64,000 nucleotides of DNA from Nanobdellota archaeon (lineage in GTDB: Archaea > Nanobdellota > Nanobdellia > Woesearchaeales > UBA583), in assembly GCA_022565615.1 (NCBI GenBank), contig JAIUMM010000002.1, forward strand, positions 884 through 64,883, written 5' to 3'. Shown one piece after another: positions 1 to 64,000 of the stretch. Within the stretch, counting starts at the first letter, position 1; each line of letters opens with the position of its first letter. The position numbers and the translations under genes are program-made. The notes beneath the pieces were generated by a model. That model was not told the origin of the DNA. It was given only the letters and a program-made list of their open reading frames with translations, and ran no database searches.

Positions 1-60
1 ATATTATTTTATTTTTTTGGATTTGGATTTGGTAGAACATCAGATTTAGCAGATTATTCT

Positions 61-411
61 ATGTTTGAATTTTATTTGTCAGTTCTTTTTCATTTAATAT
101 TAATTCCAATTTCAATATATACTGTATATAAATTTGGTTTATCAAGAAAATCTTATTTATACTCAGTAATTATTTTTATTACTTTACTTTTACCATTAAC
201 ATATTTTATTACTCCTGAATCTTATAATATAAATTGTGTATTTTATCAATGTGATTTAAGCTATGAAGATTATTTTTATTCAGATAAAAATTTGTATGAA
301 GGAACGATTATATATTTAATTTTAAATATGTTTTTTTGGTATTTTATAGCATTACTTGCTTATTTTGTATATTTTTTTTACTTTAAAAAATTTATTAAAT
401 TTGTAGATTAA
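61..411 (+). CDS. small multi-pass membrane protein, unknown function
   Basis: 116-aa ORF with several hydrophobic segments. It shares an NINCVxxxC loop motif and flanking TM pattern with the C-terminal half of ORF 6227-6886. Confidence 0.45.
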   Translation: MFEFYLSVLFHLILIPISIYTVYKFGLSRKSYLYSVIIFITLLLPLTYFITPESYNINCVFYQCDLSYEDYFYSDKNLYEGTIIYLILNMFFWYFIALLAYFVYFFYFKKFIKFVD

Positions 412-458
412 AACTTAAGTTATTATAAATAAGAAGCAAGTTTAGCATTGGTTATATT

Positions 459-1181
459 TTAGTCAAATAATCCTTCTTTTAATTCATTAAGTAATTCTTG
501 AGAAGAAACATTAAATCCAAATTTTTTATTAAAAAATCTACATACATTTTCTAAATCTCTTAAAAGTAAATCTTCAAATTCCAAAAAATCTTGTTTATTT
601 TTAAAATTCATTGCTTGCCCTACATCAATTATTATTACAACTCCTTCACTATTGAGCATCATATTAAATTCAGATAAATCTCCATGTACTAATTTAGCTC
701 CTCTAATCATTAAATGGAGTTGTTCTTTAACTTGCTTATAAATCTCTTCAGGATTTTCAATTATTGCATCTTTGAGCATACAACCCTCAATATAGTCCAT
801 AATGATTACATTTTGAAATTGCTTATATGGATATGGAACATTAACACCCGCTTTATAGAGGAGTTGTAAATTTCTAAATTCTTTTTGAGACCATGCAAGA
901 ATTACTTTTCTCAAATTTCCTTTAATCGTTCTAAATCTAAAATCACGAATAATATATTGAGAGATTTTTTTAAAATTTGCACTTGTAATTCTAAACATTT
1001 TAATAGCAAGTCTAGTATCTCCCTTATGAGCATGATACACATCTCCTTCTTTTCCTGTTTTAATTGGCCCTCCTAATTCATCATAATATTGTCTTCTTTT
1101 TAAATTTTCAAGAGCATCAAGAGTTGCATTATCAAATACTCCTTCATATACTTTAAACTTTTCACGATTAACTTTTCCCAA
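459..1181 (-). CDS. RIO-type serine/threonine protein kinase (Rio1-like)
   Basis: 240 aa. RIO hallmarks are readable: GPIKTGKEGDVY (nucleotide loop), AIKMFR (catalytic Lys), LVHGDLSEFNMM (catalytic loop), IIDVGQA (metal-binding loop). There is no N-terminal wHTH, so it is Rio1-like rather than Rio2. Confidence 0.85.
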   Translation of the reverse strand: MGKVNREKFKVYEGVFDNATLDALENLKRRQYYDELGGPIKTGKEGDVYHAHKGDTRLAIKMFRITSANFKKISQYIIRDFRFRTIKGNLRKVILAWSQKEFRNLQLLYKAGVNVPYPYKQFQNVIIMDYIEGCMLKDAIIENPEEIYKQVKEQLHLMIRGAKLVHGDLSEFNMMLNSEGVVIIIDVGQAMNFKNKQDFLEFEDLLLRDLENVCRFFNKKFGFNVSSQELLNELKEGLFD

Positions 1182-1238
1182 TTTATATTAATAGAAATAT
1201 AATTAAATTTATAAATAGATACTTTTAATTTTAGTGTA

Positions 1239-1808
1239 GTGACAACACCTATTGATCTTGAAATGAGAAGAATTGAAAAAATGTGTACAGATGTGTATGA
1301 ACCTGGTGTTGAGGTTACAATTCCAATTTCAAGTGAATTGAGTTCTATTTTAGAAATAGCATATAAATATTTACATCCAGCCCAGAAAGAATTTGAACCT
1401 TATTTAGCATTATCTCAACCTTTTGGGGCATTTATGTCTGCACGAAATAATGGATTTTCTTTAGAACAAATACTAACTCCTGAAATTTTAGATGATGCAC
1501 AAGGTTATTTTAATAATTCAGATTTAGATTTACAATGTAGGTTGATATTTTCATCCAATGTAGATTTTTTAAATGAGGCTTTAAATACTTTACAAAAACC
1601 TGCTCCTAATACTTGCCAAATTATAGCGCATTGGTTTGTAGATTCATTTGTTAAATTTTACAATGATAGACTATCTCCACTCCAGTTTCCAACAAAAACA
1701 GAAACTAGAAAAGAAGCAATGAAATGTGGAAATTCAGAAGTTGTAAATTTCTCGGGAGAAAAATGTAGAATTTTAAATTTCCCATTATATTTAAATTACT
1801 ATGAATAG
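1239..1808 (+). CDS. hypothetical protein
   Basis: 189-aa ORF from a GTG start. An in-frame ATG at 1263 (MRRIEKM...) is better placed relative to the TTTTAATTTT box at about 1223-1232. No recognisable motif. Confidence 0.5.
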   Translation: MTTPIDLEMRRIEKMCTDVYEPGVEVTIPISSELSSILEIAYKYLHPAQKEFEPYLALSQPFGAFMSARNNGFSLEQILTPEILDDAQGYFNNSDLDLQCRLIFSSNVDFLNEALNTLQKPAPNTCQIIAHWFVDSFVKFYNDRLSPLQFPTKTETRKEAMKCGNSEVVNFSGEKCRILNFPLYLNYYE

Positions 1809-1833
1809 ATTAAAAAGAGTATTTGATAATTTT

Positions 1834-2022
1834 TTATAAAATAAGTACTAATATAATTAATGTCCCTACTATAATTTCAAGAACTGCAATTATTTGAAGC
1901 AGATGCTTATGTTTGAAAAATGAGTTTAATAATGTTTTAATTTTTTGAGGAAATAAAAATAAAATAATTCCTTCTATAAATAGTAATATTCCAATAATAA
2001 ATAAAATTGTAGTTCCAATCAT
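1834..2022 (-). CDS. small 2-TM membrane protein (DUF2065-like?)
   Basis: 62 aa with two hydrophobic helices (ILFIIGILLFIEGIILFLFP ... IIAVLEIIVGTLIILVLIL). The family call is from memory only. Confidence 0.35.
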   Translation of the reverse strand: MIGTTILFIIGILLFIEGIILFLFPQKIKTLLNSFFKHKHLLQIIAVLEIIVGTLIILVLIL

Positions 2023-2106
2023 ATTAGTTATATACTTTTAAACTATTTAAATATTAGTATTTTACTTAGATGTTAGTATTTAAAAAATAATTTACAAATT
2101 ATAAAA

Positions 2107-3123
2107 TTAAAAGAATTGATTTAATCCTTTATTTTTGGGAATAATAGATTGTAATTGTTTATTAAGTGACTCTTCATCAAAATCAAATTGCTTTAACATT
2201 GAAATAATTTCTTCTCTATTAAATTCTTCTTTAATTTCAACAGGGTTATTACTCACAGGCATTTTTTTAATAGTATTAAATACTTCAATCCAAGTATGAG
2301 AAAAATAGTCATGCCACCTGAGCACTTTGAACATTTCATCAGGCTTATCTCTATACTCTTTTACAATTTTTAGAGCTTTTTTAGGTCCAATTCCTTTAAC
2401 TCCTCCTGGATTGAAGTCAGTTCCACACAATATTGCAATATAAATTAATTCATCTCTTGAGAGATTAAGATTTTTTAAATTTTCATCAAGTGAATAAAAC
2501 TCAATATTTGTATCTTTGTATGTTGAAGTTCCCGCAACTTTTCTTTTACTTGTGATTGAGAAATTTCTAATCAAATAAGAAGAATTAAACAATAATGAAT
2601 CAAAATCTTGTGAAGCAAGAGCATATACTTTTTTGTCTTGTACTAATTTTGCTCCTTGTGCTTCTGCTTCACTTGGTGCTTGAATATAGGAAAATCCAAA
2701 TTTTAATATTAATTCTTTACTTTGTTCAATTATTTCAGAAGTGATTTGAGAAGTTGCTTGAGCATACTTTTTACTATCTTCTAAAAGTCCAAGTTCTTTT
2801 GCTTCTTGGTATTTTTCTTGTGCAACTGCTCTTCTCTCTCTTCTCATTTCTTTTTCTTTCTCTTTTAATTTTGGAGATTCTCCATCAAATATGAAGATTG
2901 GAGTGATATTGTGTTTTTTAAAATAAATACATCTAGAAAATAGACCTTTTAAATGTGAAGTAACTCTTCCTTTTGAGTCAACAAGAGCTTGTCCATCACT
3001 TTGTCTAATTGATGAGAGGAATGAAAAAATTAAATTAAAAGAATCAATTGCTATTTTTTTATTAGAAAGTTGAGAAATATCAATTTCATGATAAACTAAA
3101 ATATCTTTTATTGCAACACCCAT
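2107..3123 (-). CDS. fen1: flap endonuclease 1 (FEN-1)
   Basis: 338 aa. It has an MGV start and XPG-N (KIAIDSFNLIFSFLSSIR...ITPIFIFDGESPKLK), XPG-I (QAPSEAEAQGA) and H3TH (GTDFNPGGVKGIGPKKA) motifs. The C-terminal tail ...GLNQFF is PIP-like. Confidence 0.92.
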   Translation of the reverse strand: MGVAIKDILVYHEIDISQLSNKKIAIDSFNLIFSFLSSIRQSDGQALVDSKGRVTSHLKGLFSRCIYFKKHNITPIFIFDGESPKLKEKEKEMRRERRAVAQEKYQEAKELGLLEDSKKYAQATSQITSEIIEQSKELILKFGFSYIQAPSEAEAQGAKLVQDKKVYALASQDFDSLLFNSSYLIRNFSITSKRKVAGTSTYKDTNIEFYSLDENLKNLNLSRDELIYIAILCGTDFNPGGVKGIGPKKALKIVKEYRDKPDEMFKVLRWHDYFSHTWIEVFNTIKKMPVSNNPVEIKEEFNREEIISMLKQFDFDEESLNKQLQSIIPKNKGLNQFF

Positions 3124-3264
3124 ATAATCAATTATTATTTAAAATATTTAAATGTTTGTAATATGATTGTATTATTATAAATTTATTTGTCTTAATTATA
3201 CTTATATTGTTATCATTTTTTATAAATACATAATTTATTAAATAACTATTTTTAAAAGAAATTA

Positions 3265-4122
3265 ATGAATAAAAAAGCTCAAGTTTCAATATTTGTAATA
3301 ATTGGAATAATTGTAGTTGTAAGTGTAATAATACTTACTCAATTGAATTCGAATTATGATTTTAATGAACAAAATTCTATGAATAATCAAATTAATTCAA
3401 TTCAAGATTTTATATCTACTTGTATACAAAAAACTACTCATAGAGGAATTATTGAGAATTTAGAAAGAGGGGGATATTATACTATAACATCTTATGAATC
3501 TATTGAAGATAATTTTTTAACTAATGTGCCTCTATATTATAATGGGGTTGAATTATTAATTCCAACAATAAAAATATTTGAAGAAGAATTATCTAAATTT
3601 ATAACTGATGAGATTGATATTTGTTTTGATAGTTTTAGTAGTTTTGAAGAAGTAGGATACCTAATTACTCCAAATCAAGATTTTTCAACAAATGTGTTGA
3701 TACTTGATAATTCAATTTTAATTAATTCTCAATTTCCAATTTCAGGAATTACTCCTCAAAAAGAGAACTTTGATATTCAAGAATTTAGAGTTGAAATTGA
3801 TGTTAACATTAAAGAAATAATTAATCATATGGGAGAATTTATTAAAATTCATTCTGATGATTTTACTCAATTCCCAATTAGTTCTTTAATTATGTTAAGT
3901 GAGTTTGAAGATTTTCTTTTTGAATTAGATCAACTTGATGATATTATTATTGTTACATTTATTTATAATGATAATTCAAGTAATATAATTGGGAGTTCAA
4001 TAAGTAATCCAATTTATTATAATTTTGCATTAGAGTATAATTTTAAAGATGATTTATTTGAATCATTTGATTTATTAAGTGAAGAAGAATTATTCCCTGA
4101 TCAATGGGACTGGGAGGATTAG
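3265..4122 (+). CDS. secreted or pilin-like protein, unknown function
   Basis: 285 aa. The N-terminus MNKKAQVSIFVIIGIIVVVSVIIL resembles an archaeal class III (type IV pilin-like) signal: K-A-Q followed by a hydrophobic helix. Confidence 0.5.
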   Translation: MNKKAQVSIFVIIGIIVVVSVIILTQLNSNYDFNEQNSMNNQINSIQDFISTCIQKTTHRGIIENLERGGYYTITSYESIEDNFLTNVPLYYNGVELLIPTIKIFEEELSKFITDEIDICFDSFSSFEEVGYLITPNQDFSTNVLILDNSILINSQFPISGITPQKENFDIQEFRVEIDVNIKEIINHMGEFIKIHSDDFTQFPISSLIMLSEFEDFLFELDQLDDIIIVTFIYNDNSSNIIGSSISNPIYYNFALEYNFKDDLFESFDLLSEEELFPDQWDWED

Positions 4123-4125
4123 AAA

Positions 4126-6219
4126 ATGGTACAAAAAAATATTTTAAAATATTCAAAATTACTTAGTGTAAATGTAATTAAATTGTTAATCTTAGTATTT
4201 ACATTATTATTTATTACTTCAATTATATATGCTCAAACTTGTCAACAAGAAGATGATAATTGTTTAAGTGAAGAAGATTTTGTGAGTGATCCAAGAAATG
4301 CGTTTAGAAATAGTCCCAATGAAGCATGGACTTATATTATGCAAAATCCTTTAGCTACATATAATGGAATTAATGGAGAGAGTATAATTAGAGAATCATA
4401 CAGAAGTAGTAGAGAGAACTTTGTAAATGTAGTTACTCAAAATACTCAACTTTTTGAAAATCCTGTGGTAAGAGAATTATTTGAACAAGAAGTTGATAGA
4501 GATATTAACATTTTAAATCAAAACCCTAGTGCTAGAAGAGATTTTTTACGACAATATGGAATTCAAGACATTAGCACTCCTCTTCAAGATTTTAATAGAA
4601 GAAGAGGAGAGATTACAACAGTTGGATCTGATGGTCAGCAAAGAGTTACAATTCCTCTCTCAATTATGAATGGTGGAAGAGTTAATTCTGATGGTAGTGT
4701 TACTTTGGCAAATGATGTTAGAATATATTCAGGACAAGTAGATATGAGAGGGAATGAACTTAGACTTAGAAGAGGAGGAACTTTAATTGCCCCAAGCTAT
4801 GATGGAATTATTTCTTCAGATAGATTGATAGGACTTACTCAAAATTTAGATTTAAATTCATTTGAGATATCAGGAAGAAATATTGAATTAAGAGATTCAA
4901 ATAATGTATTAGTAAATAGAATTACTGGAACATATACACTATTTCCAAACAATCAAGCAGTACTTGGAGGAAGAAGTAGGATAGAATATTTAAATTCACA
5001 AGGACAAGTATTAGAACGAGTTGATGTATCACAAAATACGTTATTTTTGAGTAATCGAGCATGCCCAGATAACTCTCAGATGAGTTGTATATATAGAAGT
5101 GGTGATAGTATAGTTGTAAATCCAATTGGTAATAATAGAATAAATTATGAAATTTTTTCAACTCAATATTCACAGTTTGATGTGAGTTTAATTAGAGATA
5201 GTTCTAATGTTAGGATTAGAGTTCCAAATGATGAGGGAAGACAAGTAACTTTTGATTTAAATCAAAGAGGTCTTAGGCAAAGTGGTTTATTAGGTTCAAA
5301 TTCTAATTTTAATCTTGCTTATGAGCAAATTAGTGTAGGTCCAAATGGAGAATCTAGAATTGTAAGTATTAGTGACTATAGGATTAATAATGGGAGATAT
5401 TATTCAATTCATACAGGAGTTGAAAGACCAAATTTTGAAGCAAGTGCTCGTTGTGAGATTAATCAAAATTGCAGAATTGGTAGTCAAACATTTACAAGAA
5501 ATCAATTTGAAGTTTTTTGTAGAAATAATGATGGTCACTGTTTTAATGAATATGGAATTAGAGTTAGTTCTGATGGAAGACATTATATTAGTGGGAATCC
5601 TCCTCAAATAGTTGGTTCAACAAGTCAAAGTACAAGCAGACTTTATATGGAAGATTTAGAATTTGCAAGAACTGAAGGTTGGATTAGTTCTCAAGAAACA
5701 GGATTTAGAACTAGAACTCAAGGAGCTTCAACAAATACTAGAAATTCAGATATTCCTGTGGTTAGAAGTGGGGCCTTAGTTTATCCTGATATGAGAGCAT
5801 ATAGATGTGCTGAGCATAGTAGGAGGTCTGCAGCAGATTTATACGGGATTAATTTTATTCCAGGCAATGCTTGGGATTTTGCAGGAAATAATGCTATTAG
5901 TGCCTCATTTACCGACTCAGGTAATAGGAGGGCTTCTGCTATTTCAACTCAAGAGAGGACTTCATTTGAAACTCAAACAGTTAATGCAATTAATTCAGGA
6001 CAGATGAACCCAGGAGATGTAGTTACTGTTTGGAATCCTAGATCTAACTACGCAAGGCATGATACAACGCATACTTTATTATTTAGAGGAGTCAATCAAC
6101 AAGGTCAACCTATTTTTGATCATCAGTGGGGGAGTAGGTTTGAACAAATTACTATGGATGAAGTTTTAAATAGAAATTTGAGACCAAGAGCAGTTGTAAG
6201 GGGACAAAGAACTGCTTAA
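4126..6219 (+). CDS. large secreted or anchored protein, unknown function
   Basis: 697 aa with an N-terminal hydrophobic anchor (LLILVFTLLFITSIIYA). It is coupled to the upstream ORF by a 3-nt gap, with GGAGG at 4113-4117. The C-terminal ~140 aa has a Cys...His arrangement (YRCAEHS, PGDVVTVW, HTLLF). Confidence 0.6.
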   Translation: MVQKNILKYSKLLSVNVIKLLILVFTLLFITSIIYAQTCQQEDDNCLSEEDFVSDPRNAFRNSPNEAWTYIMQNPLATYNGINGESIIRESYRSSRENFVNVVTQNTQLFENPVVRELFEQEVDRDINILNQNPSARRDFLRQYGIQDISTPLQDFNRRRGEITTVGSDGQQRVTIPLSIMNGGRVNSDGSVTLANDVRIYSGQVDMRGNELRLRRGGTLIAPSYDGIISSDRLIGLTQNLDLNSFEISGRNIELRDSNNVLVNRITGTYTLFPNNQAVLGGRSRIEYLNSQGQVLERVDVSQNTLFLSNRACPDNSQMSCIYRSGDSIVVNPIGNNRINYEIFSTQYSQFDVSLIRDSSNVRIRVPNDEGRQVTFDLNQRGLRQSGLLGSNSNFNLAYEQISVGPNGESRIVSISDYRINNGRYYSIHTGVERPNFEASARCEINQNCRIGSQTFTRNQFEVFCRNNDGHCFNEYGIRVSSDGRHYISGNPPQIVGSTSQSTSRLYMEDLEFARTEGWISSQETGFRTRTQGASTNTRNSDIPVVRSGALVYPDMRAYRCAEHSRRSAADLYGINFIPGNAWDFAGNNAISASFTDSGNRRASAISTQERTSFETQTVNAINSGQMNPGDVVTVWNPRSNYARHDTTHTLLFRGVNQQGQPIFDHQWGSRFEQITMDEVLNRNLRPRAVVRGQRTA

Positions 6220-6226
6220 TTTAAAT

Positions 6227-6886
6227 ATGGAATTAATTGCATTAATCAAAAAATTAAACTTCCTTCTCTCAAATTATAAATATTTAGTGGGAGGATTTTT
6301 ATTTTTATTTCTTCAATTATTTATTTATATAGCGAATATGAATTCAGAATCAATGGTTTTTTATTATTGGTATTGTAATCATATCCCAATTCTCTTCTCT
6401 TTAGCATTTTTTTTTAAACAATATCAAGTTGTTAAGGGTTTAATTGGTGTTGGATTAATTCCACAAGTTCTATGGATTTTAGATTTAATGTTATACGGAT
6501 TATTTTCATATCAACTCTTTGGCTTTACTCAATATTTTTTTGAGTTAGAATCTTCTACTCAAATGATATCAGTACTAATAATTCATGTTTTTTCATCTTT
6601 ATTAGCATTTTTACTAACAATATCAGTAAAACCAAATTATAAATCATTAATTACAAGTTTAGTATATGTTCTTTTTCTACAATTAATTACTCTAATTTTT
6701 ACTGACCCTTCATTAAATATTAATTGTGTTCAAGAGATTTGTGGACTTGAAAATTTCACACCTCTTTTATATAAATATTATTTTTTTATTTTAACATTCA
6801 TTGTAATGGTACTTCCTTCATATTTTATCCAAATAGGTGTATTTAACATTTATAAAAAGTATAAAAAAAATAAAAATATTATCTAG
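6227..6886 (+). CDS. multi-pass membrane protein, unknown function
   Basis: 219 aa with about 6 hydrophobic segments. The C-terminal half (…DPSLNINCVQEICGLEN…) is paralogous to ORF 61-411. Confidence 0.55.
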   Translation: MELIALIKKLNFLLSNYKYLVGGFLFLFLQLFIYIANMNSESMVFYYWYCNHIPILFSLAFFFKQYQVVKGLIGVGLIPQVLWILDLMLYGLFSYQLFGFTQYFFELESSTQMISVLIIHVFSSLLAFLLTISVKPNYKSLITSLVYVLFLQLITLIFTDPSLNINCVQEICGLENFTPLLYKYYFFILTFIVMVLPSYFIQIGVFNIYKKYKKNKNII

Positions 6887-7208
6887 GACTATAATATACT
6901 TCATATTCTACATCTCCTCCTATACTTGATACATAAGGTAAAGTGAGATTTAAAACAGCAGTTTGTGAAGAAATATTTAATGTTACATCATTTACTTGAA
7001 CTTCTCGAACTCTAAGTCCACCTCTATATAATTCTTCAATTTCATTTTGTGTTAGAGCATCATTAAATACATAAAATTCGTCTAAAATTAACGTATAATT
7101 ATTAGAATGATACTCATTATAGAATGAACTAAAAGAATTAAATGCTGTCAAAAAAAGTAGAGTAATTACTATAAATATTGAAAAAATTATTAAAGTTGCT
7201 CTTTTCAT
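6879..7208 (-). CDS. small secreted protein with LamG-like C-terminal motif
   Basis: 109 aa with an N-terminal signal/anchor. DEFYVFNDALTQNEIEELY resembles the terminal strand motif of LamG/concanavalin-like domains. It overlaps the convergent gene by 8 nt. Confidence 0.4.
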   Translation of the reverse strand: MKRATLIIFSIFIVITLLFLTAFNSFSSFYNEYHSNNYTLILDEFYVFNDALTQNEIEELYRGGLRVREVQVNDVTLNISSQTAVLNLTLPYVSSIGGDVEYEVYYSPR

Positions 7209-7354
7209 ATAATTTTAGTTATATTTAAGATTATATAAATTTAATACTTCACTTTATTTAAATAACATTTACTAATCAAATATTATTTAAACAATCTTAT
7301 TTATATTTAGTACAAATATTAATAAATTACATCTATATTATACTATATTAGATA

Positions 7355-8020
7355 ATGAATAAAACTAATGATAAAACTACTAATAATAAAAATAGCAGTA
7401 ATGATGACATAAATAGTTCTGCTAATAGTACTAAAGTAAATTTTATTGAATTTTTAATACAATATCCTTACGAACTTAGTGATGTTTTAAATAAAGAATT
7501 TAATGAGCAAGAAAAAGTTTCAAATTATACTTCACTGCTCACAGATAAAGATAGATTTGAAAATATGATGTTTAAAATTTCAGCTCTTAAAATAATGATT
7601 GAAGAATTAGTTGGAGTTGAGTTTCCTGACTCTCAAGAAATTTTTGTAATTAGAGCAGAATTATTTAATTCAGTTCCGACTCCTTTAATTATTGAATATC
7701 AAATTCATCCTGAGAAAATGGTTCTTTGTACATTAAAAGAGATGATAAAAAATGTACTTGGGCAAAATGGAATTAGATGTATTGATGAAGTTCAACAAGA
7801 GGAGTTACTTCTAGCTACGTTAATTTCAATTTCAAATCAAGTGTTAGAACATAAAAATATTCAATTACAACCCTTTATATCTTGGATGATTGAAAACTCA
7901 AAGAATTATTTAGAACAAAAAGGATTTGAGTTAAATGAAAATAACATTGAGAATTATTCTATTTCAAAAGAAAATACATTAGTATCAATTATTGAAGAGA
8001 GTTATAACTCACTATATTAA
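7355..8020 (+). CDS. hypothetical protein
   Basis: 221-aa ORF with an Asn/Ser-rich N-terminus. No recognisable motif. Confidence 0.5.
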   Translation: MNKTNDKTTNNKNSSNDDINSSANSTKVNFIEFLIQYPYELSDVLNKEFNEQEKVSNYTSLLTDKDRFENMMFKISALKIMIEELVGVEFPDSQEIFVIRAELFNSVPTPLIIEYQIHPEKMVLCTLKEMIKNVLGQNGIRCIDEVQQEELLLATLISISNQVLEHKNIQLQPFISWMIENSKNYLEQKGFELNENNIENYSISKENTLVSIIEESYNSLY

Positions 8021-8060
8021 TTCTATTAATTAATTCATTATATTAACTGAGTACAATACT

Positions 8061-8070
8061 TTTTAAATTT
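8061..8070 (+). promoter_or_regulatory. TATA-like box upstream of lgt
   Basis: TTTTAAATTT ends about 22 nt upstream of the ATG at 8092. The same motif and spacing recur at other first genes in the window. Confidence 0.4.
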
Positions 8071-8091
8071 AGAACATTTATTAAAACTTAG

Positions 8092-8937
8092 ATGAGTTCA
8101 GGTGTTGCATTTTCAATTTTTGGAATTGATGTTTTTTGGTATGGAATTATGTATGCTATAGGATTTTTATTAGTATATTTATATTTTCAAAAATATTTTA
8201 TTACTTCTTCTATGAGTGAAGATAATAAAGATTCTGCTTTTATTATAATTGCTCTTTCATCCCTTATTAGTGCAAGGTTATTTTTTACTTTTTTTTATTT
8301 CCCAATGTACTATTTTGAAAATCCTCTTCATATTTTGCGTGTTATGGATGGAGGAATGAGTATCCATGGAGGATTAATAGGATTTTTCATTGGTTCATAT
8401 ATTGTAAGTAAGAGATATAATTTTTCAATATACAAAATAACTGATTTTTTTATGCTACCTGCTATTTTAGCAATGGCATTTGGAAGACTTGGAAATTTTA
8501 TTAATCAAGAATTACCAGGAATTCCAACTGATTCAATGTTTGGTGTTGTATTTAGTGAAGTTGATGATTTAAAGCGATTTCCATACCAACTTTTTGCAGG
8601 ATTTACATCTTTAATTACATTTCATATAGTCTTATATTTATATATGTTTAAAAAATTAAGAGAAGGAATTTTAACATATATTACTATTTTTTTATATTCA
8701 ATTTTTAGATTTTTGCTTGATTTTATGCGAGAGCCTACAACATTATTTTTAAATTTCCCTCTTGGGCAATGGTTCTCATTATTGGTAATAGGTATTTCAG
8801 TTATTATGATTTATAAAATTTTAACTAGTGAAGATAATGTAAAAGGTAGTTTTAATAGTAAAAATAATCAAAATAATATCAAAAGAACTAACAAAAATAA
8901 CATTAAAAATAATAATAAGAAAAGAGATAGAAAATAA
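8092..8937 (+). CDS. lgt: prolipoprotein diacylglyceryl transferase
   Basis: 281 aa, polytopic. Lgt signatures: GIDVFWYGIMYAIGFLL, HGGLIGFFIG, FGRLGNFINQELPG. The C-terminal tail is Lys/Asn-rich. Confidence 0.85.
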   Translation: MSSGVAFSIFGIDVFWYGIMYAIGFLLVYLYFQKYFITSSMSEDNKDSAFIIIALSSLISARLFFTFFYFPMYYFENPLHILRVMDGGMSIHGGLIGFFIGSYIVSKRYNFSIYKITDFFMLPAILAMAFGRLGNFINQELPGIPTDSMFGVVFSEVDDLKRFPYQLFAGFTSLITFHIVLYLYMFKKLREGILTYITIFLYSIFRFLLDFMREPTTLFLNFPLGQWFSLLVIGISVIMIYKILTSEDNVKGSFNSKNNQNNIKRTNKNNIKNNNKKRDRK

Positions 8938-8962
8938 TAGTAATTAGAACTATACAAATAAA

Positions 8963-9685
8963 ATGCAACAATTAAGAGATAAAAGAATTAGTTTTGATGA
9001 AGAAACTCACACATATTTTGTAGATTCAAAAAAAATTTCAAAGTCTGTAACAGAGTTTATTAATGATTTTTTTAAAGAGTTTGATTCTAAACTTGTAATT
9101 GAAAAATGGTATGGATATTGGCAAAGTAATGAAAACTCAAAATATTATGGGATGGCTAAAGAAGAAATATCAGGATATTGGAAAAAAACGGGAGAAGAAT
9201 CAAGAGATAGGGGAACTCTTTTACATAAGGCAATTGAAGATTATGAACTGGAGGGAAAAATTGTAGATACAACAGAATTTAAGCAATATTTAAATTTTAA
9301 AAATGAGTTTTCAAATTTAAAAATTATTATCTCAGAGTATAGAGTTTTTGATGAAGAATTAAGCATTGCAGGAACTATTGATTGTATTATGCAAGATAGT
9401 GATTCAAAAGAGTTTTATATTTTTGATTGGAAGAGAGTTAAAGAAATTAAAGAGACAAGTCAAGATAATGCTCTTTATCCTCTTGAGCATTTAGCAAATA
9501 CAAATTACTGGAAGTATGCTCTTCAACTTAATATGTATAAATATATTCTTGAAAAACATTATGGTGTTATTATTTCAGGACTATATCTAGTTCAATTTCA
9601 TGAAGAAAAAGAGGATTTTAATGTAGTCAAAGTTGTAAATATGGAGTATGAAATCACTAAAATCTTAAAATATATTGAAGTCTAA
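8963..9685 (+). CDS. PD-(D/E)XK (RecB/Cas4-like) nuclease family protein
   Basis: 240 aa. Motifs: ETHTYF near the N-terminus, GTIDCIM (motif II Asp), FYIFDWKRVK (D-x-K), YALQLNMYKYIL (QxxxY). No Cas4-type Cys cluster. Confidence 0.65.
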   Translation: MQQLRDKRISFDEETHTYFVDSKKISKSVTEFINDFFKEFDSKLVIEKWYGYWQSNENSKYYGMAKEEISGYWKKTGEESRDRGTLLHKAIEDYELEGKIVDTTEFKQYLNFKNEFSNLKIIISEYRVFDEELSIAGTIDCIMQDSDSKEFYIFDWKRVKEIKETSQDNALYPLEHLANTNYWKYALQLNMYKYILEKHYGVIISGLYLVQFHEEKEDFNVVKVVNMEYEITKILKYIEV

Positions 9686-9820
9686 GGAAGTTATATTTTA
9701 TTTTATGAAAAGAAAAAATTTAATTGAATTTATTTTTGATAAACTTCTAATCAATCTACTACTTTTAAAGTATGTTAAAAGTTTAAAAAAATCAATTTTC
9801 TCTACATAAGTATTAATGTA

Positions 9821-12800
9821 ATGAACAATATACTTGAGAGGAATTTTGTTAAGAGACTCTTTTATTTCAAATATCAAGTTTTTATTATTTTTTTATATTC
9901 TAATTTAATATTTTTATTAATTTTCTCTTCTTCTTCTTCTTTTTCTTATGATTTTTTCAATCCACCATGGGAAGATGATACACAACCATTTAGAGTTGAG
10001 TTTAATGTAACGGGTGCTAGTAGTGATTTAGATAGGTATACTATGCAAATTGATATCGACTCTTCATTTATGGGTTCAATTTTTGACTTTGACACTCACA
10101 GAGACTCAATTCGTATGTATTATTATAATAGGACTGCTAATACTTCAATATTAATTCCTCATTATTTCTTAGAATACGACTCAACTCTACAAGAAGCTGA
10201 ACTTCAGTTTAAAGTGCCATTTATTTCATCAACTACTGGTGCAGAGTTGGTACTTTACTTTGGAAATACTTTTTTTGATAATAATGAAGATTTTTGTAGT
10301 ACATTTATTCACTGTGATTTATTTGAAGAACCGGAAATTAATTCAATATATGAAATTGGAGACTTTGATTTAGTTACAGGAACTGATTTTTCAATAGTTG
10401 ATGGTAATTTGCAAATAAGAGCAGGTGGGGCTGATACATGGACTGGAAATGATGAATATGGTTCAGTTTTTTTAAAAGATATTGAGGGAGATATTGATGT
10501 TCAAGTAGCTATTATTTTTCAAGGAAATCCTGATCAATGGAATAAAGCAGGAATTATGATTAGAAATGATATTTCTCAGCCAACAGTTTCAACAGGGTAT
10601 GTGTTTCAAGCAGTTACAAGAGATAATGGTTATGCATTTCAAAGAGATACTACAGGAAATGGATATTTGAATCAAAATACAGTATCTGGTTCAAGAGTGC
10701 TTCCCTCATATTTACGTATTGTAAAATCGGATCAAACATTCACAGGTTTTTATTCAACAACAACTCCATCAACTTGGACAAGTATAACTTCACAAACTTT
10801 AACTACTGCAAATTCAATTCAAGATGTTGGACTCTCCTCTACATCTCACGCAGGAGCAACGTTAGATACAGTAAGATTTGATAATTTCACAATTAAAAGA
10901 CATACAACTGACACTATTATTGTTGATTCATTTGCTCAAAATAATTTACCTAATGAATTATTTGTCTCAATTATTCAACCCTCAACTATTGCAATTACTA
11001 ATGTTGAACAAAATTCAATTTTTACTGTTGATACTAACATTTCTTGTTTTAGTTATGACTCTACAACATGTGAAGATGTTGATATTTTTTTAGAATTTAA
11101 TGATTCTAATATAGTGAGTACTTCTTCAACTACACCTCTTTTTACAACAAGTTCAAATCCTCAAAGTTGTACTTTAGATGCAGGAGATTTTTGTATTCGA
11201 AGTTTTGATATTAATTTAACAGGCCTAGTAGGAGAAGTGTATGATGTTCAAGTTATAGCTCAAAGTTCATTAAATAATATTGAAGACTCAATATCTGATT
11301 TAGTTCGTTCAAGAGTAATACTTGGAACTTTTATTGCTTTTAATGAATCAATTCTCGATATTGGAACAACTACTCAATTCTCAGGTTCAATTAGCCAGAG
11401 TGTGGAAGTGAGTTCTAACTTTGGAGATAACTCTAATATTGAAATCACTTGTGTTTTAGGAGACTGCACAACAATTACACCTGATATTTCATTAATTTTA
11501 AATTTACTTGATGGCTCAACACAAAACATTACATTTACTTGTAGTGACCAACTCTCAGGTCAGTTTTCAGCACAGTTTGAATTGACTTCAACTCAAAGTT
11601 CAGTTACAGATTTTTTACAAGTATCTTGTGAAATTGAGCAAGTTTTTGGACCCATTACAATTACCAAATTTCAACCTTCAAGTTCAGGAGTAACTTTACT
11701 TCAAAATGAATCGGTAATTCTTAGATATAATGTAAGTTGTCAAGGAGAGTGTGGAGATGTTGAAATTGGAATGTATTCTCCATTTGGAAATTGGTGGAAT
11801 CTAAGTTGGCAGAATAGAGTTGAGATAAATATCACAAACACAGTATTTACTCCTGAAGACTTTCAGATATTAGTTCAAATAAATTCTTCTCTTCTAGATG
11901 ATTATCAATGGTTAAATAGTTGTTCAGATTTAAGATTTATTGATAACTCTTCAAATTCATTATTATACTGGATAGAAGAATGTAATGAAGTAGAAGAAGA
12001 AGCATTTGTCTGGGTAAGGCTTGAAGACTCAATTCCGGCTGACGAGTTATATCAAATAACAATGTATTATAATAATGAAGATGCTATATCACAAAGTAGT
12101 CCTCAAACTACATTTAGGGAGGATGAAATTCATTTAGTGACAGGTTTTTGGAATGATGGAGCAGCACCATTAACTTCAAATCATATTAATAATAATAATG
12201 ATGCAAATATTTTAAAAAGTACTATTGATATTAATGGTTGGGATATTTTTGGGAGTGGATATGTTACTTCAATTAATCAAAATATTAATATTTATGGTTC
12301 AGGAGGAGCAGATGATGATTTTTATTATTCAAGATATAGATTTTTATTTATTCCTTCAACTACTACAACTCATACTTTTAGAACAAATAGTGATGATGGA
12401 AGTGAAATTGGAATTTGGAACTTAGATGGATATGGAACGGGAATTAGAACTCCTATAAGTGTTGTAACTGGCACACAAACTCGCCTTGCTTTTTGGTATG
12501 GAGGACATGCAAATCAGGCTCTTTGTAATACAGGAGGAACTGATGGTTCACAAAGTTTAATTGCAGGAAATGGTTACTGGATAGATTATGTGATGAATGA
12601 AAGAACGGGTGGTCAACTTGCTCAAATGTGTATTAATAGAGGTTTTGGATTTGAACTTGTAAGTGTGGCTAACTTAGGTGGTGAAATCTTTGCAAGAACA
12701 TACCTAGATGACGATCCTCAAGTTGTAATTTCACAAAGTCAAAGTGGGTTAATTTCAACAATAGCTGATGAAGTTCCTCTGTGGACAAGTAACATTAATC

Positions 12801-13573
12801 CTCAAAACTGTATAATTGGTGAGCTTGATTGGTGTATTGTTGAGTTTGAGGTTTTTGGAACTGGAGAGAGTAATAATTCATATGATATATTTTTAAGAGC
12901 AAGTTCTAATTATTCACAAGTTGAATTTAGTCAATCTTTAGATTTTACAATTACAATTACTCAAGATCCAATACCTAAAATTATTTTATTAGAACCTTCT
13001 AATGATTCAAAATTTATTGACTCTTTAGAGAGTGAATTTAGATTTTTTATTAATGGAAGTTCTTCTACATATTATTGTAATGTATACATTAATTCAGTTC
13101 TTCAAATAGGAGAAATGTGTCCAAATCTACAAAATTCATCAATATTTATAAATATTAGTGGAGGATTATATGAGTATTATATTGAAGTATTAGATGAAGA
13201 TCAAAATTCAACTCTTATAAACTCTCAAATTTTTGAGTTTAGAAAAATATTGTTTCAACATAAGACATTAATAAAAGAAATTAATTTTCTTGAAAGTTAT
13301 ATTTACGAAATTGAATTAACACTACAAAATAATTTAAATTTTGATCAAGAATTTAAAGTCTTTGAATTTGTATCTGAGTTTTTTAATTATGCATCATTTA
13401 ATTTATTTTATGATATATTTATAGAGGTTAGTGGTTTATTTACTGGGGACTTATTAGAATGGAGTTCAGTTATAGTTTCTTCTAATTCAAATGAAACTAT
13501 ATCTTATGCAGTGAGTTCAAACAATGGAAGTCAATCAAAAATTAAAGATTTATTTATTATAGGTTTTGAATAA
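9821..13573 (+). CDS. giant cell-surface protein (DUF2341-like x2, LamG-like, PA14-like modules)
   Basis: 1250 aa with an N-terminal TM. Two DUF2341-like modules: FRVEFNVTG…IRMYYYN…LVLYFGN, and WQNRVEINITN…DLRFIDNSSNSLLYWIEE…AFVWVRL…ITMYYNN. A concanavalin-like segment (IRAGGADTWTGNDEYG…NKAGIMIRND) and a PA14-like segment (YRFLFIPSTTTTHTFRTNSDDGSEIGIW) follow. A Cys-pair module occurs twice (NPQSCTLDAGDFCI and NPQNCIIGELDWCI). Confidence 0.7.
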   Translation: MNNILERNFVKRLFYFKYQVFIIFLYSNLIFLLIFSSSSSFSYDFFNPPWEDDTQPFRVEFNVTGASSDLDRYTMQIDIDSSFMGSIFDFDTHRDSIRMYYYNRTANTSILIPHYFLEYDSTLQEAELQFKVPFISSTTGAELVLYFGNTFFDNNEDFCSTFIHCDLFEEPEINSIYEIGDFDLVTGTDFSIVDGNLQIRAGGADTWTGNDEYGSVFLKDIEGDIDVQVAIIFQGNPDQWNKAGIMIRNDISQPTVSTGYVFQAVTRDNGYAFQRDTTGNGYLNQNTVSGSRVLPSYLRIVKSDQTFTGFYSTTTPSTWTSITSQTLTTANSIQDVGLSSTSHAGATLDTVRFDNFTIKRHTTDTIIVDSFAQNNLPNELFVSIIQPSTIAITNVEQNSIFTVDTNISCFSYDSTTCEDVDIFLEFNDSNIVSTSSTTPLFTTSSNPQSCTLDAGDFCIRSFDINLTGLVGEVYDVQVIAQSSLNNIEDSISDLVRSRVILGTFIAFNESILDIGTTTQFSGSISQSVEVSSNFGDNSNIEITCVLGDCTTITPDISLILNLLDGSTQNITFTCSDQLSGQFSAQFELTSTQSSVTDFLQVSCEIEQVFGPITITKFQPSSSGVTLLQNESVILRYNVSCQGECGDVEIGMYSPFGNWWNLSWQNRVEINITNTVFTPEDFQILVQINSSLLDDYQWLNSCSDLRFIDNSSNSLLYWIEECNEVEEEAFVWVRLEDSIPADELYQITMYYNNEDAISQSSPQTTFREDEIHLVTGFWNDGAAPLTSNHINNNNDANILKSTIDINGWDIFGSGYVTSINQNINIYGSGGADDDFYYSRYRFLFIPSTTTTHTFRTNSDDGSEIGIWNLDGYGTGIRTPISVVTGTQTRLAFWYGGHANQALCNTGGTDGSQSLIAGNGYWIDYVMNERTGGQLAQMCINRGFGFELVSVANLGGEIFARTYLDDDPQVVISQSQSGLISTIADEVPLWTSNINPQNCIIGELDWCIVEFEVFGTGESNNSYDIFLRASSNYSQVEFSQSLDFTITITQDPIPKIILLEPSNDSKFIDSLESEFRFFINGSSSTYYCNVYINSVLQIGEMCPNLQNSSIFINISGGLYEYYIEVLDEDQNSTLINSQIFEFRKILFQHKTLIKEINFLESYIYEIELTLQNNLNFDQEFKVFEFVSEFFNYASFNLFYDIFIEVSGLFTGDLLEWSSVIVSSNSNETISYAVSSNNGSQSKIKDLFIIGFE

Positions 13574-13650
13574 TAATAAGTTTGTATAATAGAAATTTGA
13601 AAATATTCATAATATCTTAAGATAAGTTTATAATTTCTAGTAATAGCATA

Positions 13651-13660
13651 CTTTTAAATA
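13651..13660 (+). promoter_or_regulatory. TATA-like box upstream of photolyase gene
   Basis: CTTTTAAATA ends 25 nt upstream of the ATG at 13685. Confidence 0.4.
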
Positions 13661-13684
13661 ATTTCAAATCTTAGTTTTTTTTAA

Positions 13685-15121
13685 ATGTCTAAAAAATATG
13701 AAAAGGGTATAGTTGTTCATACTAAAGATTTAAGATTGTTTGATAATAGAACTATAAAAAAAGCATATGAGGAATGCTCAGAAGTTATGCATATTTTTAT
13801 ACTTTATAATACTCAATTGCAATCAACTAAAAAAGTATTTGATGTTAATACAAATGCTTTAGAGTTTATGTATAATTCTCTTTTAGATTTACAAGAGCAA
13901 CTTAAAGATAAAAATTCGTTACTAGTAGTATTAAAAGGAGATTCTTTTAATACAGTACTTCATGATTTAAGAGAAAATTTTAAATTTGAAGCTTTATATA
14001 TTAGTAAAGACTATTCTCCTCACGCATTAAGTAGAGAAGATTCAATTTATCAATATTGTTTAAATGTATCAGTTCATTATAGTGAAGTTGTTGAGCATAT
14101 TTTACTTGATAATATTTCTAATTATTTAAAAGCAACAGATTCAAAACCTTATACAGTATTTACCCCATTTTATAAAAATGCACTAAAATTTGAAGTCCCT
14201 CTTCCTTTAAAGTATACAACACATTCACTTATTAAATCTATTAATTTAGACACTAAAATATTAAAAAAATTAGAAAAACAAACGCAAGAAAATTTAGAGT
14301 ACTTACATTCTCTATTCACACCAAATTCTAATCTTTTAGTTAAAGGTGGGAGAAGTGAAGCTTTTGAAATTTTAAAAGAATTAGATGATTTTAATTATAA
14401 ATTAAAAAGAGATTATCCAAGTATTAAAGGTACAACAAGACTCTCGGCTCATCATAAATTTGGGACAATTTCAATGCGAGAGAGTTATTATTCAATAAAA
14501 GATACATCTAAAACGTATGGAGATGAGTTACTTAGAGAATTATATTGGCATGATTTTTATATTTTAATTGCAAAACATTTCCCTCATGTATTTGAACATG
14601 CATTTCAACAACACTATGATGATATTAAATGGATTAACGATACTGATGATGAAAATTTTAAAGCATGGTGTAGAGGAGAAACAGGTTTTCCAATTATTGA
14701 TGCTGGGATGAGAGAATTAAATACAACAGGATACATGCACAATAGAGTGAGGATGATTGTTGCGAGTTTTTTAACTAAAGATTTACACATTCATTGGTTA
14801 CTAGGAGAAGCATATTTTGCAAGTAAACTCACTGACTATGATTCTTGTGTAAATAATGGTTCTTGGCAATGGGCAGCATCAACAGGGTGTGACGCTCAAC
14901 CATATTTTAGAATATTTAATCCTTGGTTACAGCAAGAGAGATTTGATAAGAATTGCGACTATATTAAGAAATGGATTCCTGAACTTGAAAGTTTAGATGT
15001 AAAAGTAATTCATAATCTAGGTGAACAAAGACCTTTATTTTTTAATTCCTCTTATCCAAAGCCAATTGTAAATCACAAAAAACAAAAAAATATTGCAATT
15101 AGTATGTTTAAAAGAGAATAA
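13685..15121 (+). CDS. phr: deoxyribodipyrimidine photolyase / cryptochrome family protein
   Basis: 478 aa. FAD-binding domain signatures: TGFPIIDAGMRELNTTGYMHNRVRMIVASFLTKDL, WQWAASTGCDAQPYFRIFNPWLQQERFD. Confidence 0.88.
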   Translation: MSKKYEKGIVVHTKDLRLFDNRTIKKAYEECSEVMHIFILYNTQLQSTKKVFDVNTNALEFMYNSLLDLQEQLKDKNSLLVVLKGDSFNTVLHDLRENFKFEALYISKDYSPHALSREDSIYQYCLNVSVHYSEVVEHILLDNISNYLKATDSKPYTVFTPFYKNALKFEVPLPLKYTTHSLIKSINLDTKILKKLEKQTQENLEYLHSLFTPNSNLLVKGGRSEAFEILKELDDFNYKLKRDYPSIKGTTRLSAHHKFGTISMRESYYSIKDTSKTYGDELLRELYWHDFYILIAKHFPHVFEHAFQQHYDDIKWINDTDDENFKAWCRGETGFPIIDAGMRELNTTGYMHNRVRMIVASFLTKDLHIHWLLGEAYFASKLTDYDSCVNNGSWQWAASTGCDAQPYFRIFNPWLQQERFDKNCDYIKKWIPELESLDVKVIHNLGEQRPLFFNSSYPKPIVNHKKQKNIAISMFKRE

Positions 15122-15154
15122 AATTTAAATATTTTGATTTAGGTTTTTCGCAAA

Positions 15155-15688
15155 TTATTTTTTTATTTCATTAGTATTATTTTTATTTGATTCAACTTTA
15201 TTATTATTATTAGAATTTATAACTTTAGTTGTAGTTTTAGTAGTATGAGTTGTAACTTCATCTTCTAAGAATTCTTCAATTTTATCAGCTAAAAAATTAA
15301 TTATATTCTCCTTCATATCTAATAATTCTTCTCGTGTTGCAAATTGCATAGGATTCCACAAATCAATATATCTCTCAAGTTTTTGAACTTCATCATGATT
15401 AGCTGTAATTTTAAATTGTTTCTTAACTTTTGATTGAAACTCTTGAAATAATTCAATATTATGTTTCATATCATGAATTTCATCTCTTAAATGTTTAATG
15501 TCTTGACTTAATGTTCTAATTTCTTTAATGATATTGTGATCTAATAATTCTATCTTTTCATCAACAATTTCTACTTTACTCTCTAAATCTTTTTGACGCT
15601 CAACAATACTTACCAGAGCTTTTGAGTGAGTATCAACTTTACTTAGTAAATCTTGATTTGCTGTTGAAGAATCTGAACCAAATGCCAT
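15155..15688 (-). CDS. coiled-coil protein, unknown function
   Basis: 177 aa with heptad-like charged repeats and an Asn/Lys-rich C-terminus. Confidence 0.5.
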   Translation of the reverse strand: MAFGSDSSTANQDLLSKVDTHSKALVSIVERQKDLESKVEIVDEKIELLDHNIIKEIRTLSQDIKHLRDEIHDMKHNIELFQEFQSKVKKQFKITANHDEVQKLERYIDLWNPMQFATREELLDMKENIINFLADKIEEFLEDEVTTHTTKTTTKVINSNNNNKVESNKNNTNEIKK

Positions 15689-15721
15689 TTTATATATTAG
15701 ATATCAAAAGAATAGTATTTA

Positions 15722-16975
15722 TTATTTATGTTTAATTGAAGAGTATAAACTTACTATTTTTTTAACTGATTTATCCCATGTATGACTGTCTACTTCTGTA
15801 AACGCGTTATCTGAAATATAATTATGTAGTGGTTCATACTCTAGAAGTGCTAAAATTTTATGTGCTATTTCATCAGTATCCCAAAAGTCAACTTTAAAAG
15901 CATGTTTTAAAACTTCAGAAATTCCACTTTGCTTTGAAATAATAGTTGGTGTCCCTTTAACGATTGCTTCATAAGGTACAACTCCAAAAGGCTCAGAGAC
16001 AGATGGCATTACAAATACATCTGAACTTGAATAATATCTCTCAGCTTCAACTCTTGTGTATGCTCCTCCATGAAAGTACACATTATCATTAATTCCTAAT
16101 TCATAAGAGAGTTCAATTACTCTTTGTAACATATCTCCTCCTCCTGCAATTACAAATACAACATCATTTCTATATTCCAATACTTTTTTAGCTGCTCTTA
16201 AAAAATATTCAGGTCCTTTTTGAAGAGTCATTCTTCCCATAAATAGAACTGTTTTTTTATGTTCAAATAATTGTTGTTTAGATTTACTCTTAACTAAATC
16301 ACTAATTTTTGCATTATACACAACTCTAATTTTTAAAGGGTCTACATTATATTTCGAAATTAATTGATGTTTGACATATTTACTCACTGCCACAATAATA
16401 TCTGCTTGTTCAAATCCTTCTTGTTCAATTTTCATAATTTCAGGATGTCCTCCTTGATTTCCTGTTTTATCATACTCAGTAATATGAACATGAAAAATAA
16501 TTGGTATTCCTGTCACTTTTTTAAGTTCAATTGCAGCTCTCATAGTTGTCCAATCATGAGCATGAATTACATCAAATTGTCTATGTTGGAATTTTTTAAC
16601 AATTCTTCTAGCATATAATTCAACTTCTTGTAAAATATTTTCTCCATAAATTTCTTTACTAGTTTTATACTCTCCAACTGATGATTTCAAATAATCCTCA
16701 TATGTAACTTCATATTCATGTGGTGTTTGATAACAACTTAAAAGAGTTGGAATTTTTGTAATATATACATTAGAAAAATCAATCTCTTCAAATTGAACTC
16801 CTGAAACATCACAATTAGAACTAAATTTGGAAACTTCTTTAGGACCATAAGGCATAGCATATTCTATTGAAATATCATCATAATTGGAGAGTTCTTTACA
16901 AATTTCAGCACAAACCATTCCTACTCCTCCTGAAAAAGAAGGAGGTAATTCCCAGCTTAACATTAAAACTCTCAT
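15722..16975 (-). CDS. GT4-family (group 1) glycosyltransferase
   Basis: 417 aa. N-terminal MRVLMLSWELPPSFSGGVG and a C-terminal E-x7-E motif (SEPFGVVPYEA) are typical of GT-B glycosyltransferases and glycogen-synthase-like enzymes. Confidence 0.8.
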   Translation of the reverse strand: MRVLMLSWELPPSFSGGVGMVCAEICKELSNYDDISIEYAMPYGPKEVSKFSSNCDVSGVQFEEIDFSNVYITKIPTLLSCYQTPHEYEVTYEDYLKSSVGEYKTSKEIYGENILQEVELYARRIVKKFQHRQFDVIHAHDWTTMRAAIELKKVTGIPIIFHVHITEYDKTGNQGGHPEIMKIEQEGFEQADIIVAVSKYVKHQLISKYNVDPLKIRVVYNAKISDLVKSKSKQQLFEHKKTVLFMGRMTLQKGPEYFLRAAKKVLEYRNDVVFVIAGGGDMLQRVIELSYELGINDNVYFHGGAYTRVEAERYYSSSDVFVMPSVSEPFGVVPYEAIVKGTPTIISKQSGISEVLKHAFKVDFWDTDEIAHKILALLEYEPLHNYISDNAFTEVDSHTWDKSVKKIVSLYSSIKHK

Positions 16976-17205
16976 CTATTACAAATTGGAATTTTAAACA
17001 TTTAAAGATTTTAAGTATTACTTAATAGTTAGTAAGAAGAACATTGTATATTAAGATTCATTTAAACACAATTTGTTAGTATTTTTTGTCTTGATTTAAA
17101 TTCATATCTGCGAGTTTTTTAGTGAGTTTTTTATTAAGTTCATTGTTGAAAAAAAAAACTAAAATTTATATTGTAATTTTTTTAATTTCAAGTAGGTAAT
17201 AAAAA

Positions 17206-17610
17206 ATGATAAGTTTAGTTGATGTATTTAAATTTATTTTCATAGCAGCAATAATTATTAGTTTTACATTTATTTTATTAATTGCTCTAAGTCCTGCTTT
17301 TAGTTCAAAAGATATTATTGCAGAGTATGTTTATAGTGATATTAATAATTGCACATTACAACAAGAAGGAACAGATTGTTTAATTTCTTCATTTCAAGAT
17401 TTAGAATCTCAAATTATTAGAGTGTATCCTAACTTAATATATACTCTTATAATTACAGGAGAAGATGGAATTGAGTATGTTAGTGGAGAAGATAATCAAC
17501 ACAATGATTTACTACTAAATCAAAGAATGTCTTCTTGTAATTTATTTAGAAGTTGTCAAATTTTTTATTTTAGTCATGGTAATTTAAATTATAGAATTAT
17601 ATTAATGTAA
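17206..17610 (+). CDS. hypothetical membrane-anchored protein
   Basis: 134 aa with one N-terminal TM. Confidence 0.45.
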   Translation: MISLVDVFKFIFIAAIIISFTFILLIALSPAFSSKDIIAEYVYSDINNCTLQQEGTDCLISSFQDLESQIIRVYPNLIYTLIITGEDGIEYVSGEDNQHNDLLLNQRMSSCNLFRSCQIFYFSHGNLNYRIILM

Positions 17611-17619
17611 AAAATAAAC

Positions 17620-19404
17620 TCATTTTTTATTTTTTATTTTTTCTTCTCTTTTATGCTCTTCAGTATAAAAGTTAATTATTTTAGGTTTTCGAGTATTAAT
17701 ATCAACTAATATACACTTACCAACATCTGGGAACATTCCCATCTTTTCTTGATAATCACTCATTTCAACCCAACATCCTCCGCTAATAATAGTACATCCT
17801 TTATAATTTGCAACAGAGAGTTTGTGTGTATGTCCTGTTAAAAAGAAATCAGGCATTTTTTTAATAATTAATGGGTCTTCTTGAGTGTCAGGAATATACA
17901 GAGTTGAACCATGTGAAGGAGCTAAATGTCTTTTTTCAAGTAAAAATTTAACAATTTCTTCAGGAACTTTTGCTCCTCCTTTTTCACGAAGAGATTGAAT
18001 CTCATTTGCATAATAAAAATAACTAGCACCATGGTAGGAATAACAATTAAACCCTCCTGAAGAATCTTGATTATATAATGTTACAATTGAAGGATTTGAA
18101 AACATTAATGTATTTTCTAAATTGTATACTGCATATGCTTTTTCATAAGGAATTGGAGGTTGTGGCTCAGAGAGTCTATCAGTGTCATGGTTTCCAGGAA
18201 TTATAATCATTGCAATGTGTTTTGGAACTTGACTTAACCATCTTGCAACTTCATGATATTGTTTTTCAGTTGATAAAATTCTAGCATCTTTTCCTTGTCC
18301 AGGGTAAATTCCAATTCCTTCAATTAAATCTCCAGGGATTAGTAAATATTTAATTTTTTTAGCAATTTCGTTGAGTTTTTCATTATTAGTATTGCAGTTT
18401 AAAAAATCTAAAAATTTAGAAAATGCTTCATCCTGAAATACATGAGCTCCGATATGTAAATCTGAAGTACATACAATATATCCTTCTTCATCTTGAATTT
18501 TTTTAAGTTCACGACCATTTGGAGGAGAAGGTATAATAATATCATCAGTCCAAATAATTCCTTTTCCAACTTTACCAAGAATTCCAATTCCTTCATCAAG
18601 ACATAATAATTTAATTTTTTCAATGAGTTCTTGGTTATCTTTATTAATAAAACATTTCACATCTCCACTTTTATCTTCAAGTGAAATAATGTGGTGCCCG
18701 TTCTTAGTAACTTGAAAATCATTAATAAGTCCAATTAATGATACTTGTGTATTTGTTTCTTGAAGTTCTTTGAGCTGATTAATTCTCACTACATTATCAA
18801 GTGTAATTCTTGATGAGAGTAATTCTGTGAAATATTTAAGTCGCTGATTAAAGTATAAAATAAAATTTTTAACTCCAATTTTTCCAGAAGGTTTTGTATA
18901 ATTAAATTCACAACTCACATTATATTTAGAAAGCTTGTATGCTAAATCTTCTTCATAATTAAATGATTCTATTTTTTTGAAAATTAAATCATCAATTTCA
19001 TTATTTTTAGTATTATTATTTATTAATTTTAAATTTATATTCTCATCTTCAAGAGATTCATTTTCAACTTTAAGTTTAGATTTTCGCTTAAGTTCAAATT
19101 CTTGAAATATAAAATCAACAAATTGATAATAAATTTTTAATTTTCTTGGAGTTGAAATATCTTTAGCCATTACAATTAAATCTTCAAAATTAATTTCCTT
19201 AAATTTTGAAATAATATCTTTTGAATTAATATTTGGAAGTGAAGTTAATAATTCACAAATATCTTGATTTAAATATGAGAGTTTAATTGAATTCATATAC
19301 AGAATTTCTAAGTTTTTTAGAAGGAGGATTTCTTCATCTTTTGAAAGTATAATATTTTCATCAATTTCAGACACATATTTTTTAATTGCTAAAAAATCTC
19401 CCAT
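17620..19404 (-). CDS. polD1: DNA polymerase II (PolD) small subunit DP1
   Basis: 594 aa. An OB-fold-like segment (VSLIGLINDFQVTKNGHHIISLEDKSGDVKCFI) is followed by calcineurin-like phosphoesterase motifs DLHIG, GDLIEG, GNHD and GHTH. Confidence 0.88.
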   Translation of the reverse strand: MGDFLAIKKYVSEIDENIILSKDEEILLLKNLEILYMNSIKLSYLNQDICELLTSLPNINSKDIISKFKEINFEDLIVMAKDISTPRKLKIYYQFVDFIFQEFELKRKSKLKVENESLEDENINLKLINNNTKNNEIDDLIFKKIESFNYEEDLAYKLSKYNVSCEFNYTKPSGKIGVKNFILYFNQRLKYFTELLSSRITLDNVVRINQLKELQETNTQVSLIGLINDFQVTKNGHHIISLEDKSGDVKCFINKDNQELIEKIKLLCLDEGIGILGKVGKGIIWTDDIIIPSPPNGRELKKIQDEEGYIVCTSDLHIGAHVFQDEAFSKFLDFLNCNTNNEKLNEIAKKIKYLLIPGDLIEGIGIYPGQGKDARILSTEKQYHEVARWLSQVPKHIAMIIIPGNHDTDRLSEPQPPIPYEKAYAVYNLENTLMFSNPSIVTLYNQDSSGGFNCYSYHGASYFYYANEIQSLREKGGAKVPEEIVKFLLEKRHLAPSHGSTLYIPDTQEDPLIIKKMPDFFLTGHTHKLSVANYKGCTIISGGCWVEMSDYQEKMGMFPDVGKCILVDINTRKPKIINFYTEEHKREEKIKNKK

Positions 19405-19480
19405 TTATAATAAGTAGTTTTTTATATTTTATATAACTATTGATTACTTTTTTTTCTTCTGTATTTACATTTTGTATAGA

Positions 19481-20689
19481 TTATGGAATTTCAATTATAG
19501 AACCTCTACTTAACATAGAAGTATCTTCAAAATATCTATTATCAATAATAAATATTGACTCAGGCATTAATGAAGGAAAATTATTTAAATTTGAGATTAT
19601 AAGACTCAAAGGGATAAAACTTAATTCATTATTTCTAGGATGATTTGGATTTTCAACTATTTTAAGATAAAGTGTTATTTCTTCAAGCTCGATTTCATAA
19701 ACTCTATTTTCTCCTGAGTTTGTAATAAAATTCCCAAAAATTTCTTCAATTGTTTCAAAACTAATATAATTTAAATTATCAATATTTTGATTAATTCCAT
19801 TTTTAAAAGTTTCTTCAAATATATTAACTGCACGTTCTAAGTTATACATTTCATCAGGTTTTAATAATATAAAATAACTTTGAAGGTCGTTAATATCAGT
19901 AAACAACCTATTTGTATTAATGACAAGTTCTTGTGTTATTTCTTCTACAATTATTAAGTTTTCAATTTCACCTAATTCTCTTCTATCTTCTTGTCTTTGA
20001 ATTGCAGTAACTTCAAAAGATTGTGAAGTAAATGGTGTTTTTCTAAATATGCATTCTATTTCTCTTGCAGATTTAAGAGAACAAACTAATTCTTCATCAC
20101 TTTCTTGACTAATTTCTTGTGAGATTCTACCAAGACACAAATTACCATTATAAGGATTTGTTTGATAGCAATGTTCAATACCAATCATTTTTTGATGAAT
20201 TACATTATGTAAAGAATTTAATTCTTGAAGTTGTAATATAAATTCATCTTTAAAATAAAAAATAGGAGTAGTAATATTTTTTGTAACTTTTAAATTCCTA
20301 TTAGTCTCTATGAATTCAATATATATTAAATTATCTTGGGCATCAATTCTAAAATTATAGTCTCTAAAAAATCTCTCAATTTTTTCTTCAACTTTATTAA
20401 TGTAAGAAATTTTTAATTCTTCAATATTGATTTCATCTTCTAAATCTCTTAGCAATTCTATTTGAACATCTGAATTTATTTTCAAAATTTCAATTCTAGC
20501 ATCATTTTCTTTAAGTTTAAGTTCAGAGTGAGGATTTAAACTAGTTAAATATAATGAACTTTGTCTTTCACTTTCATTATTTAAAACTGCAATTACAATT
20601 ATTGCAGCTCCTATTAATGTGAAAATAAATACAAGTGGGAAGTATGGGAGGAGAGCTTTTTTTTTAATTAAATAATTATGAGATTTCAT
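19481..20689 (-). CDS. membrane-anchored protein, unknown function
   Basis: 402 aa. The N-terminus IKKKALLPYFPLVFIFTLIGAAIIVIAVL is a possible class III signal. Last gene of a tight three-gene unit, 76 nt upstream of DP1. Confidence 0.55.
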   Translation of the reverse strand: MKSHNYLIKKKALLPYFPLVFIFTLIGAAIIVIAVLNNESERQSSLYLTSLNPHSELKLKENDARIEILKINSDVQIELLRDLEDEINIEELKISYINKVEEKIERFFRDYNFRIDAQDNLIYIEFIETNRNLKVTKNITTPIFYFKDEFILQLQELNSLHNVIHQKMIGIEHCYQTNPYNGNLCLGRISQEISQESDEELVCSLKSAREIECIFRKTPFTSQSFEVTAIQRQEDRRELGEIENLIIVEEITQELVINTNRLFTDINDLQSYFILLKPDEMYNLERAVNIFEETFKNGINQNIDNLNYISFETIEEIFGNFITNSGENRVYEIELEEITLYLKIVENPNHPRNNELSFIPLSLIISNLNNFPSLMPESIFIIDNRYFEDTSMLSRGSIIEIP

Positions 20690-20699
20690 TTTTATATTA

Positions 20700-21344
20700 T
20701 TATGGCGCTATTCCAAAATCTGTAGTTAAATCAACTTCTCGTGAACAAATTACAATATATTTAGTGTTAGATCTAAATTGATTTGAAGGAATAGGAATTA
20801 TTGCACTTCCTAAATTTAGATATGCACTTGAAATTCTAGTATCAGTAGTAGTTCCAAATTCTTGACAAAGTCCAATTTTATCTTTTAATGTATTCATATA
20901 TAATTGTAAATTTGAATTTTCTCTAAAATTTCTTCTAAGGGACGAAATAACTTCATTTTGAACCAGTCTATAGTAATTATCTTTATTAGAACAGTGTTTT
21001 TCAACAAAAAAAACTTCTTCTATTGAAGAGGGGAATATTTGGTTACAAACACTTTGAAATGAAGCTTTGTTTAAATCAGTAATTTGAAAATTTTGACCTA
21101 ATTCATTAATATGAGTTGAAGTTTTAAATAGCTCTTCATCACTCATTAAAAGATTAATTTCATTATTATTATTTCCTGTAGGATATGTTTGTGCAAATAT
21201 GAAAAGTAATACTATTAAAAGTCCAACAAGTATAATTGAAAATATATCAATAGGTGTTAATAATTCTCCTTTTTTAGAATTTAAATTATTTATTTGAAAA
21301 TATTTGTTTATTTTTTTAAAAATTATAGTAATATTAGATTTCAT
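20700..21344 (-). CDS. membrane-anchored protein, unknown function
   Basis: 214 aa. The N-terminal KKGELLTPIDIFSIILVGLLIVLLFIF is pilin-like (K-G followed by a hydrophobic helix). There is a 10-nt gap to the next gene. Confidence 0.5.
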   Translation of the reverse strand: MKSNITIIFKKINKYFQINNLNSKKGELLTPIDIFSIILVGLLIVLLFIFAQTYPTGNNNNEINLLMSDEELFKTSTHINELGQNFQITDLNKASFQSVCNQIFPSSIEEVFFVEKHCSNKDNYYRLVQNEVISSLRRNFRENSNLQLYMNTLKDKIGLCQEFGTTTDTRISSAYLNLGSAIIPIPSNQFRSNTKYIVICSREVDLTTDFGIAP

Positions 21345-21365
21345 TTTTATAATTTTGAGTATTTA

Positions 21366-23153
21366 TTAATATGCAACAAATCCATTAACTTTTTTATAAA
21401 TATTGTATGCTTTCCAGACTTCTTCAATTATTGCATTTTCACTTTTTTTAAAGGTTTTATTATATATTCCAAGAGTTTTTTTATCAATTACAATAGTATT
21501 TGGGTCTGAACTTCCTCCTTCACTTGCTACAATATCTCCAATAATTGGAATCCATCCAAATAATTTTTCTGCTTGTGTTTTTTCTTTTTTTCCTTCTTTT
21601 GCAGAAGTAGATGAATTTTTATGTTTATTACTTCCATAATTTGAAAAATTAATTCCAAATTCTTCAATAGGATCTCCATCTTGATAATTTAAATAGAGTA
21701 GCAATTCATCTTTAATGGCTCCAAGTTCTTGAATAAATCCTTCAAGTATTTGAATATCTTGTGATCTTATTTTTTGTCTATATATTGCAATTTCAACAAA
21801 ATTCCATACATGACCGTAATGATTTACTTCATTAATCATAAATGGAACTTGTTGCATACCTTGAGGAGTTTGAATAATTTCAGTTCTTCTCTCTTGCTGA
21901 AATAATAATTCAGGAGTTGCAAATGGTTTAAAATATTCATAAGCTATTTTTTTAGTTGGTAGTTTATTAAAATCAAACCTTGATAATAATTCTAAATCTT
22001 CACGTGATCCTCTAAATTCTTTAACTTCATAAAATTTAATATTTTCTTTATCTTTTTCATCAGTAACACATCCAATTACTACGTAATTAGGATCACTTGG
22101 AGAGTTTTTCCCTAGAAGAGCACCTTTTGGGATATAAAGACCATATTTTGTAGGCTCTAAATCAATGAGTTTAAATTGATTAACTAATTGTTGTGGTCCA
22201 ATTACTCTAAACGTTGTAAGAGAAGTATCAAATAATTTAACCATATTAGGATTTTCATCTCCAAATCCTGAATAAAAATTTCCATGGTGCATACCCTCGC
22301 TTTTTTTCATTATTTCTAAAAGTAAAGGTCTCATAAACTGCATATGCATTTCAATTTGTGCGTAAAATTGTCTAAGGGATGCAAGTTTAATATTAAATGT
22401 AGATTGTGTATCTTTAATTGCAGTTGGAAGCCAAGTGTAAAATCTATATTGAAATCGTGCTACTTGAGTTTTTGCATCATGTGTAATATCAACTTTATAT
22501 GTACTCTCATCAAGTTGCTCTTTAAGAGTCTTTTTTCTCTCAAATGGATCATCTAAATATGTTGCAAAAAAAAGTTGAGGTAGAAGTGTCATATCAAGTC
22601 CTTGTTCTTGAGAGGATCTAGAAATTTGCCATAGTTTTCCTCCATCAACTTCACTCACCCACTTATCTTTTAAGTGATTAATTGCTTCATTTCTTTCATT
22701 TCTATATTTTTTAATTAATTCAAGATTTTGCTGAGTTTTAGATTTTTCAAGTTCTTCAAACATGAGTTGATCATTTTCTAAAATTCTATCAAACCAAATT
22801 TTATACATATGGGCTTGTTTAACTTCTTTTAAAAGGGGCATTAAATGAACTTTAATGAGTTGAATAATTTGATTTAAATTCTCTTGAAAAGCTCTAATTC
22901 CTCCTCCTTTTATTTGTCTCATATTAGCTCCAAATTGAGAAGCTTCACTAAAATGATGAACATCTTCAATTTTAATAAATTTAAAACCTTTGTTTGTATA
23001 ATTTCTAAATTCAGTAAGCCAAAAATATGTAGGAGTTATTTCTTTATTAATTCCTCCAAATTGTAGTTGTAAATAAAATACTCTTCTACTTTGTGGTACT
23101 GGTATTTTTTGAGTCAAATTACTTCCAAAACTGTGTCCAATACTTGTTCTCAT
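21366..23153 (-). CDS. large soluble protein, unknown function
   Basis: 595-aa ORF with no TM, no P-loop and no motif I recognise. First gene of the 23153-19481 unit. Confidence 0.6.
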   Translation of the reverse strand: MRTSIGHSFGSNLTQKIPVPQSRRVFYLQLQFGGINKEITPTYFWLTEFRNYTNKGFKFIKIEDVHHFSEASQFGANMRQIKGGGIRAFQENLNQIIQLIKVHLMPLLKEVKQAHMYKIWFDRILENDQLMFEELEKSKTQQNLELIKKYRNERNEAINHLKDKWVSEVDGGKLWQISRSSQEQGLDMTLLPQLFFATYLDDPFERKKTLKEQLDESTYKVDITHDAKTQVARFQYRFYTWLPTAIKDTQSTFNIKLASLRQFYAQIEMHMQFMRPLLLEIMKKSEGMHHGNFYSGFGDENPNMVKLFDTSLTTFRVIGPQQLVNQFKLIDLEPTKYGLYIPKGALLGKNSPSDPNYVVIGCVTDEKDKENIKFYEVKEFRGSREDLELLSRFDFNKLPTKKIAYEYFKPFATPELLFQQERRTEIIQTPQGMQQVPFMINEVNHYGHVWNFVEIAIYRQKIRSQDIQILEGFIQELGAIKDELLLYLNYQDGDPIEEFGINFSNYGSNKHKNSSTSAKEGKKEKTQAEKLFGWIPIIGDIVASEGGSSDPNTIVIDKKTLGIYNKTFKKSENAIIEEVWKAYNIYKKVNGFVAY

Positions 23154-23270
23154 ACTAAATTTTAAGTTTTAGATTTTATGAATTTTTGTTACTTTTTATA
23201 AAGAATACTAGGAGTATACATTAATAATTTTTTTATTATTTAATGAAGATATTAATAATTTATATAAAGC

Positions 23271-23280
23271 TTTTTAAATA
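23271..23280 (+). promoter_or_regulatory. TATA-like box upstream of uL30 gene
   Basis: TTTTTAAATA ends 20 nt upstream of the ATG at 23300. Confidence 0.4.
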
Positions 23281-23299
23281 GTATTTAATTCCTTTATGT

Positions 23300-23764
23300 A
23301 TGGCAAAAATAGCTATAGTTCAGATTAGGGGTACTGTTAGAACCCACCCAGATGTGAGAAAAACCCTTGAGCTTCTACGTTTAAAACAAAAACACGCTTG
23401 TGTTGTTGTTGATGATAATGAAGTTTCAAGAGGAATGATTAAAAAAATTAAAGATTATGTTACATATGGTAATATTTCAGAAGATTTGTATGTTCAAATG
23501 CTTGAAACAAGAGGAGAGTGTGTTGGAAAACAAACTTTAAAAGAAGCTAAATTAGATGCTAAAAAAATTGCAAAGGAGTATTATGGTGGAGAAGTTAAAC
23601 TAAGAGATTTTGAACCAAAATATACACTAAAACCATTTTTCAGGTTACATCCTCCAAAAGGTGGATTTGAAAGAGGAGGAATTAAAAAAACATTCATTCA
23701 AGGAGGAGTTCTTGGAGAGAGAAGTGATGAATCAATTGCAACATTGATTCAAAAAATGTTATAA
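23300..23764 (+). CDS. rpl30p: 50S ribosomal protein uL30 (L30P/L7e type)
   Basis: 154 aa. The N-terminus MAKIAIVQIRGTVRTHPDVRKTLELLRLKQKHACVVV is the archaeal/eukaryotic L30/L7 signature. Confidence 0.9.
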   Translation: MAKIAIVQIRGTVRTHPDVRKTLELLRLKQKHACVVVDDNEVSRGMIKKIKDYVTYGNISEDLYVQMLETRGECVGKQTLKEAKLDAKKIAKEYYGGEVKLRDFEPKYTLKPFFRLHPPKGGFERGGIKKTFIQGGVLGERSDESIATLIQKML

Positions 23765-23791
23765 TTTTTCAAATTATATTTTTCAAAATAA

Positions 23792-23803
23792 TTTTTTTTT
23801 TTT
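23792..23803 (+). terminator. oligo-T tract between convergent genes
   Basis: A T12 run lies 28 nt after the uL30 stop. Archaeal termination commonly uses oligo-T. Confidence 0.4.
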
Positions 23804-23815
23804 AAAATATAAATC

Positions 23816-24190
23816 TTAATTATTATTAGAAATATATACAGGTTCTTCTTCAAAAAATATTGTATTTAATCTATGAGCATTTTGATTTGCAATATAGCAA
23901 ATATGTTCTTCTTGTTCAACACCATACATTTCAAGAGCAGAAGGTTGAAATACTAAGAGAGTTGTTCCATATCCATTTAGTTCATCAAGTGCATCTCTAA
24001 ATGCATACCATGGAGTTGAATGCTCTTCAAATGTTTCTATACATGCTTCAAGTCCTCTTCTTACTTGTTCTTCAAGAAAATTTTGATTAAGTTCAATATT
24101 GGAAGAAGAAGAAGAGTTAGATATTGAAGGACATAATAAAAAAGGTACAGTTATCATACTAAAAAATACTTTATTTGTTTTTGAACTCAT
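23816..24190 (-). CDS. small secreted protein, unknown function
   Basis: 124 aa with an N-terminal hydrophobic segment. Confidence 0.45.
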   Translation of the reverse strand: MSSKTNKVFFSMITVPFLLCPSISNSSSSSNIELNQNFLEEQVRRGLEACIETFEEHSTPWYAFRDALDELNGYGTTLLVFQPSALEMYGVEQEEHICYIANQNAHRLNTIFFEEEPVYISNNN

Positions 24191-24227
24191 TTTAAGTTAG
24201 ATTTGTAGGAGAATTCTATTTATAAAT

Positions 24228-24614
24228 TTAAGGAAAATTTTGTCTTTTTCCTTCTTCAACAATTCTTTCAATACACACTCCATATTGAAAATCATCCAAA
24301 TCTTGAATTTGACTAGGATTAAAATTTTCCAAATTTGTAGAAAAATCATACACACATTCTTTAATTGGTGCTTCTATAACACCTTGTTGAGTGTAATTAT
24401 CAATAGGTTGACTTCTTCTTAAAGGTTGAAGTTCGCCATTAGGAATAAATCTTACATATCCACCAAAATCATCTAAAGAACGTGCTGTTTGAATAATATC
24501 TACATTTCTTCCTATTGGATCATTTTTAATCAAATATGAACTAACACCAATACCTCCAGCAACTAATGCAATAGGAATTCCTAACTTACTTATTAAATTT
24601 GATTTTTGTTTCAT
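24228..24614 (-). CDS. small membrane-anchored protein, unknown function
   Basis: 128 aa with an N-terminal TM (LGIPIALVAGGIGVSSYLI). Confidence 0.45.
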   Translation of the reverse strand: MKQKSNLISKLGIPIALVAGGIGVSSYLIKNDPIGRNVDIIQTARSLDDFGGYVRFIPNGELQPLRRSQPIDNYTQQGVIEAPIKECVYDFSTNLENFNPSQIQDLDDFQYGVCIERIVEEGKRQNFP

Positions 24615-24665
24615 TGTTACTACTAAGAGTTACATAAATATAAATGTTTCTATTTTGTTCAAAAT

Positions 24666-25475
24666 TTATGCTTTTTTTCTAAACCATGGAATAAATGGAC
24701 TAACTTCTTTTTTATACTGCTCAAATTCTTCATTTCCTTTAAATCCTCTCTCAGCTGTTGGAATTCCTGAGACAAATAAAAGTAAAAATGTAATCATTGC
24801 CCAAGATATAAATCCTAAATATGTAATTGGAATTATCAATATTGCAACTCCTAACCAAAATAAACTTTCTCCAAAATAATTAGGATGTCTAGAATAATTC
24901 CAAAGTCCAATATCACAAATTGATTTCATATGTGAATCTTTTTTCTTAATAAAATCTTTGAGTTGTAAATCTGCAAAATGTTCAATTACAAGTCCAATGA
25001 ACATAATAATACCTCCAACTGTAAACATAAGTTGATTAAATTCATTAATCTGATTTAAATAATACATAAACACTAAAATTGGTGAAACTAATATAAGACT
25101 TAATATGAATTGAAGAACATATATTTGTAAAAATCTTCTTAAATTAAATAAAAATTTATTTTGATTCCAACTCTTTTTCATTTCAGTATATCTTTTATCT
25201 TCTTTAAAATGAGTGTTTTGATGTTTTGAAAATATAGTTAAAAATAATCTAATTCCCCATAAATAGACTAAAATAGTAAGCACAGTGTGGATTAATGTTT
25301 GTTGAGAAAATACATAAAAAATACTTACAAACACAATTGGACTAAATCCCCAGATAATATCAACTTCTGAATCATTTGTATATGTAAGAATTGTATTCTT
25401 AAAAAATGAAACAAAATATAAACTTGCTAAAATTCCTAAGGGGATGAATAAAATTTGAAAAAATATTGAATCCAT
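24666..25475 (-). CDS. DUF1295 / steroid-5-alpha-reductase-like membrane protein
   Basis: 269 aa, polytopic. The C-terminal signature GLWNYSRHPNYFGESLFWLG is typical of the DUF1295/ICMT-like fold. Confidence 0.7.
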   Translation of the reverse strand: MDSIFFQILFIPLGILASLYFVSFFKNTILTYTNDSEVDIIWGFSPIVFVSIFYVFSQQTLIHTVLTILVYLWGIRLFLTIFSKHQNTHFKEDKRYTEMKKSWNQNKFLFNLRRFLQIYVLQFILSLILVSPILVFMYYLNQINEFNQLMFTVGGIIMFIGLVIEHFADLQLKDFIKKKDSHMKSICDIGLWNYSRHPNYFGESLFWLGVAILIIPITYLGFISWAMITFLLLFVSGIPTAERGFKGNEEFEQYKKEVSPFIPWFRKKA

Positions 25476-25495
25476 TTTATATATTATAATATTAA

Positions 25496-25927
25496 TTAAA
25501 ATAATCCTCCTCTTAATTCAATTGAACTTTTAATTAGAAAACCAGTTAAACTCACCATTGAGCAAATAAATGTCCCCCACAAGATATCAATTATTACAAA
25601 TCTTTTAGAATATTTCATAAAAAATGTATAATTTGTTAAATCATAGCAAGCATAGAGAATAAAACCAAAAAATGCCCCAATTCCAATTGCCTGAATTACT
25701 GATTCAACTTGAAGTGATACAAAATAAACACAACCAAGACTAATAATTATCCACGCTAAAATTCCAATTCCAAGTCTCATTTGAGTTTGGCCATCTTTGA
25801 TTTCAATGTAAGGTTTAAATTCCTCCATAATAGTTTTTCTCATAACTTTTCCAAGCCATAAAAAATCTCCAATTAATAATGTTAAAAATCCTCCTAACCA
25901 CATTAAGAGAAACATTAAGATGTCCAT
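25496..25927 (-). CDS. DUF2177-like membrane protein
   Basis: 143 aa with 4 TM. The N-terminal GDFLWLG motif supports the call; family assignment is from memory. Confidence 0.45.
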   Translation of the reverse strand: MDILMFLLMWLGGFLTLLIGDFLWLGKVMRKTIMEEFKPYIEIKDGQTQMRLGIGILAWIIISLGCVYFVSLQVESVIQAIGIGAFFGFILYACYDLTNYTFFMKYSKRFVIIDILWGTFICSMVSLTGFLIKSSIELRGGLF

Positions 25928-26019
25928 ATATTAATTAGAGCATTAAGTATTTATATATATTTTTATTAATTGTAAAATATTCATTAATAATTTACATATT
26001 TTTGAGATAATTTTAAAAA

Positions 26020-26826
26020 TTATATATAAAACTCAAATATTGTATTATGTAAACTATTAAATTTTATACATTTAATTTTATTGTTATTATTAATATCTAA
26101 TTTATTGGAAGTGTTTTTTAACGCACAATAATGAAGAAGAAGCTCTTTACATACTAAACTTGCAGTGATTAAAGTAGTAGTATTTAAAACTCCACTTGAA
26201 CAATTAGCAGTTTGCGTATGATTTATTGTGATAAGTTTTTTATAAGAATTTAATTTTGAATCATTTAACTCATTTTCATTATTTAGAGTTTTATATATAG
26301 AATAATTAAATATTGCACAAATAGATTCAAACCCTTCTCCTCCTGAGTATACCCAATCTATACAATTATCTAAGCAATAAGAATTAATTAAATCTCGAGT
26401 TTGCAAATTATCGGTACAATCAATTATAACAACATCTTTTGTTACTTTTTTAAGTAATAAAAGTTCTTTATAATTTTCATTATTTAGATATGTAGTGTGA
26501 ATTTGAATATTTAATTTTGAGTTTATTTTCAACAAATTTTCTTGTGTTGAGAGTGTTTTAAACGTATCAATTTGTCCAGAAGTATATTTTTGTCTTCCTA
26601 GATTATGAATTTCAATAATATCACCATCAATTAATGTGAAATTTATACATCCACTTCTTACTAATAATTCTACACAATTTGAACCAACTCCTCCAAGACC
26701 TATTATAACGAAATGTTTTTTCTTAAATGTTGTTAACATTGAACTAATTGAAGTAATTTTATTATTATTATTATTATTTGAGAGCTTTAAGAGAAGTTTA
26801 TCTTGTCTAAGTTCAATAGTATCCAT
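26020..26826 (-). CDS. ThiF/MoeB/HesA-family E1-like adenylyltransferase
   Basis: 268 aa. Rossmann/adenylation motif: VIIGLGGVGSNCVELLVRSGCINFTLIDGDIIEIHNLGRQ. Confidence 0.75.
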   Translation of the reverse strand: MDTIELRQDKLLLKLSNNNNNNKITSISSMLTTFKKKHFVIIGLGGVGSNCVELLVRSGCINFTLIDGDIIEIHNLGRQKYTSGQIDTFKTLSTQENLLKINSKLNIQIHTTYLNNENYKELLLLKKVTKDVVIIDCTDNLQTRDLINSYCLDNCIDWVYSGGEGFESICAIFNYSIYKTLNNENELNDSKLNSYKKLITINHTQTANCSSGVLNTTTLITASLVCKELLLHYCALKNTSNKLDINNNNKIKCIKFNSLHNTIFEFYI

Positions 26827-26946
26827 TTTTAGTTATTATTTTTATTTTCATGAAAATAATTTTTAAATAATTTAAATTAGAATCATGTATATTCTATCTT
26901 AATAAAGTTACTAAATTTTATAAATGTACTCACATATTTTAAATTA

Positions 26947-27486
26947 ATGACAAATATTAGTCTAAATGAAACAATGAGTGATGTAACTACTACATCTTTT
27001 AATTCAACTATTGAAACTATGTCCTCAAATATGAGTTCAGTTCCAACTTTTATATTTTTAGAAGTACCATTTACAACAGGTCCATTGCTAGATATATTCA
27101 TTATTTCTTTAATTGCAGCATTATTTACAACTCTTTTAAACAAGTATTTAACTGATCAAGTAACTATTAAAGCACTTAGAGTTGAGATGAAAAAAAAGCA
27201 AAAGGAAATGAGAGAGATGCTTAAAAAAAATCCTCAAAAAGCACAAGCAATGCAGAGTGACTTAATGAAAAAAAATATGGAAATATTTAAACATTCATTT
27301 AATATTAAGATTTTAGTAATTACATTAATTCCTTTATTATATATTTTCACTCAAATAAGAGCTGGATATATTCATTACGATGTAATATTAAATTTAGGAT
27401 TTGTAAGTTTTGGATGGCTTGGAAGTTATATTATACTTACAATTATATGTTCAATAGCATTGAAGAAAATTTTAAATGTAGCTTAA
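26947..27486 (+). CDS. DUF106 (EMC3/TMCO1/YidC-like) membrane protein
   Basis: 179 aa. A TM is followed by a basic coiled segment (KALRVEMKKKQKEMREMLKKNPQKAQAMQSDLMKKNMEIFKHSF) and two more TMs, the archaeal DUF106 layout. The true start may be an internal Met. Confidence 0.65.
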   Translation: MTNISLNETMSDVTTTSFNSTIETMSSNMSSVPTFIFLEVPFTTGPLLDIFIISLIAALFTTLLNKYLTDQVTIKALRVEMKKKQKEMREMLKKNPQKAQAMQSDLMKKNMEIFKHSFNIKILVITLIPLLYIFTQIRAGYIHYDVILNLGFVSFGWLGSYIILTIICSIALKKILNVA

Positions 27487-27561
27487 AATATTATTAAATA
27501 AAGATTAATTTTTTATTTGGTTTTAAATATCTACAATTAAATTTTTCATTTTATTTTAACT

Positions 27562-28722
27562 TCACTTTATTTGAATTGAATAATTGGGAAGTAGTAATTG
27601 AGAATGTTTATATGTTTTACTCATTATTCTTTTAGCAGCGATTTCAAGTGCTTCATCAATACTAACTTTATAAGATAAATCTGCTAATCTTGAATCTTTA
27701 AATTTCATTCTAACTAAATTGATTAATCCACACAAACCTAGTAAATTTGTATTATTACACTTTAAAACATTAGCATTTGGACTAAATAGAGATTCATTCA
27801 CTTCAAATTCCGGAAATAGTACAGAGAATATTTTAATTCCTAAGTTATCTCTTTCGTCCTTTTCTTCATTAGTATATCTGTATAACCATTTTTGAATATG
27901 TCTTCTTCTATTTTCATCTACATTATTTAATAATTCAACCATTTTGTCAATAGAAGGATTTGAATAATGTGGAATATTGTTTAATTGAGTTCCTATTTGA
28001 ATTCCTATAGGACTTAATCCATTACTTTTTTGTTGCACTCTATACATAGTGTCATTTGTATCTTCAAAAAGTCTTGAACTTCTAACATAATGTCCAATAT
28101 TTGAATTTATTGAATCAAATAAGGAAGCTGTAAGAATTTCACTATCTTTGATAAATTTTAAATGATGTGTAAGTCCAGTTATTGTCTCTTCTACAGTTTT
28201 AGACAATTCATTAAAGTATATAGAATTAATATTTGAATCTGAACTCTTCTTATTACATTCTCTAAATAATTCTGGGTCGAAATCATCTTCTTGATAGAGT
28301 AAAATTAGCTCTTCAAGTCTAGTTTTGTCATTAAGTGTTTCTTTAATTTTGTTAAATACAGTTAATAGAACAATATTTGGAATTTTTTTCATACTCGAAA
28401 CTATTGTTGAATATCCACTCTTTGAAGTTGATTTTTCAATTTCAACTCTACTTAGTTCTTCATCTTTAAAAAAATGAGGGTTTTCTTGAATATATTTAAT
28501 TATTGGATTTTTAGAGTTTGTAGGAAAAATATGCTCAAGATAGTTATGAAATGAAGTTGGAATAATCTCTCCTGAATTAATTGAGGCTGTTGAGTTTCTA
28601 ATTCTTTTTCCTTCTTGTGTTGAATGAATCTCATCAACTAGGAATAATTCTGCAACTAATTCTTCAACAGATTCTGTGAAAAATATAGAATCATTTAGGA
28701 GTCTTTATTCTAGTGTTAACAT
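27562..28722 (-). pseudogene. hypothetical protein gene with in-frame TAA at codon 6
   Basis: The ORF track reports 27562-28392. The same frame stays open for a further 104 codons upstream to a TAA at 28705-28707, with no ATG, GTG or TTG in between. That TAA is preceded in frame by ATG TTA ACA CTA GAA (ATG at 28722-28720) and a TATA-like box. Confidence 0.6.
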
Positions 28723-28780
28723 TACTTTTATTATATAAATTTTAGACTTTATTAATTTTATTATATTTAGACTTACTAAA

Positions 28781-29206
28781 TTATTTTAAATCAGAATTAT
28801 TATTAGCAGCTTTTGGAGGTTCATATCTATATTCTCCTCTTTCAAGTAATGTGATACTAATTCTGAGTTGATCTAAAATTCTATTCATCTCTTGAGAAAT
28901 CTCATTATTTTTAGGCTGTAATTTCATAATTTCACTTTTTGGGACTGAAACAAAAGGATTTTTTAATAATTCAGTAGAAGTTGTTACACATAAATTTTGA
29001 AACTGAGTTTGAACTCCTTTAATTTCACTAAATGGAACGGGAGTTCTTTGCTTTAAAGTCATTAATTCATCATACATAAAACTAATAGTATTTTCTAAAT
29101 TATGAAGTATTTGAAGAGTTGTTCTATCAGCACTATGCATATTTGAACTCCCATTTGAAAAGATATTGAATAATCCCATTTTTCTAGTCCTCCTCCACTC
29201 TTCCAA
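28781..29206 (-). CDS. hypothetical protein
   Basis: 141-aa ORF whose start overlaps the upstream gene by 23 nt. Confidence 0.45.
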   Translation of the reverse strand: MEEWRRTRKMGLFNIFSNGSSNMHSADRTTLQILHNLENTISFMYDELMTLKQRTPVPFSEIKGVQTQFQNLCVTTSTELLKNPFVSVPKSEIMKLQPKNNEISQEMNRILDQLRISITLLERGEYRYEPPKAANNNSDLK

Positions 29207-29870
29207 TTAAATCAGCAGTTCCAGCTCCAATTACTGCTAAAATTATATTTGCAGCAACTAAATTATAAAGAGCAAAAAATGAATAATCATAAATTTGACC
29301 AAATAAAAAATTTACAAATAAAATAGTAAATATTGATACTCCATATAAAATTGTAGCTCTTAGAGGTATAAAATTAAGAACAAATTTATTTCTAATTTGT
29401 TTAAATCCTGTAAAATAGAGCATAGTGATAATAATAATTCCTGCAACAATAAATAGTGCAGTTGCTCTTGTAAATGTTAAATCTTCTGAAATACTTACAG
29501 CTTTTAAGAATGCAAAATGACTCATAACACCAATAAATGCTCCAATAAATCCTTTGAAAAAATCTTTTTTAGTAATTTTTCTCATACTTTTTTTAGATTC
29601 ATTTTGAAGTTTTTGTTGAAGTGCAAGTAAACTCTCCAAACTTCCTTCTTCTTTGGAATGATAATTTTGTTCATTACTCATCTCTTCTTCTTCAAGTCTT
29701 TTGATTTCTTCTTCTTTTTCTAAAATTTTCTCCTCTTCTCCTAAAATTTTAGCTTCGTTATCTAAAATTGTTTGTTGATTTTTTAAGATTAAATCTAATT
29801 TTTCATTTAAACTTAATTTAGGATTCAATTTATTATTTGAATTTAGTTTATTATTATTTGAAGAGCTCAT
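29184..29870 (-). CDS. membrane protein with N-terminal coiled-coil
   Basis: 228 aa. The charged coiled N-terminal half (EEKILEKEEEIKRLEEEE) is followed by about 4 TM segments. Confidence 0.5.
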   Translation of the reverse strand: MSSSNNNKLNSNNKLNPKLSLNEKLDLILKNQQTILDNEAKILGEEEKILEKEEEIKRLEEEEMSNEQNYHSKEEGSLESLLALQQKLQNESKKSMRKITKKDFFKGFIGAFIGVMSHFAFLKAVSISEDLTFTRATALFIVAGIIIITMLYFTGFKQIRNKFVLNFIPLRATILYGVSIFTILFVNFLFGQIYDYSFFALYNLVAANIILAVIGAGTADLIGRVEED

Positions 29871-29894
29871 TTTTAATTATTTAATGAATAAACA

Positions 29895-30263
29895 TTATTT
29901 TATTTTTTGAAGATATTCTAAATCAATTACAAATGTACCTTCTCCTACTTTATATACTAGAGGTTTATCTTTTTTAAGAAGTTGATTTACATCAATTTCA
30001 TATTTGCCAGGAGCAATAACTCGCACATTTTCAACTTTTAAAAATACAGGTTGTTCAGGTTCTCTAGTCCCTAAACTTTCTTCTATTTCAGCTAAAATTG
30101 CTTCTTTATTTTTTTGTGTAAGTTGAATTTCCTCTTCAATATCTTCTTTTTTAGTTGCTCTAATGTATAAAAATAATTTTTTACCACAAACTTGACATCC
30201 TTTGAGAATTACATTTGAAGTATCATCATATGTTGCTGAGCAATTAATACATTGGTGGGGCAT
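29895..30263 (-). CDS. Zn-ribbon protein (COG3364/DUF2072-like)
   Basis: 122 aa. The N-terminal MPHQCINCSATYDDTSNVILKGCQVCGKKLFLY carries a CxxC…CxxC ribbon, as in a conserved archaeal family. Confidence 0.6.
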   Translation of the reverse strand: MPHQCINCSATYDDTSNVILKGCQVCGKKLFLYIRATKKEDIEEEIQLTQKNKEAILAEIEESLGTREPEQPVFLKVENVRVIAPGKYEIDVNQLLKKDKPLVYKVGEGTFVIDLEYLQKIK

Positions 30264-30357
30264 TTTAATTATAAAATCAAATTATATATATTTAAATTAA
30301 TGTATTCTCTAATAAGTACAAATGTTTATATGTATTATATAATTTTACTTAGTTATA

Positions 30358-31392
30358 ATGGTTGTAGAAAATCTAACTCTTTATTTATATTTTTACAAAT
30401 TTAATACTAATTTTGCAAAATATTATTGTGAGTTGCTTCAAAAAAAAATTACCTCAAATGAACTTGTAGTTACTTTTGAAGAAGGATCTTTATTTTGCAC
30501 ATTAAAATGTAATTCACTTGAGATAGTAAAAGAATGTATCTCATATATAATGTATTCAACTCATCCTTTTTATCATATTACTGATTCTTCAAATACTTCT
30601 ATAATCTCAACAGTTACTACTTCAAATTTAACTCAAAAAAAATATAATTTATATCACAAAGATGAACATAAAGAAAATTTATTTTATTATTTAGAACAAT
30701 TATTTCAAATACATATTTATTTAAAATCTGTGTTTAATACATTTCAAGAAGATTTAGAACAAGTAAAAAAACTCTCTTTTGTAAATCCATATACAACAAG
30801 TAATACTCATGCAATTGAGACATCGTTATTGTATGATACACATCATTATAATATTAGTTTAAGAAATCAGTTTGTATTTGAACATTCAAAAATTTTACCT
30901 GCAATGATAAATGATTCATTTAATATATTTAAAGAAGATTTAGTTGAAACTATTAATCAAAATTTGAGTAGTATAGAAAATGAAAAACTTAATAAAAATT
31001 TGATTAAATTTGCAAGATTTCAGATTTCAAATCATACGATAGTTCAAAACGATATGCAACTCAAACAGCTAAAAGAGGAGAGTTTAAAAGCAGGAATTAA
31101 GATGAAAATTTCAATTTTTAATTTTGATTATTTGGATGTTAAATTTATTAAAAATCAATTTGATGTTTGTATTTCATCATTTCTAACTATTGATAATAAA
31201 GATGAATTTAATGAACTAATATCTCAGTATTTATATCAAGGAGAATTTATTAGTTCAAAATGTATTAGTGTTCTTACACTTTATGAAATATCTCCTCTAA
31301 TCTTTAGAAAATTTAAACTTAAAGTTGTAAAAAAGAAGAGAATAATTCATAATTCAAAAGAAATATTACTCTACATTATTGCTAGAAAATAA
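30358..31392 (+). CDS. hypothetical protein
   Basis: 344-aa ORF with no recognisable motif. Confidence 0.5.
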   Translation: MVVENLTLYLYFYKFNTNFAKYYCELLQKKITSNELVVTFEEGSLFCTLKCNSLEIVKECISYIMYSTHPFYHITDSSNTSIISTVTTSNLTQKKYNLYHKDEHKENLFYYLEQLFQIHIYLKSVFNTFQEDLEQVKKLSFVNPYTTSNTHAIETSLLYDTHHYNISLRNQFVFEHSKILPAMINDSFNIFKEDLVETINQNLSSIENEKLNKNLIKFARFQISNHTIVQNDMQLKQLKEESLKAGIKMKISIFNFDYLDVKFIKNQFDVCISSFLTIDNKDEFNELISQYLYQGEFISSKCISVLTLYEISPLIFRKFKLKVVKKKRIIHNSKEILLYIIARK

Positions 31393-31397
31393 TTTTT

Positions 31398-32561
31398 TTA
31401 CTTTCTAAGTGCTTCTACAACATCCATTTTTGATGCTATATATGATGGAATAAATCCTGCAACTGCTCCTACAATTGCTCCAAAAAGTAACATTTGCCCC
31501 ACTACTAAAGGATAAATTTGAATTTCTAAAAATGTAAAACCTGAATTTATAAGAACGATTTCAATTCCAAATAAAGTTAATATTCCTATTAAAATACCAA
31601 GTATTGCTCCAAGTATCCCAAATAGAGATGATTGAAATATGAATAGGAGGAGAATTTCAAAGTTTCTAGCCCCAACTGATTTCATAATTCCAATATCTTT
31701 TATTTTTTCAGTCACAATTACAAACATTGTATTAATAATTCCAAGCGCTCCTACAATTAACGAAATAAATGCAATTCCACCTAAAACTCCTGTGATGAGT
31801 CCTGTAATTGTATTTAATTGTTCTAAAATATCTCTTGATGTTAAAACAGTTACTCTATTTTCTCCAACATCTCTTCTAAAGTATTCAATTATTTGTTCTT
31901 GTGTTCTATCAAGTTGTCCAGCATCATTAATAAAAATAATTAGCATATCAAAGTCATTTACAATTCCAAATTCTCTAAGAGCTTCATATTGCATATAAAT
32001 TAATGAATCATCTTCAGGATTTCCAACTTTTTGTGTAATTCCAACAACTCTAAAACTAATTTCATTAAATGTAAGCCTACTTCCAACTCTGAGTTGAGTT
32101 GAAAATCTATCCTCTGCAATATCTGGTCCAATTACGATATCGTATTTTGAACGAGGATTGGGAGCTGTCCCTTCTTCAATTATCATATTAAAATCATTAA
32201 AAAAAGTCTCACTAAGTTCAGTTGCAAAAACACTCACTCTTCTAAATTCTCTACCATCTTGAAATTGAATTCTTTGTTGAGTACTCCCATATACTGAATT
32301 AATGTTTGAAAATCTCTCTAAACTTCTTACTTGAGAGTCGGTAAATTTCAAATTACTTCCCGTTTGTGCTTGAATCATAATTAAATTTGAACCAAATTCT
32401 TCGAGTTGTCCTTCAATACTATCATTAAAACTCTGAGTTATAATTAAAATTACAAAAATAGATAAAATTCCAAGTGATATTGCAAAAACTGTTAAAAATG
32501 TTGAAAATTTTTTTCTAATTAAATCTTTAAATATAAGTAAGTAAAAATCAGTTTTTGCCAT
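31398..32561 (-). CDS. ABC transporter permease, FtsX/MacB-like (COG0577)
   Basis: 387 aa. Layout: N-terminal TM, large extracytoplasmic domain, then a C-terminal 3-TM FtsX-type domain (IGIMKSVGARNFEILLLFIFQS…). Confidence 0.8.
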   Translation of the reverse strand: MAKTDFYLLIFKDLIRKKFSTFLTVFAISLGILSIFVILIITQSFNDSIEGQLEEFGSNLIMIQAQTGSNLKFTDSQVRSLERFSNINSVYGSTQQRIQFQDGREFRRVSVFATELSETFFNDFNMIIEEGTAPNPRSKYDIVIGPDIAEDRFSTQLRVGSRLTFNEISFRVVGITQKVGNPEDDSLIYMQYEALREFGIVNDFDMLIIFINDAGQLDRTQEQIIEYFRRDVGENRVTVLTSRDILEQLNTITGLITGVLGGIAFISLIVGALGIINTMFVIVTEKIKDIGIMKSVGARNFEILLLFIFQSSLFGILGAILGILIGILTLFGIEIVLINSGFTFLEIQIYPLVVGQMLLFGAIVGAVAGFIPSYIASKMDVVEALRK

Positions 32562-32671
32562 TTTTTATTTCATTTTTATTAATTTAACATTTTATTTTTA
32601 ATTTAAGTATTATATACCAATATAAAAATATGTTTTTTAAAAAGTAGAAAATTAGATATAAATAATTAAAT

Positions 32672-33943
32672 TTACTCATCATCTCCTTTTTTTTTTCTTA
32701 TTTTAAAATAATACACTCCTCCAATAAGTATTAATATAATAATTATAATCCAAACTGTACTACTTCCTTCTTGTACTCTTTGAGGAAGCTTTAAGGTAAA
32801 TTGTTCTTCAACTACTTTTTGATTAAAAAACCCATCACCAAATTCAACTTTAACTTTTACATCTTGTGAACTTGCAAGACTATCATCTACATTATTTGAA
32901 GAAGGAGTACTAAATTGAACAGTTTGAAAATCATCTGCATTTAAATTACCAATATATTCAGTTCCAAGTACTTCATTATTTAGATTTAAAAAAGTAACAA
33001 CTCCTCCTCTAACAAGTCCAGGTCCTGGATTTGCTATTCCAAATACAACTTGATTTCTATCAAGTCTATCTAATGAAATTAATAAATTTTCTTTAGCATT
33101 TACAATAATTGAGAGTTCAACTTCTTCAATAAATGAATTTCCAAGTACATCTTCATACTCAATTGTAAGAGGAATTTGATAGGGTCTAATTTGTGCATTT
33201 GGTGATACTCCTAAATTAAATGTTACTTGACTTGATTCTTGTGATGCTAAATTTCTAATTCTTTGACTATTTGTTCCCTGAGTAATAAAAAAATTACTTG
33301 TTTGTGAAAGAGTAGCTTGAGCAGGATTGATATTTTCATTTTGACTAACTTGTAAATTAATTTTAATATTTCTGAGTTGAATTTCATTATCATTAAATAA
33401 ATTAATTGTAAATGGTTTTAATTCTCCAGGGTAATATGTTACATCTTCTAGACTACCTTCTACATTAATGTTTAATGAGGGTTTGTTTTCTTGAATAAAA
33501 ATAGGCAAATTAACTGTAAAATCATTATTATTTCCTCTCACTCTTATCTCAATTAATTGCTCCCCAATAGGAGCAGTTTCATCTATATATAATCTTTTTC
33601 TTACAATTACAAATCCATCAGTTTGAGATGAATATGCAGGAATTGCTCCAACCCTTGTGATTCTGTTTTGATTTGCGCTAAGACTTATAAATCTATTTTC
33701 TACAACCTCAATTTGAGCATCTTGAATTGATGAACTTCCTTGATTAGTTATTTTAATTGATATATCAACAAAGTTTCCAGGTTTTACAGGATCAGGAGTT
33801 TGACTTGAAATAATTACATTCATATTTGAAGAAGCATATACATTTAGACTAAAAAAAATTAATAGTGTAAGTATTACAATAGTTTGTTTTAACACCTTAT
33901 TTAATGTTAAAATATTTTGAAGGTTTTGTTTAACTGTATTCAT
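32672..33943 (-). CDS. secreted repeat-domain protein (COG1361/CARDB-like) with C-terminal TM anchor
   Basis: 423 aa with a signal peptide and Ig-like beta-rich repeats (PGNFVDISIKITNQGSSS…). The C-terminal TM and basic tail (WIIIIILILIGGVYYFKIRKKKG) complete the layout. It sits next to the FtsX-type permease. Confidence 0.6.
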   Translation of the reverse strand: MNTVKQNLQNILTLNKVLKQTIVILTLLIFFSLNVYASSNMNVIISSQTPDPVKPGNFVDISIKITNQGSSSIQDAQIEVVENRFISLSANQNRITRVGAIPAYSSQTDGFVIVRKRLYIDETAPIGEQLIEIRVRGNNNDFTVNLPIFIQENKPSLNINVEGSLEDVTYYPGELKPFTINLFNDNEIQLRNIKINLQVSQNENINPAQATLSQTSNFFITQGTNSQRIRNLASQESSQVTFNLGVSPNAQIRPYQIPLTIEYEDVLGNSFIEEVELSIIVNAKENLLISLDRLDRNQVVFGIANPGPGLVRGGVVTFLNLNNEVLGTEYIGNLNADDFQTVQFSTPSSNNVDDSLASSQDVKVKVEFGDGFFNQKVVEEQFTLKLPQRVQEGSSTVWIIIIILILIGGVYYFKIRKKKGDDE

Positions 33944-34053
33944 ATGTACTACATTTGTTTAAGTAATTTAAATATATGTATTTACTCCTTGAGCAAAATT
34001 AATTATGAAGATAATAATTATTTAGGTATTTTATCTTATTATTATTAATTGTT

Positions 34054-34623
34054 TCATTTTTCTTTAAACTCTGCATCTTGAATTATTGATTCACTGTGTT
34101 TATTATTTTTGTAAGAAGAATTATATTTTTGAGAGTTATTTTGAGGATTATATTTATTTTTTGAATTAAATGTATTTTTAATTTTAGATGATGCAAAAAA
34201 ATATGGTCTTTTTAAGTCTTTAATAAGAGATGAAAAAGTATATGTATATGTTGATTTATTTGTATTATTTTTTTTAGAAGTATTTGAAGATGAAATATTC
34301 ACTTTATTGTTTTTAAATATTGTAAATTCATATTTTGAAGAAAATAAAAATGTAGTTTTTTTAAGAATTGAGACGACAAATAATGAAAATAATAAATATA
34401 AAATTGCAAATACTAATCCAACTATTGGAAGATTAATAAGACCAATAAATGCTACATTTAATATTACATAAATAAGGGGTAGAATGATGTTAAATCTTGC
34501 AAGTAGAATGAATTGAATAAATATAACTGCTAAAATTGCTAGCAACAATTCAGTTTTTAATACAAATAAGTATATTATCAAAAGAATAATTAGAAGAATT
34601 TGTGAATAATAAAGAGTTCTCAT
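34054..34623 (-). CDS. membrane protein, unknown function
   Basis: 189 aa with 3-4 N-terminal TMs and an Asn/Ser/Lys-rich tail. Confidence 0.45.
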   Translation of the reverse strand: MRTLYYSQILLIILLIIYLFVLKTELLLAILAVIFIQFILLARFNIILPLIYVILNVAFIGLINLPIVGLVFAILYLLFSLFVVSILKKTTFLFSSKYEFTIFKNNKVNISSSNTSKKNNTNKSTYTYTFSSLIKDLKRPYFFASSKIKNTFNSKNKYNPQNNSQKYNSSYKNNKHSESIIQDAEFKEK

Positions 34624-34711
34624 GTATTAATAAATTAATTTAAATTTTAAATAATTATGTATTTTAAATAATCAAGTTTTAATATTTTAAATTTAGTATT
34701 CTATATAAAAA

Positions 34712-35278
34712 TTAATAAAAACTTCTAACTTCTAATATTCCTACTAGAATTATTTTATCAACGGGGTCATACACATTAATTACAGCTGAGTGAGGAAGCA
34801 CACTACTTGCTCTAATTTGACCTGAACTAGTGTAAAATCGAGCAGTATTATTATGAAGAACTAAAATATTATTTCCACTGTCTTGAAACTCAAATTCTTC
34901 AAAAAAAAATTCTTGAGAAAGAGGGTTATATGTTGAATTATATAGACGAACAACTATTTCACTCTCTCTAAATATTCTATTTTTTGTTAGATTATCTAAA
35001 TTTGAAAATGCTTCAATTGAGAGTAAATCATATGTTCTTTCTTGATTGTTTAATGATCTTCGTAAAAATGCATCATAATTTAATGTAAATTCTAATCTCT
35101 CAAGTGCTTGAGTTTGTTGTCTCTCTCTTAGAGATTCTTCAAATGAATTTTCAAGGCTTGATACATAAAATTGAGCTCCAAAAATAAATGCAAAAAATAC
35201 TACAATTAATACGGCAAATGTTTCACCAAATTTAATTTGAGCGGAACTAGAACTTAATTTAAACATTAAATTGAACAT
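34712..35278 (-). CDS. membrane-anchored protein, unknown function
   Basis: 188 aa. The N-terminal …SSAQIKFGETFAVLIVVFFAFIFGA is weakly pilin-like. Confidence 0.45.
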   Translation of the reverse strand: MFNLMFKLSSSSAQIKFGETFAVLIVVFFAFIFGAQFYVSSLENSFEESLRERQQTQALERLEFTLNYDAFLRRSLNNQERTYDLLSIEAFSNLDNLTKNRIFRESEIVVRLYNSTYNPLSQEFFFEEFEFQDSGNNILVLHNNTARFYTSSGQIRASSVLPHSAVINVYDPVDKIILVGILEVRSFY

Positions 35279-35355
35279 TATAACTTATTTAAAACTAATT
35301 AAATTTATAAACTTATTTCACAACTCAATATATAATTGATGTAAATTGTTAATGC

Positions 35356-36405
35356 ATGCTAATGCAAATTAATATAAATGTACATAACTTAAGAATAATT
35401 AGAAAAATGCCATCTCCTCTATTTTATAAAACTCTGCACTTACTCAGTCTTGATAGTAAACTTACAACAAAAAAATTGAGTAAAGAATTACAAACTTCAC
35501 AACAAAATATTTCACATATTATAAAAAAAGCACAAGAGGAAGAAGTAATTACATCTTATGAAACACTAATTGATCCTTCTAGGTTTGGATATGATTCATT
35601 TATTGTTTTTTTAAAAATTAAGAATTCATCAAAGAGGACATTAAATAAAATTGAAAAATTAATTACTGAAACTCACGATATTACTGCTTGCTATTTATTA
35701 TTTGGGAATTATGAATTTTTATTAAAGTTTACTTGTTTAAACACTTCTTCATTCAATAAAGCTTTTAAAGATTTTTTAAGTAAAATTACAGAATATTTAA
35801 TTGATGTAACAGTTCTTACTCAAATTGTAGAATATTACGCAACTCCTTCTTATATAAGTTCTAAAAGGCTCAGAGAGACAATTCTCACAGGTGCAGATAG
35901 AAGTTTACTTTCAATTTCTAAAAAAGAATTACAAATACTGAGTTTAATTCAGGAAAACTCAAGAATTAGTTCATCAAAAGTAGCAATTGAGATGCAAACA
36001 ACTGCTAAAACAATTATTTCAACAATTAAAAAATTAGAAGAAAAAGAAATTATTAAAGGTTCTATTATATCATATAGGCCCGAGAGAATGGATGTTGAGC
36101 AGTATTTATTATTTTTAAGAATTTCATTTGATCAAGATGAAAAAACATTAGTTAGATTTTTGAAAACTCATCAAAATATTACTAAAATAATTAAAGTATT
36201 TGGGGAGTGGGACATTATTGTTCAATTTGAGACATTCAATAACTCTCAACTTCAAGATTGTTTAGAGGATATTAAAGAAGAGTTTGATATTATAAATTAT
36301 AATTATATTACAATTGTAAAAAGATTATTTTGGAGAACAATGCCACTTTTAAAAAATTCTCCTCTACCGCATCAACATCAATTAGTTTTAGAATCAGAAG
36401 AATAA
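35356..36405 (+). CDS. Lrp/AsnC-family transcriptional regulator, tandem duplicated
   Basis: 349 aa with two HTH + RAM modules. Module 1: LDSKLTTKKLSKELQTSQQNISHIIKKAQEEEVI…FIVFLKI. Module 2: ENSRISSSKVAIEMQTTAKTIISTIKKLEEKEII…LLFLRI. The start may be the internal Met at 35407. Confidence 0.75.
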   Translation: MLMQININVHNLRIIRKMPSPLFYKTLHLLSLDSKLTTKKLSKELQTSQQNISHIIKKAQEEEVITSYETLIDPSRFGYDSFIVFLKIKNSSKRTLNKIEKLITETHDITACYLLFGNYEFLLKFTCLNTSSFNKAFKDFLSKITEYLIDVTVLTQIVEYYATPSYISSKRLRETILTGADRSLLSISKKELQILSLIQENSRISSSKVAIEMQTTAKTIISTIKKLEEKEIIKGSIISYRPERMDVEQYLLFLRISFDQDEKTLVRFLKTHQNITKIIKVFGEWDIIVQFETFNNSQLQDCLEDIKEEFDIINYNYITIVKRLFWRTMPLLKNSPLPHQHQLVLESEE

Positions 36406-36429
36406 TGTTTATATAAATAAAAACTAATA

Positions 36430-36437
36430 TTTATAAA
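36430..36437 (+). promoter_or_regulatory. TATA-like box upstream of AI-2E transporter gene
   Basis: TTTATAAA ends 25 nt upstream of the ATG at 36462. Confidence 0.35.
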
Positions 36438-36461
36438 CATACTATTTTTAAATAATATATT

Positions 36462-37517
36462 ATGAATCTAAATACATTAAAACTTTCTCAATATTCACTC
36501 ATTTTAATTGGAATTGCAGTTATTTGTTTTGCTCTGTATCAATTTCAAGGATTTTTAAGACCATTTAGTATTGCTTTATTATTAGTGTTTTTAACTATAA
36601 GTTTTTACAGATTACCCCTTAAGCAACGATTAATTAAATTAAGTTACACTTTTTTATTTACTATAATTACGATATCTTTAATATATTCATTTTTTTTCTT
36701 CTCAGGAGTTGATTCGCAAGAAGAAATTGAGTTATCAGGTCAATTCATATTTGATTCAACTGATACTGTTGATCAAAATTTTATAGATAGTTTTCAAAAT
36801 CAATTTTATGATTTATCAATTTCTGATTACGTAAGTTATGAGGAGGTTGAGAGAATTGCTCAAAACTTTATTGCACTCACATTAGGTTCTATTTCTACAT
36901 TTTTATCAGAATTATTTTTAGTAATTTTATTTTATATTTTTTTAGTTCCAAGTTATGAACCTGCTTTGAGATATTTAAAAGAAAAAGTATTTAATTTGAA
37001 TTCAAAAGAATTTGAAAAAACAATTCTTCAAATTGAAGGAGGAATTAAATCATATTTATCAATTAAACTTGCAATTAGTTTTGCAACCGCTATTACAAGT
37101 GGATTTATTTTAGCAATTTTTGGAGTTCAAAATATATTTATTTTAATGATAATTATATTTGCTCTAAACTTTATTCCAAATATAGGTTCGTTTATTGCAG
37201 TATTTGTAGCAATTGTTTTGTATGCAGTTCAAGTGGGAATTGGAGCACCTTTAATTATATTTGGAATTTTACTTACAATTGTACAAGTGTTTTATGGAAG
37301 TGTACTTGAACCAAAAATTGCAGGAAAAGGTTTAAATTTACCACCTGTGTTTATTTTACTTTCATTATTTTTTTGGGGAACATTGTGGGGGCTTGGAGGA
37401 ATGTTAATTTCAGTTCCTTTAACCCATGCAATTAAGACAATTGTAGAACATTTATCTAATATGAGCTCAGTTGAAAATTTGTCTAGTAATTTAGCAAAAA
37501 AATCAGTTGAGAAATAA
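36462..37517 (+). CDS. AI-2E family transporter (PerM/UPF0118)
   Basis: 351 aa, polytopic. C-terminal signature: LEPKIAGKGLNLPPVFILLSLFFWGTLWGLGGMLISVPLT. Confidence 0.8.
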   Translation: MNLNTLKLSQYSLILIGIAVICFALYQFQGFLRPFSIALLLVFLTISFYRLPLKQRLIKLSYTFLFTIITISLIYSFFFFSGVDSQEEIELSGQFIFDSTDTVDQNFIDSFQNQFYDLSISDYVSYEEVERIAQNFIALTLGSISTFLSELFLVILFYIFLVPSYEPALRYLKEKVFNLNSKEFEKTILQIEGGIKSYLSIKLAISFATAITSGFILAIFGVQNIFILMIIIFALNFIPNIGSFIAVFVAIVLYAVQVGIGAPLIIFGILLTIVQVFYGSVLEPKIAGKGLNLPPVFILLSLFFWGTLWGLGGMLISVPLTHAIKTIVEHLSNMSSVENLSSNLAKKSVEK

Positions 37518-37651
37518 TCAAAAATAAGTTTAAATTGAAGTTCAAATTTGAATTAAATAATTAATTTAATATTGTTTATTTTTAATTCAATTTGTTTTAA
37601 AAATAGCACTAAATAGTTAGTAATTAAATTTATATTCTAATTTTTCAATAT

Positions 37652-38398
37652 ATGAGTATGTTTGAGTTTCAATGTATGCAGTATCTCAAAGAATTAGAAC
37701 AAATTCCACAGGATTCATCACAATATTCTCAATTAAGAGAATTACTCTTAAATCTAATAAATCAAAATTCTTCAAAAGTTGATTCATTTTTATCAAGTTT
37801 TAATTTAACTCAAAAACAAAAAGAAATATTTTTAGAAGTTTTACAAGAAGCTCAAAATAATTCAAGTTCTACAAATAATAATTCATTGGATAATATTTCT
37901 AATAATCATAATAATAATTCAAATAATTCAAATAATTTTAATAGTAATTTGAATCAAGATGCAAATTTTCAAGAAGAATTTTTTAATAAAACTTTAGAAT
38001 ATTTTAATGAATGGAGGGAAGAATATTTTAAACTTCGTTCAGTGAGTCCAAAATGTATTGATATCTCCCAAAATTATATAGAGAATTTATTAGTTAAAGA
38101 TGAATTGTATTCTAGTGAATTAATTGAAATGTTTCAATCTCTTCCTACTAATAATAATGATGCGTTTGAAAATTTTAAAAATCATGTAATTAATGTTTTA
38201 ATTTCGCAATTAATTGAACTCATAGATAAAGAATTAATTCTTGTTAAGACAAGTTCTTTGAATTTTTTCAAAAAAGTATATCTCTCTTATGAGTTTGAGA
38301 AATTACAAAGAAAATTAAGTAAAAGGGATATAAGTGTTCTTGAAAAGTTATATGATAAATTTGATGAGAGTTATGTTTTTAGAGGTGAGCATAATTAA
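37652..38398 (+). CDS. hypothetical protein (Asn-rich)
   Basis: 248-aa ORF. Its stop lies 2 nt before the next gene's ATG, and GAGGTGA at 38383-38389 serves the downstream gene. Confidence 0.5.
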   Translation: MSMFEFQCMQYLKELEQIPQDSSQYSQLRELLLNLINQNSSKVDSFLSSFNLTQKQKEIFLEVLQEAQNNSSSTNNNSLDNISNNHNNNSNNSNNFNSNLNQDANFQEEFFNKTLEYFNEWREEYFKLRSVSPKCIDISQNYIENLLVKDELYSSELIEMFQSLPTNNNDAFENFKNHVINVLISQLIELIDKELILVKTSSLNFFKKVYLSYEFEKLQRKLSKRDISVLEKLYDKFDESYVFRGEHN

Positions 38399-38400
38399 AA

Positions 38401-40449
38401 ATGGTACTTCCATTATTAGCAGGAGCGGCTCTTAGAGGTGGTGCAGGAAGAGCAGTTAGAGGTGCTGGAAGAGTTGGAGCAAGATCTGCTTTAATGGCAG
38501 CAAGAGTGGGTATTACAGGAACTAGGATGGCAGTTGCAGGAGGTGTAGCAGTTGCAGGTGCTGGAATTAATGCTGCAAGAAGAAGTGCACAAAATAGTAG
38601 ACAAGCCCAAGCCCAGGCTCTTGCTATGAGAAATTCTTCTTCATCAACTCCAATAGCATCAATTTCAGGAGGATTTGGGCATTTGATAAATAATTCTTTT
38701 TTCTTATTTGGAATTAGTATATTATTTATTTATTATTTTTCAAGAATTATTGAAAGTTCAGAATTGTTGATTCAAAATTTCTTTTTTGCTCTAAATATGA
38801 TAACTCCTTTTAATATTCAAACAACAGGAATGTTTGCAACATTTGATGTTGGACTATTAGCTATTATGTATACAGGTTTAGTTTTTATTGTTATTATTTC
38901 ATATATGTTTTTTAGACATAAAGCAGATGGAGTAGTTGTTGCATCCCTTTGGACAATAGGGTATCCTTTTTTAGTATATTTTGCGTTTATTGGACTTGGT
39001 GGAAATTTACTAGGTCAAGGAGCAGTTGAACAAGTTGGTAATTATATGATGATGTTTACAATGAGTTTAATGTTGTTATTTTTATTTGCATTTTTGTTTA
39101 GTAATGATTCAGAAGATTTTAAAATGAGAATTACATCAACTATTAAGTGGCTAACCATTGTATTACTTTTTGCATGGATTGCTTTATTTTTGGTATCAGG
39201 AACACCTCAATCGTTAATATTTCAAGAGCGAGTTGACCAAGAAGCACAACAAGTATCAGAAGGAGCAAAAAGTTTTCAGTTATATTTACAATGTACAATA
39301 TTAGCTGGAGAAACTAGAAATTTACCCCAATGTACTCAAAAAGAAGAAGAGACTCAAGTAAGAAGGCAAGTTCAAGAACCATTTGTTTTTGAAGTGATTA
39401 GAGATAGTGGTAATTCTGTAATCAGACAAGGAAGAGAGACTGTACAATTTAATTTTTTTATTCATCCCCCAAGGCCAATTGATGTAACTCTTATTGGATA
39501 TTCTTGTAGAGTTGGAACTAATAGAACTACATATGAAATTCCTGCAGAATTTAGTCATTTAAGTAATCAAATTCCAAGTACAGGAACCAATTTTAGAATT
39601 GAATGTCCAGTTGTTGATAAACTAGATAGAAGAGACTTTCAAAGAGGAAATGTTAATGTAGAGGCAAGAGTATATTTTGAAGTTAAAGATACTATTCATC
39701 AATCTATGCCATATGTAAATTGTGCTCATCCTTATTTTGAATCTGTAGATTTTGATTGTTCAAATATTGCAAGAGAGTTTTGGGTTGGAAATATTGATAA
39801 TCCAGAAGTCCTTTCATTTATGAATTCAGTTTCAGATTATGTAGTTGGAATGTATTCAACAAGGGGAAGTGTTGTGAGTTTAAGAGGTTTATTACCATTA
39901 TATTTAAATGATCCTCAAGAATCATCATTTAGAGAAATTGATTATTCAATTAAATTTCAAGAATATAATCAATTAAAAATTAGAAATATTACTCTTGAGA
40001 GTTATAGAGCACCTGATTATATTACAATAGTTGATGATTCTTTAATTTCTTCATTATCCTCTCAAGATATGAATACAAGAAATGAACTTCAATTTCCAAT
40101 CGAGTTTAGAGTAAATGATGTTCAAAGAGAGGGTGTAATTGGAAGTACTGAAATTGTTAGTTATAATTTTAAATTAAATCAGTTTTATGATACTTCAAGA
40201 ACAATAATTATTGACGATTCATTAAAACCTGAGGAAGAAGAACCTAGCACTATTGGTGATATTGTAAGAGATAATAATAATGATTCACAAGTTGAATCTT
40301 CAAATAGTGGAGAAGTTCCTCCTTCAACTAATCAACAAGAGCAACAAACTCCAGTTCATGAGCAAGGAAGTGAAATTGATGAAGAAACTGGAGAAGAAAT
40401 TCCTCAAGAAGAGTTTGATTTTGAAAATGAACTAGTTATTTCTCCATAA
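38401..40449 (+). CDS. polytopic membrane protein with Ala/Gly/Arg-rich N-terminal tail and large extracytoplasmic domain
   Basis: 682 aa. Residues 1-77 are Ala/Gly/Arg-rich with no acidic residue. About 6-7 TMs, a ~350-aa soluble domain and an acidic C-terminal tail follow. Confidence 0.6.
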   Translation: MVLPLLAGAALRGGAGRAVRGAGRVGARSALMAARVGITGTRMAVAGGVAVAGAGINAARRSAQNSRQAQAQALAMRNSSSSTPIASISGGFGHLINNSFFLFGISILFIYYFSRIIESSELLIQNFFFALNMITPFNIQTTGMFATFDVGLLAIMYTGLVFIVIISYMFFRHKADGVVVASLWTIGYPFLVYFAFIGLGGNLLGQGAVEQVGNYMMMFTMSLMLLFLFAFLFSNDSEDFKMRITSTIKWLTIVLLFAWIALFLVSGTPQSLIFQERVDQEAQQVSEGAKSFQLYLQCTILAGETRNLPQCTQKEEETQVRRQVQEPFVFEVIRDSGNSVIRQGRETVQFNFFIHPPRPIDVTLIGYSCRVGTNRTTYEIPAEFSHLSNQIPSTGTNFRIECPVVDKLDRRDFQRGNVNVEARVYFEVKDTIHQSMPYVNCAHPYFESVDFDCSNIAREFWVGNIDNPEVLSFMNSVSDYVVGMYSTRGSVVSLRGLLPLYLNDPQESSFREIDYSIKFQEYNQLKIRNITLESYRAPDYITIVDDSLISSLSSQDMNTRNELQFPIEFRVNDVQREGVIGSTEIVSYNFKLNQFYDTSRTIIIDDSLKPEEEEPSTIGDIVRDNNNDSQVESSNSGEVPPSTNQQEQQTPVHEQGSEIDEETGEEIPQEEFDFENELVISP

Positions 40450-40516
40450 AATATTGAAGTAATATAATTATTATTTCAATTCAAGTTAATTAAATTTTTA
40501 CATTAATGATAAATTT

Positions 40517-41782
40517 TTAAATGTTAGTTGAATGAAATCTTTCAATAAACTTCTCTTTAAATTCTTCAGGGAATTGAAACCCACATGCATTTACATGTCC
40601 TCCCCATTTTACAACATCCTCTACATCTTTGAAAATTTCTTTTAAAAATGTGTGCAAATTAACATTTGATGTTGAACGAATTGAGCCTGAGAAGAATTCT
40701 CTTTCAAATTTTTGATGAATTGAGCAGGAGATTTGAATATTTAAATCATATAATGCTTGTTCACTTAATTGTCTATTATATGAGGTTTTTCCTTTATGTT
40801 CAATTAAAATTCTATCCTTAGTTATAGCAGTTTGATTTTCTTTAAATTTTTTATATTCTTTTTGTAATATTTTTTCATATTTTAATTTATATTTTTTAAA
40901 ATCATAAAAAGGAGAATATGTTCCTTCATTAATTTCTCCAATGAGTTCAAATAATGAGAATTTTTGAATTAAATGTATATACTCTTGAGATTTAGTTGTA
41001 TTTTTAAATATAAAATCAAAAAATAATTTTAGTATTCCAACATGAGTTGAAAATGAGAATTTATAAATTAAGTCTCTGTTTTTATCTGAATTTTCTTGAT
41101 AATACAGTGGATTTTTTAGTACATTTTTCGAAATTTCTTCTAATTCTTTTAAATTAAAAGAGTTACAAAGTGCAGAAATTTGCTTTGATTCAAAATTATT
41201 AATGTCTTGAAATATTGAAGTAATATAAAAATCAGAAATTGTTCCAACTATTGCTAAGAGTAAATGTGAGATTTCTTTTTTTGATAGAATATAACTAAAA
41301 AATGTAATAGGTCTTGAATCTTGGGAGTTGTAGATAAGAGGATTAATGTATGTAATATTTGGAGTAGATGAGTAGTATTTTAATGTTTTTTCAGGAAGTT
41401 TATGGTGGTCTAAAATTATAATTTTATATATATTAGATAATTCTTCTACTATTTTGCTATCAATTGAAGGAGTATCTAGAAAGATGATATGAGTTATTTT
41501 ATCATCTAATTTGGAGATTGCAATTTCTTGTGAATCAATTTCTTTTGTTATAAAGTGTCCTCCTTTAATGCTTTGAAATGATGTATGCAATAACATATAT
41601 GAACATAAACCATCTGAATCACTATCGTGAAAAATATAACAAGAGTTTTGATTATTATTTAAAATATTTAAAAGATCAAATAAGGAATTTTGAAATTCTT
41701 TTGATTTGAGTCCATATTTTTCTAATTTTTTTGAAAATTCTTCTTTTTTTTGAAAATTTTCAATATTTTTTTGCATATACAA
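40517..41782 (-). CDS. DHH-family phosphoesterase (RecJ/GAN-like)
   Basis: 421 aa. DHH motifs: IFHDSDSDGLCS, IIFLDTP, IIILDHHKL. DHHA1-type GGHVNACGF near the C-terminus. Confidence 0.8.
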   Translation of the reverse strand: MYMQKNIENFQKKEEFSKKLEKYGLKSKEFQNSLFDLLNILNNNQNSCYIFHDSDSDGLCSYMLLHTSFQSIKGGHFITKEIDSQEIAISKLDDKITHIIFLDTPSIDSKIVEELSNIYKIIILDHHKLPEKTLKYYSSTPNITYINPLIYNSQDSRPITFFSYILSKKEISHLLLAIVGTISDFYITSIFQDINNFESKQISALCNSFNLKELEEISKNVLKNPLYYQENSDKNRDLIYKFSFSTHVGILKLFFDFIFKNTTKSQEYIHLIQKFSLFELIGEINEGTYSPFYDFKKYKLKYEKILQKEYKKFKENQTAITKDRILIEHKGKTSYNRQLSEQALYDLNIQISCSIHQKFEREFFSGSIRSTSNVNLHTFLKEIFKDVEDVVKWGGHVNACGFQFPEEFKEKFIERFHSTNI

Positions 41783-41854
41783 TATAAGTTTTTTTTGAGT
41801 ATATAAATGTACTCTTTGAGATGAATAGAATTTAAGTTGAATTAAAAATGGAAT

Positions 41855-42142
41855 TTATTTTGTGAGCATAGGAATAATTGAAAAGAAAATTTTATATAAT
41901 AAATATAGAGCTATTATAATTTTTATAACAATTGGCATCATACTAAGTAATAGTAAGAGCATTAATACTGCAATTATCATATCTATTAAGGAGAATAAAT
42001 CTCTTCCCATTAGAAAAAATATTAGTCCTTTAATAAATGCAAGACTAAATCCTGTAAAAATATAAGCTATATTTAATGAGTTATGAAAGAGAAGGATAAA
42101 TAAGGTGTGAATATCAATTAATACAAGTAGATAAAGTAACAT
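41855..42142 (-). CDS. small 3-TM membrane protein
   Basis: 95 aa, entirely hydrophobic helices. Confidence 0.4.
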   Translation of the reverse strand: MLLYLLVLIDIHTLFILLFHNSLNIAYIFTGFSLAFIKGLIFFLMGRDLFSLIDMIIAVLMLLLLLSMMPIVIKIIIALYLLYKIFFSIIPMLTK

Positions 42143-42402
42143 ATTAAAAAATATCTGTACTACTTTAAATATTTTTATAAAATTAGATTTAATTTTAATA
42201 AAACTATTTTTAGATGTTTTAGAATTTTTGAGAAATTTTTAATTTTTTAAAATTCTTATAACTCTATTTTGAGTTTTATCTTTGAAATTAATTCTAAATT
42301 ACACTACTTTTCATTCTGAAAATTCTTTAAAATTTGAGTATTTTGATCCCTTTTTAAAAACTAGTATATAAATGTTATTATTAAGTTTTCAAATTTGCAC
42401 AC

Positions 42403-42450
42403 ATACAACATATAGGAACTTTTTTTATAAAAGAACACTAAATGTAGTAT
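42403..42450 (+). promoter_or_regulatory. distal tandem pair of NrdR boxes
   Basis: ATACAACATATAGGAA (42403-42418) and ACACTAAATGTAGTAT (42435-42450). Both contain the core C-w-A-n-A-T-n-T-w-G of the 16-bp NrdR-box palindrome, and their starts are 32 bp apart. Confidence 0.55.
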
Positions 42451-42535
42451 TTTTCTAAAAAAATGTTATCATTATTGTTGTTACTTTATGTATATCAAAA
42501 TATATTTAATGAAAAACTATTGTAAGTTTACTTAT

Positions 42536-42583
42536 GCACAAGATGTTGTGCCAGATAACTTAAAACGTATCTAAATATAGTGA
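42536..42583 (+). promoter_or_regulatory. proximal tandem pair of NrdR boxes overlapping the nrdR start
   Basis: GCACAAGATGTTGTGC (42536-42551) and TATCTAAATATAGTGA (42568-42583). They share the same core and the same 32-bp phasing. The second box abuts the nrdR start codon. Confidence 0.6.
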
Positions 42584-43113
42584 AAATGTTATGCCCATAT
42601 TGTGGAAATGAAAATGTCAAAGTAATTGACTCTCGTGATAGTAAAGATGGTGAAACTATTAAGAGAAGAAGAGAGTGTTTAAATTGTAATAAAAGATTTT
42701 CAACAATTGAAAAAATTTTAAAATTAGATTTAGAAGTTATGAAATCTAATGGAGAAGTTGAAGAATTTAATATGCAAAAAATTAAAAAATCTCTTCTAAA
42801 ATGCTGTGAGAAGAGACCAATTACACTTGAACAAATTGATATTATTGCACAAAATGTTCTCTCTGATTTAAAAAAAGGGGACAAAGGAATAATTAATTCA
42901 GGAGATATTGGAAATGAAGTAATGTGTCAACTATTTCAAGTAGATAAAATTGCATTTTTGAAGTATGCAATTGTACATCACAAATATAATTCACTTGATG
43001 AATTTACTACATATTTAGAGAAATTAAAAGAGTATCCAAACCATATTGATGAGTTTCAAAAAGAAATTATAAAACATATTCAAGAAAAACAAGCTCTTGG
43101 AGATGAGAAATAA
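42580..43113 (+). CDS. nrdR: transcriptional repressor NrdR
   Basis: An N-terminal Zn ribbon (MLCPYCGNENVKVIDSRDS…RRRECLNCNKRFSTIE) is followed by an ATP-cone. The track start is a GTG at 42580; the ATG at 42586 gives the canonical MxCPxC N-terminus. Confidence 0.9.
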   Translation: MKMLCPYCGNENVKVIDSRDSKDGETIKRRRECLNCNKRFSTIEKILKLDLEVMKSNGEVEEFNMQKIKKSLLKCCEKRPITLEQIDIIAQNVLSDLKKGDKGIINSGDIGNEVMCQLFQVDKIAFLKYAIVHHKYNSLDEFTTYLEKLKEYPNHIDEFQKEIIKHIQEKQALGDEK

Positions 43114-43253
43114 TAATTTATTTTGAGACTACTCAACATAATTTAAATATAATACAGTAAAAATTATAGAATTATAACAATTAGCAAAGTAAGTAAAGTT
43201 AAAATCTGGTAAAGTTGTTAACATATTCAAAAAACTAAAATATCAATATAAAA

Positions 43254-45776
43254 ATGGAACAAATTATTAATTCACAACAACAAAATCAAGAAGGAGTGAG
43301 AAACGAGTTTTTTAGAAAAATAAATGAAATGTTTGATCACAAAAGTAAACTCTCAACATTAGTAGGAGATGAAAAAATTAAAGCATATAAAGAGACATAT
43401 TTTTATTTGTTTGATTTAATTGAGAAAAAAGAGTTACCTGTTCTAGATGATTTTTTTTCAGACAATACTCTGGCTCAACATATTTATAAGAATAAATACT
43501 ATTTAAAAGATTTAAATGGAAATCATATTGAAGCAAGACCTGAAGATGTTTACTTAAGACTTGCTGCTTTTATTGCATGTATTGAAGAAAACACCCATAA
43601 AAGGGAGGAAGCTGCTAAAAAATTCTATATGGATTTATTTGAAGGATATTATTTACCAGGTGGAAGAGTAATTACAGGTTCAGGAGATTTATTTAGACTT
43701 AAAACGCTTGCTAATTGTTTTGTGAGTTTAATTGAAGAAGACTCTTTAGAAGGAATTTATAAATCATCATATGAGGCTGCAAGAACGTATTCATATGGAG
43801 GAGGAATTGGAATTGATATTTCTCAATTAAGGCCTAAAAATTCAAGAGTTCATAATGCAGCTGACTCCTCAACTGGTGCTGTTTCATTTATGGAATTGTA
43901 TTCACTTACAACGGGATTAATTGGACAAGCGGGAAGAAGAGGTGCTTTAATGCTCACAATTGATTGTAAACACCCTGATGTTATGGATTTTATTAATATT
44001 AAGCAAAACCCTAATTGGACTACTGATACAATTATGCAAAGACTTCAATCATCAGGAATGTTTGATGAAGATCAATTAGCCGTTGCTCAAAAAAATATTG
44101 TTGAAAATACGCAGGTGAGATTTGCTAATATTTCAATTAAAGTAAGTGATGAGTTTATGCAAGCTGTTGATGAACAAAACCAATTTGGTAAGGAGAAAAT
44201 TGTAGTATATAAAAAGCCTAAAACTGGAAAAACTCCTGCTTTAAAGTCAGATGATTATAATTATGCGTATGGGATGTCTAAAAAAGATGTTTCAACATAT
44301 GAATTAGTTGGAGGATTTGATTCATTTGAGGCTCTAAATCAAGAAATGAGTAAATTAGGGTTCTCCTCTATGATGTCAAAAGATGTATTAGATAATATTG
44401 AACTTAGAGATTATTATGGAGAATTTGTTGTTGAGGATAAAAATGCTGATTTTGATTTAGCAATTAAATATTCAGGAGACTATTTATTATATTATAGTGG
44501 GAAGAATTGTGGAGATATTAAAGAGTTAGTTAAAGCAAGAGATGTATGGAATAAGTTTGTTGAGGGTAATTATCAAACTGCAGAACCTGGTTTAATTTTG
44601 TGGTCACAAATGACTAAATATTCTCCTTCAAATTATGTGGGAAGACCAATTTCTTGTACAAATCCTTGTGGAGAAGTTCCTTTAGAGAGTGGTGGTGCTT
44701 GTAATTTAGGTTCAATTAATTTATCAAGAATGGTTGACAATGGATTTACTAGCTCAGCGAGTATTAATTGGGAGAGATTAAAAACTACAACTCATAATTT
44801 GACACGATTTTTAGATAATGTTGTATGGTGGAATGAAAATTTAAATGCTTTAGAGAGTCAAAGAGATGCTGCAAGTATTACAAGAAGATTAGGACTTGGA
44901 GTTATGGGAATTGCTGATTTATTTAATCAACTAGGAATTGGATATGACTCAGAAGAAGGGTTAAAATTACTTGAAAGTATTATGGACACTATTGCACAAG
45001 AAGCATATAGAGAGTCTGCAAAATTAGCTGCTGAGAAAGGACCTGCTCCTGCATTCTCACAAGAATACTTTGAGAATCCATTTTATGTTGAGATTTTAGA
45101 AGATGATGTAAAAGAATTAATTAGAAAAAATGGGATTAGAAATATTGCTATTTTAGCTATTGCTCCAACAGGGACTATTTCAAATGCAATTACTGGATTT
45201 AGAACTCCTACTAAAAATTATGTAGGTGTAAGTGGTGGAATTGAACCTATTTTTGCACTATTTTATCAAAGAAGATCTGAACAGATGAATCAAGGAGGAT
45301 TGTATAACGTATTCCACTCAACTATTCAAGCATATTTAGATGTTACAAATCAATCTCATCTACTCACTGCTGCACCTGAAGAGGTAAATAAAGCACTTCC
45401 AGCGTATATGCAAAGAACTGCTCATAAAATTTCACCAAAGATGAGAGTTAAAATTCAAGGTATTGCTCAACAATATGTTGATCATTCAATTTCATCAACT
45501 ATTAATTTATCAGAAGATATTGAACCTGAGACGATTTCAAATATTTATTTAGATGCTTGGAAACATGGTCTTAAAGGAATTACAATTTACAGAGATGGTT
45601 CAAGATTCCCAATTTTAAGTGTTCAAGGGGAAGAGACTGACTTTCAAAGGTTTAAAGATAAGAAATTTAAAGTTGGAGATAAAGTTGTAAGAGGAAATGA
45701 TGTTATTGTGGGGGCTTCAGGTAAACTTACTACAGTATATCATCAAAAGCATCAAAATACGGGGGTATATAACTAA
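43254..45776 (+). CDS. nrdJ: class II (adenosylcobalamin-dependent) ribonucleotide reductase, large part (NrdJa)
   Basis: 840 aa. RNR active-site region: TNPCGEVPLESGGACNLGSINLSR. Also GGGIGIDISQLRP, AIAPTGTIS, and HSISSTINLSEDI…GLKGITIYRDGSR. Confidence 0.88.
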   Translation: MEQIINSQQQNQEGVRNEFFRKINEMFDHKSKLSTLVGDEKIKAYKETYFYLFDLIEKKELPVLDDFFSDNTLAQHIYKNKYYLKDLNGNHIEARPEDVYLRLAAFIACIEENTHKREEAAKKFYMDLFEGYYLPGGRVITGSGDLFRLKTLANCFVSLIEEDSLEGIYKSSYEAARTYSYGGGIGIDISQLRPKNSRVHNAADSSTGAVSFMELYSLTTGLIGQAGRRGALMLTIDCKHPDVMDFINIKQNPNWTTDTIMQRLQSSGMFDEDQLAVAQKNIVENTQVRFANISIKVSDEFMQAVDEQNQFGKEKIVVYKKPKTGKTPALKSDDYNYAYGMSKKDVSTYELVGGFDSFEALNQEMSKLGFSSMMSKDVLDNIELRDYYGEFVVEDKNADFDLAIKYSGDYLLYYSGKNCGDIKELVKARDVWNKFVEGNYQTAEPGLILWSQMTKYSPSNYVGRPISCTNPCGEVPLESGGACNLGSINLSRMVDNGFTSSASINWERLKTTTHNLTRFLDNVVWWNENLNALESQRDAASITRRLGLGVMGIADLFNQLGIGYDSEEGLKLLESIMDTIAQEAYRESAKLAAEKGPAPAFSQEYFENPFYVEILEDDVKELIRKNGIRNIAILAIAPTGTISNAITGFRTPTKNYVGVSGGIEPIFALFYQRRSEQMNQGGLYNVFHSTIQAYLDVTNQSHLLTAAPEEVNKALPAYMQRTAHKISPKMRVKIQGIAQQYVDHSISSTINLSEDIEPETISNIYLDAWKHGLKGITIYRDGSRFPILSVQGEETDFQRFKDKKFKVGDKVVRGNDVIVGASGKLTTVYHQKHQNTGVYN

Positions 45777-45860
45777 TAAGTTGGTTTAGTAATGTATGAG
45801 TTAACTTTAAATTTAAAAGTTAATTTGTATATTATTATTTTATTAAATAGGTGTTAAAAA

Positions 45861-46610
45861 ATGGTTACTGAAGTTGTAGATTTTGATATGATTGAAGAAA
45901 TTACTCAAAGTGATGTAAATGTTCAAAATAAATCTCAAAAATCAAATGTTGAAGAGTTTGTTGAGATTAAAGAGGAGATTACTGAGATTAAGAGTCCAAG
46001 TAAGGAGGAGAAACATGAACAAGTTGATGCTAAGAAATATTCTTCTCAAACTATTGGTATGATTCAAAAGGAGGATGTTATTAAAAGGCCTGATAGTGTT
46101 GAAGCTAAGGTATATAGACTTAAAAGTAAATTTGTAAAGGAGAGGTTATATATTACGCTTTCATATGTTCAGACTGAAGATGGACAAAATAGACCAATTG
46201 AGATGTTTATTAATTCAAAGGATTTGTCTAAACTTCCTGAATATACTGTTCTTACAAGATTAATTTCTACAATTTTTAGAACATTTAAAGATCCTAAATT
46301 TATTTTAGAGGAGCTTAAGAGTATTTATGATCCAAATGGGGGATATTTCTCAAAGGGAAGATATATTTACTCATTTTATTCAGAAATTGCATTAATTATT
46401 GAAAGATTTTTTGTAGATATTGGATTTATGGGGGATCAGGAGAGTAAGTTAGATAATTGGATTGATAATGCTCAAAAGATGAATCCTGATAAAAAAATTA
46501 TTGAAAACAACTTTAAAATTTGTCCACATTGCAATGAGAAATCTCTGCAAATTGATGGAGGATGTTTAATCTGTATCAATCCAGATTGTGGATACTCCAA
46601 ATGCTCTTAA
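45861..46610 (+). CDS. nrdJb: class II ribonucleotide reductase C-terminal part (NrdJb-like)
   Basis: 249 aa. It contains the segment RLYITLSYVQTEDGQNRPIEMFINSKD…LTRLISTIFR and a terminal Cys cluster CPHCN…GGCLICINPDCGYSKCS. AGGTG lies 7 nt upstream of the ATG, so it is operon-internal. Confidence 0.7.
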   Translation: MVTEVVDFDMIEEITQSDVNVQNKSQKSNVEEFVEIKEEITEIKSPSKEEKHEQVDAKKYSSQTIGMIQKEDVIKRPDSVEAKVYRLKSKFVKERLYITLSYVQTEDGQNRPIEMFINSKDLSKLPEYTVLTRLISTIFRTFKDPKFILEELKSIYDPNGGYFSKGRYIYSFYSEIALIIERFFVDIGFMGDQESKLDNWIDNAQKMNPDKKIIENNFKICPHCNEKSLQIDGGCLICINPDCGYSKCS

Positions 46611-46628
46611 AGTAACTTTTAGTTGCTT
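46610..46628 (+). terminator. hairpin immediately after nrdJb stop
   Basis: AAGTAACT-ttt-AGTTGCTT forms an 8-bp stem with one G-T pair. Confidence 0.35.
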
Positions 46629-46725
46629 AAAGTTAAATTTTGAGTAAAACGAAAACCTATTCTTTTGGCTTACTTTTCTTAATGATTTGCAAAGGAATGT
46701 TAAAGAAAAGGAAGAGTGGGAAGCA

Positions 46726-46855
46726 TCGTTGCAGATTGATGGAGGATGTTTAATACACTAGACAAAACGAAGTTTTGGAGGTGTTCCAAGAATTTTTTGA
46801 AGAAAAATTGTTGATATGTATCAATCCAGATTGCGGATATAGTAAATGTAGTTAA
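46726..46855 (+). pseudogene. interrupted duplicate of the last 22 codons of nrdJb
   Basis: 46726-46755 encodes SLQIDGGCLI and 46817-46855 encodes CINPDCGYSKCS*. Together these are identical in protein to 46542-46610. The two parts are separated by a 61-nt insert that breaks the frame. Confidence 0.8.
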
Positions 46856-46857
46856 TT

Positions 46858-46891
46858 AAGCAACTTTGTTGCTTGAAAATATTTTATTTTC
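46858..46891. terminator. two adjacent perfect 7-bp hairpins between convergent genes
   Basis: AAGCAAC-ttt-GTTGCTT (46858-46874) and GAAAATA-ttt-TATTTTC (46875-46891). Confidence 0.4.
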
Positions 46892-46949
46892 AAATTAATT
46901 TAAATTATTTTTATTTGCTTCTCTTTCAATTTCTTCTTCAACTTTCAAT

Positions 46950-47963
46950 TTAGTATCTTTTTTTTTCTTTTTCTTTTCTCAATATTTGTTTACTAAAAGT
47001 ATCAAAATCACTTTCAATATGTTGAGTACTATTAAAAATATCATATTCTTGACCTGCTTTTTCTTTTGCTTTTTCAAATGAAATCTCTCCTTTACCATCT
47101 AATATTTTATACTCTTGAAAATCTAAAAATTTATCAACTGATAATTTAAATTCTTCCATAGTAAACACTCTTTTTCTCTCAATTAATCCTTCAATATAAT
47201 CAAAAAAACCAGTAATTACTCTCTCAAGTTGTTTAATCCCTTTCTCATCTAAATAATTTTTAGCAATTAATACATCACTTTTTAAAATTCTATCTTTATT
47301 CTTCCAAGTCTTTAAACCTAGATTTTCCTTTTTATGAGAAACATTTGAATAAATAATCTCACTTGCAGTTTTATTTGAAATAGCATAATGAAATTTATTT
47401 TGAATTGTTGCAAAAAACTCTCTTGTAACATCTGAATGTTTATCATAATCAATAGAACATTCAGCAAAAATATCAGTAATTTGTTGATAAATTCTCCTCT
47501 CACTTGCACGAATTGAACGAATTCTCTCAAGTAATTCTTTAAAATAATTTTTATTCAAATCTTGTCCTTGCTTTAAACGTTCATCATCTAACACATATCC
47601 TTTTAAAATAAACTCTTTTAATTGCTTTGTTGCCCAAATTCTAAACTGAGTAGCTTTTTGTGAATTCACACGATACCCAACACTAATAATAGCATCTAAA
47701 TTATAAAATAAAGTTTGATATGTTTTACCATCTAAAGCAGTATGTGCAAATTTTGCACTAACTGAATTTTCAACAAGCTCTTCTTCATCAAAAATATTTT
47801 TTAAATGCTTAGTAATTACTGTCCTATCAACCCCAAATAACTCTGCCATTAACTTTTGAGTAAGCCAAATATTTTCATCTCTAAAATAAACTTCAATTTG
47901 AGAATTTCTCTCTTGATTAAATAATGCAAATGATTTAACAACAAAATTAGAATCCTTATTCAT
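46950..47963 (-). CDS. rhuM: RhuM-family (virulence protein RhuM-like) protein
   Basis: 337 aa. The N-terminal region IEVYFRDENIWLTQKLMAELFGVDRTVITKHLKNIFDEEEL…YNLDAIISVGYRVNSQKATQFRIWATKQLKEFILKGYVLDDERLK is the characteristic RhuM signature. Confidence 0.85.
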   Translation of the reverse strand: MNKDSNFVVKSFALFNQERNSQIEVYFRDENIWLTQKLMAELFGVDRTVITKHLKNIFDEEELVENSVSAKFAHTALDGKTYQTLFYNLDAIISVGYRVNSQKATQFRIWATKQLKEFILKGYVLDDERLKQGQDLNKNYFKELLERIRSIRASERRIYQQITDIFAECSIDYDKHSDVTREFFATIQNKFHYAISNKTASEIIYSNVSHKKENLGLKTWKNKDRILKSDVLIAKNYLDEKGIKQLERVITGFFDYIEGLIERKRVFTMEEFKLSVDKFLDFQEYKILDGKGEISFEKAKEKAGQEYDIFNSTQHIESDFDTFSKQILRKEKEKKRY

Positions 47964-48385
47964 TTTTTATCCTCAAATATTTCTACAAATTCTTTTATTT
48001 TTTCTGTTTGATAATTATTAATTTCAAAACTTTCTTTTTTTGCCATTTCTATAAATTTAAGATTATCAAATTGAAAATTATTTTTTTTCAAAAAATTACT
48101 AAGTTCTGTACTTCCTTTCGTTCTACAAGAACAAATGATAATATCACAATTTTTCAATTCATTAATTATCCTATATAAATTATACTTATCATCTCCTCCT
48201 GTATTTATACCAATTTTTTTCTTTTCATATTTAAAAGAAAAAGTGATATCTTTTTTTTCATTTGAATTTGTTCTTTTATTAAATCCATAAAAAAAATTAA
48301 ACTGAAAGTATTCTTCTAAAATTTTATATATTATTGAAGTTTTTCCAGTATTTGATTTTCCTCTAAAACATATTATATTGACCAT
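47960..48385 (-). CDS. small P-loop NTPase, unknown family
   Basis: The start is taken at MVNIICFRGKSNTGKTS (ATG at 48385), which has GGAGGT 9 nt upstream; the track's longer start at 48427 is less likely. Walker A is GKSNTGKT. The stop overlaps the rhuM start (ATGA). Confidence 0.6.
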   Translation of the reverse strand: MVNIICFRGKSNTGKTSIIYKILEEYFQFNFFYGFNKRTNSNEKKDITFSFKYEKKKIGINTGGDDKYNLYRIINELKNCDIIICSCRTKGSTELSNFLKKNNFQFDNLKFIEMAKKESFEINNYQTEKIKEFVEIFEDKK

Positions 48386-48390
48386 CTTAT

Positions 48391-48588
48391 TTACCTCCAG
48401 AAAATCAGATTTTGCTCTTTTGCCCAATTCTCAAACTCATAAGCAATTTCTTCTAAATATGTAAATTTTTCATTATTATCTTTTTGAAAAATTCTATTTT
48501 GAATATTTTTAATTTCATTATTTGTAAAAATTAACCAGTTAAAATTAAAATTTTTCTTAATTAAGTTTTTTAAACTTTCTTTTTCCAT
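48391..48588 (-). CDS. small protein, unknown function (first gene of the rhuM operon)
   Basis: 65-aa ORF. Its stop lies 5 nt before the P-loop gene's ATG, and its last codons contain that gene's SD. Confidence 0.4.
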   Translation of the reverse strand: MEKESLKNLIKKNFNFNWLIFTNNEIKNIQNRIFQKDNNEKFTYLEEIAYEFENWAKEQNLIFWR

Positions 48589-48605
48589 ATTATTTTTTAG
48601 ATAAA

Positions 48606-48620
48606 GTTATTTAAAAATAT
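48606..48620 (-). promoter_or_regulatory. TATA-like box for the 48588-46950 operon
   Basis: The minus strand reads ATATTTTTAAATAAC, centred about 25 nt upstream of the ATG at 48588. Confidence 0.4.
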
Positions 48621-48692
48621 TTTTATTATCAACAATAGAAAACTTTCACTAAAACCAAAAACTCTTTTTAGATAGTTATTTGAATAACAAAT

Positions 48693-48770
48693 TTCTCCAA
48701 CAATAATGTTATGCGAAGATAATATGACAAATTGAGGGAAAATTGATTAGATAAGAATATATTTATAAAT
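48693..48770 (+). repeat. 78-bp promoter-bearing repeat, copy A
   Basis: Ungapped alignment to 50215-50292 gives 69/78 identities (hand count). It ends in TTTATAAA (48762-48769), 21 nt upstream of the ATG at 48791. Confidence 0.85.
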
Positions 48771-48790
48771 GTTTATTCCATAATTTATTT

Positions 48791-49306
48791 ATGAGTAGTA
48801 AAAAAATATCTTTTGATCCTAATGGTGTTAGATTGATTCAAAGGTTGGTTGAACCTTCATACCATAGTGACTCAACTGCTTGGAGTAGAGTAAGAGGACT
48901 TACAAGAGAACAAAAAGAAGCAATCTCAGATGTATTTGCCTTTGATTATATGGGGAATAGTGAATTTGAATTTGGAGAACCTAAAAAGGCTTTAAATGAT
49001 ATTGCAAAATATTCAAATAACAGTAAAGGAAGAACTGGATTAATTGAAATTTCAAATACTCCATTATTTTATCTGTGTCATAGAGGAGTTGAAGAAATAG
49101 TTGAGAATACGATTCAAAGATTTAGTAATAATGATAGAACTGGTTTAGCTGAACCTTTATATTTAAGAGAAAAATTAGGTCTAGAAGAAAGTTTTCATCC
49201 TGAAATTGATAGATTAAGTGGTTGGTTAGATTGTGGTAACAATTGGGCTTTTTTTGCTAATGAAAAAATGTTTCAAAGATTTAAAAAATTATTCCCAAGA
49301 TTATAA
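48791..49306 (+). CDS. hypothetical protein
   Basis: 171-aa ORF directly downstream of repeat copy A. No motif recognised. Confidence 0.55.
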   Translation: MSSKKISFDPNGVRLIQRLVEPSYHSDSTAWSRVRGLTREQKEAISDVFAFDYMGNSEFEFGEPKKALNDIAKYSNNSKGRTGLIEISNTPLFYLCHRGVEEIVENTIQRFSNNDRTGLAEPLYLREKLGLEESFHPEIDRLSGWLDCGNNWAFFANEKMFQRFKKLFPRL

Positions 49307-49376
49307 ATATTTTTAAAATTCTAAAGCAGTTAAGTAAAATAGATATTAATTTAAATACAATCTCCTTTTCTTATAT

Positions 49377-50228
49377 ATGAGTAATAACATTTGGAAAGAT
49401 TCAAATCATTTATATCTTCTCTCTCAAACTGTTCAAAATTTAAGAAGAATGAGAACTGCTTGTGTATCATCAGGTTTAACATTTTCACAAAAATTAAATA
49501 AAAATATTAATAATTTTGCAGGAGGAAATCAAAGGGAAATTTCTCCTAAACAAGCGTATCAAGATGCACAAGAATTAGCAAATTTAATGTCCTCTATTAG
49601 TTCAAAAGGAGTAATTATGGGAGAAATGGATGATAAATTAATAAGAGATATTGAAATATTTCTACAAGACTCTACAAAAGATTACGGATTATATGAAGAA
49701 GGAACATTTTCAGGTGCAGGGATGCAAAATGTAATTTTTCGTTCAATGAAAGGAAGAATGAAATGTTTAACATATGATCCTGAACATTTTTTAACTTGGG
49801 AACTTACAATAAATAATAATTTAGGTAATAACAAATCTTTAACTGATGCATTATCAAAAGAAATGCCTTCAGTAGTTGCCCCACTCTCAGGAGATTATTT
49901 ATTAGCTTTAATTTACAGCAAATATTTAGAACAAACAAGGGGAAAATCATTTGAAATAGCTCCAATAATGTTAAGTAGTGATTTAGAGACTTATTATTAT
50001 CCAAAAGATAACTTAGAAAAACTTCCATACCTGAATAAAAGAAAAATAGGAGTATATACAGATACAAAAGATTCAGGAAGCACTATTGAAAGATTAGATG
50101 AAATTCTAAGACAAGTGTATAAAGAGACACAATGTGAAATTTTAGAATCTCCATTTGACCCTGAAGTTTATCAAGCAAGAGAAAAAGTTATGAAAATATT
50201 TCAAATAATAATAATTCTCCAGCAATAA
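49377..50228 (+). CDS. hypothetical protein
   Basis: 283-aa ORF. Its last ~5 codons run into repeat copy B. Confidence 0.55.
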   Translation: MSNNIWKDSNHLYLLSQTVQNLRRMRTACVSSGLTFSQKLNKNINNFAGGNQREISPKQAYQDAQELANLMSSISSKGVIMGEMDDKLIRDIEIFLQDSTKDYGLYEEGTFSGAGMQNVIFRSMKGRMKCLTYDPEHFLTWELTINNNLGNNKSLTDALSKEMPSVVAPLSGDYLLALIYSKYLEQTRGKSFEIAPIMLSSDLETYYYPKDNLEKLPYLNKRKIGVYTDTKDSGSTIERLDEILRQVYKETQCEILESPFDPEVYQAREKVMKIFQIIIILQQ

Positions 50229-50292
50229 TGTTATGTGAAGATAATATGACAAATTGTAGGAGAATTGACTAAATAAAGATATATTTATAAAT
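50215..50292 (+). repeat. 78-bp promoter-bearing repeat, copy B
   Basis: See copy A. TTTATAAA lies at 50284-50291, 22 nt upstream of the ATG at 50314. A 7-bp inverted repeat ATTCTCC…GGAGAAT flanks the conserved core. Confidence 0.85.
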
Positions 50293-50313
50293 ATTATAAT
50301 TCTTATAATATAT

Positions 50314-50517
50314 ATGATACAAGTTGCAAATAATTATACTACTATTAGAATTGATAGAGAAACTAAAAAAATGCTTGATTCAATTACTCCAAGAGATGTA
50401 TCTTACTCAGAGATGATTAGAAAACTTGCTTCAATAGTTGATGAAAAGGAAGTAGCAGAATTATTTATTCAATCTTTAAAATCCTCCTCTAAATATGTTT
50501 CAATTGATGAACTATGA
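50314..50517 (+). CDS. ribbon-helix-helix (CopG-like) antitoxin candidate
   Basis: 67 aa. The N-terminal strand-helix TTIRIDRETKKMLDSI…SYSEMIRKLASI fits RHH. Its stop overlaps the next ATG (ATGA). Confidence 0.5.
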   Translation: MIQVANNYTTIRIDRETKKMLDSITPRDVSYSEMIRKLASIVDEKEVAELFIQSLKSSSKYVSIDEL

Positions 50518-50855
50518 AAAAAGTATTAATTGATGAAAAAGTTAAAGCTCTCATTAATACAAAATTTAAATCTGATAAGAAACAGATTATTTCTTACTTT
50601 AAAAAATTAGAGTTAAATTCTCAATTAGGTGATTTTGTATTTGCAATAAGTAATGTAGAATGTAGAGAAATAAAAATTAAAGGGATTAGAATGTTTACTG
50701 TACAGTATAGAAATCAGATTTTTATATCTATTGATGATACATTTTATGACACTATAAAAATAATTAATATAGCAAGAAAAAATAAATCTATGGAGCAGCA
50801 AAGAATTATTGATAATATTAAGAAGAGAATAAAATCTTTTGGAATGGATATATAG
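50514..50855 (+). CDS. RelE/ParE-superfamily toxin candidate
   Basis: 113 aa. The pattern …DKKQIISYFKKLELN…CREIKIKGIRMFTVQYRNQIFI…IKIINIARKNKS matches the RelE/ParE/HigB-like layout. It is translationally coupled to the RHH gene. Confidence 0.45.
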   Translation: MKKVLIDEKVKALINTKFKSDKKQIISYFKKLELNSQLGDFVFAISNVECREIKIKGIRMFTVQYRNQIFISIDDTFYDTIKIINIARKNKSMEQQRIIDNIKKRIKSFGMDI

Positions 50856-50902
50856 AAAAATATTACAAAAATTTAAATAAATATCAAATAAATATAATTC
50901 TA

Positions 50903-51508
50903 ATGGTTAACGATTTAACAAATATTCTTATAGAAGTAGGACTTGCTCGAAATCAAGTTCACAATCACAGATTTTCTCAAATTAGAACTGAAAATCCTTC
51001 AAATTTAAAAAAATATATTCTAGAAGAATCTCAAAGATTAAATTTTGACTTACCTACAAATCCCTATGTATTATATTACACTCTTGGAGATGCTGATTTT
51101 GATGAGGCTCAATTGTGGTATCCTTTTTTAGAAACAAATTCTTATCCTCAAAATAATGTTAGAAGAAATCTTGAACATAATCTTTTATTACATGAAATAA
51201 GAGATGTTAGCAGAACTTTATCCTCAAGAGGAGATGGGTATGAAGTGTTAGAAGTATTTAAACATAGTGATGAAGAAATAAAACCTAGAGAAAGAATTTT
51301 TGCTCTTCCTCGTTTTAGAGTATATGAATATGGAGAAGTTGTAAGAGAATCAGATTTAGTAGGAGAAAGAGAATATGCAGATAATTTTAGAGAAGAAGAT
51401 AGAGAAAAGAGATTAGAAATGTCTAGACAACGTGCAAAACAAACAAGAAGAGATTGTGGAGGAAGATATAGAAGAATGGCTAAAATGATTACAGAAAAGA
51501 GAAGATAA
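50903..51508 (+). CDS. hypothetical protein with Arg/Glu-rich C-terminus
   Basis: 201-aa ORF. ATTTAAATAA lies 23 nt upstream of the ATG. Confidence 0.5.
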   Translation: MVNDLTNILIEVGLARNQVHNHRFSQIRTENPSNLKKYILEESQRLNFDLPTNPYVLYYTLGDADFDEAQLWYPFLETNSYPQNNVRRNLEHNLLLHEIRDVSRTLSSRGDGYEVLEVFKHSDEEIKPRERIFALPRFRVYEYGEVVRESDLVGEREYADNFREEDREKRLEMSRQRAKQTRRDCGGRYRRMAKMITEKRR

Positions 51509-51533
51509 AATTACATTTATTATAGGTTTAGTG

Positions 51534-52061
51534 TTAAATTAATTCTTCCAATCTTTTTCTATCTAATTTTTTAAGAGGTTCAATTGAGCCAATATTAATA
51601 CCATCTCCTATTTCAATAAACGGATTTTTTATCATCTCAGGAGTTCCAAAAACAACAAATTTTTCATCATAAATAGTATATGCAAGAGAAACTATTTGTA
51701 CATTGCTTCCTCTATAAACAGGTTCAGAGAGTTTACTTAAAAATGAATCAACTCTTTGAAGAGATAAATTATTAGGTTTTGGATATTTAATTCTTTTAAA
51801 TTGAGGTGTTATAATACTAAAATTTTGAAAACTCCACTCATCAATATTTGGGTCTATTAATCCAATACCAAAACAATGTTTAGACATACTTCCACAATGT
51901 TTTAAGCCTTGTTTCATTTGTTTTAGAAATTCATTAATCCCAAGATAACTACGAGAATCATCAAAATTTCTAAATCCAAATTCTTCAAGATATTTTCTTA
52001 TATTAAAATTAGGAGAAGAATTTGCACATTTTTGAAGTTCTTCTAATGCTGTTTCAATCAA
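51534..52061 (-). CDS. hypothetical protein, paralog family member 1
   Basis: 175 aa. It aligns with ORF 52893-53444: SPNFNIRKYLEEFGF vs NPNFDILQTMGTFGF, and ITPQFKRIKYP…SLQRVDSFLSKLSE vs YTPEFRRFRNT…PKSSIDTLCEILSQ. Confidence 0.55.
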   Translation of the reverse strand: MIETALEELQKCANSSPNFNIRKYLEEFGFRNFDDSRSYLGINEFLKQMKQGLKHCGSMSKHCFGIGLIDPNIDEWSFQNFSIITPQFKRIKYPKPNNLSLQRVDSFLSKLSEPVYRGSNVQIVSLAYTIYDEKFVVFGTPEMIKNPFIEIGDGINIGSIEPLKKLDRKRLEELI

Positions 52062-52117
52062 CTTAATTAAATAATAACATAAATATATTTAAATACTTCT
52101 CTTATAATTATTATTAT

Positions 52118-52900
52118 ATGAGTTCTCAACATTATAAAGAAGAAGATATTAAATTAGTTCAAGAAGTAGTTGAGAAAATAATAATTTTACTATCACAAAA
52201 TTCTTTTAAAATAATTAAAGAATTATCAACAAAAAAATTAAATAGTTTTGATGCTATAATTAGAGAATTTCAAAGAATAATATATATAGAATTAACAATT
52301 CAAAATGTAATTGTACAATCTCCTTACGAGTTTGTATCTCCATATAAACCATTACTTTCAAAAGAAATTAGAAAAGAAGGAAGAAGTGATAGTAATTCAA
52401 TAAGTTCAGGAGTTGGAACATATTTATCAATAATAATTGCTCTATTTTTAATTTCAAAAGGATTAGAAAAACATAATTTTCAAATCTCAAAAGAATACTT
52501 TGAACTTCTTGCATACTCTTCTCTTGATATAATTGATTATAATAAAAAAATATTTGGTGTTGAAGTAATACATCAAAAACTATTTAATTTTATTCCTATC
52601 AAACCAAGAGTTATAATCTCAAATTCTATTCCTTTTCTCAATGATGCACTCTTTAAATTAGGTGGAGGAGCATGTCCATATACAAATGGAAAAAAAGGTA
52701 AAGATTTAAATGCTAAATTAATTACTCAATCTTTAATATTTTTAGAACAATTTTATCAAAAAATTTTATCAAAATATGAACATTTAGAATATAAACCAAA
52801 TACAATACCTGATTTTCTCATAATATTAAGAGGAGAGTTTGATGCTATAAATTTTGAACATTTATATAATAATCCTTCAATTTTTAAAAAAATTAACTAA
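52118..52900 (+). CDS. hypothetical protein
   Basis: 260-aa ORF between the two paralogs. It has one central hydrophobic segment (GTYLSIIIALFLISKG). Confidence 0.5.
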   Translation: MSSQHYKEEDIKLVQEVVEKIIILLSQNSFKIIKELSTKKLNSFDAIIREFQRIIYIELTIQNVIVQSPYEFVSPYKPLLSKEIRKEGRSDSNSISSGVGTYLSIIIALFLISKGLEKHNFQISKEYFELLAYSSLDIIDYNKKIFGVEVIHQKLFNFIPIKPRVIISNSIPFLNDALFKLGGGACPYTNGKKGKDLNAKLITQSLIFLEQFYQKILSKYEHLEYKPNTIPDFLIILRGEFDAINFEHLYNNPSIFKKIN

Positions 52901-53444
52901 AAAATTCTTCCCCAATTTTAATTTGAGGAATACTTCCATTAATTTTAATATTTCCTTTTTTATTATCATACATTATTCTATTTATAGCATCATAATAATG
53001 AGAATTATCACTCTTTACTCTTAAACACTTAGATAAGAGGAATTCTGATTTTTTTCTAAAATCAACTCTTCTAATTACAACATCATCTTTTAATTCTTGA
53101 GATAATATTTCACATAATGTATCTATTGAACTTTTAGGTAATCCAGTAGTATTTCTAAATCTTCTAAATTCAGGCGTATATAAATCAATAGTGCCAAATT
53201 TGTCTTCTTCATCTTCAAAAGAACATATATAGCACAAATCTTTACTTCTCCCATTTAATATAATAGGAATCATCGGATTCTTAGAGTTATTAAATAATGA
53301 GTTTAATTTAGATTGAATTCCTCTATATTCTCTATGATTAAATGATATTGGAAATCCAAATGTTCCCATTGTTTGTAAAATATCAAAATTAGGATTTTGA
53401 ATATACTTTCTTAATTCTAAATGTGGAACTACCATAAAAGACAT
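52893..53444 (-). CDS. hypothetical protein, paralog family member 2
   Basis: 183 aa. See 51534-52061. It overlaps the convergent 260-aa gene by 8 nt. Confidence 0.55.
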   Translation of the reverse strand: MSFMVVPHLELRKYIQNPNFDILQTMGTFGFPISFNHREYRGIQSKLNSLFNNSKNPMIPIILNGRSKDLCYICSFEDEEDKFGTIDLYTPEFRRFRNTTGLPKSSIDTLCEILSQELKDDVVIRRVDFRKKSEFLLSKCLRVKSDNSHYYDAINRIMYDNKKGNIKINGSIPQIKIGEEFFS

Positions 53445-53480
53445 AATTACTTTATCTTTTTAAATATGTTTATAAGTTAA

Positions 53481-53780
53481 TTGGGCTCTATAAATTGTAT
53501 GATTGAATTTATAGTAAATCAACTTTTAGAAGGATTTTCAAGATATTATGGACTTGATTATATTAGTTTTATACTTGGAGTGAGTGGAACAATTTTACTC
53601 ACTAAGAAAAATGAAGCAGGATTTTTGCTCACAGCAAGTTCAGTAGTTCTTGCATCAATTGTAGCTGTAATTGCTCAACAATATGGATTTTTAGTTGCAA
53701 ATACTGTAAGTTTTGTATTACTTATTAGAGGATTTATTATTTGGAGAAAAGAGAAAAAATTAGTAATTAAAACAATTTAA
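53481..53780 (+). CDS. small 3-TM membrane protein (PnuC- or semiSWEET-like?)
   Basis: 99 aa from a TTG start; an in-frame ATG at 53499 gives MIEFIVNQ…. It has three hydrophobic helices. LLTKKNEAGF and the terminal GFIIWRK are weakly PnuC-like. Confidence 0.35.
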   Translation: MGSINCMIEFIVNQLLEGFSRYYGLDYISFILGVSGTILLTKKNEAGFLLTASSVVLASIVAVIAQQYGFLVANTVSFVLLIRGFIIWRKEKKLVIKTI

Positions 53781-53788
53781 ATTAATTA

Positions 53789-54181
53789 TTAAAATAATCT
53801 ATCTAAATCAACATTACATGTTAAATTTAAATTGTGAGTATGTTTAGTAGTTTTGTATGGAAGAAGTTTTCCATTTAGTGCTTTTTTAATAATTTCTTCT
53901 TTAGTACAACGTAAGTGTAGTCTATTTGGATAAAAATCAAGAATAAAAGAAGAATCTTGAACATAATTTACATATACAACAGGAATAAATTTACATCCCA
54001 AATCCAGAAGAACACTATACCTATGATGTCCATCTAAAATAACATTTGATTTTTTATCAATTATAATTGCTCTTTCAATAACATTATTCTCAGCAATACC
54101 TGCACTCACAACTTCATAATTCTCAAAATCAACTTCTTCGTGAGGAAGAAGAGCATCAATTTCAACTATTTCAAACGACAT
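53789..54181 (-). CDS. ParB/sulfiredoxin (Srx)-fold domain protein
   Basis: 130 aa. IDALLPHEEV… followed by AIIIDKKSNVILDGHHRYSVLLDLG shows the DGxHR motif of ParB-N/Srx-fold proteins. Last gene of the minus-strand operon. Confidence 0.6.
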   Translation of the reverse strand: MSFEIVEIDALLPHEEVDFENYEVVSAGIAENNVIERAIIIDKKSNVILDGHHRYSVLLDLGCKFIPVVYVNYVQDSSFILDFYPNRLHLRCTKEEIIKKALNGKLLPYKTTKHTHNLNLTCNVDLDRLF

Positions 54182-54211
54182 TTTATATTAATATTTATTA
54201 TAGTACTTTTG

Positions 54212-55489
54212 TTATTTTAAATGTTTCTCTTTATATTCTAAAAAACCACCTTTTAAATAAGAATAATTCAAATTATATTTTTTATTCATAAAAGCACTAA
54301 TTTTTTTAGAACTTTTTGAATTTGTACAGACAAATAGAACTTCATTAAAATTTTTAAATATATTCTCCTCTTCTACTAATTCACATAATTGTTGATAACT
54401 AATATTAATTGAGTTTTGAATTGATTCAAGTTTAAATGAAATTGAAGATCTCAAATCAACTATTAAATTTGATTCTTTAACTAAGTCCTGAGATTTAGAA
54501 TACATTTCAATCTCTTCTAGATTTAAATTAGAGACTGAAAATTTAGAAGAAGTTTGAGCAAATAAATTAGGTCTGTGTTTTTTAATATAATCTATATAAG
54601 GTTCAACTCTATCACATGCAATAAATACAATATTAATTGGAGTCTCAATTTTTTTATTGTTAAAAAAGTTAATAACACTTTGATAAGTAGCTCCTCCAGT
54701 TGGACCTACCAAAAGTCCACATCTTTGCTGCAAAGTGAGCATTCCATTAATTGCATCATTTATTGTACAAGTATTAATTGAATCATAAAATTCTTTTTTG
54801 AAGAACCCTGTTTCCCACATCTCATTTAAACTTCTTCCCCCAGGAATATATTCATCTTCTTCTGATACCACTCCAATTATTGAAGTACTTCTTTCTTTTT
54901 TTAATACTTCCCCAACACCTCTTGAACTACCTCCAGTTCCTAAAAAACTAAAAAAATAATCTACTTTTTCTAAATCTTCAATAATCTCAATTCCCATTTT
55001 TTTTTGAGAATTAGGATTATTCTCGTTTTGATATTGCTTAGTATAAAAATACTTTTGAGGATTTGAGTTTTCAAGTTCCATTGCAATAAATTTTGGATCA
55101 TTTCTATCATTTGGATTACTAGGCCTACACTCTAAGACACCTGGAAATTCAACAATTTCGCAATTTAATAATTGAAGAATTTCTCGCACATTATTCTCTT
55201 TAATTCTATTAGTGTAATTTTGAAAAGTAATATTTTCTTTTGAACATAAAATACACAGAGCTTTTGAAGTATTTCCACTTGAAGATTCGATAACGATTTT
55301 ATTATTATTTTTAATATCTTCTAAATTATTTTGAATCATTCCCCAAGCAATTCTATCTTTTAAAGATCCAAATGGATTAAATAATTCTAACTTAGCATAT
55401 ATATTTAAATTTTCAATATTGTGAATTTTTGAATCAATTTCAAGAATTGGAGTATTTCCAATTAATTGAGTTACATCTTTAATTATCAT
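54212..55489 (-). CDS. CysK/CysM/SbnA-type PLP beta-replacement enzyme fused to a C-terminal rhodanese-like domain
   Basis: 425 aa. Motifs: NPFGSLKDRIAWGMI (PLP lysine), SSGNTSKAL, FLGTGGSSRGVG (phosphate loop). The C-terminal ~100 aa has a rhodanese layout (LIVDLRS…LFVCTNSKSSKKISAFM…LKGGFLEY) and retains the loop Cys. Confidence 0.75.
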   Translation of the reverse strand: MIIKDVTQLIGNTPILEIDSKIHNIENLNIYAKLELFNPFGSLKDRIAWGMIQNNLEDIKNNNKIVIESSSGNTSKALCILCSKENITFQNYTNRIKENNVREILQLLNCEIVEFPGVLECRPSNPNDRNDPKFIAMELENSNPQKYFYTKQYQNENNPNSQKKMGIEIIEDLEKVDYFFSFLGTGGSSRGVGEVLKKERSTSIIGVVSEEDEYIPGGRSLNEMWETGFFKKEFYDSINTCTINDAINGMLTLQQRCGLLVGPTGGATYQSVINFFNNKKIETPINIVFIACDRVEPYIDYIKKHRPNLFAQTSSKFSVSNLNLEEIEMYSKSQDLVKESNLIVDLRSSISFKLESIQNSINISYQQLCELVEEENIFKNFNEVLFVCTNSKSSKKISAFMNKKYNLNYSYLKGGFLEYKEKHLK

Positions 55490-56981
55490 TTTCTTCTAAA
55501 ATCTCCCAGTTATTAGTATCTATATTAGTTACTTTAAAATACTTACTTTTTTTTTGCATTAAAGGAGATGCATCTTGAAAATAAGACTTATATGCTCCTG
55601 TATTTGTAAAAATAATCATATCACCAATTTTAGGTTCATTATTATTATTATTATTTTCAATATAAATAGGTCTTCTCATCAATATATCATCTTCAGAGCA
55701 AGTATTTCCAAATAAATACATTTTTGAAGCATTACTTTGAGGTTTAATAATAACTTTAGTAGGTAGAGAGCTATTAATATTATTATAATTATTCAAATTT
55801 TCATCACTTGAAGAAATATATATAGGGTCACACAATGATTCAAAAAATGTTGAAGAGATATTTGAAGAATTAATATTACAACTAGAAATATAAGAATTGT
55901 CTTTATATTTTTTCACATCAATTATTTTTGCAATTGAAATTCCACTTTGTTCTAGTAAATTATAACCAGGTTCTAAGCAAAGAGTAATATTTAGTTCTTC
56001 TAAAATCTTAGAGATTGTAATATGTTCATTAAAATTAGTATTTAATATTTCGTTAAAATATGATAATTTGTTAAACATTCCTTGATATACTTTTTGTTTT
56101 AGGATTTGAAGTCCTTTAACTTGATTATTAATCAATGATAAATCATAAAAATCATTTCTCCAATTCTCAGAGTGCTCATTGTGTTGTAATTTTTGACTCA
56201 AGATATTTAAATAGTCTCTATATGAATGAATATCTTTAACATGATGAAGAGGACTAAATGCTCCTCCAATATTTATAATAGTTGTATTAAAACCAATTTC
56301 TCTTGTTTTTATAACTTGAGTAATCATTTCTTTAATAAACTCAGCTTTTAATTCTCTTTGAACTTCACTTCTATGAATATGAAACCCTTTTAGTTCAATA
56401 CTATTGGAATTTTGAGTTATTAGAGAATAACACTCATCTAAATCCTCAATTAAAATACCAAATCGTGAATCTTTTAATGTAATATTTCCATATGAAATTC
56501 TTGGATTACTAATTCTAAGTAAAATAGATGTTTTAGAATTTTCTAAATTATGTTCTTTTTTAATTGAAATAATTCTTATTAATTCATTAATACTATCACA
56601 AGAAATTAAACAGTTTTTTTCAATGGCTAGTTTTAAAAAAGAATCACTTTTAGGACCAGTACATTCAATTCTTGAACCTTCAAACCCAATTTCCAAAACA
56701 TCAAGTAATTCATTCTCAGAAGCAACATCAATGTGTATATCATTATCAAGAGCTACTTGTGTAAATATTTTTGAAGGATTTGCTTTTTTAGCAAAATATA
56801 TTCTGGTATTACATTCAAAATTATCTTTAAAAATATTTTTAAATTGAGTAATATGGTTCTCCATTATTTGTGGGAATAGTAAGTGAATTGGTGAATCTTC
56901 TTCTTTAAATTTAGAAAGTAAATTTGTTTTATTTAGAAAATCCTCAATTAAGGGATGAATATAACTTTCAACTTTTATCAT
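55479..56981 (-). CDS. fold-III PLP-dependent decarboxylase (Orn/DAP/Arg decarboxylase family)
   Basis: 500 aa. Motifs: IYFAKKANPS (PLP Lys), IDVASENEL, INIGGAFSP, EPGYNLLEQSG, LFGNTCSEDDIL, TNTGAYKSYF. Asn-rich insertions are present. It overlaps the next gene by 11 nt. Confidence 0.8.
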   Translation of the reverse strand: MIKVESYIHPLIEDFLNKTNLLSKFKEEDSPIHLLFPQIMENHITQFKNIFKDNFECNTRIYFAKKANPSKIFTQVALDNDIHIDVASENELLDVLEIGFEGSRIECTGPKSDSFLKLAIEKNCLISCDSINELIRIISIKKEHNLENSKTSILLRISNPRISYGNITLKDSRFGILIEDLDECYSLITQNSNSIELKGFHIHRSEVQRELKAEFIKEMITQVIKTREIGFNTTIINIGGAFSPLHHVKDIHSYRDYLNILSQKLQHNEHSENWRNDFYDLSLINNQVKGLQILKQKVYQGMFNKLSYFNEILNTNFNEHITISKILEELNITLCLEPGYNLLEQSGISIAKIIDVKKYKDNSYISSCNINSSNISSTFFESLCDPIYISSSDENLNNYNNINSSLPTKVIIKPQSNASKMYLFGNTCSEDDILMRRPIYIENNNNNNEPKIGDMIIFTNTGAYKSYFQDASPLMQKKSKYFKVTNIDTNNWEILEENDN

Positions 56982-57058
56982 TTTTTCTATAAATAATATT
57001 AATAAGGGTGATTTTATAATTATTCGTATAATTAATTAGTTATTCAAAGAATTATTAA

Positions 57059-58045
57059 TTATTTATTGTTATCAAATATGATTTTCTCATATGTAAACTG
57101 AGATAAATCAACATTTGAGATATCTTCTCCATAATAATCATTATACCAGCTCTTAGATATTTTAGTATGTAATTCAACTAATTTTTGTAAATAATTATTC
57201 CAATTTTTACTACTTAAAGAAGTGATATAAACTTCAATAGAGTGTAAAATTTCATGATATTCATTAACAATTTCTTGAAGAGAGATTTCTAAACCTTGTT
57301 CAATTTTTCTAAATTTAGTACTTAGAGGAAATAAGAATAGTTTGGAATCTTTAAGAATTGAATTATTTTTAAGTTGAGATTTGATAAATTCTTCATCTTC
57401 TTTATTGGTAATTTTATTTCCAATAATACAAATATTAGTAAGATTTGAATTTTCTTCAACTAATTTTTCAACAAAATCAGAACAAACTTGAATTGATTTT
57501 AATGTAGGTTCAACTATAAAAAATAGAACATCATAACTCATAAATAATGAAGTTCCTAAAATATCAGACCCTGCTGTTGAGTCTATAAGTACAATTTCAT
57601 CTTTTTTATCAATTAAGTGATGTAGTAAAATTTCAAGTGAGTTTAATTTTGAATGATAACAATTACTTCCGATATCTTCTTTTGAATAATTTCCAACTTT
57701 TGTAAATAAAATATTATTTTTTTTAACAAAAAATTCTTTAAAAATATAATCATTAGAATTTACTTGAATAAATTTAGAAGTATGATTTGGAGGAGTAGTA
57801 CCAATCATTTTAGAAACACAAATATCACATCTTCCATTGTGAACATATTGAGTTAATTCTTCAATTCTCTCTCCAATTGGAATTTTATCAAATTCAATAT
57901 TTAGAGCAGTATTAAGATGAGAATTTAAATCAGCATCAATTACTGCAAGTTCTCTATTTAGATATGTAGATGAAAAATATGTAGCAAGTAACGATGTAAT
58001 AGTAGTTTTTCCACTACCGCCTTTTCCAACAATTCCAATTCTCAT
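57059..58045 (-). CDS. CooC/MinD-type (deviant Walker A) SIMIBI ATPase
   Basis: 328 aa. Motifs: MRIGIVGKGGSGKTTITSLLA (KGGxGKT), VLIDSTAGSD (Walker B-like), and GSNCYHSKLNSLEILLHHL at the position where CooC-type proteins carry CxC. Confidence 0.7.
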   Translation of the reverse strand: MRIGIVGKGGSGKTTITSLLATYFSSTYLNRELAVIDADLNSHLNTALNIEFDKIPIGERIEELTQYVHNGRCDICVSKMIGTTPPNHTSKFIQVNSNDYIFKEFFVKKNNILFTKVGNYSKEDIGSNCYHSKLNSLEILLHHLIDKKDEIVLIDSTAGSDILGTSLFMSYDVLFFIVEPTLKSIQVCSDFVEKLVEENSNLTNICIIGNKITNKEDEEFIKSQLKNNSILKDSKLFLFPLSTKFRKIEQGLEISLQEIVNEYHEILHSIEVYITSLSSKNWNNYLQKLVELHTKISKSWYNDYYGEDISNVDLSQFTYEKIIFDNNK

Positions 58046-58046
58046 T

Positions 58047-59528
58047 TTATCTTAATCCTCCTTCTAGTGTTAATTTTTGTTGATTTGAATACCTTGAAAA
58101 CATATTTTGTGCAAATTCAAGTGTTTCTTCATCTGTTAACTTAGGAAGTTCATCTCTACTTACAGAGCTATATAGTTGCATAAATTTGTCTCTTGCAGGA
58201 ATATAGTGAGCAGAATTTGGAGAAAATTCTTCAATTGTATACAACAATGAAACATTTCTTAATATTCTTTGAGCATCACTAAGTTGAGATGAATCACTAT
58301 TTACAAAGTCCCACATTCCATTAACAATTTCTGGGGCATATCTATCAATTAATGATTTTGAATTATCTTCTCCTCTTTCAAACTTATATTGTTCAATAGC
58401 ACCAAGAGCAGAGTCATAATCACTTCCATCAATTGCTTGTTGAATATATTCTTCAACTTTATCTGTTGGTGAATAAATACGCATAACAGGAGGATTTTCA
58501 GGTTTATCAAGAATTGGTGATAATTTTTCTTCAAGAGAATCTTTTTTAAAAAATTTACCATCTTGATTAGCAACTAAAATTGTACCATTTTTTAAATCTG
58601 AATTTTTAATTTCATCAAATTCAACTTCTCCTCTTACTCCATCAAATTTTAAAACTTTTTGTGAATTTATAGCTACATATCCTTTTACTCTATCATAGTT
58701 TTCTGTAAGTTCAGAGACAAGTCTTTTAAATATTTCTTCACTTACATAAGGATTTTCAATAATTGCATGAAGTTGATTAATCCAGTTTGGATTAGAAGAA
58801 TGTGTGTGTCCTTGATGCCCACTTCCAAATATTATGGGACTTGAAGGGTTTTTACCTCCTACTATCATTTGTGCAATTCCTAAACTAGATTGATTATTGG
58901 GTTGAGTAGTAAGATTAGTATTAAGCTGAGAATTTTTATTCATTTCTTTTAAAAAATCATCAAGTGTTAAATGAGTATTTTTATCAACTTGAATCATAGA
59001 AACATTATTTTCGTTATATTCTTGCAATAATTTTCTATATTCATTAGTCAATTCTCTTTTTGTAATTCCAATTACATCTGTAAATGGAATTTCATCAGCA
59101 GCTCCTACTAAACCAAAATTTTTAGGGTCTACTAAGTATATTGACTTAGGTAAAAATATTCCTTTTGAACCTAGTTGAGATTTCATTGTAACAAGAGGCA
59201 TTTGTCCTGAGAGTTCAACCACAACTCTTTTTAATCCTCTTTGCTGTAATTCATCAACTTTTCTAAATGCAGCATTTGGACCATCAAAAACAGTACATGC
59301 AGAAGTTGCATTTTCAATTGAAATTCCTTTTTGTTCTGCAAGAGTATTAATTCTTTGAAAATCAATATTTCCAGCAGCATCCATTACTACTAAACCGTCT
59401 TGTTTAGGATTAAAACTGTCGTTTTTAATTAAATTTGAAAGTAGAGTTGTTTTTCCAGCTCCAAGACTTCCTCCAAGTAGTATGATTTCTTCAAGAGTCG
59501 TTGGTTGTTTAATTTGTGCAAATACCAT
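58047..59528 (-). CDS. divergent COG0523/G3E-like P-loop GTPase with C-terminal extension
   Basis: 493 aa. It has LLGGSLGAGKTTLLSNL (Walker A) and VVELSG. SACTVFDG replaces the canonical GCICC. A His-rich linker (GSGHQGHTHSS) and a CobW_C-like segment (RVKGYVAINSQKVLKFDGV) follow, then ~150 extra residues. It lies 1 nt from the next gene. Confidence 0.6.
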   Translation of the reverse strand: MVFAQIKQPTTLEEIILLGGSLGAGKTTLLSNLIKNDSFNPKQDGLVVMDAAGNIDFQRINTLAEQKGISIENATSACTVFDGPNAAFRKVDELQQRGLKRVVVELSGQMPLVTMKSQLGSKGIFLPKSIYLVDPKNFGLVGAADEIPFTDVIGITKRELTNEYRKLLQEYNENNVSMIQVDKNTHLTLDDFLKEMNKNSQLNTNLTTQPNNQSSLGIAQMIVGGKNPSSPIIFGSGHQGHTHSSNPNWINQLHAIIENPYVSEEIFKRLVSELTENYDRVKGYVAINSQKVLKFDGVRGEVEFDEIKNSDLKNGTILVANQDGKFFKKDSLEEKLSPILDKPENPPVMRIYSPTDKVEEYIQQAIDGSDYDSALGAIEQYKFERGEDNSKSLIDRYAPEIVNGMWDFVNSDSSQLSDAQRILRNVSLLYTIEEFSPNSAHYIPARDKFMQLYSSVSRDELPKLTDEETLEFAQNMFSRYSNQQKLTLEGGLR

Positions 59529-59539
59529 TTTTTAATTAT

Positions 59540-60163
59540 TTAACTCATTCCTCCTTCAATTCTGTTCTCTAACGAATTATTCTCTAATGAACTTTTAAGA
59601 TAATGCTCAGCGTTTAATCCAAGCACATTCAACTCTCTTTCTTGCAAATAAGAAAAAGGATTTAAATCATATCCAAATCTATCTTGAAGTTGTTTACCTA
59701 AATAGTCCACAATTTCTCTTCTTGTTAAAAATCCTTCAAATAGTCCAACTTCTCTTGCTTCTTTTATTTCTTGTTCAAGTGCAAATTTCCTTTGAACAAA
59801 ACTTCCTCTTCTAGATAATTCAACTATATTTGAATTTTTAAATTGAGAAAAATCCATTTTACCCAATAATCCTTTTGCAAATTTAGAAGCTGGTTTTCCT
59901 TTTCTTGTTTTTCTCATCTCAAGAGGTTGTTCTTTGAGCAACTCTTGAAGAGAATTTTGAGATGAATATATACTTTTGGAGTTTTTTTCAATCTTATAAC
60001 TATCTAGTGAAATAACTTGACAAGGTTCATTTTTGTAACACCCTTCACTTTTTCTTGAAAATTCTTCTATTTCATATCTAGGAGATGCAAAATGTAGTGC
60101 AATAACATTTCCTGTTTTATATTTAATTTGAGTATCTAAATCGTGTTGTTTATATGAGTTCAT
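59540..60163 (-). CDS. hypothetical protein
   Basis: 207-aa ORF inside the operon, 11 nt upstream of the next gene. No motif recognised. Confidence 0.5.
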   Translation of the reverse strand: MNSYKQHDLDTQIKYKTGNVIALHFASPRYEIEEFSRKSEGCYKNEPCQVISLDSYKIEKNSKSIYSSQNSLQELLKEQPLEMRKTRKGKPASKFAKGLLGKMDFSQFKNSNIVELSRRGSFVQRKFALEQEIKEAREVGLFEGFLTRREIVDYLGKQLQDRFGYDLNPFSYLQERELNVLGLNAEHYLKSSLENNSLENRIEGGMS

Positions 60164-60173
60164 TTTAATTGCC

Positions 60174-60197
60174 TTTATTTATTTATTTATTTATTTA
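60174..60197. repeat. (TTTA)6 microsatellite
   Basis: Six perfect TTTA units span the COG0523 stop codon and the intergenic spacer. Confidence 0.9.
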
Positions 60198-61441
60198 ATT
60201 TTTATTTTCTTCCTCTTCTTCATCTATTTCTGGAATTTCAAATTTAGGAAATGGGTCTTCAAAATTTTTCCACTCTTCAACACTAAGTTTCATCTCTTCA
60301 TCAGTAAGTAGAGCATCATCAAGAGCTTGAATAAGTAAATTTTTATCATAATTATTCCCAATAAATACTAACTCTTGTCTTCTATCTCCAAATGGTTCAA
60401 CCCAAATTTCTTGTAATTGATCCCACATATCTTTATTTTCTTGAAGCTCTTCTTTACTAAGAGTTCCATACCAATATCCAGCAATAGTATACTCTAAAAT
60501 TTTACCAGCAATATTAAACATTAGAGCAAATTCATTTCTTGTTGCAAGCCAAAAATATCCTTTTGAACGAATTATTCCATGAAGTACAGGAGATTGTAAA
60601 ATATCTTTAAATCTTTTTGGATGAAATGGTCTTCTTTGTCTATATACAAATGATGAAATACCATATTCTTCAGTTTCAGGAGTATGTTCTCCTCTTAATT
60701 CTTTAAGCCAACCAGGAGATTGAGATGCTTTTTCAAAATCAAATAAATTAGTATTAATAATTTCTTTTAAATCAACTTGTGAATACTGAGTTTCAATAAT
60801 TTTAGCATCAGCATTTAATTTTGAAATAATTGCTTTAATCTTTTCAACCTCGTCTTCTTTTAATTTATCAATTTTATTTAATACAATTACATTTGCAAAT
60901 TCAATTTGATCAACTAATAAATTAGTAATAGTTCTCTCATCTTCTTCACCTAATTCTTCTCCTCTATCTTTTAAGAACTCTTTTGAGTTAAAATCATTAA
61001 AAAATTATACGCATCAACAACAGTGACCATTGTATCAAGCTTTGCAAAATCTGCAAGTGAGTCTCCTTCATCATCTTCAAATGTAAATGTTTCAGCAACA
61101 GGAAGAGGCTCAGAAATACCTGAACTCTCAATTACTAAATAATCGAATCTATTTTCTTGTGCTAATTTTTTAATTTCAACAAGTAAATCTTCTCTTAAAG
61201 TACAACAAATACATCCATTAGACATTTCAACCATCTTCTCTTCTGTTCTTGATAATTGAATATCAGAGTTTTCAACTTGAAGAGCATCAATATTAATCTC
61301 AGACATATCATTTACAATAATTGCCACTTTCATACCTTCTCTGTTTCTTAAGATATTGTGTAAAAGAGTAGTTTTTCCAGAACCTAAAAATCCTGATAAA
61401 ACAGTCACGGGTAATTTTTTTTCAATACTATTTTGAATCAT
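60195..61441 (-). pseudogene. COG0523 (CobW/YjiA/ZigA-type) G3E metallochaperone GTPase, frame broken in a homopolymer run
   Basis: The N-terminal part (61441-60971) has [25 protein letters not shown] and ESSGISEP. The rest (…DERTITNLLVDQIEFANVIVLNKID…GWLKEL…EEYGISSFVYRQRRPFHP…IIRSKGYFWLATR…) is open in the -1 frame from 61004 down to 60195. The frames switch within the A6 run at 60999-61004 (T6 on the coding strand). Confidence 0.85.
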
Positions 61442-61590
61442 AAGTTAAGTAATTAAATCTATTTTATAAAAGTTATTAATAATTTTGATTAAAGTTAATA
61501 ATATTTCATTGAATTCAGATTATAATTTAATAATTTTCACATTTAATTATAATTTAAAAATTAGAAAGAAAAAAATAAATTTACTTAGAT

Positions 61591-62754
61591 TTACAAATCT
61601 TTATGAATTTTAAAAATCACAAATAAAATTAACAAAAATATTATTAATGAAATGAATTTGAATGGAATAAATAACAAAGTTGAACTGATAATTAATTTAG
61701 AAAATAGTGAACCAATATCTTTACCAGTTAAGAAGAGAGGATAGAATTTTTCTTCTTCAATTTGAGTTGTATGTTTAAAGAAATAAACTTCCTTTAAAGG
61801 TTCAATAAATGCAATTGGAAGTGCTGTTAAAATTAATATCACTACAATAAATAAAAAATTGAATGAAACAATAAATGCAAGAAGATACAACATAGCTAGT
61901 AAAATAAACGAAAAATAAAGTAATTTAATAACTTTAATTTTTTTTATAAAATAATTCATGTTAATTTGAATAAACATTAATGGAAATAGAATAGCAGATA
62001 TAAATAATCCACCATATAAAATTCCAAAATTTTTTTCAATTTCTAGTAATACAAATACAAATAAAAAAGAATAATGAAAATAGCAAGTAAAATTAAACAA
62101 ATATGAATTAAACAATTTATTATTTTTAAAAAAATCTTTAATATTTAGCATTGGATTTGAATCAATTTTTTTTCTTTTTTTTCTTTTAAGTTTAATTTTG
62201 ATTTGTAATGAATATACTAATGAAAAGAAAAATATCAAACTAAGTAGTAAAAACACATACTTAAACTCAAATATATCTAAAAAGAATCCTATTAACATAG
62301 AACCTAAAAACCATGAAATATTAGAAATTCCATAAAGTAAACTTTCATTATTATCAAATTCTTCTTCTTTTGATAAATCTCTAAACACAATACCAAAAGC
62401 ATTATCCCCTAAATTTACTAAAATTAATCCAGCTATTAATACTAATATGAAAAAATAAACATTTTCAATAAAAAATACTAATAAATATAAAATACATAAA
62501 GATATAATTTGAAATAAATATAATTTATATTCATTAAATCTCTCAAGAACTGAGCTAATAAATAAGTTAAAAATAATATTTATAAAGATAACTGCTGCAA
62601 GGATATATCCAATAGTCGAACTACTAAAACCTAAATGAGATAAATAAAGAGTTCCTACTATTCCTAGTGCAACAATACCAAAACTAACTAAAAAAGAACT
62701 AATTAATAGTTGTTGTATCGTATTTAATTTAAGATTTTTAATTTGAAATAACAT
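61591..62754 (-). CDS. MFS-like 6+6 TM transporter
   Basis: 387 aa. Two bundles of hydrophobic helices are separated by a basic central loop (KLKRKKRKKIDS). There is no clean DRxGRR motif, so the family call is tentative. Confidence 0.5.
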   Translation of the reverse strand: MLFQIKNLKLNTIQQLLISSFLVSFGIVALGIVGTLYLSHLGFSSSTIGYILAAVIFINIIFNLFISSVLERFNEYKLYLFQIISLCILYLLVFFIENVYFFILVLIAGLILVNLGDNAFGIVFRDLSKEEEFDNNESLLYGISNISWFLGSMLIGFFLDIFEFKYVFLLLSLIFFFSLVYSLQIKIKLKRKKRKKIDSNPMLNIKDFFKNNKLFNSYLFNFTCYFHYSFLFVFVLLEIEKNFGILYGGLFISAILFPLMFIQINMNYFIKKIKVIKLLYFSFILLAMLYLLAFIVSFNFLFIVVILILTALPIAFIEPLKEVYFFKHTTQIEEEKFYPLFLTGKDIGSLFSKLIISSTLLFIPFKFISLIIFLLILFVIFKIHKDL

Positions 62755-62857
62755 TTATTTATGATATATATTATCGATTTTTTTTAAAATTGTTTGTATT
62801 ATTGCTAAATATTATTATGATCTTTAAATTAAATTTATTAATAATTATTATCCAAAA

Positions 62858-62869
62858 GTATTTAAAAAA
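62858..62869 (+). promoter_or_regulatory. TATA-like box upstream of nikR
   Basis: GTATTTAAAAAA ends 20 nt upstream of the ATG at 62889. Confidence 0.35.
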
Positions 62870-62888
62870 TTAATAACTATATAGAAAT

Positions 62889-63278
62889 ATGGCAGAAATA
62901 ATTTCAATATCACTTAATAAAGAAATGATTGAGCAAATGAATATAATTCAAAAAGAAATGAGTTTTTCAGGACGCTCAGAAATTGTACGAGCAGGACTTA
63001 GAAATTTAATTGAAGAATATAATTCACTGCATGCTCTAAGTGGTATAGTTGAAGGAACATTAATTGTAACACATAAAGAGGAGTTTAATGATGAGTTTTC
63101 AAAAATTAAACATACAGCCCCTCATGACAGTGTTAAAACACATTTACATCATGAACTTTCAAATCATTTATGTATGGAAGTATTATTATTTAGAGGAGAT
63201 AGTAAATATTTACAAGATTTATATAAAAGATTTACAAGTTCTAGGAAAATAGAGAGTGTAAAAGTAGTAGTTTATTAG
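62889..63278 (+). CDS. nikR: NikR-type nickel-responsive regulator (RHH + metal-binding domain)
   Basis: 129 aa. The N-terminal RHH is ISISLNKEMIEQMN…FSGRSEIVRAGLRNLIEE. The C-terminal His/Cys cluster THLHHELSNHLCMEV resembles the NikR high-affinity site HxH…C. Confidence 0.75.
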   Translation: MAEIISISLNKEMIEQMNIIQKEMSFSGRSEIVRAGLRNLIEEYNSLHALSGIVEGTLIVTHKEEFNDEFSKIKHTAPHDSVKTHLHHELSNHLCMEVLLFRGDSKYLQDLYKRFTSSRKIESVKVVVY

Positions 63279-63334
63279 TACTCTTGAGAGACAATTTAAG
63301 GAATGTTTTTAAATACTTAAAAAAATAAATATGT

Positions 63335-64000
63335 ATGACTATAGAATTAAGATCTTTAATGAAGGAGTTATGCAGAGGAAAAGCAGCAGAAATTTCAAGA
63401 AATGAATTAAGAGTAAAAGCAAGAGAAAATTTAGTTAAAAAATTTGGAAAAAATTTTCAAGATGAAGATTGTAGGACTTTAAAACAAAAACCTGAAATTC
63501 TTGAAAGTGAAGATGGGCATCCTTCAAAAATTAATTCATATTATTCTAACACAAGAAAATATGAGAAGGAAGAAATAGAAAAACAAAAAATTAGAGATTA
63601 TATCGGAGAAGTACGACCCCAAACAGATTCTCAGGAACTTATCGATAAATACTTTCCTTCAAAAGTTCCAATTGGTGAAAAAAGACCTATTTATGGATGG
63701 GTTTCTTTTGAGGGTCAAAGACCACCAATAGTTGGATATAAAAGAGAGACATTTTTTCACTCATCTCTTAGAGATACGGTTGGCCTTTATCACTCGTTAT
63801 TATTATTAGAAAAAGAATCAGGTAATATAAGTGAATATAATTTTAGAAATGAGATTAGAAAACTTGAAACATATTTAGATTCATTAGACCCTAAATCTTG
63901 CTACATTTCAAATTCTGTGCACGATCTTCCTCGTTTAGAAAATCAAAGATATAGAAATATTTCAACAATTCCTCAACTCATTCAAGAAATTGAGAGTACT
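63335..64000 (+). CDS. hypothetical protein (partial, runs off the window end)
   Basis: The frame is open from the ATG at 63335 (MTIELRSLMKELCRG…) to the last base, 222 codons with no stop. GTTTTTAAATAC lies about 20 nt upstream. It is absent from the ORF track because it has no stop in the window. Confidence 0.6.
   Translation, partial: MTIELRSLMKELCRGKAAEISRNELRVKARENLVKKFGKNFQDEDCRTLKQKPEILESEDGHPSKINSYYSNTRKYEKEEIEKQKIRDYIGEVRPQTDSQELIDKYFPSKVPIGEKRPIYGWVSFEGQRPPIVGYKRETFFHSSLRDTVGLYHSLLLLEKESGNISEYNFRNEIRKLETYLDSLDPKSCYISNSVHDLPRLENQRYRNISTIPQLIQEIEST

Follow-up and report, generated by a model that had tools for sequence, protein, structure and literature searches.

A second, split copy of the nrdJb 3′ end, probably displaced by recombination, at the border of a variable island in a woesearchaeal genome

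The nrdJ operon and the duplicated tail of nrdJb

The DNA analyzed here (hereafter, the window) is a 64-kb stretch of a contig from a Nanobdellota archaeon, with a G+C content of 25.7%, that contains an operon consisting of nrdR (positions 42580-43113), nrdJa (43254-45776) and nrdJb (45861-46610, plus strand; an open reading frame (ORF) of 249 aa). No entry with exactly the NrdJb sequence of the window was on record, but searches with NrdJb yielded 637 homologs, the nearest public relatives being Woesearchaeota and other DPANN metagenome-assembled genomes (MAGs); the Pfam domain TSCPD (PF12637) was recognized on the more distant ones, which identifies nrdJb as the gene for the short C-terminal component of a split class II ribonucleotide reductase, and Ribonuc_red domains were found on the homologs of nrdJa. 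The protein sequence of the NrdJb tail is nearly invariant clade-wide, and its serine codons switch freely between TCN and AGY from one lineage to another.

The last 22 codons and the stop codon of nrdJb (copy 1, the working tail; 46542-46610, plus strand) recur downstream, on the same strand, as a second copy (copy 2). The first half of the working tail (T5, 46542-46571) encodes SLQIDGGCLI, and the second half (T3, 46572-46610) encodes CINPDCGYSKCS and includes the stop codon; copy 2 consists of two pieces, 46726-46755, which again encodes SLQIDGGCLI, and 46817-46855, which encodes CINPDCGYSKCS followed by the stop codon. The translations of the two copies are identical throughout (SLQIDGGCLICINPDCGYSKCS and stop). 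Copy 2 is split by a 61-nt insert (46756-46816) that shifts the frame and brings in a TAG codon at 46759-46761, as described in the first-pass annotation of this DNA. A tblastn search within the 64-kb window matched both pieces of copy 2 (E = 3e-8) and detected no third copy of the tail. The homology of the copies starts at 46541 and 46725, respectively, with none further upstream, in agreement with the earlier description. No conserved start codon or reading frame was found upstream of copy 2, where the window and the related loci L002 and L013 differ from one another (the loci of relatives are denoted here by L numbers); in the window, the frame is closed by a TAA codon at 46645-46647.

When the two copies were aligned codon by codon, a check proposed in the first-pass annotation, 12 of the 69 nt were found to differ, in 9 codons, and all 12 differences are synonymous. 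Thus, the annotation was right that the divergence is purely silent but overcounted the differences by one, at 13; likewise, the two TCN-AGT serine switches it reported are real, but only TCC to AGT requires three changes, whereas TCT to AGT requires two. Two blocks, one of 20 nt and one of 18 nt, are identical between the copies. Among random single changes in the tail segment, about 21% are silent, and if one copy drifted freely while the other remained constrained, about 66% of the differences would be expected to be non-silent, which gives a probability of about 2e-6 for the observed 0 of 12. Free drift of copy 2 is therefore excluded: its separate history was almost wholly that of a working coding sequence, as the annotation had argued, or else it was overwritten by such a sequence. 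All counts for the tail are small, being drawn from 69 nt.

The spacer and the hairpins that follow the copies

Each copy is followed by a hairpin of its own, an observation of the first-pass annotation that we can now place precisely. The first hairpin (H1, AGTAAC-TTTTA-GTTGCT, 46611-46628, plus strand) starts directly after the stop codon of copy 1, and a homologous GCAAC..GTTGC hairpin follows the tail in L001, L012 and L013. H1 belongs to the 115-nt spacer between the copies (46611-46725, plus strand), for which homologous spacers are present in L001, L002 and L013. The spacer falls into part A, which extends up to ..TTCTTTTGGCTTACTTT (about 46676), and part B, which starts at TCTTAATGA.. 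(46677) and has its own hairpin, with arms at 46669-46687 and 46696-46714. No similarity of the spacer to the remainder of nrdJb or to the tail was detected, the alignment scores being no better than those of shuffled sequences, and the possibility that the spacer is a decayed copy of either was accordingly rejected; nor was another copy of the spacer found in the 64-kb window. The spacer is about 73% identical to that of L013, which is close to the 64-69% identity of fourfold-degenerate sites between these lineages (41% is expected by chance), so that a spacer that can still be aligned does not have to be functional.

The second hairpin (H2, TTAAGCAAC-TTT-GTTGCTTGA, 46856-46876) is terminator-like, the only such site within 46400-47000, and forms, together with a short flank, the segment 46856-46905 on the plus strand. 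The flank is shared with L002, and its first bases also with L012, after which the homology to every relative stops. Dispersed hairpins of the REP type were sought, and both the GCAAC..GTTGC and the AAAAC..GTTTT types were found to be confined to this locus within the window; no tRNA or Rfam family was detected in the window.

Element C, the insert in copy 2

The 61-nt insert, denoted here element C (46756-46816, plus strand), is a two-hairpin module that has the same ends in L002, L013 and L116 and, at another site, in L001. In the window, CAC(T) at 46756-46759 pairs with GGTG at 46780-46783, hairpin h1 lies at 46763-46777 and hairpin h2 at 46787-46813, with an invariant junction, GGTGTTCCAA. 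The similar short repeats that had been noted around the insert are indeed there: TTAATA directly precedes C, and the last six bases of C are TTGATA; because ATA is found on both sides, the borders of C may slide by up to 3 nt. More generally, C starts with CAC(T/A)AG and ends with TTGATA (TTGTTA in L013). In the window, L002, L013 and L116, C separates the CL(I/M) codons from the CIN codons, whereas in L001 it occupies a second site inside the spacer, at GTTT^TCTTAATGA; thus, identical termini are found in two different contexts. There are neither terminal inverted repeats nor a target-site duplication.

All four complete copies of C adopt the two-hairpin fold, closed by CAC/GTG and CAA/TTG around GGTGTTCCAA, with fold z-scores of -3.2, -4.4, -2.2 and -1.7. 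The stems vary in sequence and length between the copies: those of h1 are CAAAAC/GTTTTG, GCAAC/GTTGC or GTAAC/GTTAC, and those of h2 are 8-bp A/T stems that differ in sequence. Between the window and L013, C is 90% identical (38 of 42 nt), compared with about 73% for the spacer. C is always found on the same strand, 40-150 nt 3′ of the working stop codon. A long-range A-to-C helix was considered and rejected because, on inspection, it is not kept in L013.

In the first-pass annotation, the insert was suspected to be a MITE-like element. This identification was not borne out: a profile search found no other copies of C in the 64-kb window or among about 125 loci, scans of IMG/VR with the C motif gave only matches with unrelated flanks, and C lacks the terminal repeats and target duplication of a MITE, so we regard it as a conserved module specific to this locus rather than a dispersed element. 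No Rfam family matched C. Possible identities of C include a mobile or recombinogenic module confined to this locus and an RNA element of the 3′-UTR.

The same locus in related genomes

Spacer, split copy and insert occur together in related genomes as well. In L002 (NrdJb 79% identical to that of the window), the same spacer and split copy are present, with the insert at the same codon boundary. L013, a contig of 1.09 Mb (NrdJb 70% identical), contains three tails (that of the gene itself, one split by the insert and another that is intact), followed downstream by a further nrdJb fragment and two transposase genes. In L116 and L117, which come from two samples (NrdJb 73% identical), a 15-nt piece of the first half is joined to C, 24 nt past the stop codon, and the contigs end there; in all, several short contigs end at the nrdJb stop codon or inside C. 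The sister lineage L001 (NrdJb 87% identical) is without a second tail but retains the spacer, with C inside it, and L012 (NrdJb 79% identical; 86% in the A2 alignment) represents an empty site, where the tail and its hairpin are followed by the next gene. In L112-L115 and L118, which are of lower identity, neither spacer nor insert was found in the sequence covered, and L112-L115 have a single tail. Another search for such arrays, with the antisense ORF of L013 as the bait, returned no candidates.

Independent, shorter duplications of the tail are found in two more loci. In L015 (NrdJb 67% identical), the last 9 codons occur again 290 nt downstream, with 5 nucleotide differences, all silent and including an AGT-TCT switch, and a 62-aa ORF lies between the tail copies; in L019 (NrdJb 73% identical), a perfect 24-nt repeat covering the last 5 codons is found about 100 nt away. 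In the more distant L124-L127 (NrdJb 69% identical), a convergent cbf5/truB gene directly follows nrdJb.

Allele affinities of the tail halves and conversion tracts

Examination of the second tail halves suggests different affinities for the two copies in the window. The T3 half of copy 1 differs by 3 nt from the L001 tail and by 8 nt from copy 2, and the agreement with L001 amounts to 62 of 71 positions when the flank is included. The corresponding half of copy 2 differs by 6 nt from the working tail of L116, by 7 nt from L012 and by 8 nt from copy 1, and, together with the hairpin and flank, matches L012 at 62 of 69 positions, whereas the two copies match each other, T3 with flanks, at 56 of 68. 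The first halves (T5) are mosaic and defy a clean allele assignment. Hence, with the proviso that the numbers are small, the second halves of copy 1 and copy 2 in the window appear to represent two allele types, an L001 type and an L012/L116 type, and each type serves as the working tail of some lineage. The assignment of the second halves to the sister-lineage type in copy 1 and to another working type in copy 2 would account for all differences being silent. The entire nrd operon is nearest to that of L001 along its full length, without a visible recombination breakpoint within nrdJa or nrdJb, so that the block containing copy 1 looks vertically inherited.

In two relatives, the repeats carry tracts that stem from gene conversion or recent duplication. 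The L013 repeats include a 119-nt tract of 100% identity that extends over the non-coding flank, which points to conversion or recent duplication and not to selection at the protein level. The copies in L002 share an identical 38-nt tract between diverged stretches, and the same D to E change is found in its copy 1 and its copy 2.

The border of the island downstream of nrdJb

The synteny comparison at the 3′ end of nrdJb, also suggested in the first-pass annotation, showed that gene order is conserved upstream with L001 and L002 and lost downstream of nrdJb with respect to L001, L002, L012 and L013. Because the synteny with relatives ends exactly at nrdJb, the duplicated tail marks the left edge of an accessory block, as had been surmised. 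In the window, this variable block (46950-54181) consists of a gene of the RhuM family (46950-47963, minus strand; Pfam PF13310, E = 7e-100; PADLOC candidate system PDC-S05) and nine ORFs without a Pfam family, and ordinary metabolic genes start again at 54212. The corresponding downstream blocks are different in the relatives, with a gene for a 973-aa DNA methyltransferase (N6_N4_Mtase) in L001 and insertion sequences in L013. The left junction of the variable DNA differs as well. In L001, it falls within part B of the spacer; in L012, it follows the hairpin at a distance of about 10 nt, and in both the window and L002 this distance is about 45 nt.

Origin of the second copy

We consider it probable, if by no wide measure, that copy 2 represents a 3′ end of nrdJb that was displaced and is not translated, a scar left by recombination at the border between the conserved nrdR-nrdJa-nrdJb operon and a hypervariable island. 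In outline, this agrees with the proposal of the first-pass annotation that copy 2 is either the displaced original tail or the tail of another allele, for which the empty site in L012 provides additional support. We infer the following route and timing. In an ancestor of this group of Woesearchaeota, a segment of about 185 nt, comprising a tail, its hairpin and the 115-nt spacer, would have been joined at the end of the gene, doubling that end. The most likely route is recombination that had a homologous anchor within nrdJb at one end and an illegitimate joint at the other, although a local tandem duplication is a possible alternative. The downstream copy would then have been split by the small hairpin element C, and the later fates of the locus would include loss (L012), rearrangement (L001) and amplification (L013). 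Copy 2 would have been overwritten repeatedly by gene conversion from copy 1 and, at island swaps, exchanged with other alleles, with the tail and the hairpin acting as the left anchor. Several points count against the displaced-end model. The presence of C at the same position of copy 2 in four lineages implies that the split copy is old, and its perfect coding state in the window would thus require repeated refreshing, by overwriting from or exchange with working tails. The T5 halves are mosaic, and the counts are small. No donor/recipient pair and no island-swap event has been caught directly, and the model leaves the higher conservation of C (38 of 42 nt compared with L013) unaccounted for.

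The main rival is integration at a specific site, which the first-pass annotation had also mentioned. Under this scenario, an integrative element whose attP contained a replacement nrdJb tail would have entered through a Campbell-type crossover within the tail, copy 1 would be attL and copy 2 attR, the spacer would be what is left of an internally deleted, cis-mobilisable mini-element, and the L013 array would result from tandem accretion. Silent divergence between direct repeats of a gene 3′ end is what such integration classically leaves behind, and the empty site in L012, the tandem array in L013, the 20-nt and 18-nt blocks that are identical in both copies, and the location of C exactly at the junction of the tail halves in copy 2, a possible crossover point, all are compatible with it. 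However, no integrase family of Pfam was detected in the approximately 7 kb of the block at 46950-54181; the window yielded no far-end att repeat, and a distant second tail was detected neither there nor among about 90 related loci; the copies in the window enclose only 115 nt, and all tail duplications enclose only 100-300 nt. Furthermore, the duplications are of unequal lengths (22 codons in the window, L002 and L013, 9 codons in L015 and 24 nt in L019), the island borders differ between L001, L012 and the window with L002, and no related sequence was found in IMG/VR, where the search of viral contigs proposed earlier gave no matches to the tail. Taken together, the variable junctions, the lack of an integrase and of a far-end repeat, and the short enclosed segments fit homology-anchored illegitimate joints better than the action of an integrase, and we consider a remnant of site-specific integration unlikely. 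The identical core of 20 nt and 18 nt would also suit a site-specific recombinase.

A more radical proposition puts element C at the center. C could be a locus-specific two-hairpin module of DPANN archaea, 47-61 nt long and not described before, that is mobile or recombinogenic and enters the best-conserved stretch of the nrdJb tail with precision and without duplicating its target, the duplicated tail compensating for the presence of the module in an essential gene end; equivalently, C with the flanking tail pieces might serve as the exchange site for the adjacent defense-like island. We regard this as a speculative and distinctly unlikely scenario.

It is also conceivable that copy 2 is functional in place, being expressed after removal or bypass of C (as a bulge-helix-bulge (BHB) intron or by a hop similar to that in gene 60) or as a mini-ORF, or else being maintained by indirect selection as a conversion donor for the essential tail. 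The exclusively silent character of the 12 differences and the retention of the split copy in several lineages are what this hypothesis would predict, and several further features point the same way: on inspection of the window, UUAA ahead of the 5′ junction can pair with UUGA ahead of the 3′ junction, and GAUGU with GUAUC, forming a partial BHB, and the T3 frame is seen to be open through C in the window and L002; an ATG is present in copy 3 of L013 (MRTSLQLDGGCLMCINPECGYSKCS). Several observations speak against a function, however. The start and upstream frame are not conserved among the window, L002 and L013; the BHB pairing does not hold either in L013 or at the L001 site; take-off and landing codons agree in the window only (ATA/ATA, compared with ATT/ATA in L002 and ATG/TTA in L013); and the stop codon, which is missing in L002, does not adjoin the take-off codon. 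In addition, the RNA of the copy 2 region folds no better than shuffled sequences in three of the four lineages folded, only 15 nt of the first piece are left in L116, and the identity of the L013 repeats includes non-coding flanks, a pattern of conversion and not of selection on the protein. In our judgment, a function of copy 2 in place is highly doubtful, and its two specific mechanisms were rejected outright. Programmed bypass of the T4 gene 60 type conflicts with the codon matches, which are confined to the window, with the TAG being one codon off and missing in L002, and with the lack of a conserved upstream ORF. For an archaeal BHB intron, only a 4-bp central helix and a 5-bp outer helix could be drawn by hand in the window, with no inner helix and no host ORF, and the central helix is mismatched in L013 and impossible at the L001 site. 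A diversity-generating retroelement was rejected as well, given that the 12 silent differences are spread over all bases and that no reverse transcriptase was found among the neighboring ORFs.

Finally, an assembly artifact that joined two strain variants of the nrdJb end head to tail is hardly credible: some contigs do break here (L009-L011 end 9 nt past the stop codon, and L116 and L117 end inside C), but assemblies made independently for different samples and lineages, including a 1.09-Mb contig, show the tail, the spacer, the split tail with C and the hairpin in the same order, which makes a chimera very unlikely, and neither the spacer nor C is a variant form of any other part of the gene.

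Discussion

The 3′ end of nrdJb emerges from this analysis as a recurrent point of recombination and insertion in Woesearchaeota. It borders a variable, defense-like island in very small genomes, in which the gain and loss of accessory DNA are little known. If copy 2 is a displaced gene end, as we think probable, the locus also provides a worked case of a dead gene fragment that mimics purifying selection because it is refreshed by working alleles. On this reading, the locus holds a genomic scar of a familiar type, which is present in relatives too, and does not amount to a novel system; if there is new biology here, it may lie in element C alone.

The closest counterpart to the proposed displacement of the nrdJb end is found in T6SS, Rhs and CDI loci, where 3′ ends are displaced sequentially by homology-facilitated illegitimate recombination (Kirchberger et al. 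2017, PMC5361080). On the displaced-end reading of nrdJb, the two cases have in common that the conserved upstream part of a gene anchors newly acquired DNA, that the former 3′ end finishes up further downstream and without a start, that repeated events build arrays, and that the locus borders a variable region; the upstream anchor, the variable downstream DNA and the start-less fragment are all found at nrdJb. The differences are substantial, however. The displaced ends in the Rhs, CDI and T6SS loci are different toxin tips accompanied by immunity genes, and their diversity is under selection, whereas every copy of the nrdJb tail encodes the same 22 residues, with no divergent C-terminal domains or immunity genes. 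Moreover, the nrdJb duplications enclose 100-300 nt without a cargo gene, save for the 62-aa ORF in L015, and the gene involved is an archaeal housekeeping reductase gene. Given that the displaced nrdJb ends encode the same peptide, the analogy is one of process and does not amount to membership in the same family.

Duplication of a 3′ end at integrase attachment sites is familiar from the E. coli icd gene, a target of e14 and phage 21, and from islands in tRNA and tmRNA genes. In integration of the icd type, the element brings a replacement 3′ end that differs at silent sites, and the original end is left as a pseudo-copy; the copies flank a whole prophage or island with its integrase, and the crossover core is constant. 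The silent-site signature at nrdJb and the empty site in L012 resemble the icd/e14 arrangement, but the nrdJb copies are only 115 nt apart, no integrase was found and the junctions vary between genomes.

Element C, in turn, resembles REP/REPIN sequences and miniature elements derived from IS200/IS605 in that it is short and hairpin-rich, has precise ends without a target-site duplication and is located just 3′ of a gene. Unlike C, which is found only at the 3′ end of nrdJb, these families are dispersed, with many copies per genome. In L013, a Y1 transposase gene lies about 700 nt from the tail array; the hairpins of the IS200-like element in L013 are unrelated to those of C.

Sequence features of the nrdJb 3' end

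The tail of nrdJb, that is, the last 22 codons and the stop codon of the gene for the small C-terminal piece of the split class II ribonucleotide reductase, contains an inverted repeat, GATTGAT ... ATCAATC, which is followed by CAGATTG (window positions 46549-46582). This repeat exists because of the codons for QID and INPDC. When RNA of the window is folded computationally, the repeat base-pairs one half of the tail with the other; it is not preserved in L013, one of the relatives that share the split second tail copy.

Five short metagenome contigs (L009, L010, L011, L116, and L117) end either 9 nt past the nrdJb stop codon or within element C, the 61-nt two-hairpin insert that splits the second tail copy, a pattern that hints at strain-level variation, or at repeats, in precisely this place.

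The accessory block and gene order in relatives

The first gene of the accessory block that starts just after the second tail copy (46950-54181) belongs to the RhuM family (PADLOC candidate PDC-S05) and overlaps a 155-aa P-loop-like ORF; the remaining eight ORFs have no Pfam family. One ORF, of 113 aa (50514-50855), has a relative with 51% identity in the island of L002, another locus with the split copy. Near the two ends of the block, A/T-rich 19-nt segments (46893-46911 and 53769-53787) match in inverted orientation at 18 of 19 positions; this low-complexity match, with E = 0.02 in its search, may be due to chance. At the equivalent position, the sister lineage (L001) carries a gene for a 973-aa DNA methyltransferase (N6_N4_Mtase).

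In a more distant lineage (L124-L127), a convergent cbf5/truB gene lies 24 nt after nrdJb and there is no island, a gene order that may represent the compact ancestral arrangement. In another relative (L113:657-2844), nrdJb is intact, while gene calling breaks nrdJa into several short ORFs; this nrdJa is either frameshifted or the product of assembly errors.

Other repeats at the same gene end

In L015 (853-1175), the last 9 codons of nrdJb (ECGYSKCS*) are repeated 290 nt downstream with silent differences only, an independent event that hit the same gene end; the interval from the gene to this remnant holds a 62-aa membrane-like ORF. L019 (713-890) contains a perfect 24-nt direct repeat spanning the final 17 nt of nrdJb and the next 6 nt, together with a 16-nt repeat of the flank; about 100 nt of unrelated sequence separate the copies.

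The array region of L013 (3134-3847 and 4093-5702) encompasses three almost identical nrdJb tails in tandem, the units measuring about 190 and 242 nt. On their 3' side, there is an extra nrdJb fragment without a tail, FIDIGFMGDAKSKLDNWIENAKKMNPQKEIKE (L013:3719-3847), followed by a Y1 (IS200/IS605-type) transposase gene and then by a DDE transposase gene.

Follow-up and report, generated by a model that had tools for sequence, protein, structure and literature searches.

A seven-gene operon of PLP enzymes and metallochaperone-type NTPases in a Nanobdellota archaeon and its possible role in zinc starvation

The window analysed in this work is a 64,000-nt stretch of DNA from a Nanobdellota archaeon. 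A seven-gene operon on its minus strand was confirmed at 53789-61441. The genes of the operon, the two genes upstream of it and the associated non-coding features are shown in Table 1. All nine open reading frames that a sequence-only reading of this DNA had described, including the seven co-directional genes, the upstream MFS-like transporter and the divergent NikR, were found in place. Its domain calls were upheld by Pfam, NCBIfam and PDB profile matches and by Foldseek. Its gaps of 1-77 nt and single 11-nt overlap agree with the values re-read from the sequence, which are 31 nt between the COG0523 and 207-aa genes, then 11 nt, 1 nt and 77 nt, an 11-nt overlap between the decarboxylase and PALP genes, and 30 nt between the PALP and 130-aa genes. 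The seven genes are preceded by a TATA-like box and an operator-like dyad of their own.

Table 1. Features of the operon and its upstream region, with positions counted from the first letter of the window.
Feature	Position	Strand	Characteristics
NikR-family regulator, 129 aa	62889..63278	+	Divergently transcribed; Pfam NikR_C
MFS transporter, 387 aa	61591..62754	-	Pfam MFS_1
Operator-like dyad	61473..61501		TTATTAA-N15-TTAATAA
TATA-like box TTTATAAA	61463..61470	-	29 nt upstream of the COG0523 ATG
ZigA-type COG0523 GTPase	60195..61441	-	cobW + CobW_C with GCICC; frame broken
207-aa orphan protein	59540..60163	-	Without family match
Divergent COG0523-like GTPase, 493 aa	58047..59528	-	Weak cobW; best structural match YjiA
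CooC-type ATPase, 328 aa	57059..58045	-	Best PDB match CooC1
Fold-III PLP decarboxylase, 500 aa	55479..56981	-	Orn_Arg_deC_N
PALP (CysK/SbnA-type)-rhodanese fusion, 425 aa	54212..55489	-	PALP + Rhodanese
Mini-SerK, ParB/Srx-fold, 130 aa	53789..54181	-	NCBIfam SerK, SbnI

The decarboxylase matches Orn_Arg_deC_N (7.2e-19) and scores 102 bits with the LysA model against a cut-off of 298. Its distant PDB relatives are DAP, D-Orn/Lys, BtrK and N-citrylornithine decarboxylases. The catalytic residues PLP-Lys66, His203, EPG, Cys428 and Asp432 are conserved in 66 family members. The PALP-rhodanese protein (AF2 pLDDT 86.8) matches both of its Pfam domains (PALP 4.8e-41, Rhodanese 9.8e-9). Its family shares an invariant PLP Lys44, SSSGNT loop, rhodanese Cys388 and further motifs, and Cys388 aligns with catalytic GlpE-type rhodaneses. 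The PALP domain is about equally near to CysK, CysM, CBS and SbnA, and the strong PDB matches include beta-cyanoalanine synthases. The top Foldseek matches are the AMA synthase structures 8H4H and 8H4Q, the latter a complex with O-phosphoserine, across both domains (E 8.6e-25, about 460 aligned columns). The HMM comparison with AMA synthase gives E 4.7e-39. However, AMA synthase is no nearer by sequence than ordinary CysK, so the two-domain architecture may be convergent. The rhodanese fusion is not peculiar to this operon; it characterises a very large family and is also found in the fungal AMA synthase and Fda4.

The canonical COG0523 gene was correctly reported to have a CxCC motif and a broken frame. 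The break is one missing T, where the window has T6 at 60999-61004 and intact orthologues have T7 (TAT AAT TTT TTT AAT). The frame-corrected protein of 415 aa is 88-91% identical to intact orthologues and scores 627.9 bits against the NCBIfam ZigA equivalog cut-off of 600. The frame shift of this gene in the window genome is an observation that speaks against a zinc-ligand function.

The 207-aa protein has no match in Pfam or NCBIfam, and a single related cluster was found among 1.84 billion representatives. It is 50% identical to a 196-aa protein in the same position in locus L004. The divergent COG0523-like GTPase (cobW 1.1e-10; AF2 pLDDT 83) is composed of a G-domain, a His-rich disordered linker, a beta-domain and an extra alpha-helical C-terminus. 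Its family comprises 16 clusters and lies inside the gene cluster in the window, L007, L089, L090 and L091. The family motif SACTVCDGP is SACTVFDGP in the window protein.

The CooC-type ATPase aligns with CooC1 (3kje) across its full length (4.3e-11) and has the deviant Walker A motif GKGGSGKT. Its GSNCYHSK segment aligns with GSQCYCRE of CooC1, which places Cys129-x-His131 on the CooC metal site, and both residues are invariant in the family (29/29). The CooC-like gene is present in 24 loci, and in actinomycetes its slot is filled by a protein with a CopZ-like CxHC domain. Metallophore clusters do not usually include metallochaperone-type NTPases, which speaks against a metallophore role; overlap of the CooC-like gene with the decarboxylase gene is nevertheless frequent.

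The 130-aa protein matches NCBIfam SerK (1.2e-11) and SbnI (5.1e-7). It aligns to residues 18-105 and 202-240 of T. kodakarensis SerK and keeps PHE, DGHHR and KTT[KR]H. By these alignments it is a shortened ParB/Srx-fold relative of the SerK/SbnI free serine kinases. Distant members of this mini-SerK family adjoin the same cluster in L093 and a decarboxylase gene in L092.

The NikR-family protein (NikR_C 3.2e-11) scores 37-61 bits with the NCBIfam NikR models, all under cut-off. Aligned with P. horikoshii NikR, it keeps three of the four Ni ligands (H75, H87 and C95) and has Glu89 in place of the fourth. Its counterparts in L004 and L009 share 92-95% identity with it. The MFS gene (MFS_1 1.8e-24) is followed by an oligo-T after its stop and is probably a separate transcription unit. 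It is absent from the otherwise collinear L004 and L009 and is an insertion specific to the Nanobdellota window genome. No importer for a metal-ligand complex is evident in the window, a point against a metallophore function. The dyad occurs once in the window, against an expectation of 0.043 in 64 kb and 1e-4 in 150 nt, and directly precedes the TATA-like box of the COG0523 gene. L004, L005 and L009 carry the exact dyad in the corresponding position, the other 85 loci lack it, and L089 has related half-sites. The TATA-like box is the sole intergenic box of its type within the operon and is conserved in L004, L009 and L089.

The conservation of the cluster was examined in 88 loci (labelled L004, L009 and so on) from very different phyla. 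The core family of decarboxylase and PALP-rhodanese covers at least 596 bacterial and archaeal species. The two genes are adjacent in 87 of the 88 loci, across archaea and many bacterial phyla, which argues that the arrangement is not due to chance. The complete DPANN layout is also found in L004/L005, L009 and L089-L091. The cluster is not DPANN-specific, and some of its carriers are DPANN and CPR organisms whose genomes are extremely reduced. Recurrent genes around the pair encode the CooC-like ATPase, the divergent COG0523-like GTPase, NikR or Fur regulators, ZnuABC, canonical COG0523 proteins and, as tailoring enzymes, SAM methyltransferases. CzcAB, MerC and ArsP lie beside bacterial versions. 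The sequence-only reading had allowed for lack of synteny, housekeeping CysK and LysA, and NTPases from unrelated operons; synteny was found in related and distant genomes, and neither PLP enzyme comes near any equivalog cut-off. The NTPase genes are part of the cluster and not of neighbouring operons, the divergent cobW-like one being in-cluster in 5/5 contexts checked.

The bacterial versions have a SufS-like desulfurase gene in place of the mini-SerK gene of the DPANN versions, in which the SufS-like gene is missing. The SufS-like gene is adjacent, often overlapping, in 80/88 loci, and its catalytic Lys and Cys are kept (70/70). The invariant rhodanese cysteine and this partner point to persulfide chemistry, which would be needless in an AMA-type reaction. 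The flanks of the window cluster are 86-95% identical to those of L004/L009, against 31-45% for the CooC-like, decarboxylase and PALP genes. The transporter also differs, being MFS here and ZnuABC there. The putative biosynthetic core and the transporter are shown to have been exchanged as a cassette between close relatives, which recalls diversification at siderophore loci.

No published description of the operon was found in the literature, in line with the earlier remark that no system of this composition is described. We tentatively interpret it, with a probability of about 0.45, as a metal-starvation operon, most likely for zinc, whose enzymes would convert serine to a small compound that binds metal. 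This interpretation rests on the ZigA equivalog score, NikR/FUR and ZnuABC genes in L004, L009, L010, L089 and L090, the CzcAB, MerC and ArsP genes beside bacterial versions, the AMA synthase/Fda4 architecture, the sbn parallels, the conserved dyad, the cassette swap and the methyltransferases. A metal-regulated small-molecule pathway or a sulfur/metal-centre assembly line had been proposed before as candidate roles; synteny, family scores and parallels support that proposal. The gene context points to zinc rather than nickel.

The NikR-family repressor would bind the dyad by the TATA-like box and silence the seven genes at metal sufficiency. The PALP-rhodanese enzyme may form PLP-aminoacrylate from O-phosphoserine and join it to a nucleophile. 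The nucleophile could be the amine of an amino acid, which is the case in AMA synthase, Fda4 and SbnA, or it could be persulfide sulfur bound to the invariant rhodanese cysteine. The decarboxylase would then strip a carboxylate, in the manner of SbnH in staphyloferrin B synthesis and AesC in EDDS synthesis, leaving an aminoethyl (ethylenediamine- or cysteamine-type) group. The product would most likely be an O-phosphoserine-derived aminoethyl-type N/S ligand. The cluster has no SbnB/AesB-type dehydrogenase, as noted before, and no ligase (NIS synthetase, ATP-grasp or NRPS), so the product would be of very small size and might chelate metal only weakly, which counts against the metal-ligand reading. 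The MFS protein may export it in the window genome. The ZigA-type GTPase, the divergent GTPase and the CooC-like ATPase would handle metal by loading or unloading the ligand or by passing metal to client proteins.

An unlikely alternative is a sulfur-relay and metal-insertion line that assembles a metal-sulfur centre, or a metal cofactor containing sulfur, for a protein client. Sulfur would reach the rhodanese cysteine from a cysteine desulfurase, a SufS-like one in bacteria and a housekeeping one in DPANN, the PLP domain and decarboxylase would build or trim an organic scaffold, and the CooC-like ATPase and COG0523 GTPases would insert the metal. This logic resembles LarB/LarE/LarC for the nickel-pincer cofactor or CooC for the CODH C-cluster. 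The catalytic-type Cys388, the widespread SufS-like partner, the Cys-x-His site (or CopZ-like CxHC in its slot) and two further G3E GTPases suit it. However, no conserved candidate client metalloenzyme was found in the neighbourhoods examined, the carriers can be extremely reduced, the DPANN versions do without SufS, and a diffusible small molecule accounts more readily for the mini-SerK, methyltransferase, MFS/RND exporters and cassette swap.

Somewhat less probable still is a branch of primary metabolism that spares or mobilises zinc, in which the PLP enzymes make or degrade cysteine or polyamine-type metabolites under Zn limitation and the NTPases metallate them or other enzymes. Cysteine could be made without sulfide from O-phosphoserine and persulfide, as by CysM-CysO in M. 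tuberculosis, or a Cys-Zn pool could be broken down, analogous to ZigA and the histidine-utilisation enzymes of Acinetobacter. The ZigA-type score and the even likeness of the PALP domain to CysK, CysM, CBS and SbnA are compatible with it. Zur regulons commonly hold zinc-free enzyme paralogues and COG0523 genes (PMC6103462), and SerK with an O-phosphoserine-using CysK makes cysteine in Thermococcus (PMC5120207). However, making cysteine with sulfur drawn from cysteine itself through SufS brings no gain, the near-constant decarboxylase/PALP pair scores far below LysA and CysK cut-offs, and methyltransferase tailoring, exporters and fast cassette turnover are atypical of housekeeping bypasses.

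Cyanide is classically detoxified by two activities, those of rhodanese and of the CysK homologue beta-cyanoalanine synthase, and relatives of both are fused in the present enzyme. A module for detoxifying cyanide or reactive sulfur, with persulfide from the SufS-like protein and beta-cyanoalanine converted by the decarboxylase, would agree with the PDB matches, the catalytic-type rhodanese and the position of L006 amid oxidative-stress genes (desulfoferrodoxin, Fur-family regulator, GSHPx and flavoprotein). It is very improbable, as the enzyme resembles cyanoalanine synthase no more than it resembles CysK, and the mini-SerK, three metallochaperone-type NTPases, ZnuABC, NikR/ZigA context, methyltransferase and exporters are left unaccounted for. 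Least credible is an ordinary housekeeping CysK and LysA/SpeA lying by chance beside unrelated NTPase genes, which generic public annotations ('pyridoxal-phosphate dependent enzyme', 'cysteine synthase B') would suggest, but which is contradicted by synteny across archaea and many bacterial phyla and by NTPase genes embedded in the cluster in at least five independent contexts, the housekeeping identity being ruled out by the equivalog scores, a family of their own, the fused rhodanese and the invariant motifs.

The SerK/SbnI, SbnA/SbnH and EDDS parallels are backed by database matches and papers. Three operon genes parallel SbnI, a free serine kinase supplying O-phosphoserine, SbnA and SbnH of staphyloferrin B synthesis. 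Zur regulons include metallophore clusters such as that for EDDS (PMC6103462). The only characterised enzymes with the PALP-rhodanese architecture, AMA synthase and Fda4, convert O-phosphoserine to N-(2-amino-2-carboxyethyl) amino acids. Fda4, a PLP enzyme with a rhodanese-like domain, condenses O-phosphoserine with L-Ala, and marasmins are metal chelators (PMC12751119). AMA synthase likewise leads from O-phosphoserine to a metal chelator.

The open reading frames named in the sequence-only reading were all recovered from the sequence at their coordinates and on the minus strand. The operon genes are packed tightly as had been described, with gaps of 31, 11, 1, 77, and 30 nt and one 11-nt overlap. 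The domain assignments are each backed by profile searches (Pfam and NCBIfam). The features are listed in the table below with the protein identities to L004 and L009, two loci of other genomes that carry related clusters. The 207-aa protein was assigned to no family by the Pfam and NCBIfam profile searches, and a single related cluster was found for it in the database search. The GC content is about 25% across the window. The protein in which a PALP domain is fused to a rhodanese domain (PALP-rhodanese) is identical to one protein in a Nanoarchaeota MAG record that was retrieved in the database search.

Features of the operon region in the window and counterparts of its regulator in related loci
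Feature	Locus	Coordinates	Strand	Profile-search result	Identity to L004/L009
NikR-family regulator with Glu for ligand His	window	62889-63278	plus	NikR_C, 3.2e-11 (Pfam)	92-95%
MFS transporter	window	61591-62754	minus	MFS_1	
COG0523 protein (ZigA-type)	window	60195-61441	minus	cobW + CobW_C, GCICC	88-91%
207-aa protein	window		minus		~50%
493-aa COG0523-like GTPase	window	58047-59528	minus	weak cobW match	
CooC-like ATPase (328 aa)	window	57059-58045	minus	CbiA/MinD-type P-loop	33%
Decarboxylase	window	55479-56981	minus	Orn_Arg_deC_N	31-33%
PALP-rhodanese	window	54212-55489	minus	PALP + Rhodanese	45%
130-aa protein (mini-SerK)	window	53789-54181	minus	SerK (1.2e-11), SbnI (5e-7)	86-87%
NikR-family regulator with Glu for ligand His	L004	5142-5531			
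NikR-family regulator with Glu for ligand His	L009	372-761			
NikR-family regulator with Glu for ligand His	L089	1443-1829			

Several other genes were observed in the surroundings of the operon. A 99-aa membrane protein (53481-53780, plus strand) matches just the first ~70 of the 175 positions of the NMN_transporter profile and has a 93-aa counterpart in L004; either the gene is truncated or the transporter is of half size. Two unannotated proteins of 175 and 183 aa (51534-52061 and 52893-53444, both minus strand) have no Pfam match and look, by eye, like paralogues that share ...PNF.I..Y...FGF... near the N-terminus. A RhuM-family 'virulence protein' (46950-47963, minus strand; Pfam 6.9e-100) is encoded between a ribonucleotide reductase gene, which has a TSCPD-domain gene downstream of it, and a run of unknown genes, and may be a mobile or defence-related insertion. 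The Rfam and tRNA scans of the 64-kb window, which is densely coding archaeal DNA of about 25% GC, gave no tRNA, rRNA, or Rfam match.

The best-supported reading, to which we give a probability of roughly 0.45, is a metal-starvation operon, the metal probably being zinc, whose product is an aminoethyl-type N/S ligand made from serine. Serine would first be converted to O-phosphoserine, and PLP-dependent beta-substitution on O-phosphoserine followed by decarboxylation would give the ligand. The metal would be handled by the three NTPases, and the product would be exported by the MFS transporter.

The PALP-rhodanese is a separate family, since its scores against the curated NCBIfam equivalogs are about one third of the cut-offs (cysK 122.5/351, cysM 107/394, and SbnA family 121.6/350). 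PLP-Lys44, the SSSGNT loop, the Gly-rich loop, rhodanese Cys388, and a family-specific PG-x-S-x-C...DPxDPND insert are invariant in the family. The decarboxylase keeps all catalytic residues of its class (PLP lysine K66, H203, G239-G240 of the Gly loop, E337-P338-G339, and the partner-subunit residues C428 and D432), which are at least 90% conserved among 66 sequences, and it is only distantly related to the DAP, D-Orn/Lys, BtrK, and N-citrylornithine decarboxylases. It scores 102 bits against the LysA (diaminopimelate decarboxylase) cut-off of 298. Assignment of both PLP enzymes to housekeeping CysK and LysA, which the sequence-only reading had named as grounds for its rejection, thus did not materialise.

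The PALP domain precedes the rhodanese domain (Pfam), and the AF2 model of the protein has a pLDDT of 86.8. The Foldseek searches with predicted structures that had been proposed earlier led from the PALP-rhodanese to aspergillomarasmine A (AMA) synthase and from the 493-aa protein to YjiA. The best PDB matches of the PALP-rhodanese model, which extend across both domains, are the apo form and the O-phosphoserine complex of AMA synthase (8H4H/8H4Q; E 8.6e-25; about 460 columns aligned). The enzyme is no closer to AMA synthase than to CysK by profile (4.7e-39 for 8h4q vs 4.2e-44 for a CysK). The putative use of O-phosphoserine and an amino-acid amine nucleophile by the PALP-rhodanese is supported only indirectly, by the co-encoded mini-SerK.

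The mini-SerK is a predicted free serine kinase of minimal form. It matches Thermococcus SerK at its two ends (residues 18-105 and 202-240), lacks about 95 central residues, and shows the SerK motifs PHE, DGHHR, and KTT[KR]H as LLPHEE, DGHHR, and KTTKH in the alignment. These motifs, among them the PHE motif with the Glu that is mutated in PDB 5x0j, are invariant in alignment A5 and present in the homologue from L093, a bacterial locus. Similarity to SerK and SbnI was found with both NCBIfam (1.2e-11 and 5.1e-7) and PDB (5x0b 1.7e-8 and SbnI 1e-3). The protein scores 44 bits against the 380 of the full-length SerK equivalog, which has two domains and about 242-254 aa.

Other candidates for this family were rejected. 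A cyanobacterial 436-aa DGNHR protein is not a distant SerK (hhalign probability 0.5%, 10 columns aligned, and no PDB match), and the small ORFs that head loci L090 and L091 show no similarity to mini-SerK. In another locus (L092, 2782-8621), a 153-aa mini-SerK relative was observed next to a fold-III decarboxylase, a CapK_C-type ligase, and glycosyltransferases, and no PALP gene was seen. The kinase and decarboxylase of that locus may serve another purpose there, namely the supply of phosphoethanolamine with which glycans are decorated.

The rhodanese domain is of the catalytic type. Its Cys388 is invariant in the PALP-rhodanese family alignment and aligned with the catalytic Cys of GlpE-type rhodaneses, and its loop reads CTNSKSS in the window vs CPxGxxS in the family. 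The Aminotran_5 partner in the bacterial versions of the cluster is SufS-type (1e-88 to 1e-104, under the cut-off), 70/70 of its sequences keep the PLP-Lys and the catalytic Cys, and its gene frequently overlaps the PALP-rhodanese gene. We had considered this partner as a SerC-type phosphoserine aminotransferase equivalent to mini-SerK, and this was rejected because it is SufS-type with the catalytic Cys kept. The SufS-like catalytic Cys and the GlpE-aligned rhodanese Cys imply a persulfide relay that would be superfluous for an AMA-type reaction. The strongest of the rival readings, though an unlikely one, is a line of sulfur relay and metal insertion that would serve a cofactor or a metal-sulfur centre. 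The window has the predicted serine kinase where the bacterial versions have the SufS-like gene. Where operons are otherwise equal (L003 vs L093), the SufS-like gene and mini-SerK take the same place at the end, and the two never occur together in the loci sampled. The two can tentatively be described as "precursor-supply modules chosen by host metabolism".

The three SIMIBI NTPases that had been noticed from the sequence were confirmed as CooC-like, 493-aa, and ZigA-type proteins. They are also recurrent, and the cluster contains the 493-aa gene in each of the contexts inspected (the window, L007, L089, L090, and L091). The CooC-like ATPase is similar to CooC1 (3kje) along its whole length (4.3e-11 over residues 1-251) and has the deviant Walker A of the MinD/CooC fold (GKGGxGKT) as GKGGSGKT. 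Its GSNCYHSK is aligned on GSQCYCRE of CooC1, so the CooC metal site is kept in the same position as Cys-x-His, which differs from the Cys-x-Cys of CooC-type Ni-insertion ATPases. Both metal-motif residues of Cys129-Tyr-His131 are invariant in 29/29 family members. No CO dehydrogenase or acetyl-CoA synthase genes were seen beside the CooC-like gene in any context examined.

The structure model of the 493-aa protein (pLDDT 83) consists of a G-domain, a disordered His-rich linker, a small beta-domain, and an extra alpha-helical domain. The closest structure is that of YjiA (COG0523), whose architecture of a G3E G-domain and a CobW_C-like domain is aligned over 365-370 columns (Foldseek), followed by HypB, SRP GTPases, MMAA, and UreG. 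The family is small (16 clusters) and conserves the P-loop and ExSG. The 493-aa GTPase differs from the COG0523 metallochaperones by the extra alpha-helical domain, by TK for NKxD, and by CxxC for CxCC; the family motif is SACTVCDGP (C-T-V-C) and the window has SACTVFDGP (C-T-V-F). This Phe is encoded by codon 81 of the gene, a position at which at least 90% of family members have the second Cys of C-x-x-C, and the metal site of the protein in the window may be impaired or altered. The C-terminal '[LI]EGG' common to the 207-aa and 493-aa proteins was rejected as a ubiquitin-like sulfur-carrier tail because it is not conserved in other cobW-like members.

The COG0523 gene was described earlier as having CxCC present and the frame broken, and both statements hold. 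GCICC is present, and the frame is broken by one shift at a T6 run (window 60999-61004). The L004 and L009 orthologues are intact and read TAT AAT TTT TTT AAT GAT, a T7 run at the same spot, and therefore one T is missing in the window. The missing T is a sequencing error in the homopolymer or else a mutation of very recent date, and not the mark of an old pseudogene. The frame-corrected 415-aa protein has the CobW_C domain and scores 627.9 bits against the ZigA equivalog cut-off of 600 (NCBIfam), which the L004 and L089 orthologues also pass. A programmed -1 frameshift at T_TTT_TTA was considered and rejected; since the intact orthologues read straight across T7, the simpler explanation is that 1 nt was deleted or missed in sequencing. 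The heptamer is in the correct phase for -1 slippage, so low-level frameshifting could still give the full-length protein.

The window has a single copy of an exact dyad, TTATTAA-N15-TTAATAA, at 61473-61501 (expected 0.043 per 64 kb and 1e-4 per 150 nt). Immediately after it comes a TTTATAAA box, the one such box in the intergenic regions of the operon, 29 nt upstream of the COG0523 ATG. The dyad is present at the same place in L004, L005, and L009 and absent from the other 85 loci, and L089 has related GTTAATAAC half-sites. In the NikR-MFS intergenic region, isolated half-sites alone were found as operator copies, so NikR autoregulation is not established. An oligo-T run is present after the stop codon of the MFS gene and another after that of mini-SerK, which fits an MFS gene transcribed apart and the seven genes as one regulated unit.

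The regulator aligns along its full length with PhNikR, HpNikR, and EcNikR, including the ribbon-helix-helix and the C-terminal metal-binding domain, and scores under every NikR cut-off (NCBIfam). Compared with P. horikoshii NikR, three of the four ligands (His, His-x-His, Cys) are kept; the position of PhNikR His91 is Glu89 in the window and is invariant in four DPANN sequences. Extra histidines were observed near Glu89. The regulator may be a NikR-fold zinc sensor. A Fur-family regulator stands in for it in sister clusters, and zinc is the more likely signal of the operon given these replacements, ZigA, and ZnuABC. The same zinc signal would accompany zinc-sparing or zinc-mobilising primary metabolism, which is a rather improbable reading beside PLP enzymes that score far below cysK, cysM, and LysA. 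A similarly small share is left to something outside the readings considered here.

More than 1,100 database matches belong to the PALP-rhodanese family, which is present in at least 596 species genomes. The carriers among the 80 best loci include Woesearchaeota, many CPR bacteria, Melainabacteria/Obscuribacterales, Clostridia, Bacillales, Alphaproteobacteria, Micavibrio, Bdellovibrionota, and Rickettsiales, as well as actinomycetes (many Nocardia, Streptomyces including S. scabiei, and Actinoplanes). The main sample of 88 loci was picked by similarity to the query, so the following fractions describe its nearer relatives: a fold-III decarboxylase adjoins the PALP-rhodanese in 87/88 loci, and a SufS-family Aminotran_5 gene (80/88), a CooC-like ATPase (24/88), and a Fur-family regulator (14/88) are near it. 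The same sample has an unrelated protein of ~429 aa with a C-terminal CopZ-like CxHC domain in actinomycetes (32/88) and a ~270-aa family (23/88) that includes the ZnuABC ATPase of L004, L005, and L009, those three alone in the Pfam check. SAM methyltransferases are recurrent in the CPR, alphaproteobacterial, and actinomycete versions, and other neighbours are CzcAB, MerC, ArsP, and VIT1. Cyanide or reactive-sulfur detoxification, for which a catalytic rhodanese would speak, is a very improbable reading. Housekeeping genes brought together by coincidence are scarcely credible given the recurrence of these neighbours.

The layout in the window is repeated in related archaeal loci, which bears out the expected synteny. 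L004/L005 and L009 have the order NikR, ZigA-type COG0523, 196-200 aa protein, CooC-like, decarboxylase, PALP-rhodanese, mini-SerK, and ZnuABC. L089 has NikR, COG0523, cobW-like (the 493-aa type), CooC-like, decarboxylase, and PALP-rhodanese. L090 has FUR, COG0523, CooC-like, cobW-like, decarboxylase, PALP-rhodanese, and ZnuABC. L093, from a TGA-recoded CPR-like bacterium, has two CooC-like genes, decarboxylase, PALP-rhodanese, methyltransferase, and mini-SerK. This last locus is a Logan SRR35531919 contig (7560 nt, 25.6% GC) that gives no ORF of at least 100 aa with table 11 and long ORFs once TGA is read as sense (code 4/25); its mini-SerK stands where the SufS-like gene would be. Two candidate neighbours were rejected. 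A thioredoxin-reductase-like neighbour in 20 loci arose artificially when ORFs in alternative frames were grouped by single-linkage clustering, and the gene that truly recurs is the SAM methyltransferase. The Nocardia 428-aa HMA protein is not a disguised P-loop NTPase, as it lacks Walker A; it also has no relationship to the cyanobacterial 435-aa protein.

The window and L004 are collinear over about 20 kb (from ~44.2 kb to the window end) at 76-86% nucleotide identity, with two stretches at 68-69%. The protein identities between window 53789-63278 and both L004 4418-15529 and L009 fall into two classes (table), with 86-95% for the regulator, the ZigA-type protein, and mini-SerK and 31-45% for the CooC-like ATPase, decarboxylase, and PALP-rhodanese. 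The window has the cobW-like and MFS genes in addition and lacks the ZnuABC genes found 3' of mini-SerK in L004 and L009. L004 and L009 share 83-96% identity throughout, but 63% for the 207-aa gene, and the CooC-like (57%) and cobW-like (42%) proteins of the window are closer to their L089 counterparts. The split identities and the alternation of MFS and ZnuABC therefore indicate cassette replacement, in which the biosynthetic core and transporter have been exchanged inside a conserved regulatory frame. Such exchange is a familiar pattern at siderophore loci. In L009 (909-3509), two genes have been inserted between NikR and the COG0523 promoter; one encodes an ODP/metallo-beta-lactamase-flavodoxin (flavo-diiron-like) protein and the other a protein of 501 aa. 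Insertions are therefore tolerated at this site between regulator and operon, as with the MFS gene of the window.

The core consists of PALP-rhodanese and fold-III decarboxylase, SufS-like or mini-SerK, and CooC-like Cys-x-His ATPase or HMA-domain protein. It is conceivable, if doubtful, that this core builds a new S/N-donor metal-binding molecule (metallophore or cofactor), with dedicated NTPases to load or unload its metal, and that the pathway is common to DPANN archaea, CPR, predatory bacteria, Melainabacteria, and actinomycetes and diversifies by cassette exchange. If true, this would be a pathway type without a characterised example. Zinc acquisition and distribution in the smallest cells (DPANN archaea and CPR bacteria) are little understood, and the locus would hold most of a zinc-starvation response together with a biosynthetic module whose retention is unexpected for such reduced genomes. 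The two- to four-gene core in at least 596 species includes cultivable Streptomyces (S. scabiei), Nocardia, Actinoplanes, and Micavibrio, which permits direct testing of the product and the NTPase role. COG0523 and CooC-type proteins have few known clients, and the conserved genetic link to a PLP pathway is a concrete handle. A product that resembles AMA or EDDS would be a new natural zinc chelator, and chelators of this class are of interest as metallo-beta-lactamase inhibitors.

Every protein family of the operon is already known, and its logic overlaps with sbnI/A/H, aesA/C/D, and AMA synthase. NCBIfam has no specific model for any core protein, and the literature search found no description of a cluster with a catalytic rhodanese, a SufS-like/mini-SerK module, and one to three metallochaperone-type NTPases. 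We place the operon as putative metal-regulated PLP-based ligand synthesis, with a real chance of a more unusual nature.

AMA synthase and Fusarium Fda4 have the same PALP and rhodanese-like architecture as the operon enzyme, at 20-22% identity. Their substrate is O-phosphoserine, and their products are metal-chelating aminopolycarboxylates or precursors. AMA synthase joins O-phosphoserine and L-Asp to give toxin A and then AMA, and the marasmins chelate metal (PMC12751119). The common origin of the rhodanese fusion is unproven because AMA synthase is no closer than CysK by HMM, and the fungal rhodanese domain was not retrieved by the search with the prokaryotic rhodanese sequence. The fungal AMA/Fda4 clusters lack the decarboxylase, the SufS-like gene, and the NTPases.

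The aesA-D genes for [S,S]-EDDS in Amycolatopsis japonicum reportedly encode a CysK/SbnA-type PLP enzyme, a DAP-decarboxylase-type enzyme, and an MFS exporter. They form a zinc-repressed cluster for a small aminocarboxylate zincophore, and EDDS synthesis is under Zur control (PMC6103462). The operon differs in that it lacks an AesB/SbnB-type dehydrogenase, and no reports give aes a rhodanese, a SufS-like gene, a mini-SerK, or the NTPases. In Thermococcus kodakarensis, the ParB-annotated SerK makes O-phosphoserine from free serine, and a CysK-type enzyme uses it (PMC5120207), which resembles the proposed first step. That SerK has 242 aa and is ADP-dependent, the product is cysteine for primary metabolism, and the system lacks the decarboxylase, rhodanese, NTPases, and metal regulation.

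The staphyloferrin B branch of S. aureus (SbnI/SbnA/SbnH) is likewise metal-regulated. The operon is predicted to share with it a ParB/Srx-fold free serine kinase that supplies O-phosphoserine, a CysK-type PLP enzyme that uses it, and a fold-III PLP decarboxylase that gives an aminoethyl unit. The decarboxylase SbnH and the MFS exporter of that cluster have counterparts in the decarboxylase of the operon and the MFS transporter beside it. SbnI phosphorylates free serine for staphyloferrin B (Verstraete 2018, cited in PMC12704722). The kinase of the operon is a 130-aa form that lacks, besides the central residues, the regulatory part of SbnI, and the operon has neither the SbnB dehydrogenase nor the NIS synthetases (SbnC/E/F). 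In contrast to the staphyloferrin B cluster, its PLP enzyme bears a catalytic-type rhodanese, three metallochaperone-type NTPases are co-encoded, and its NikR/Fur-type regulator and ZigA gene point to Zn and not Fe.
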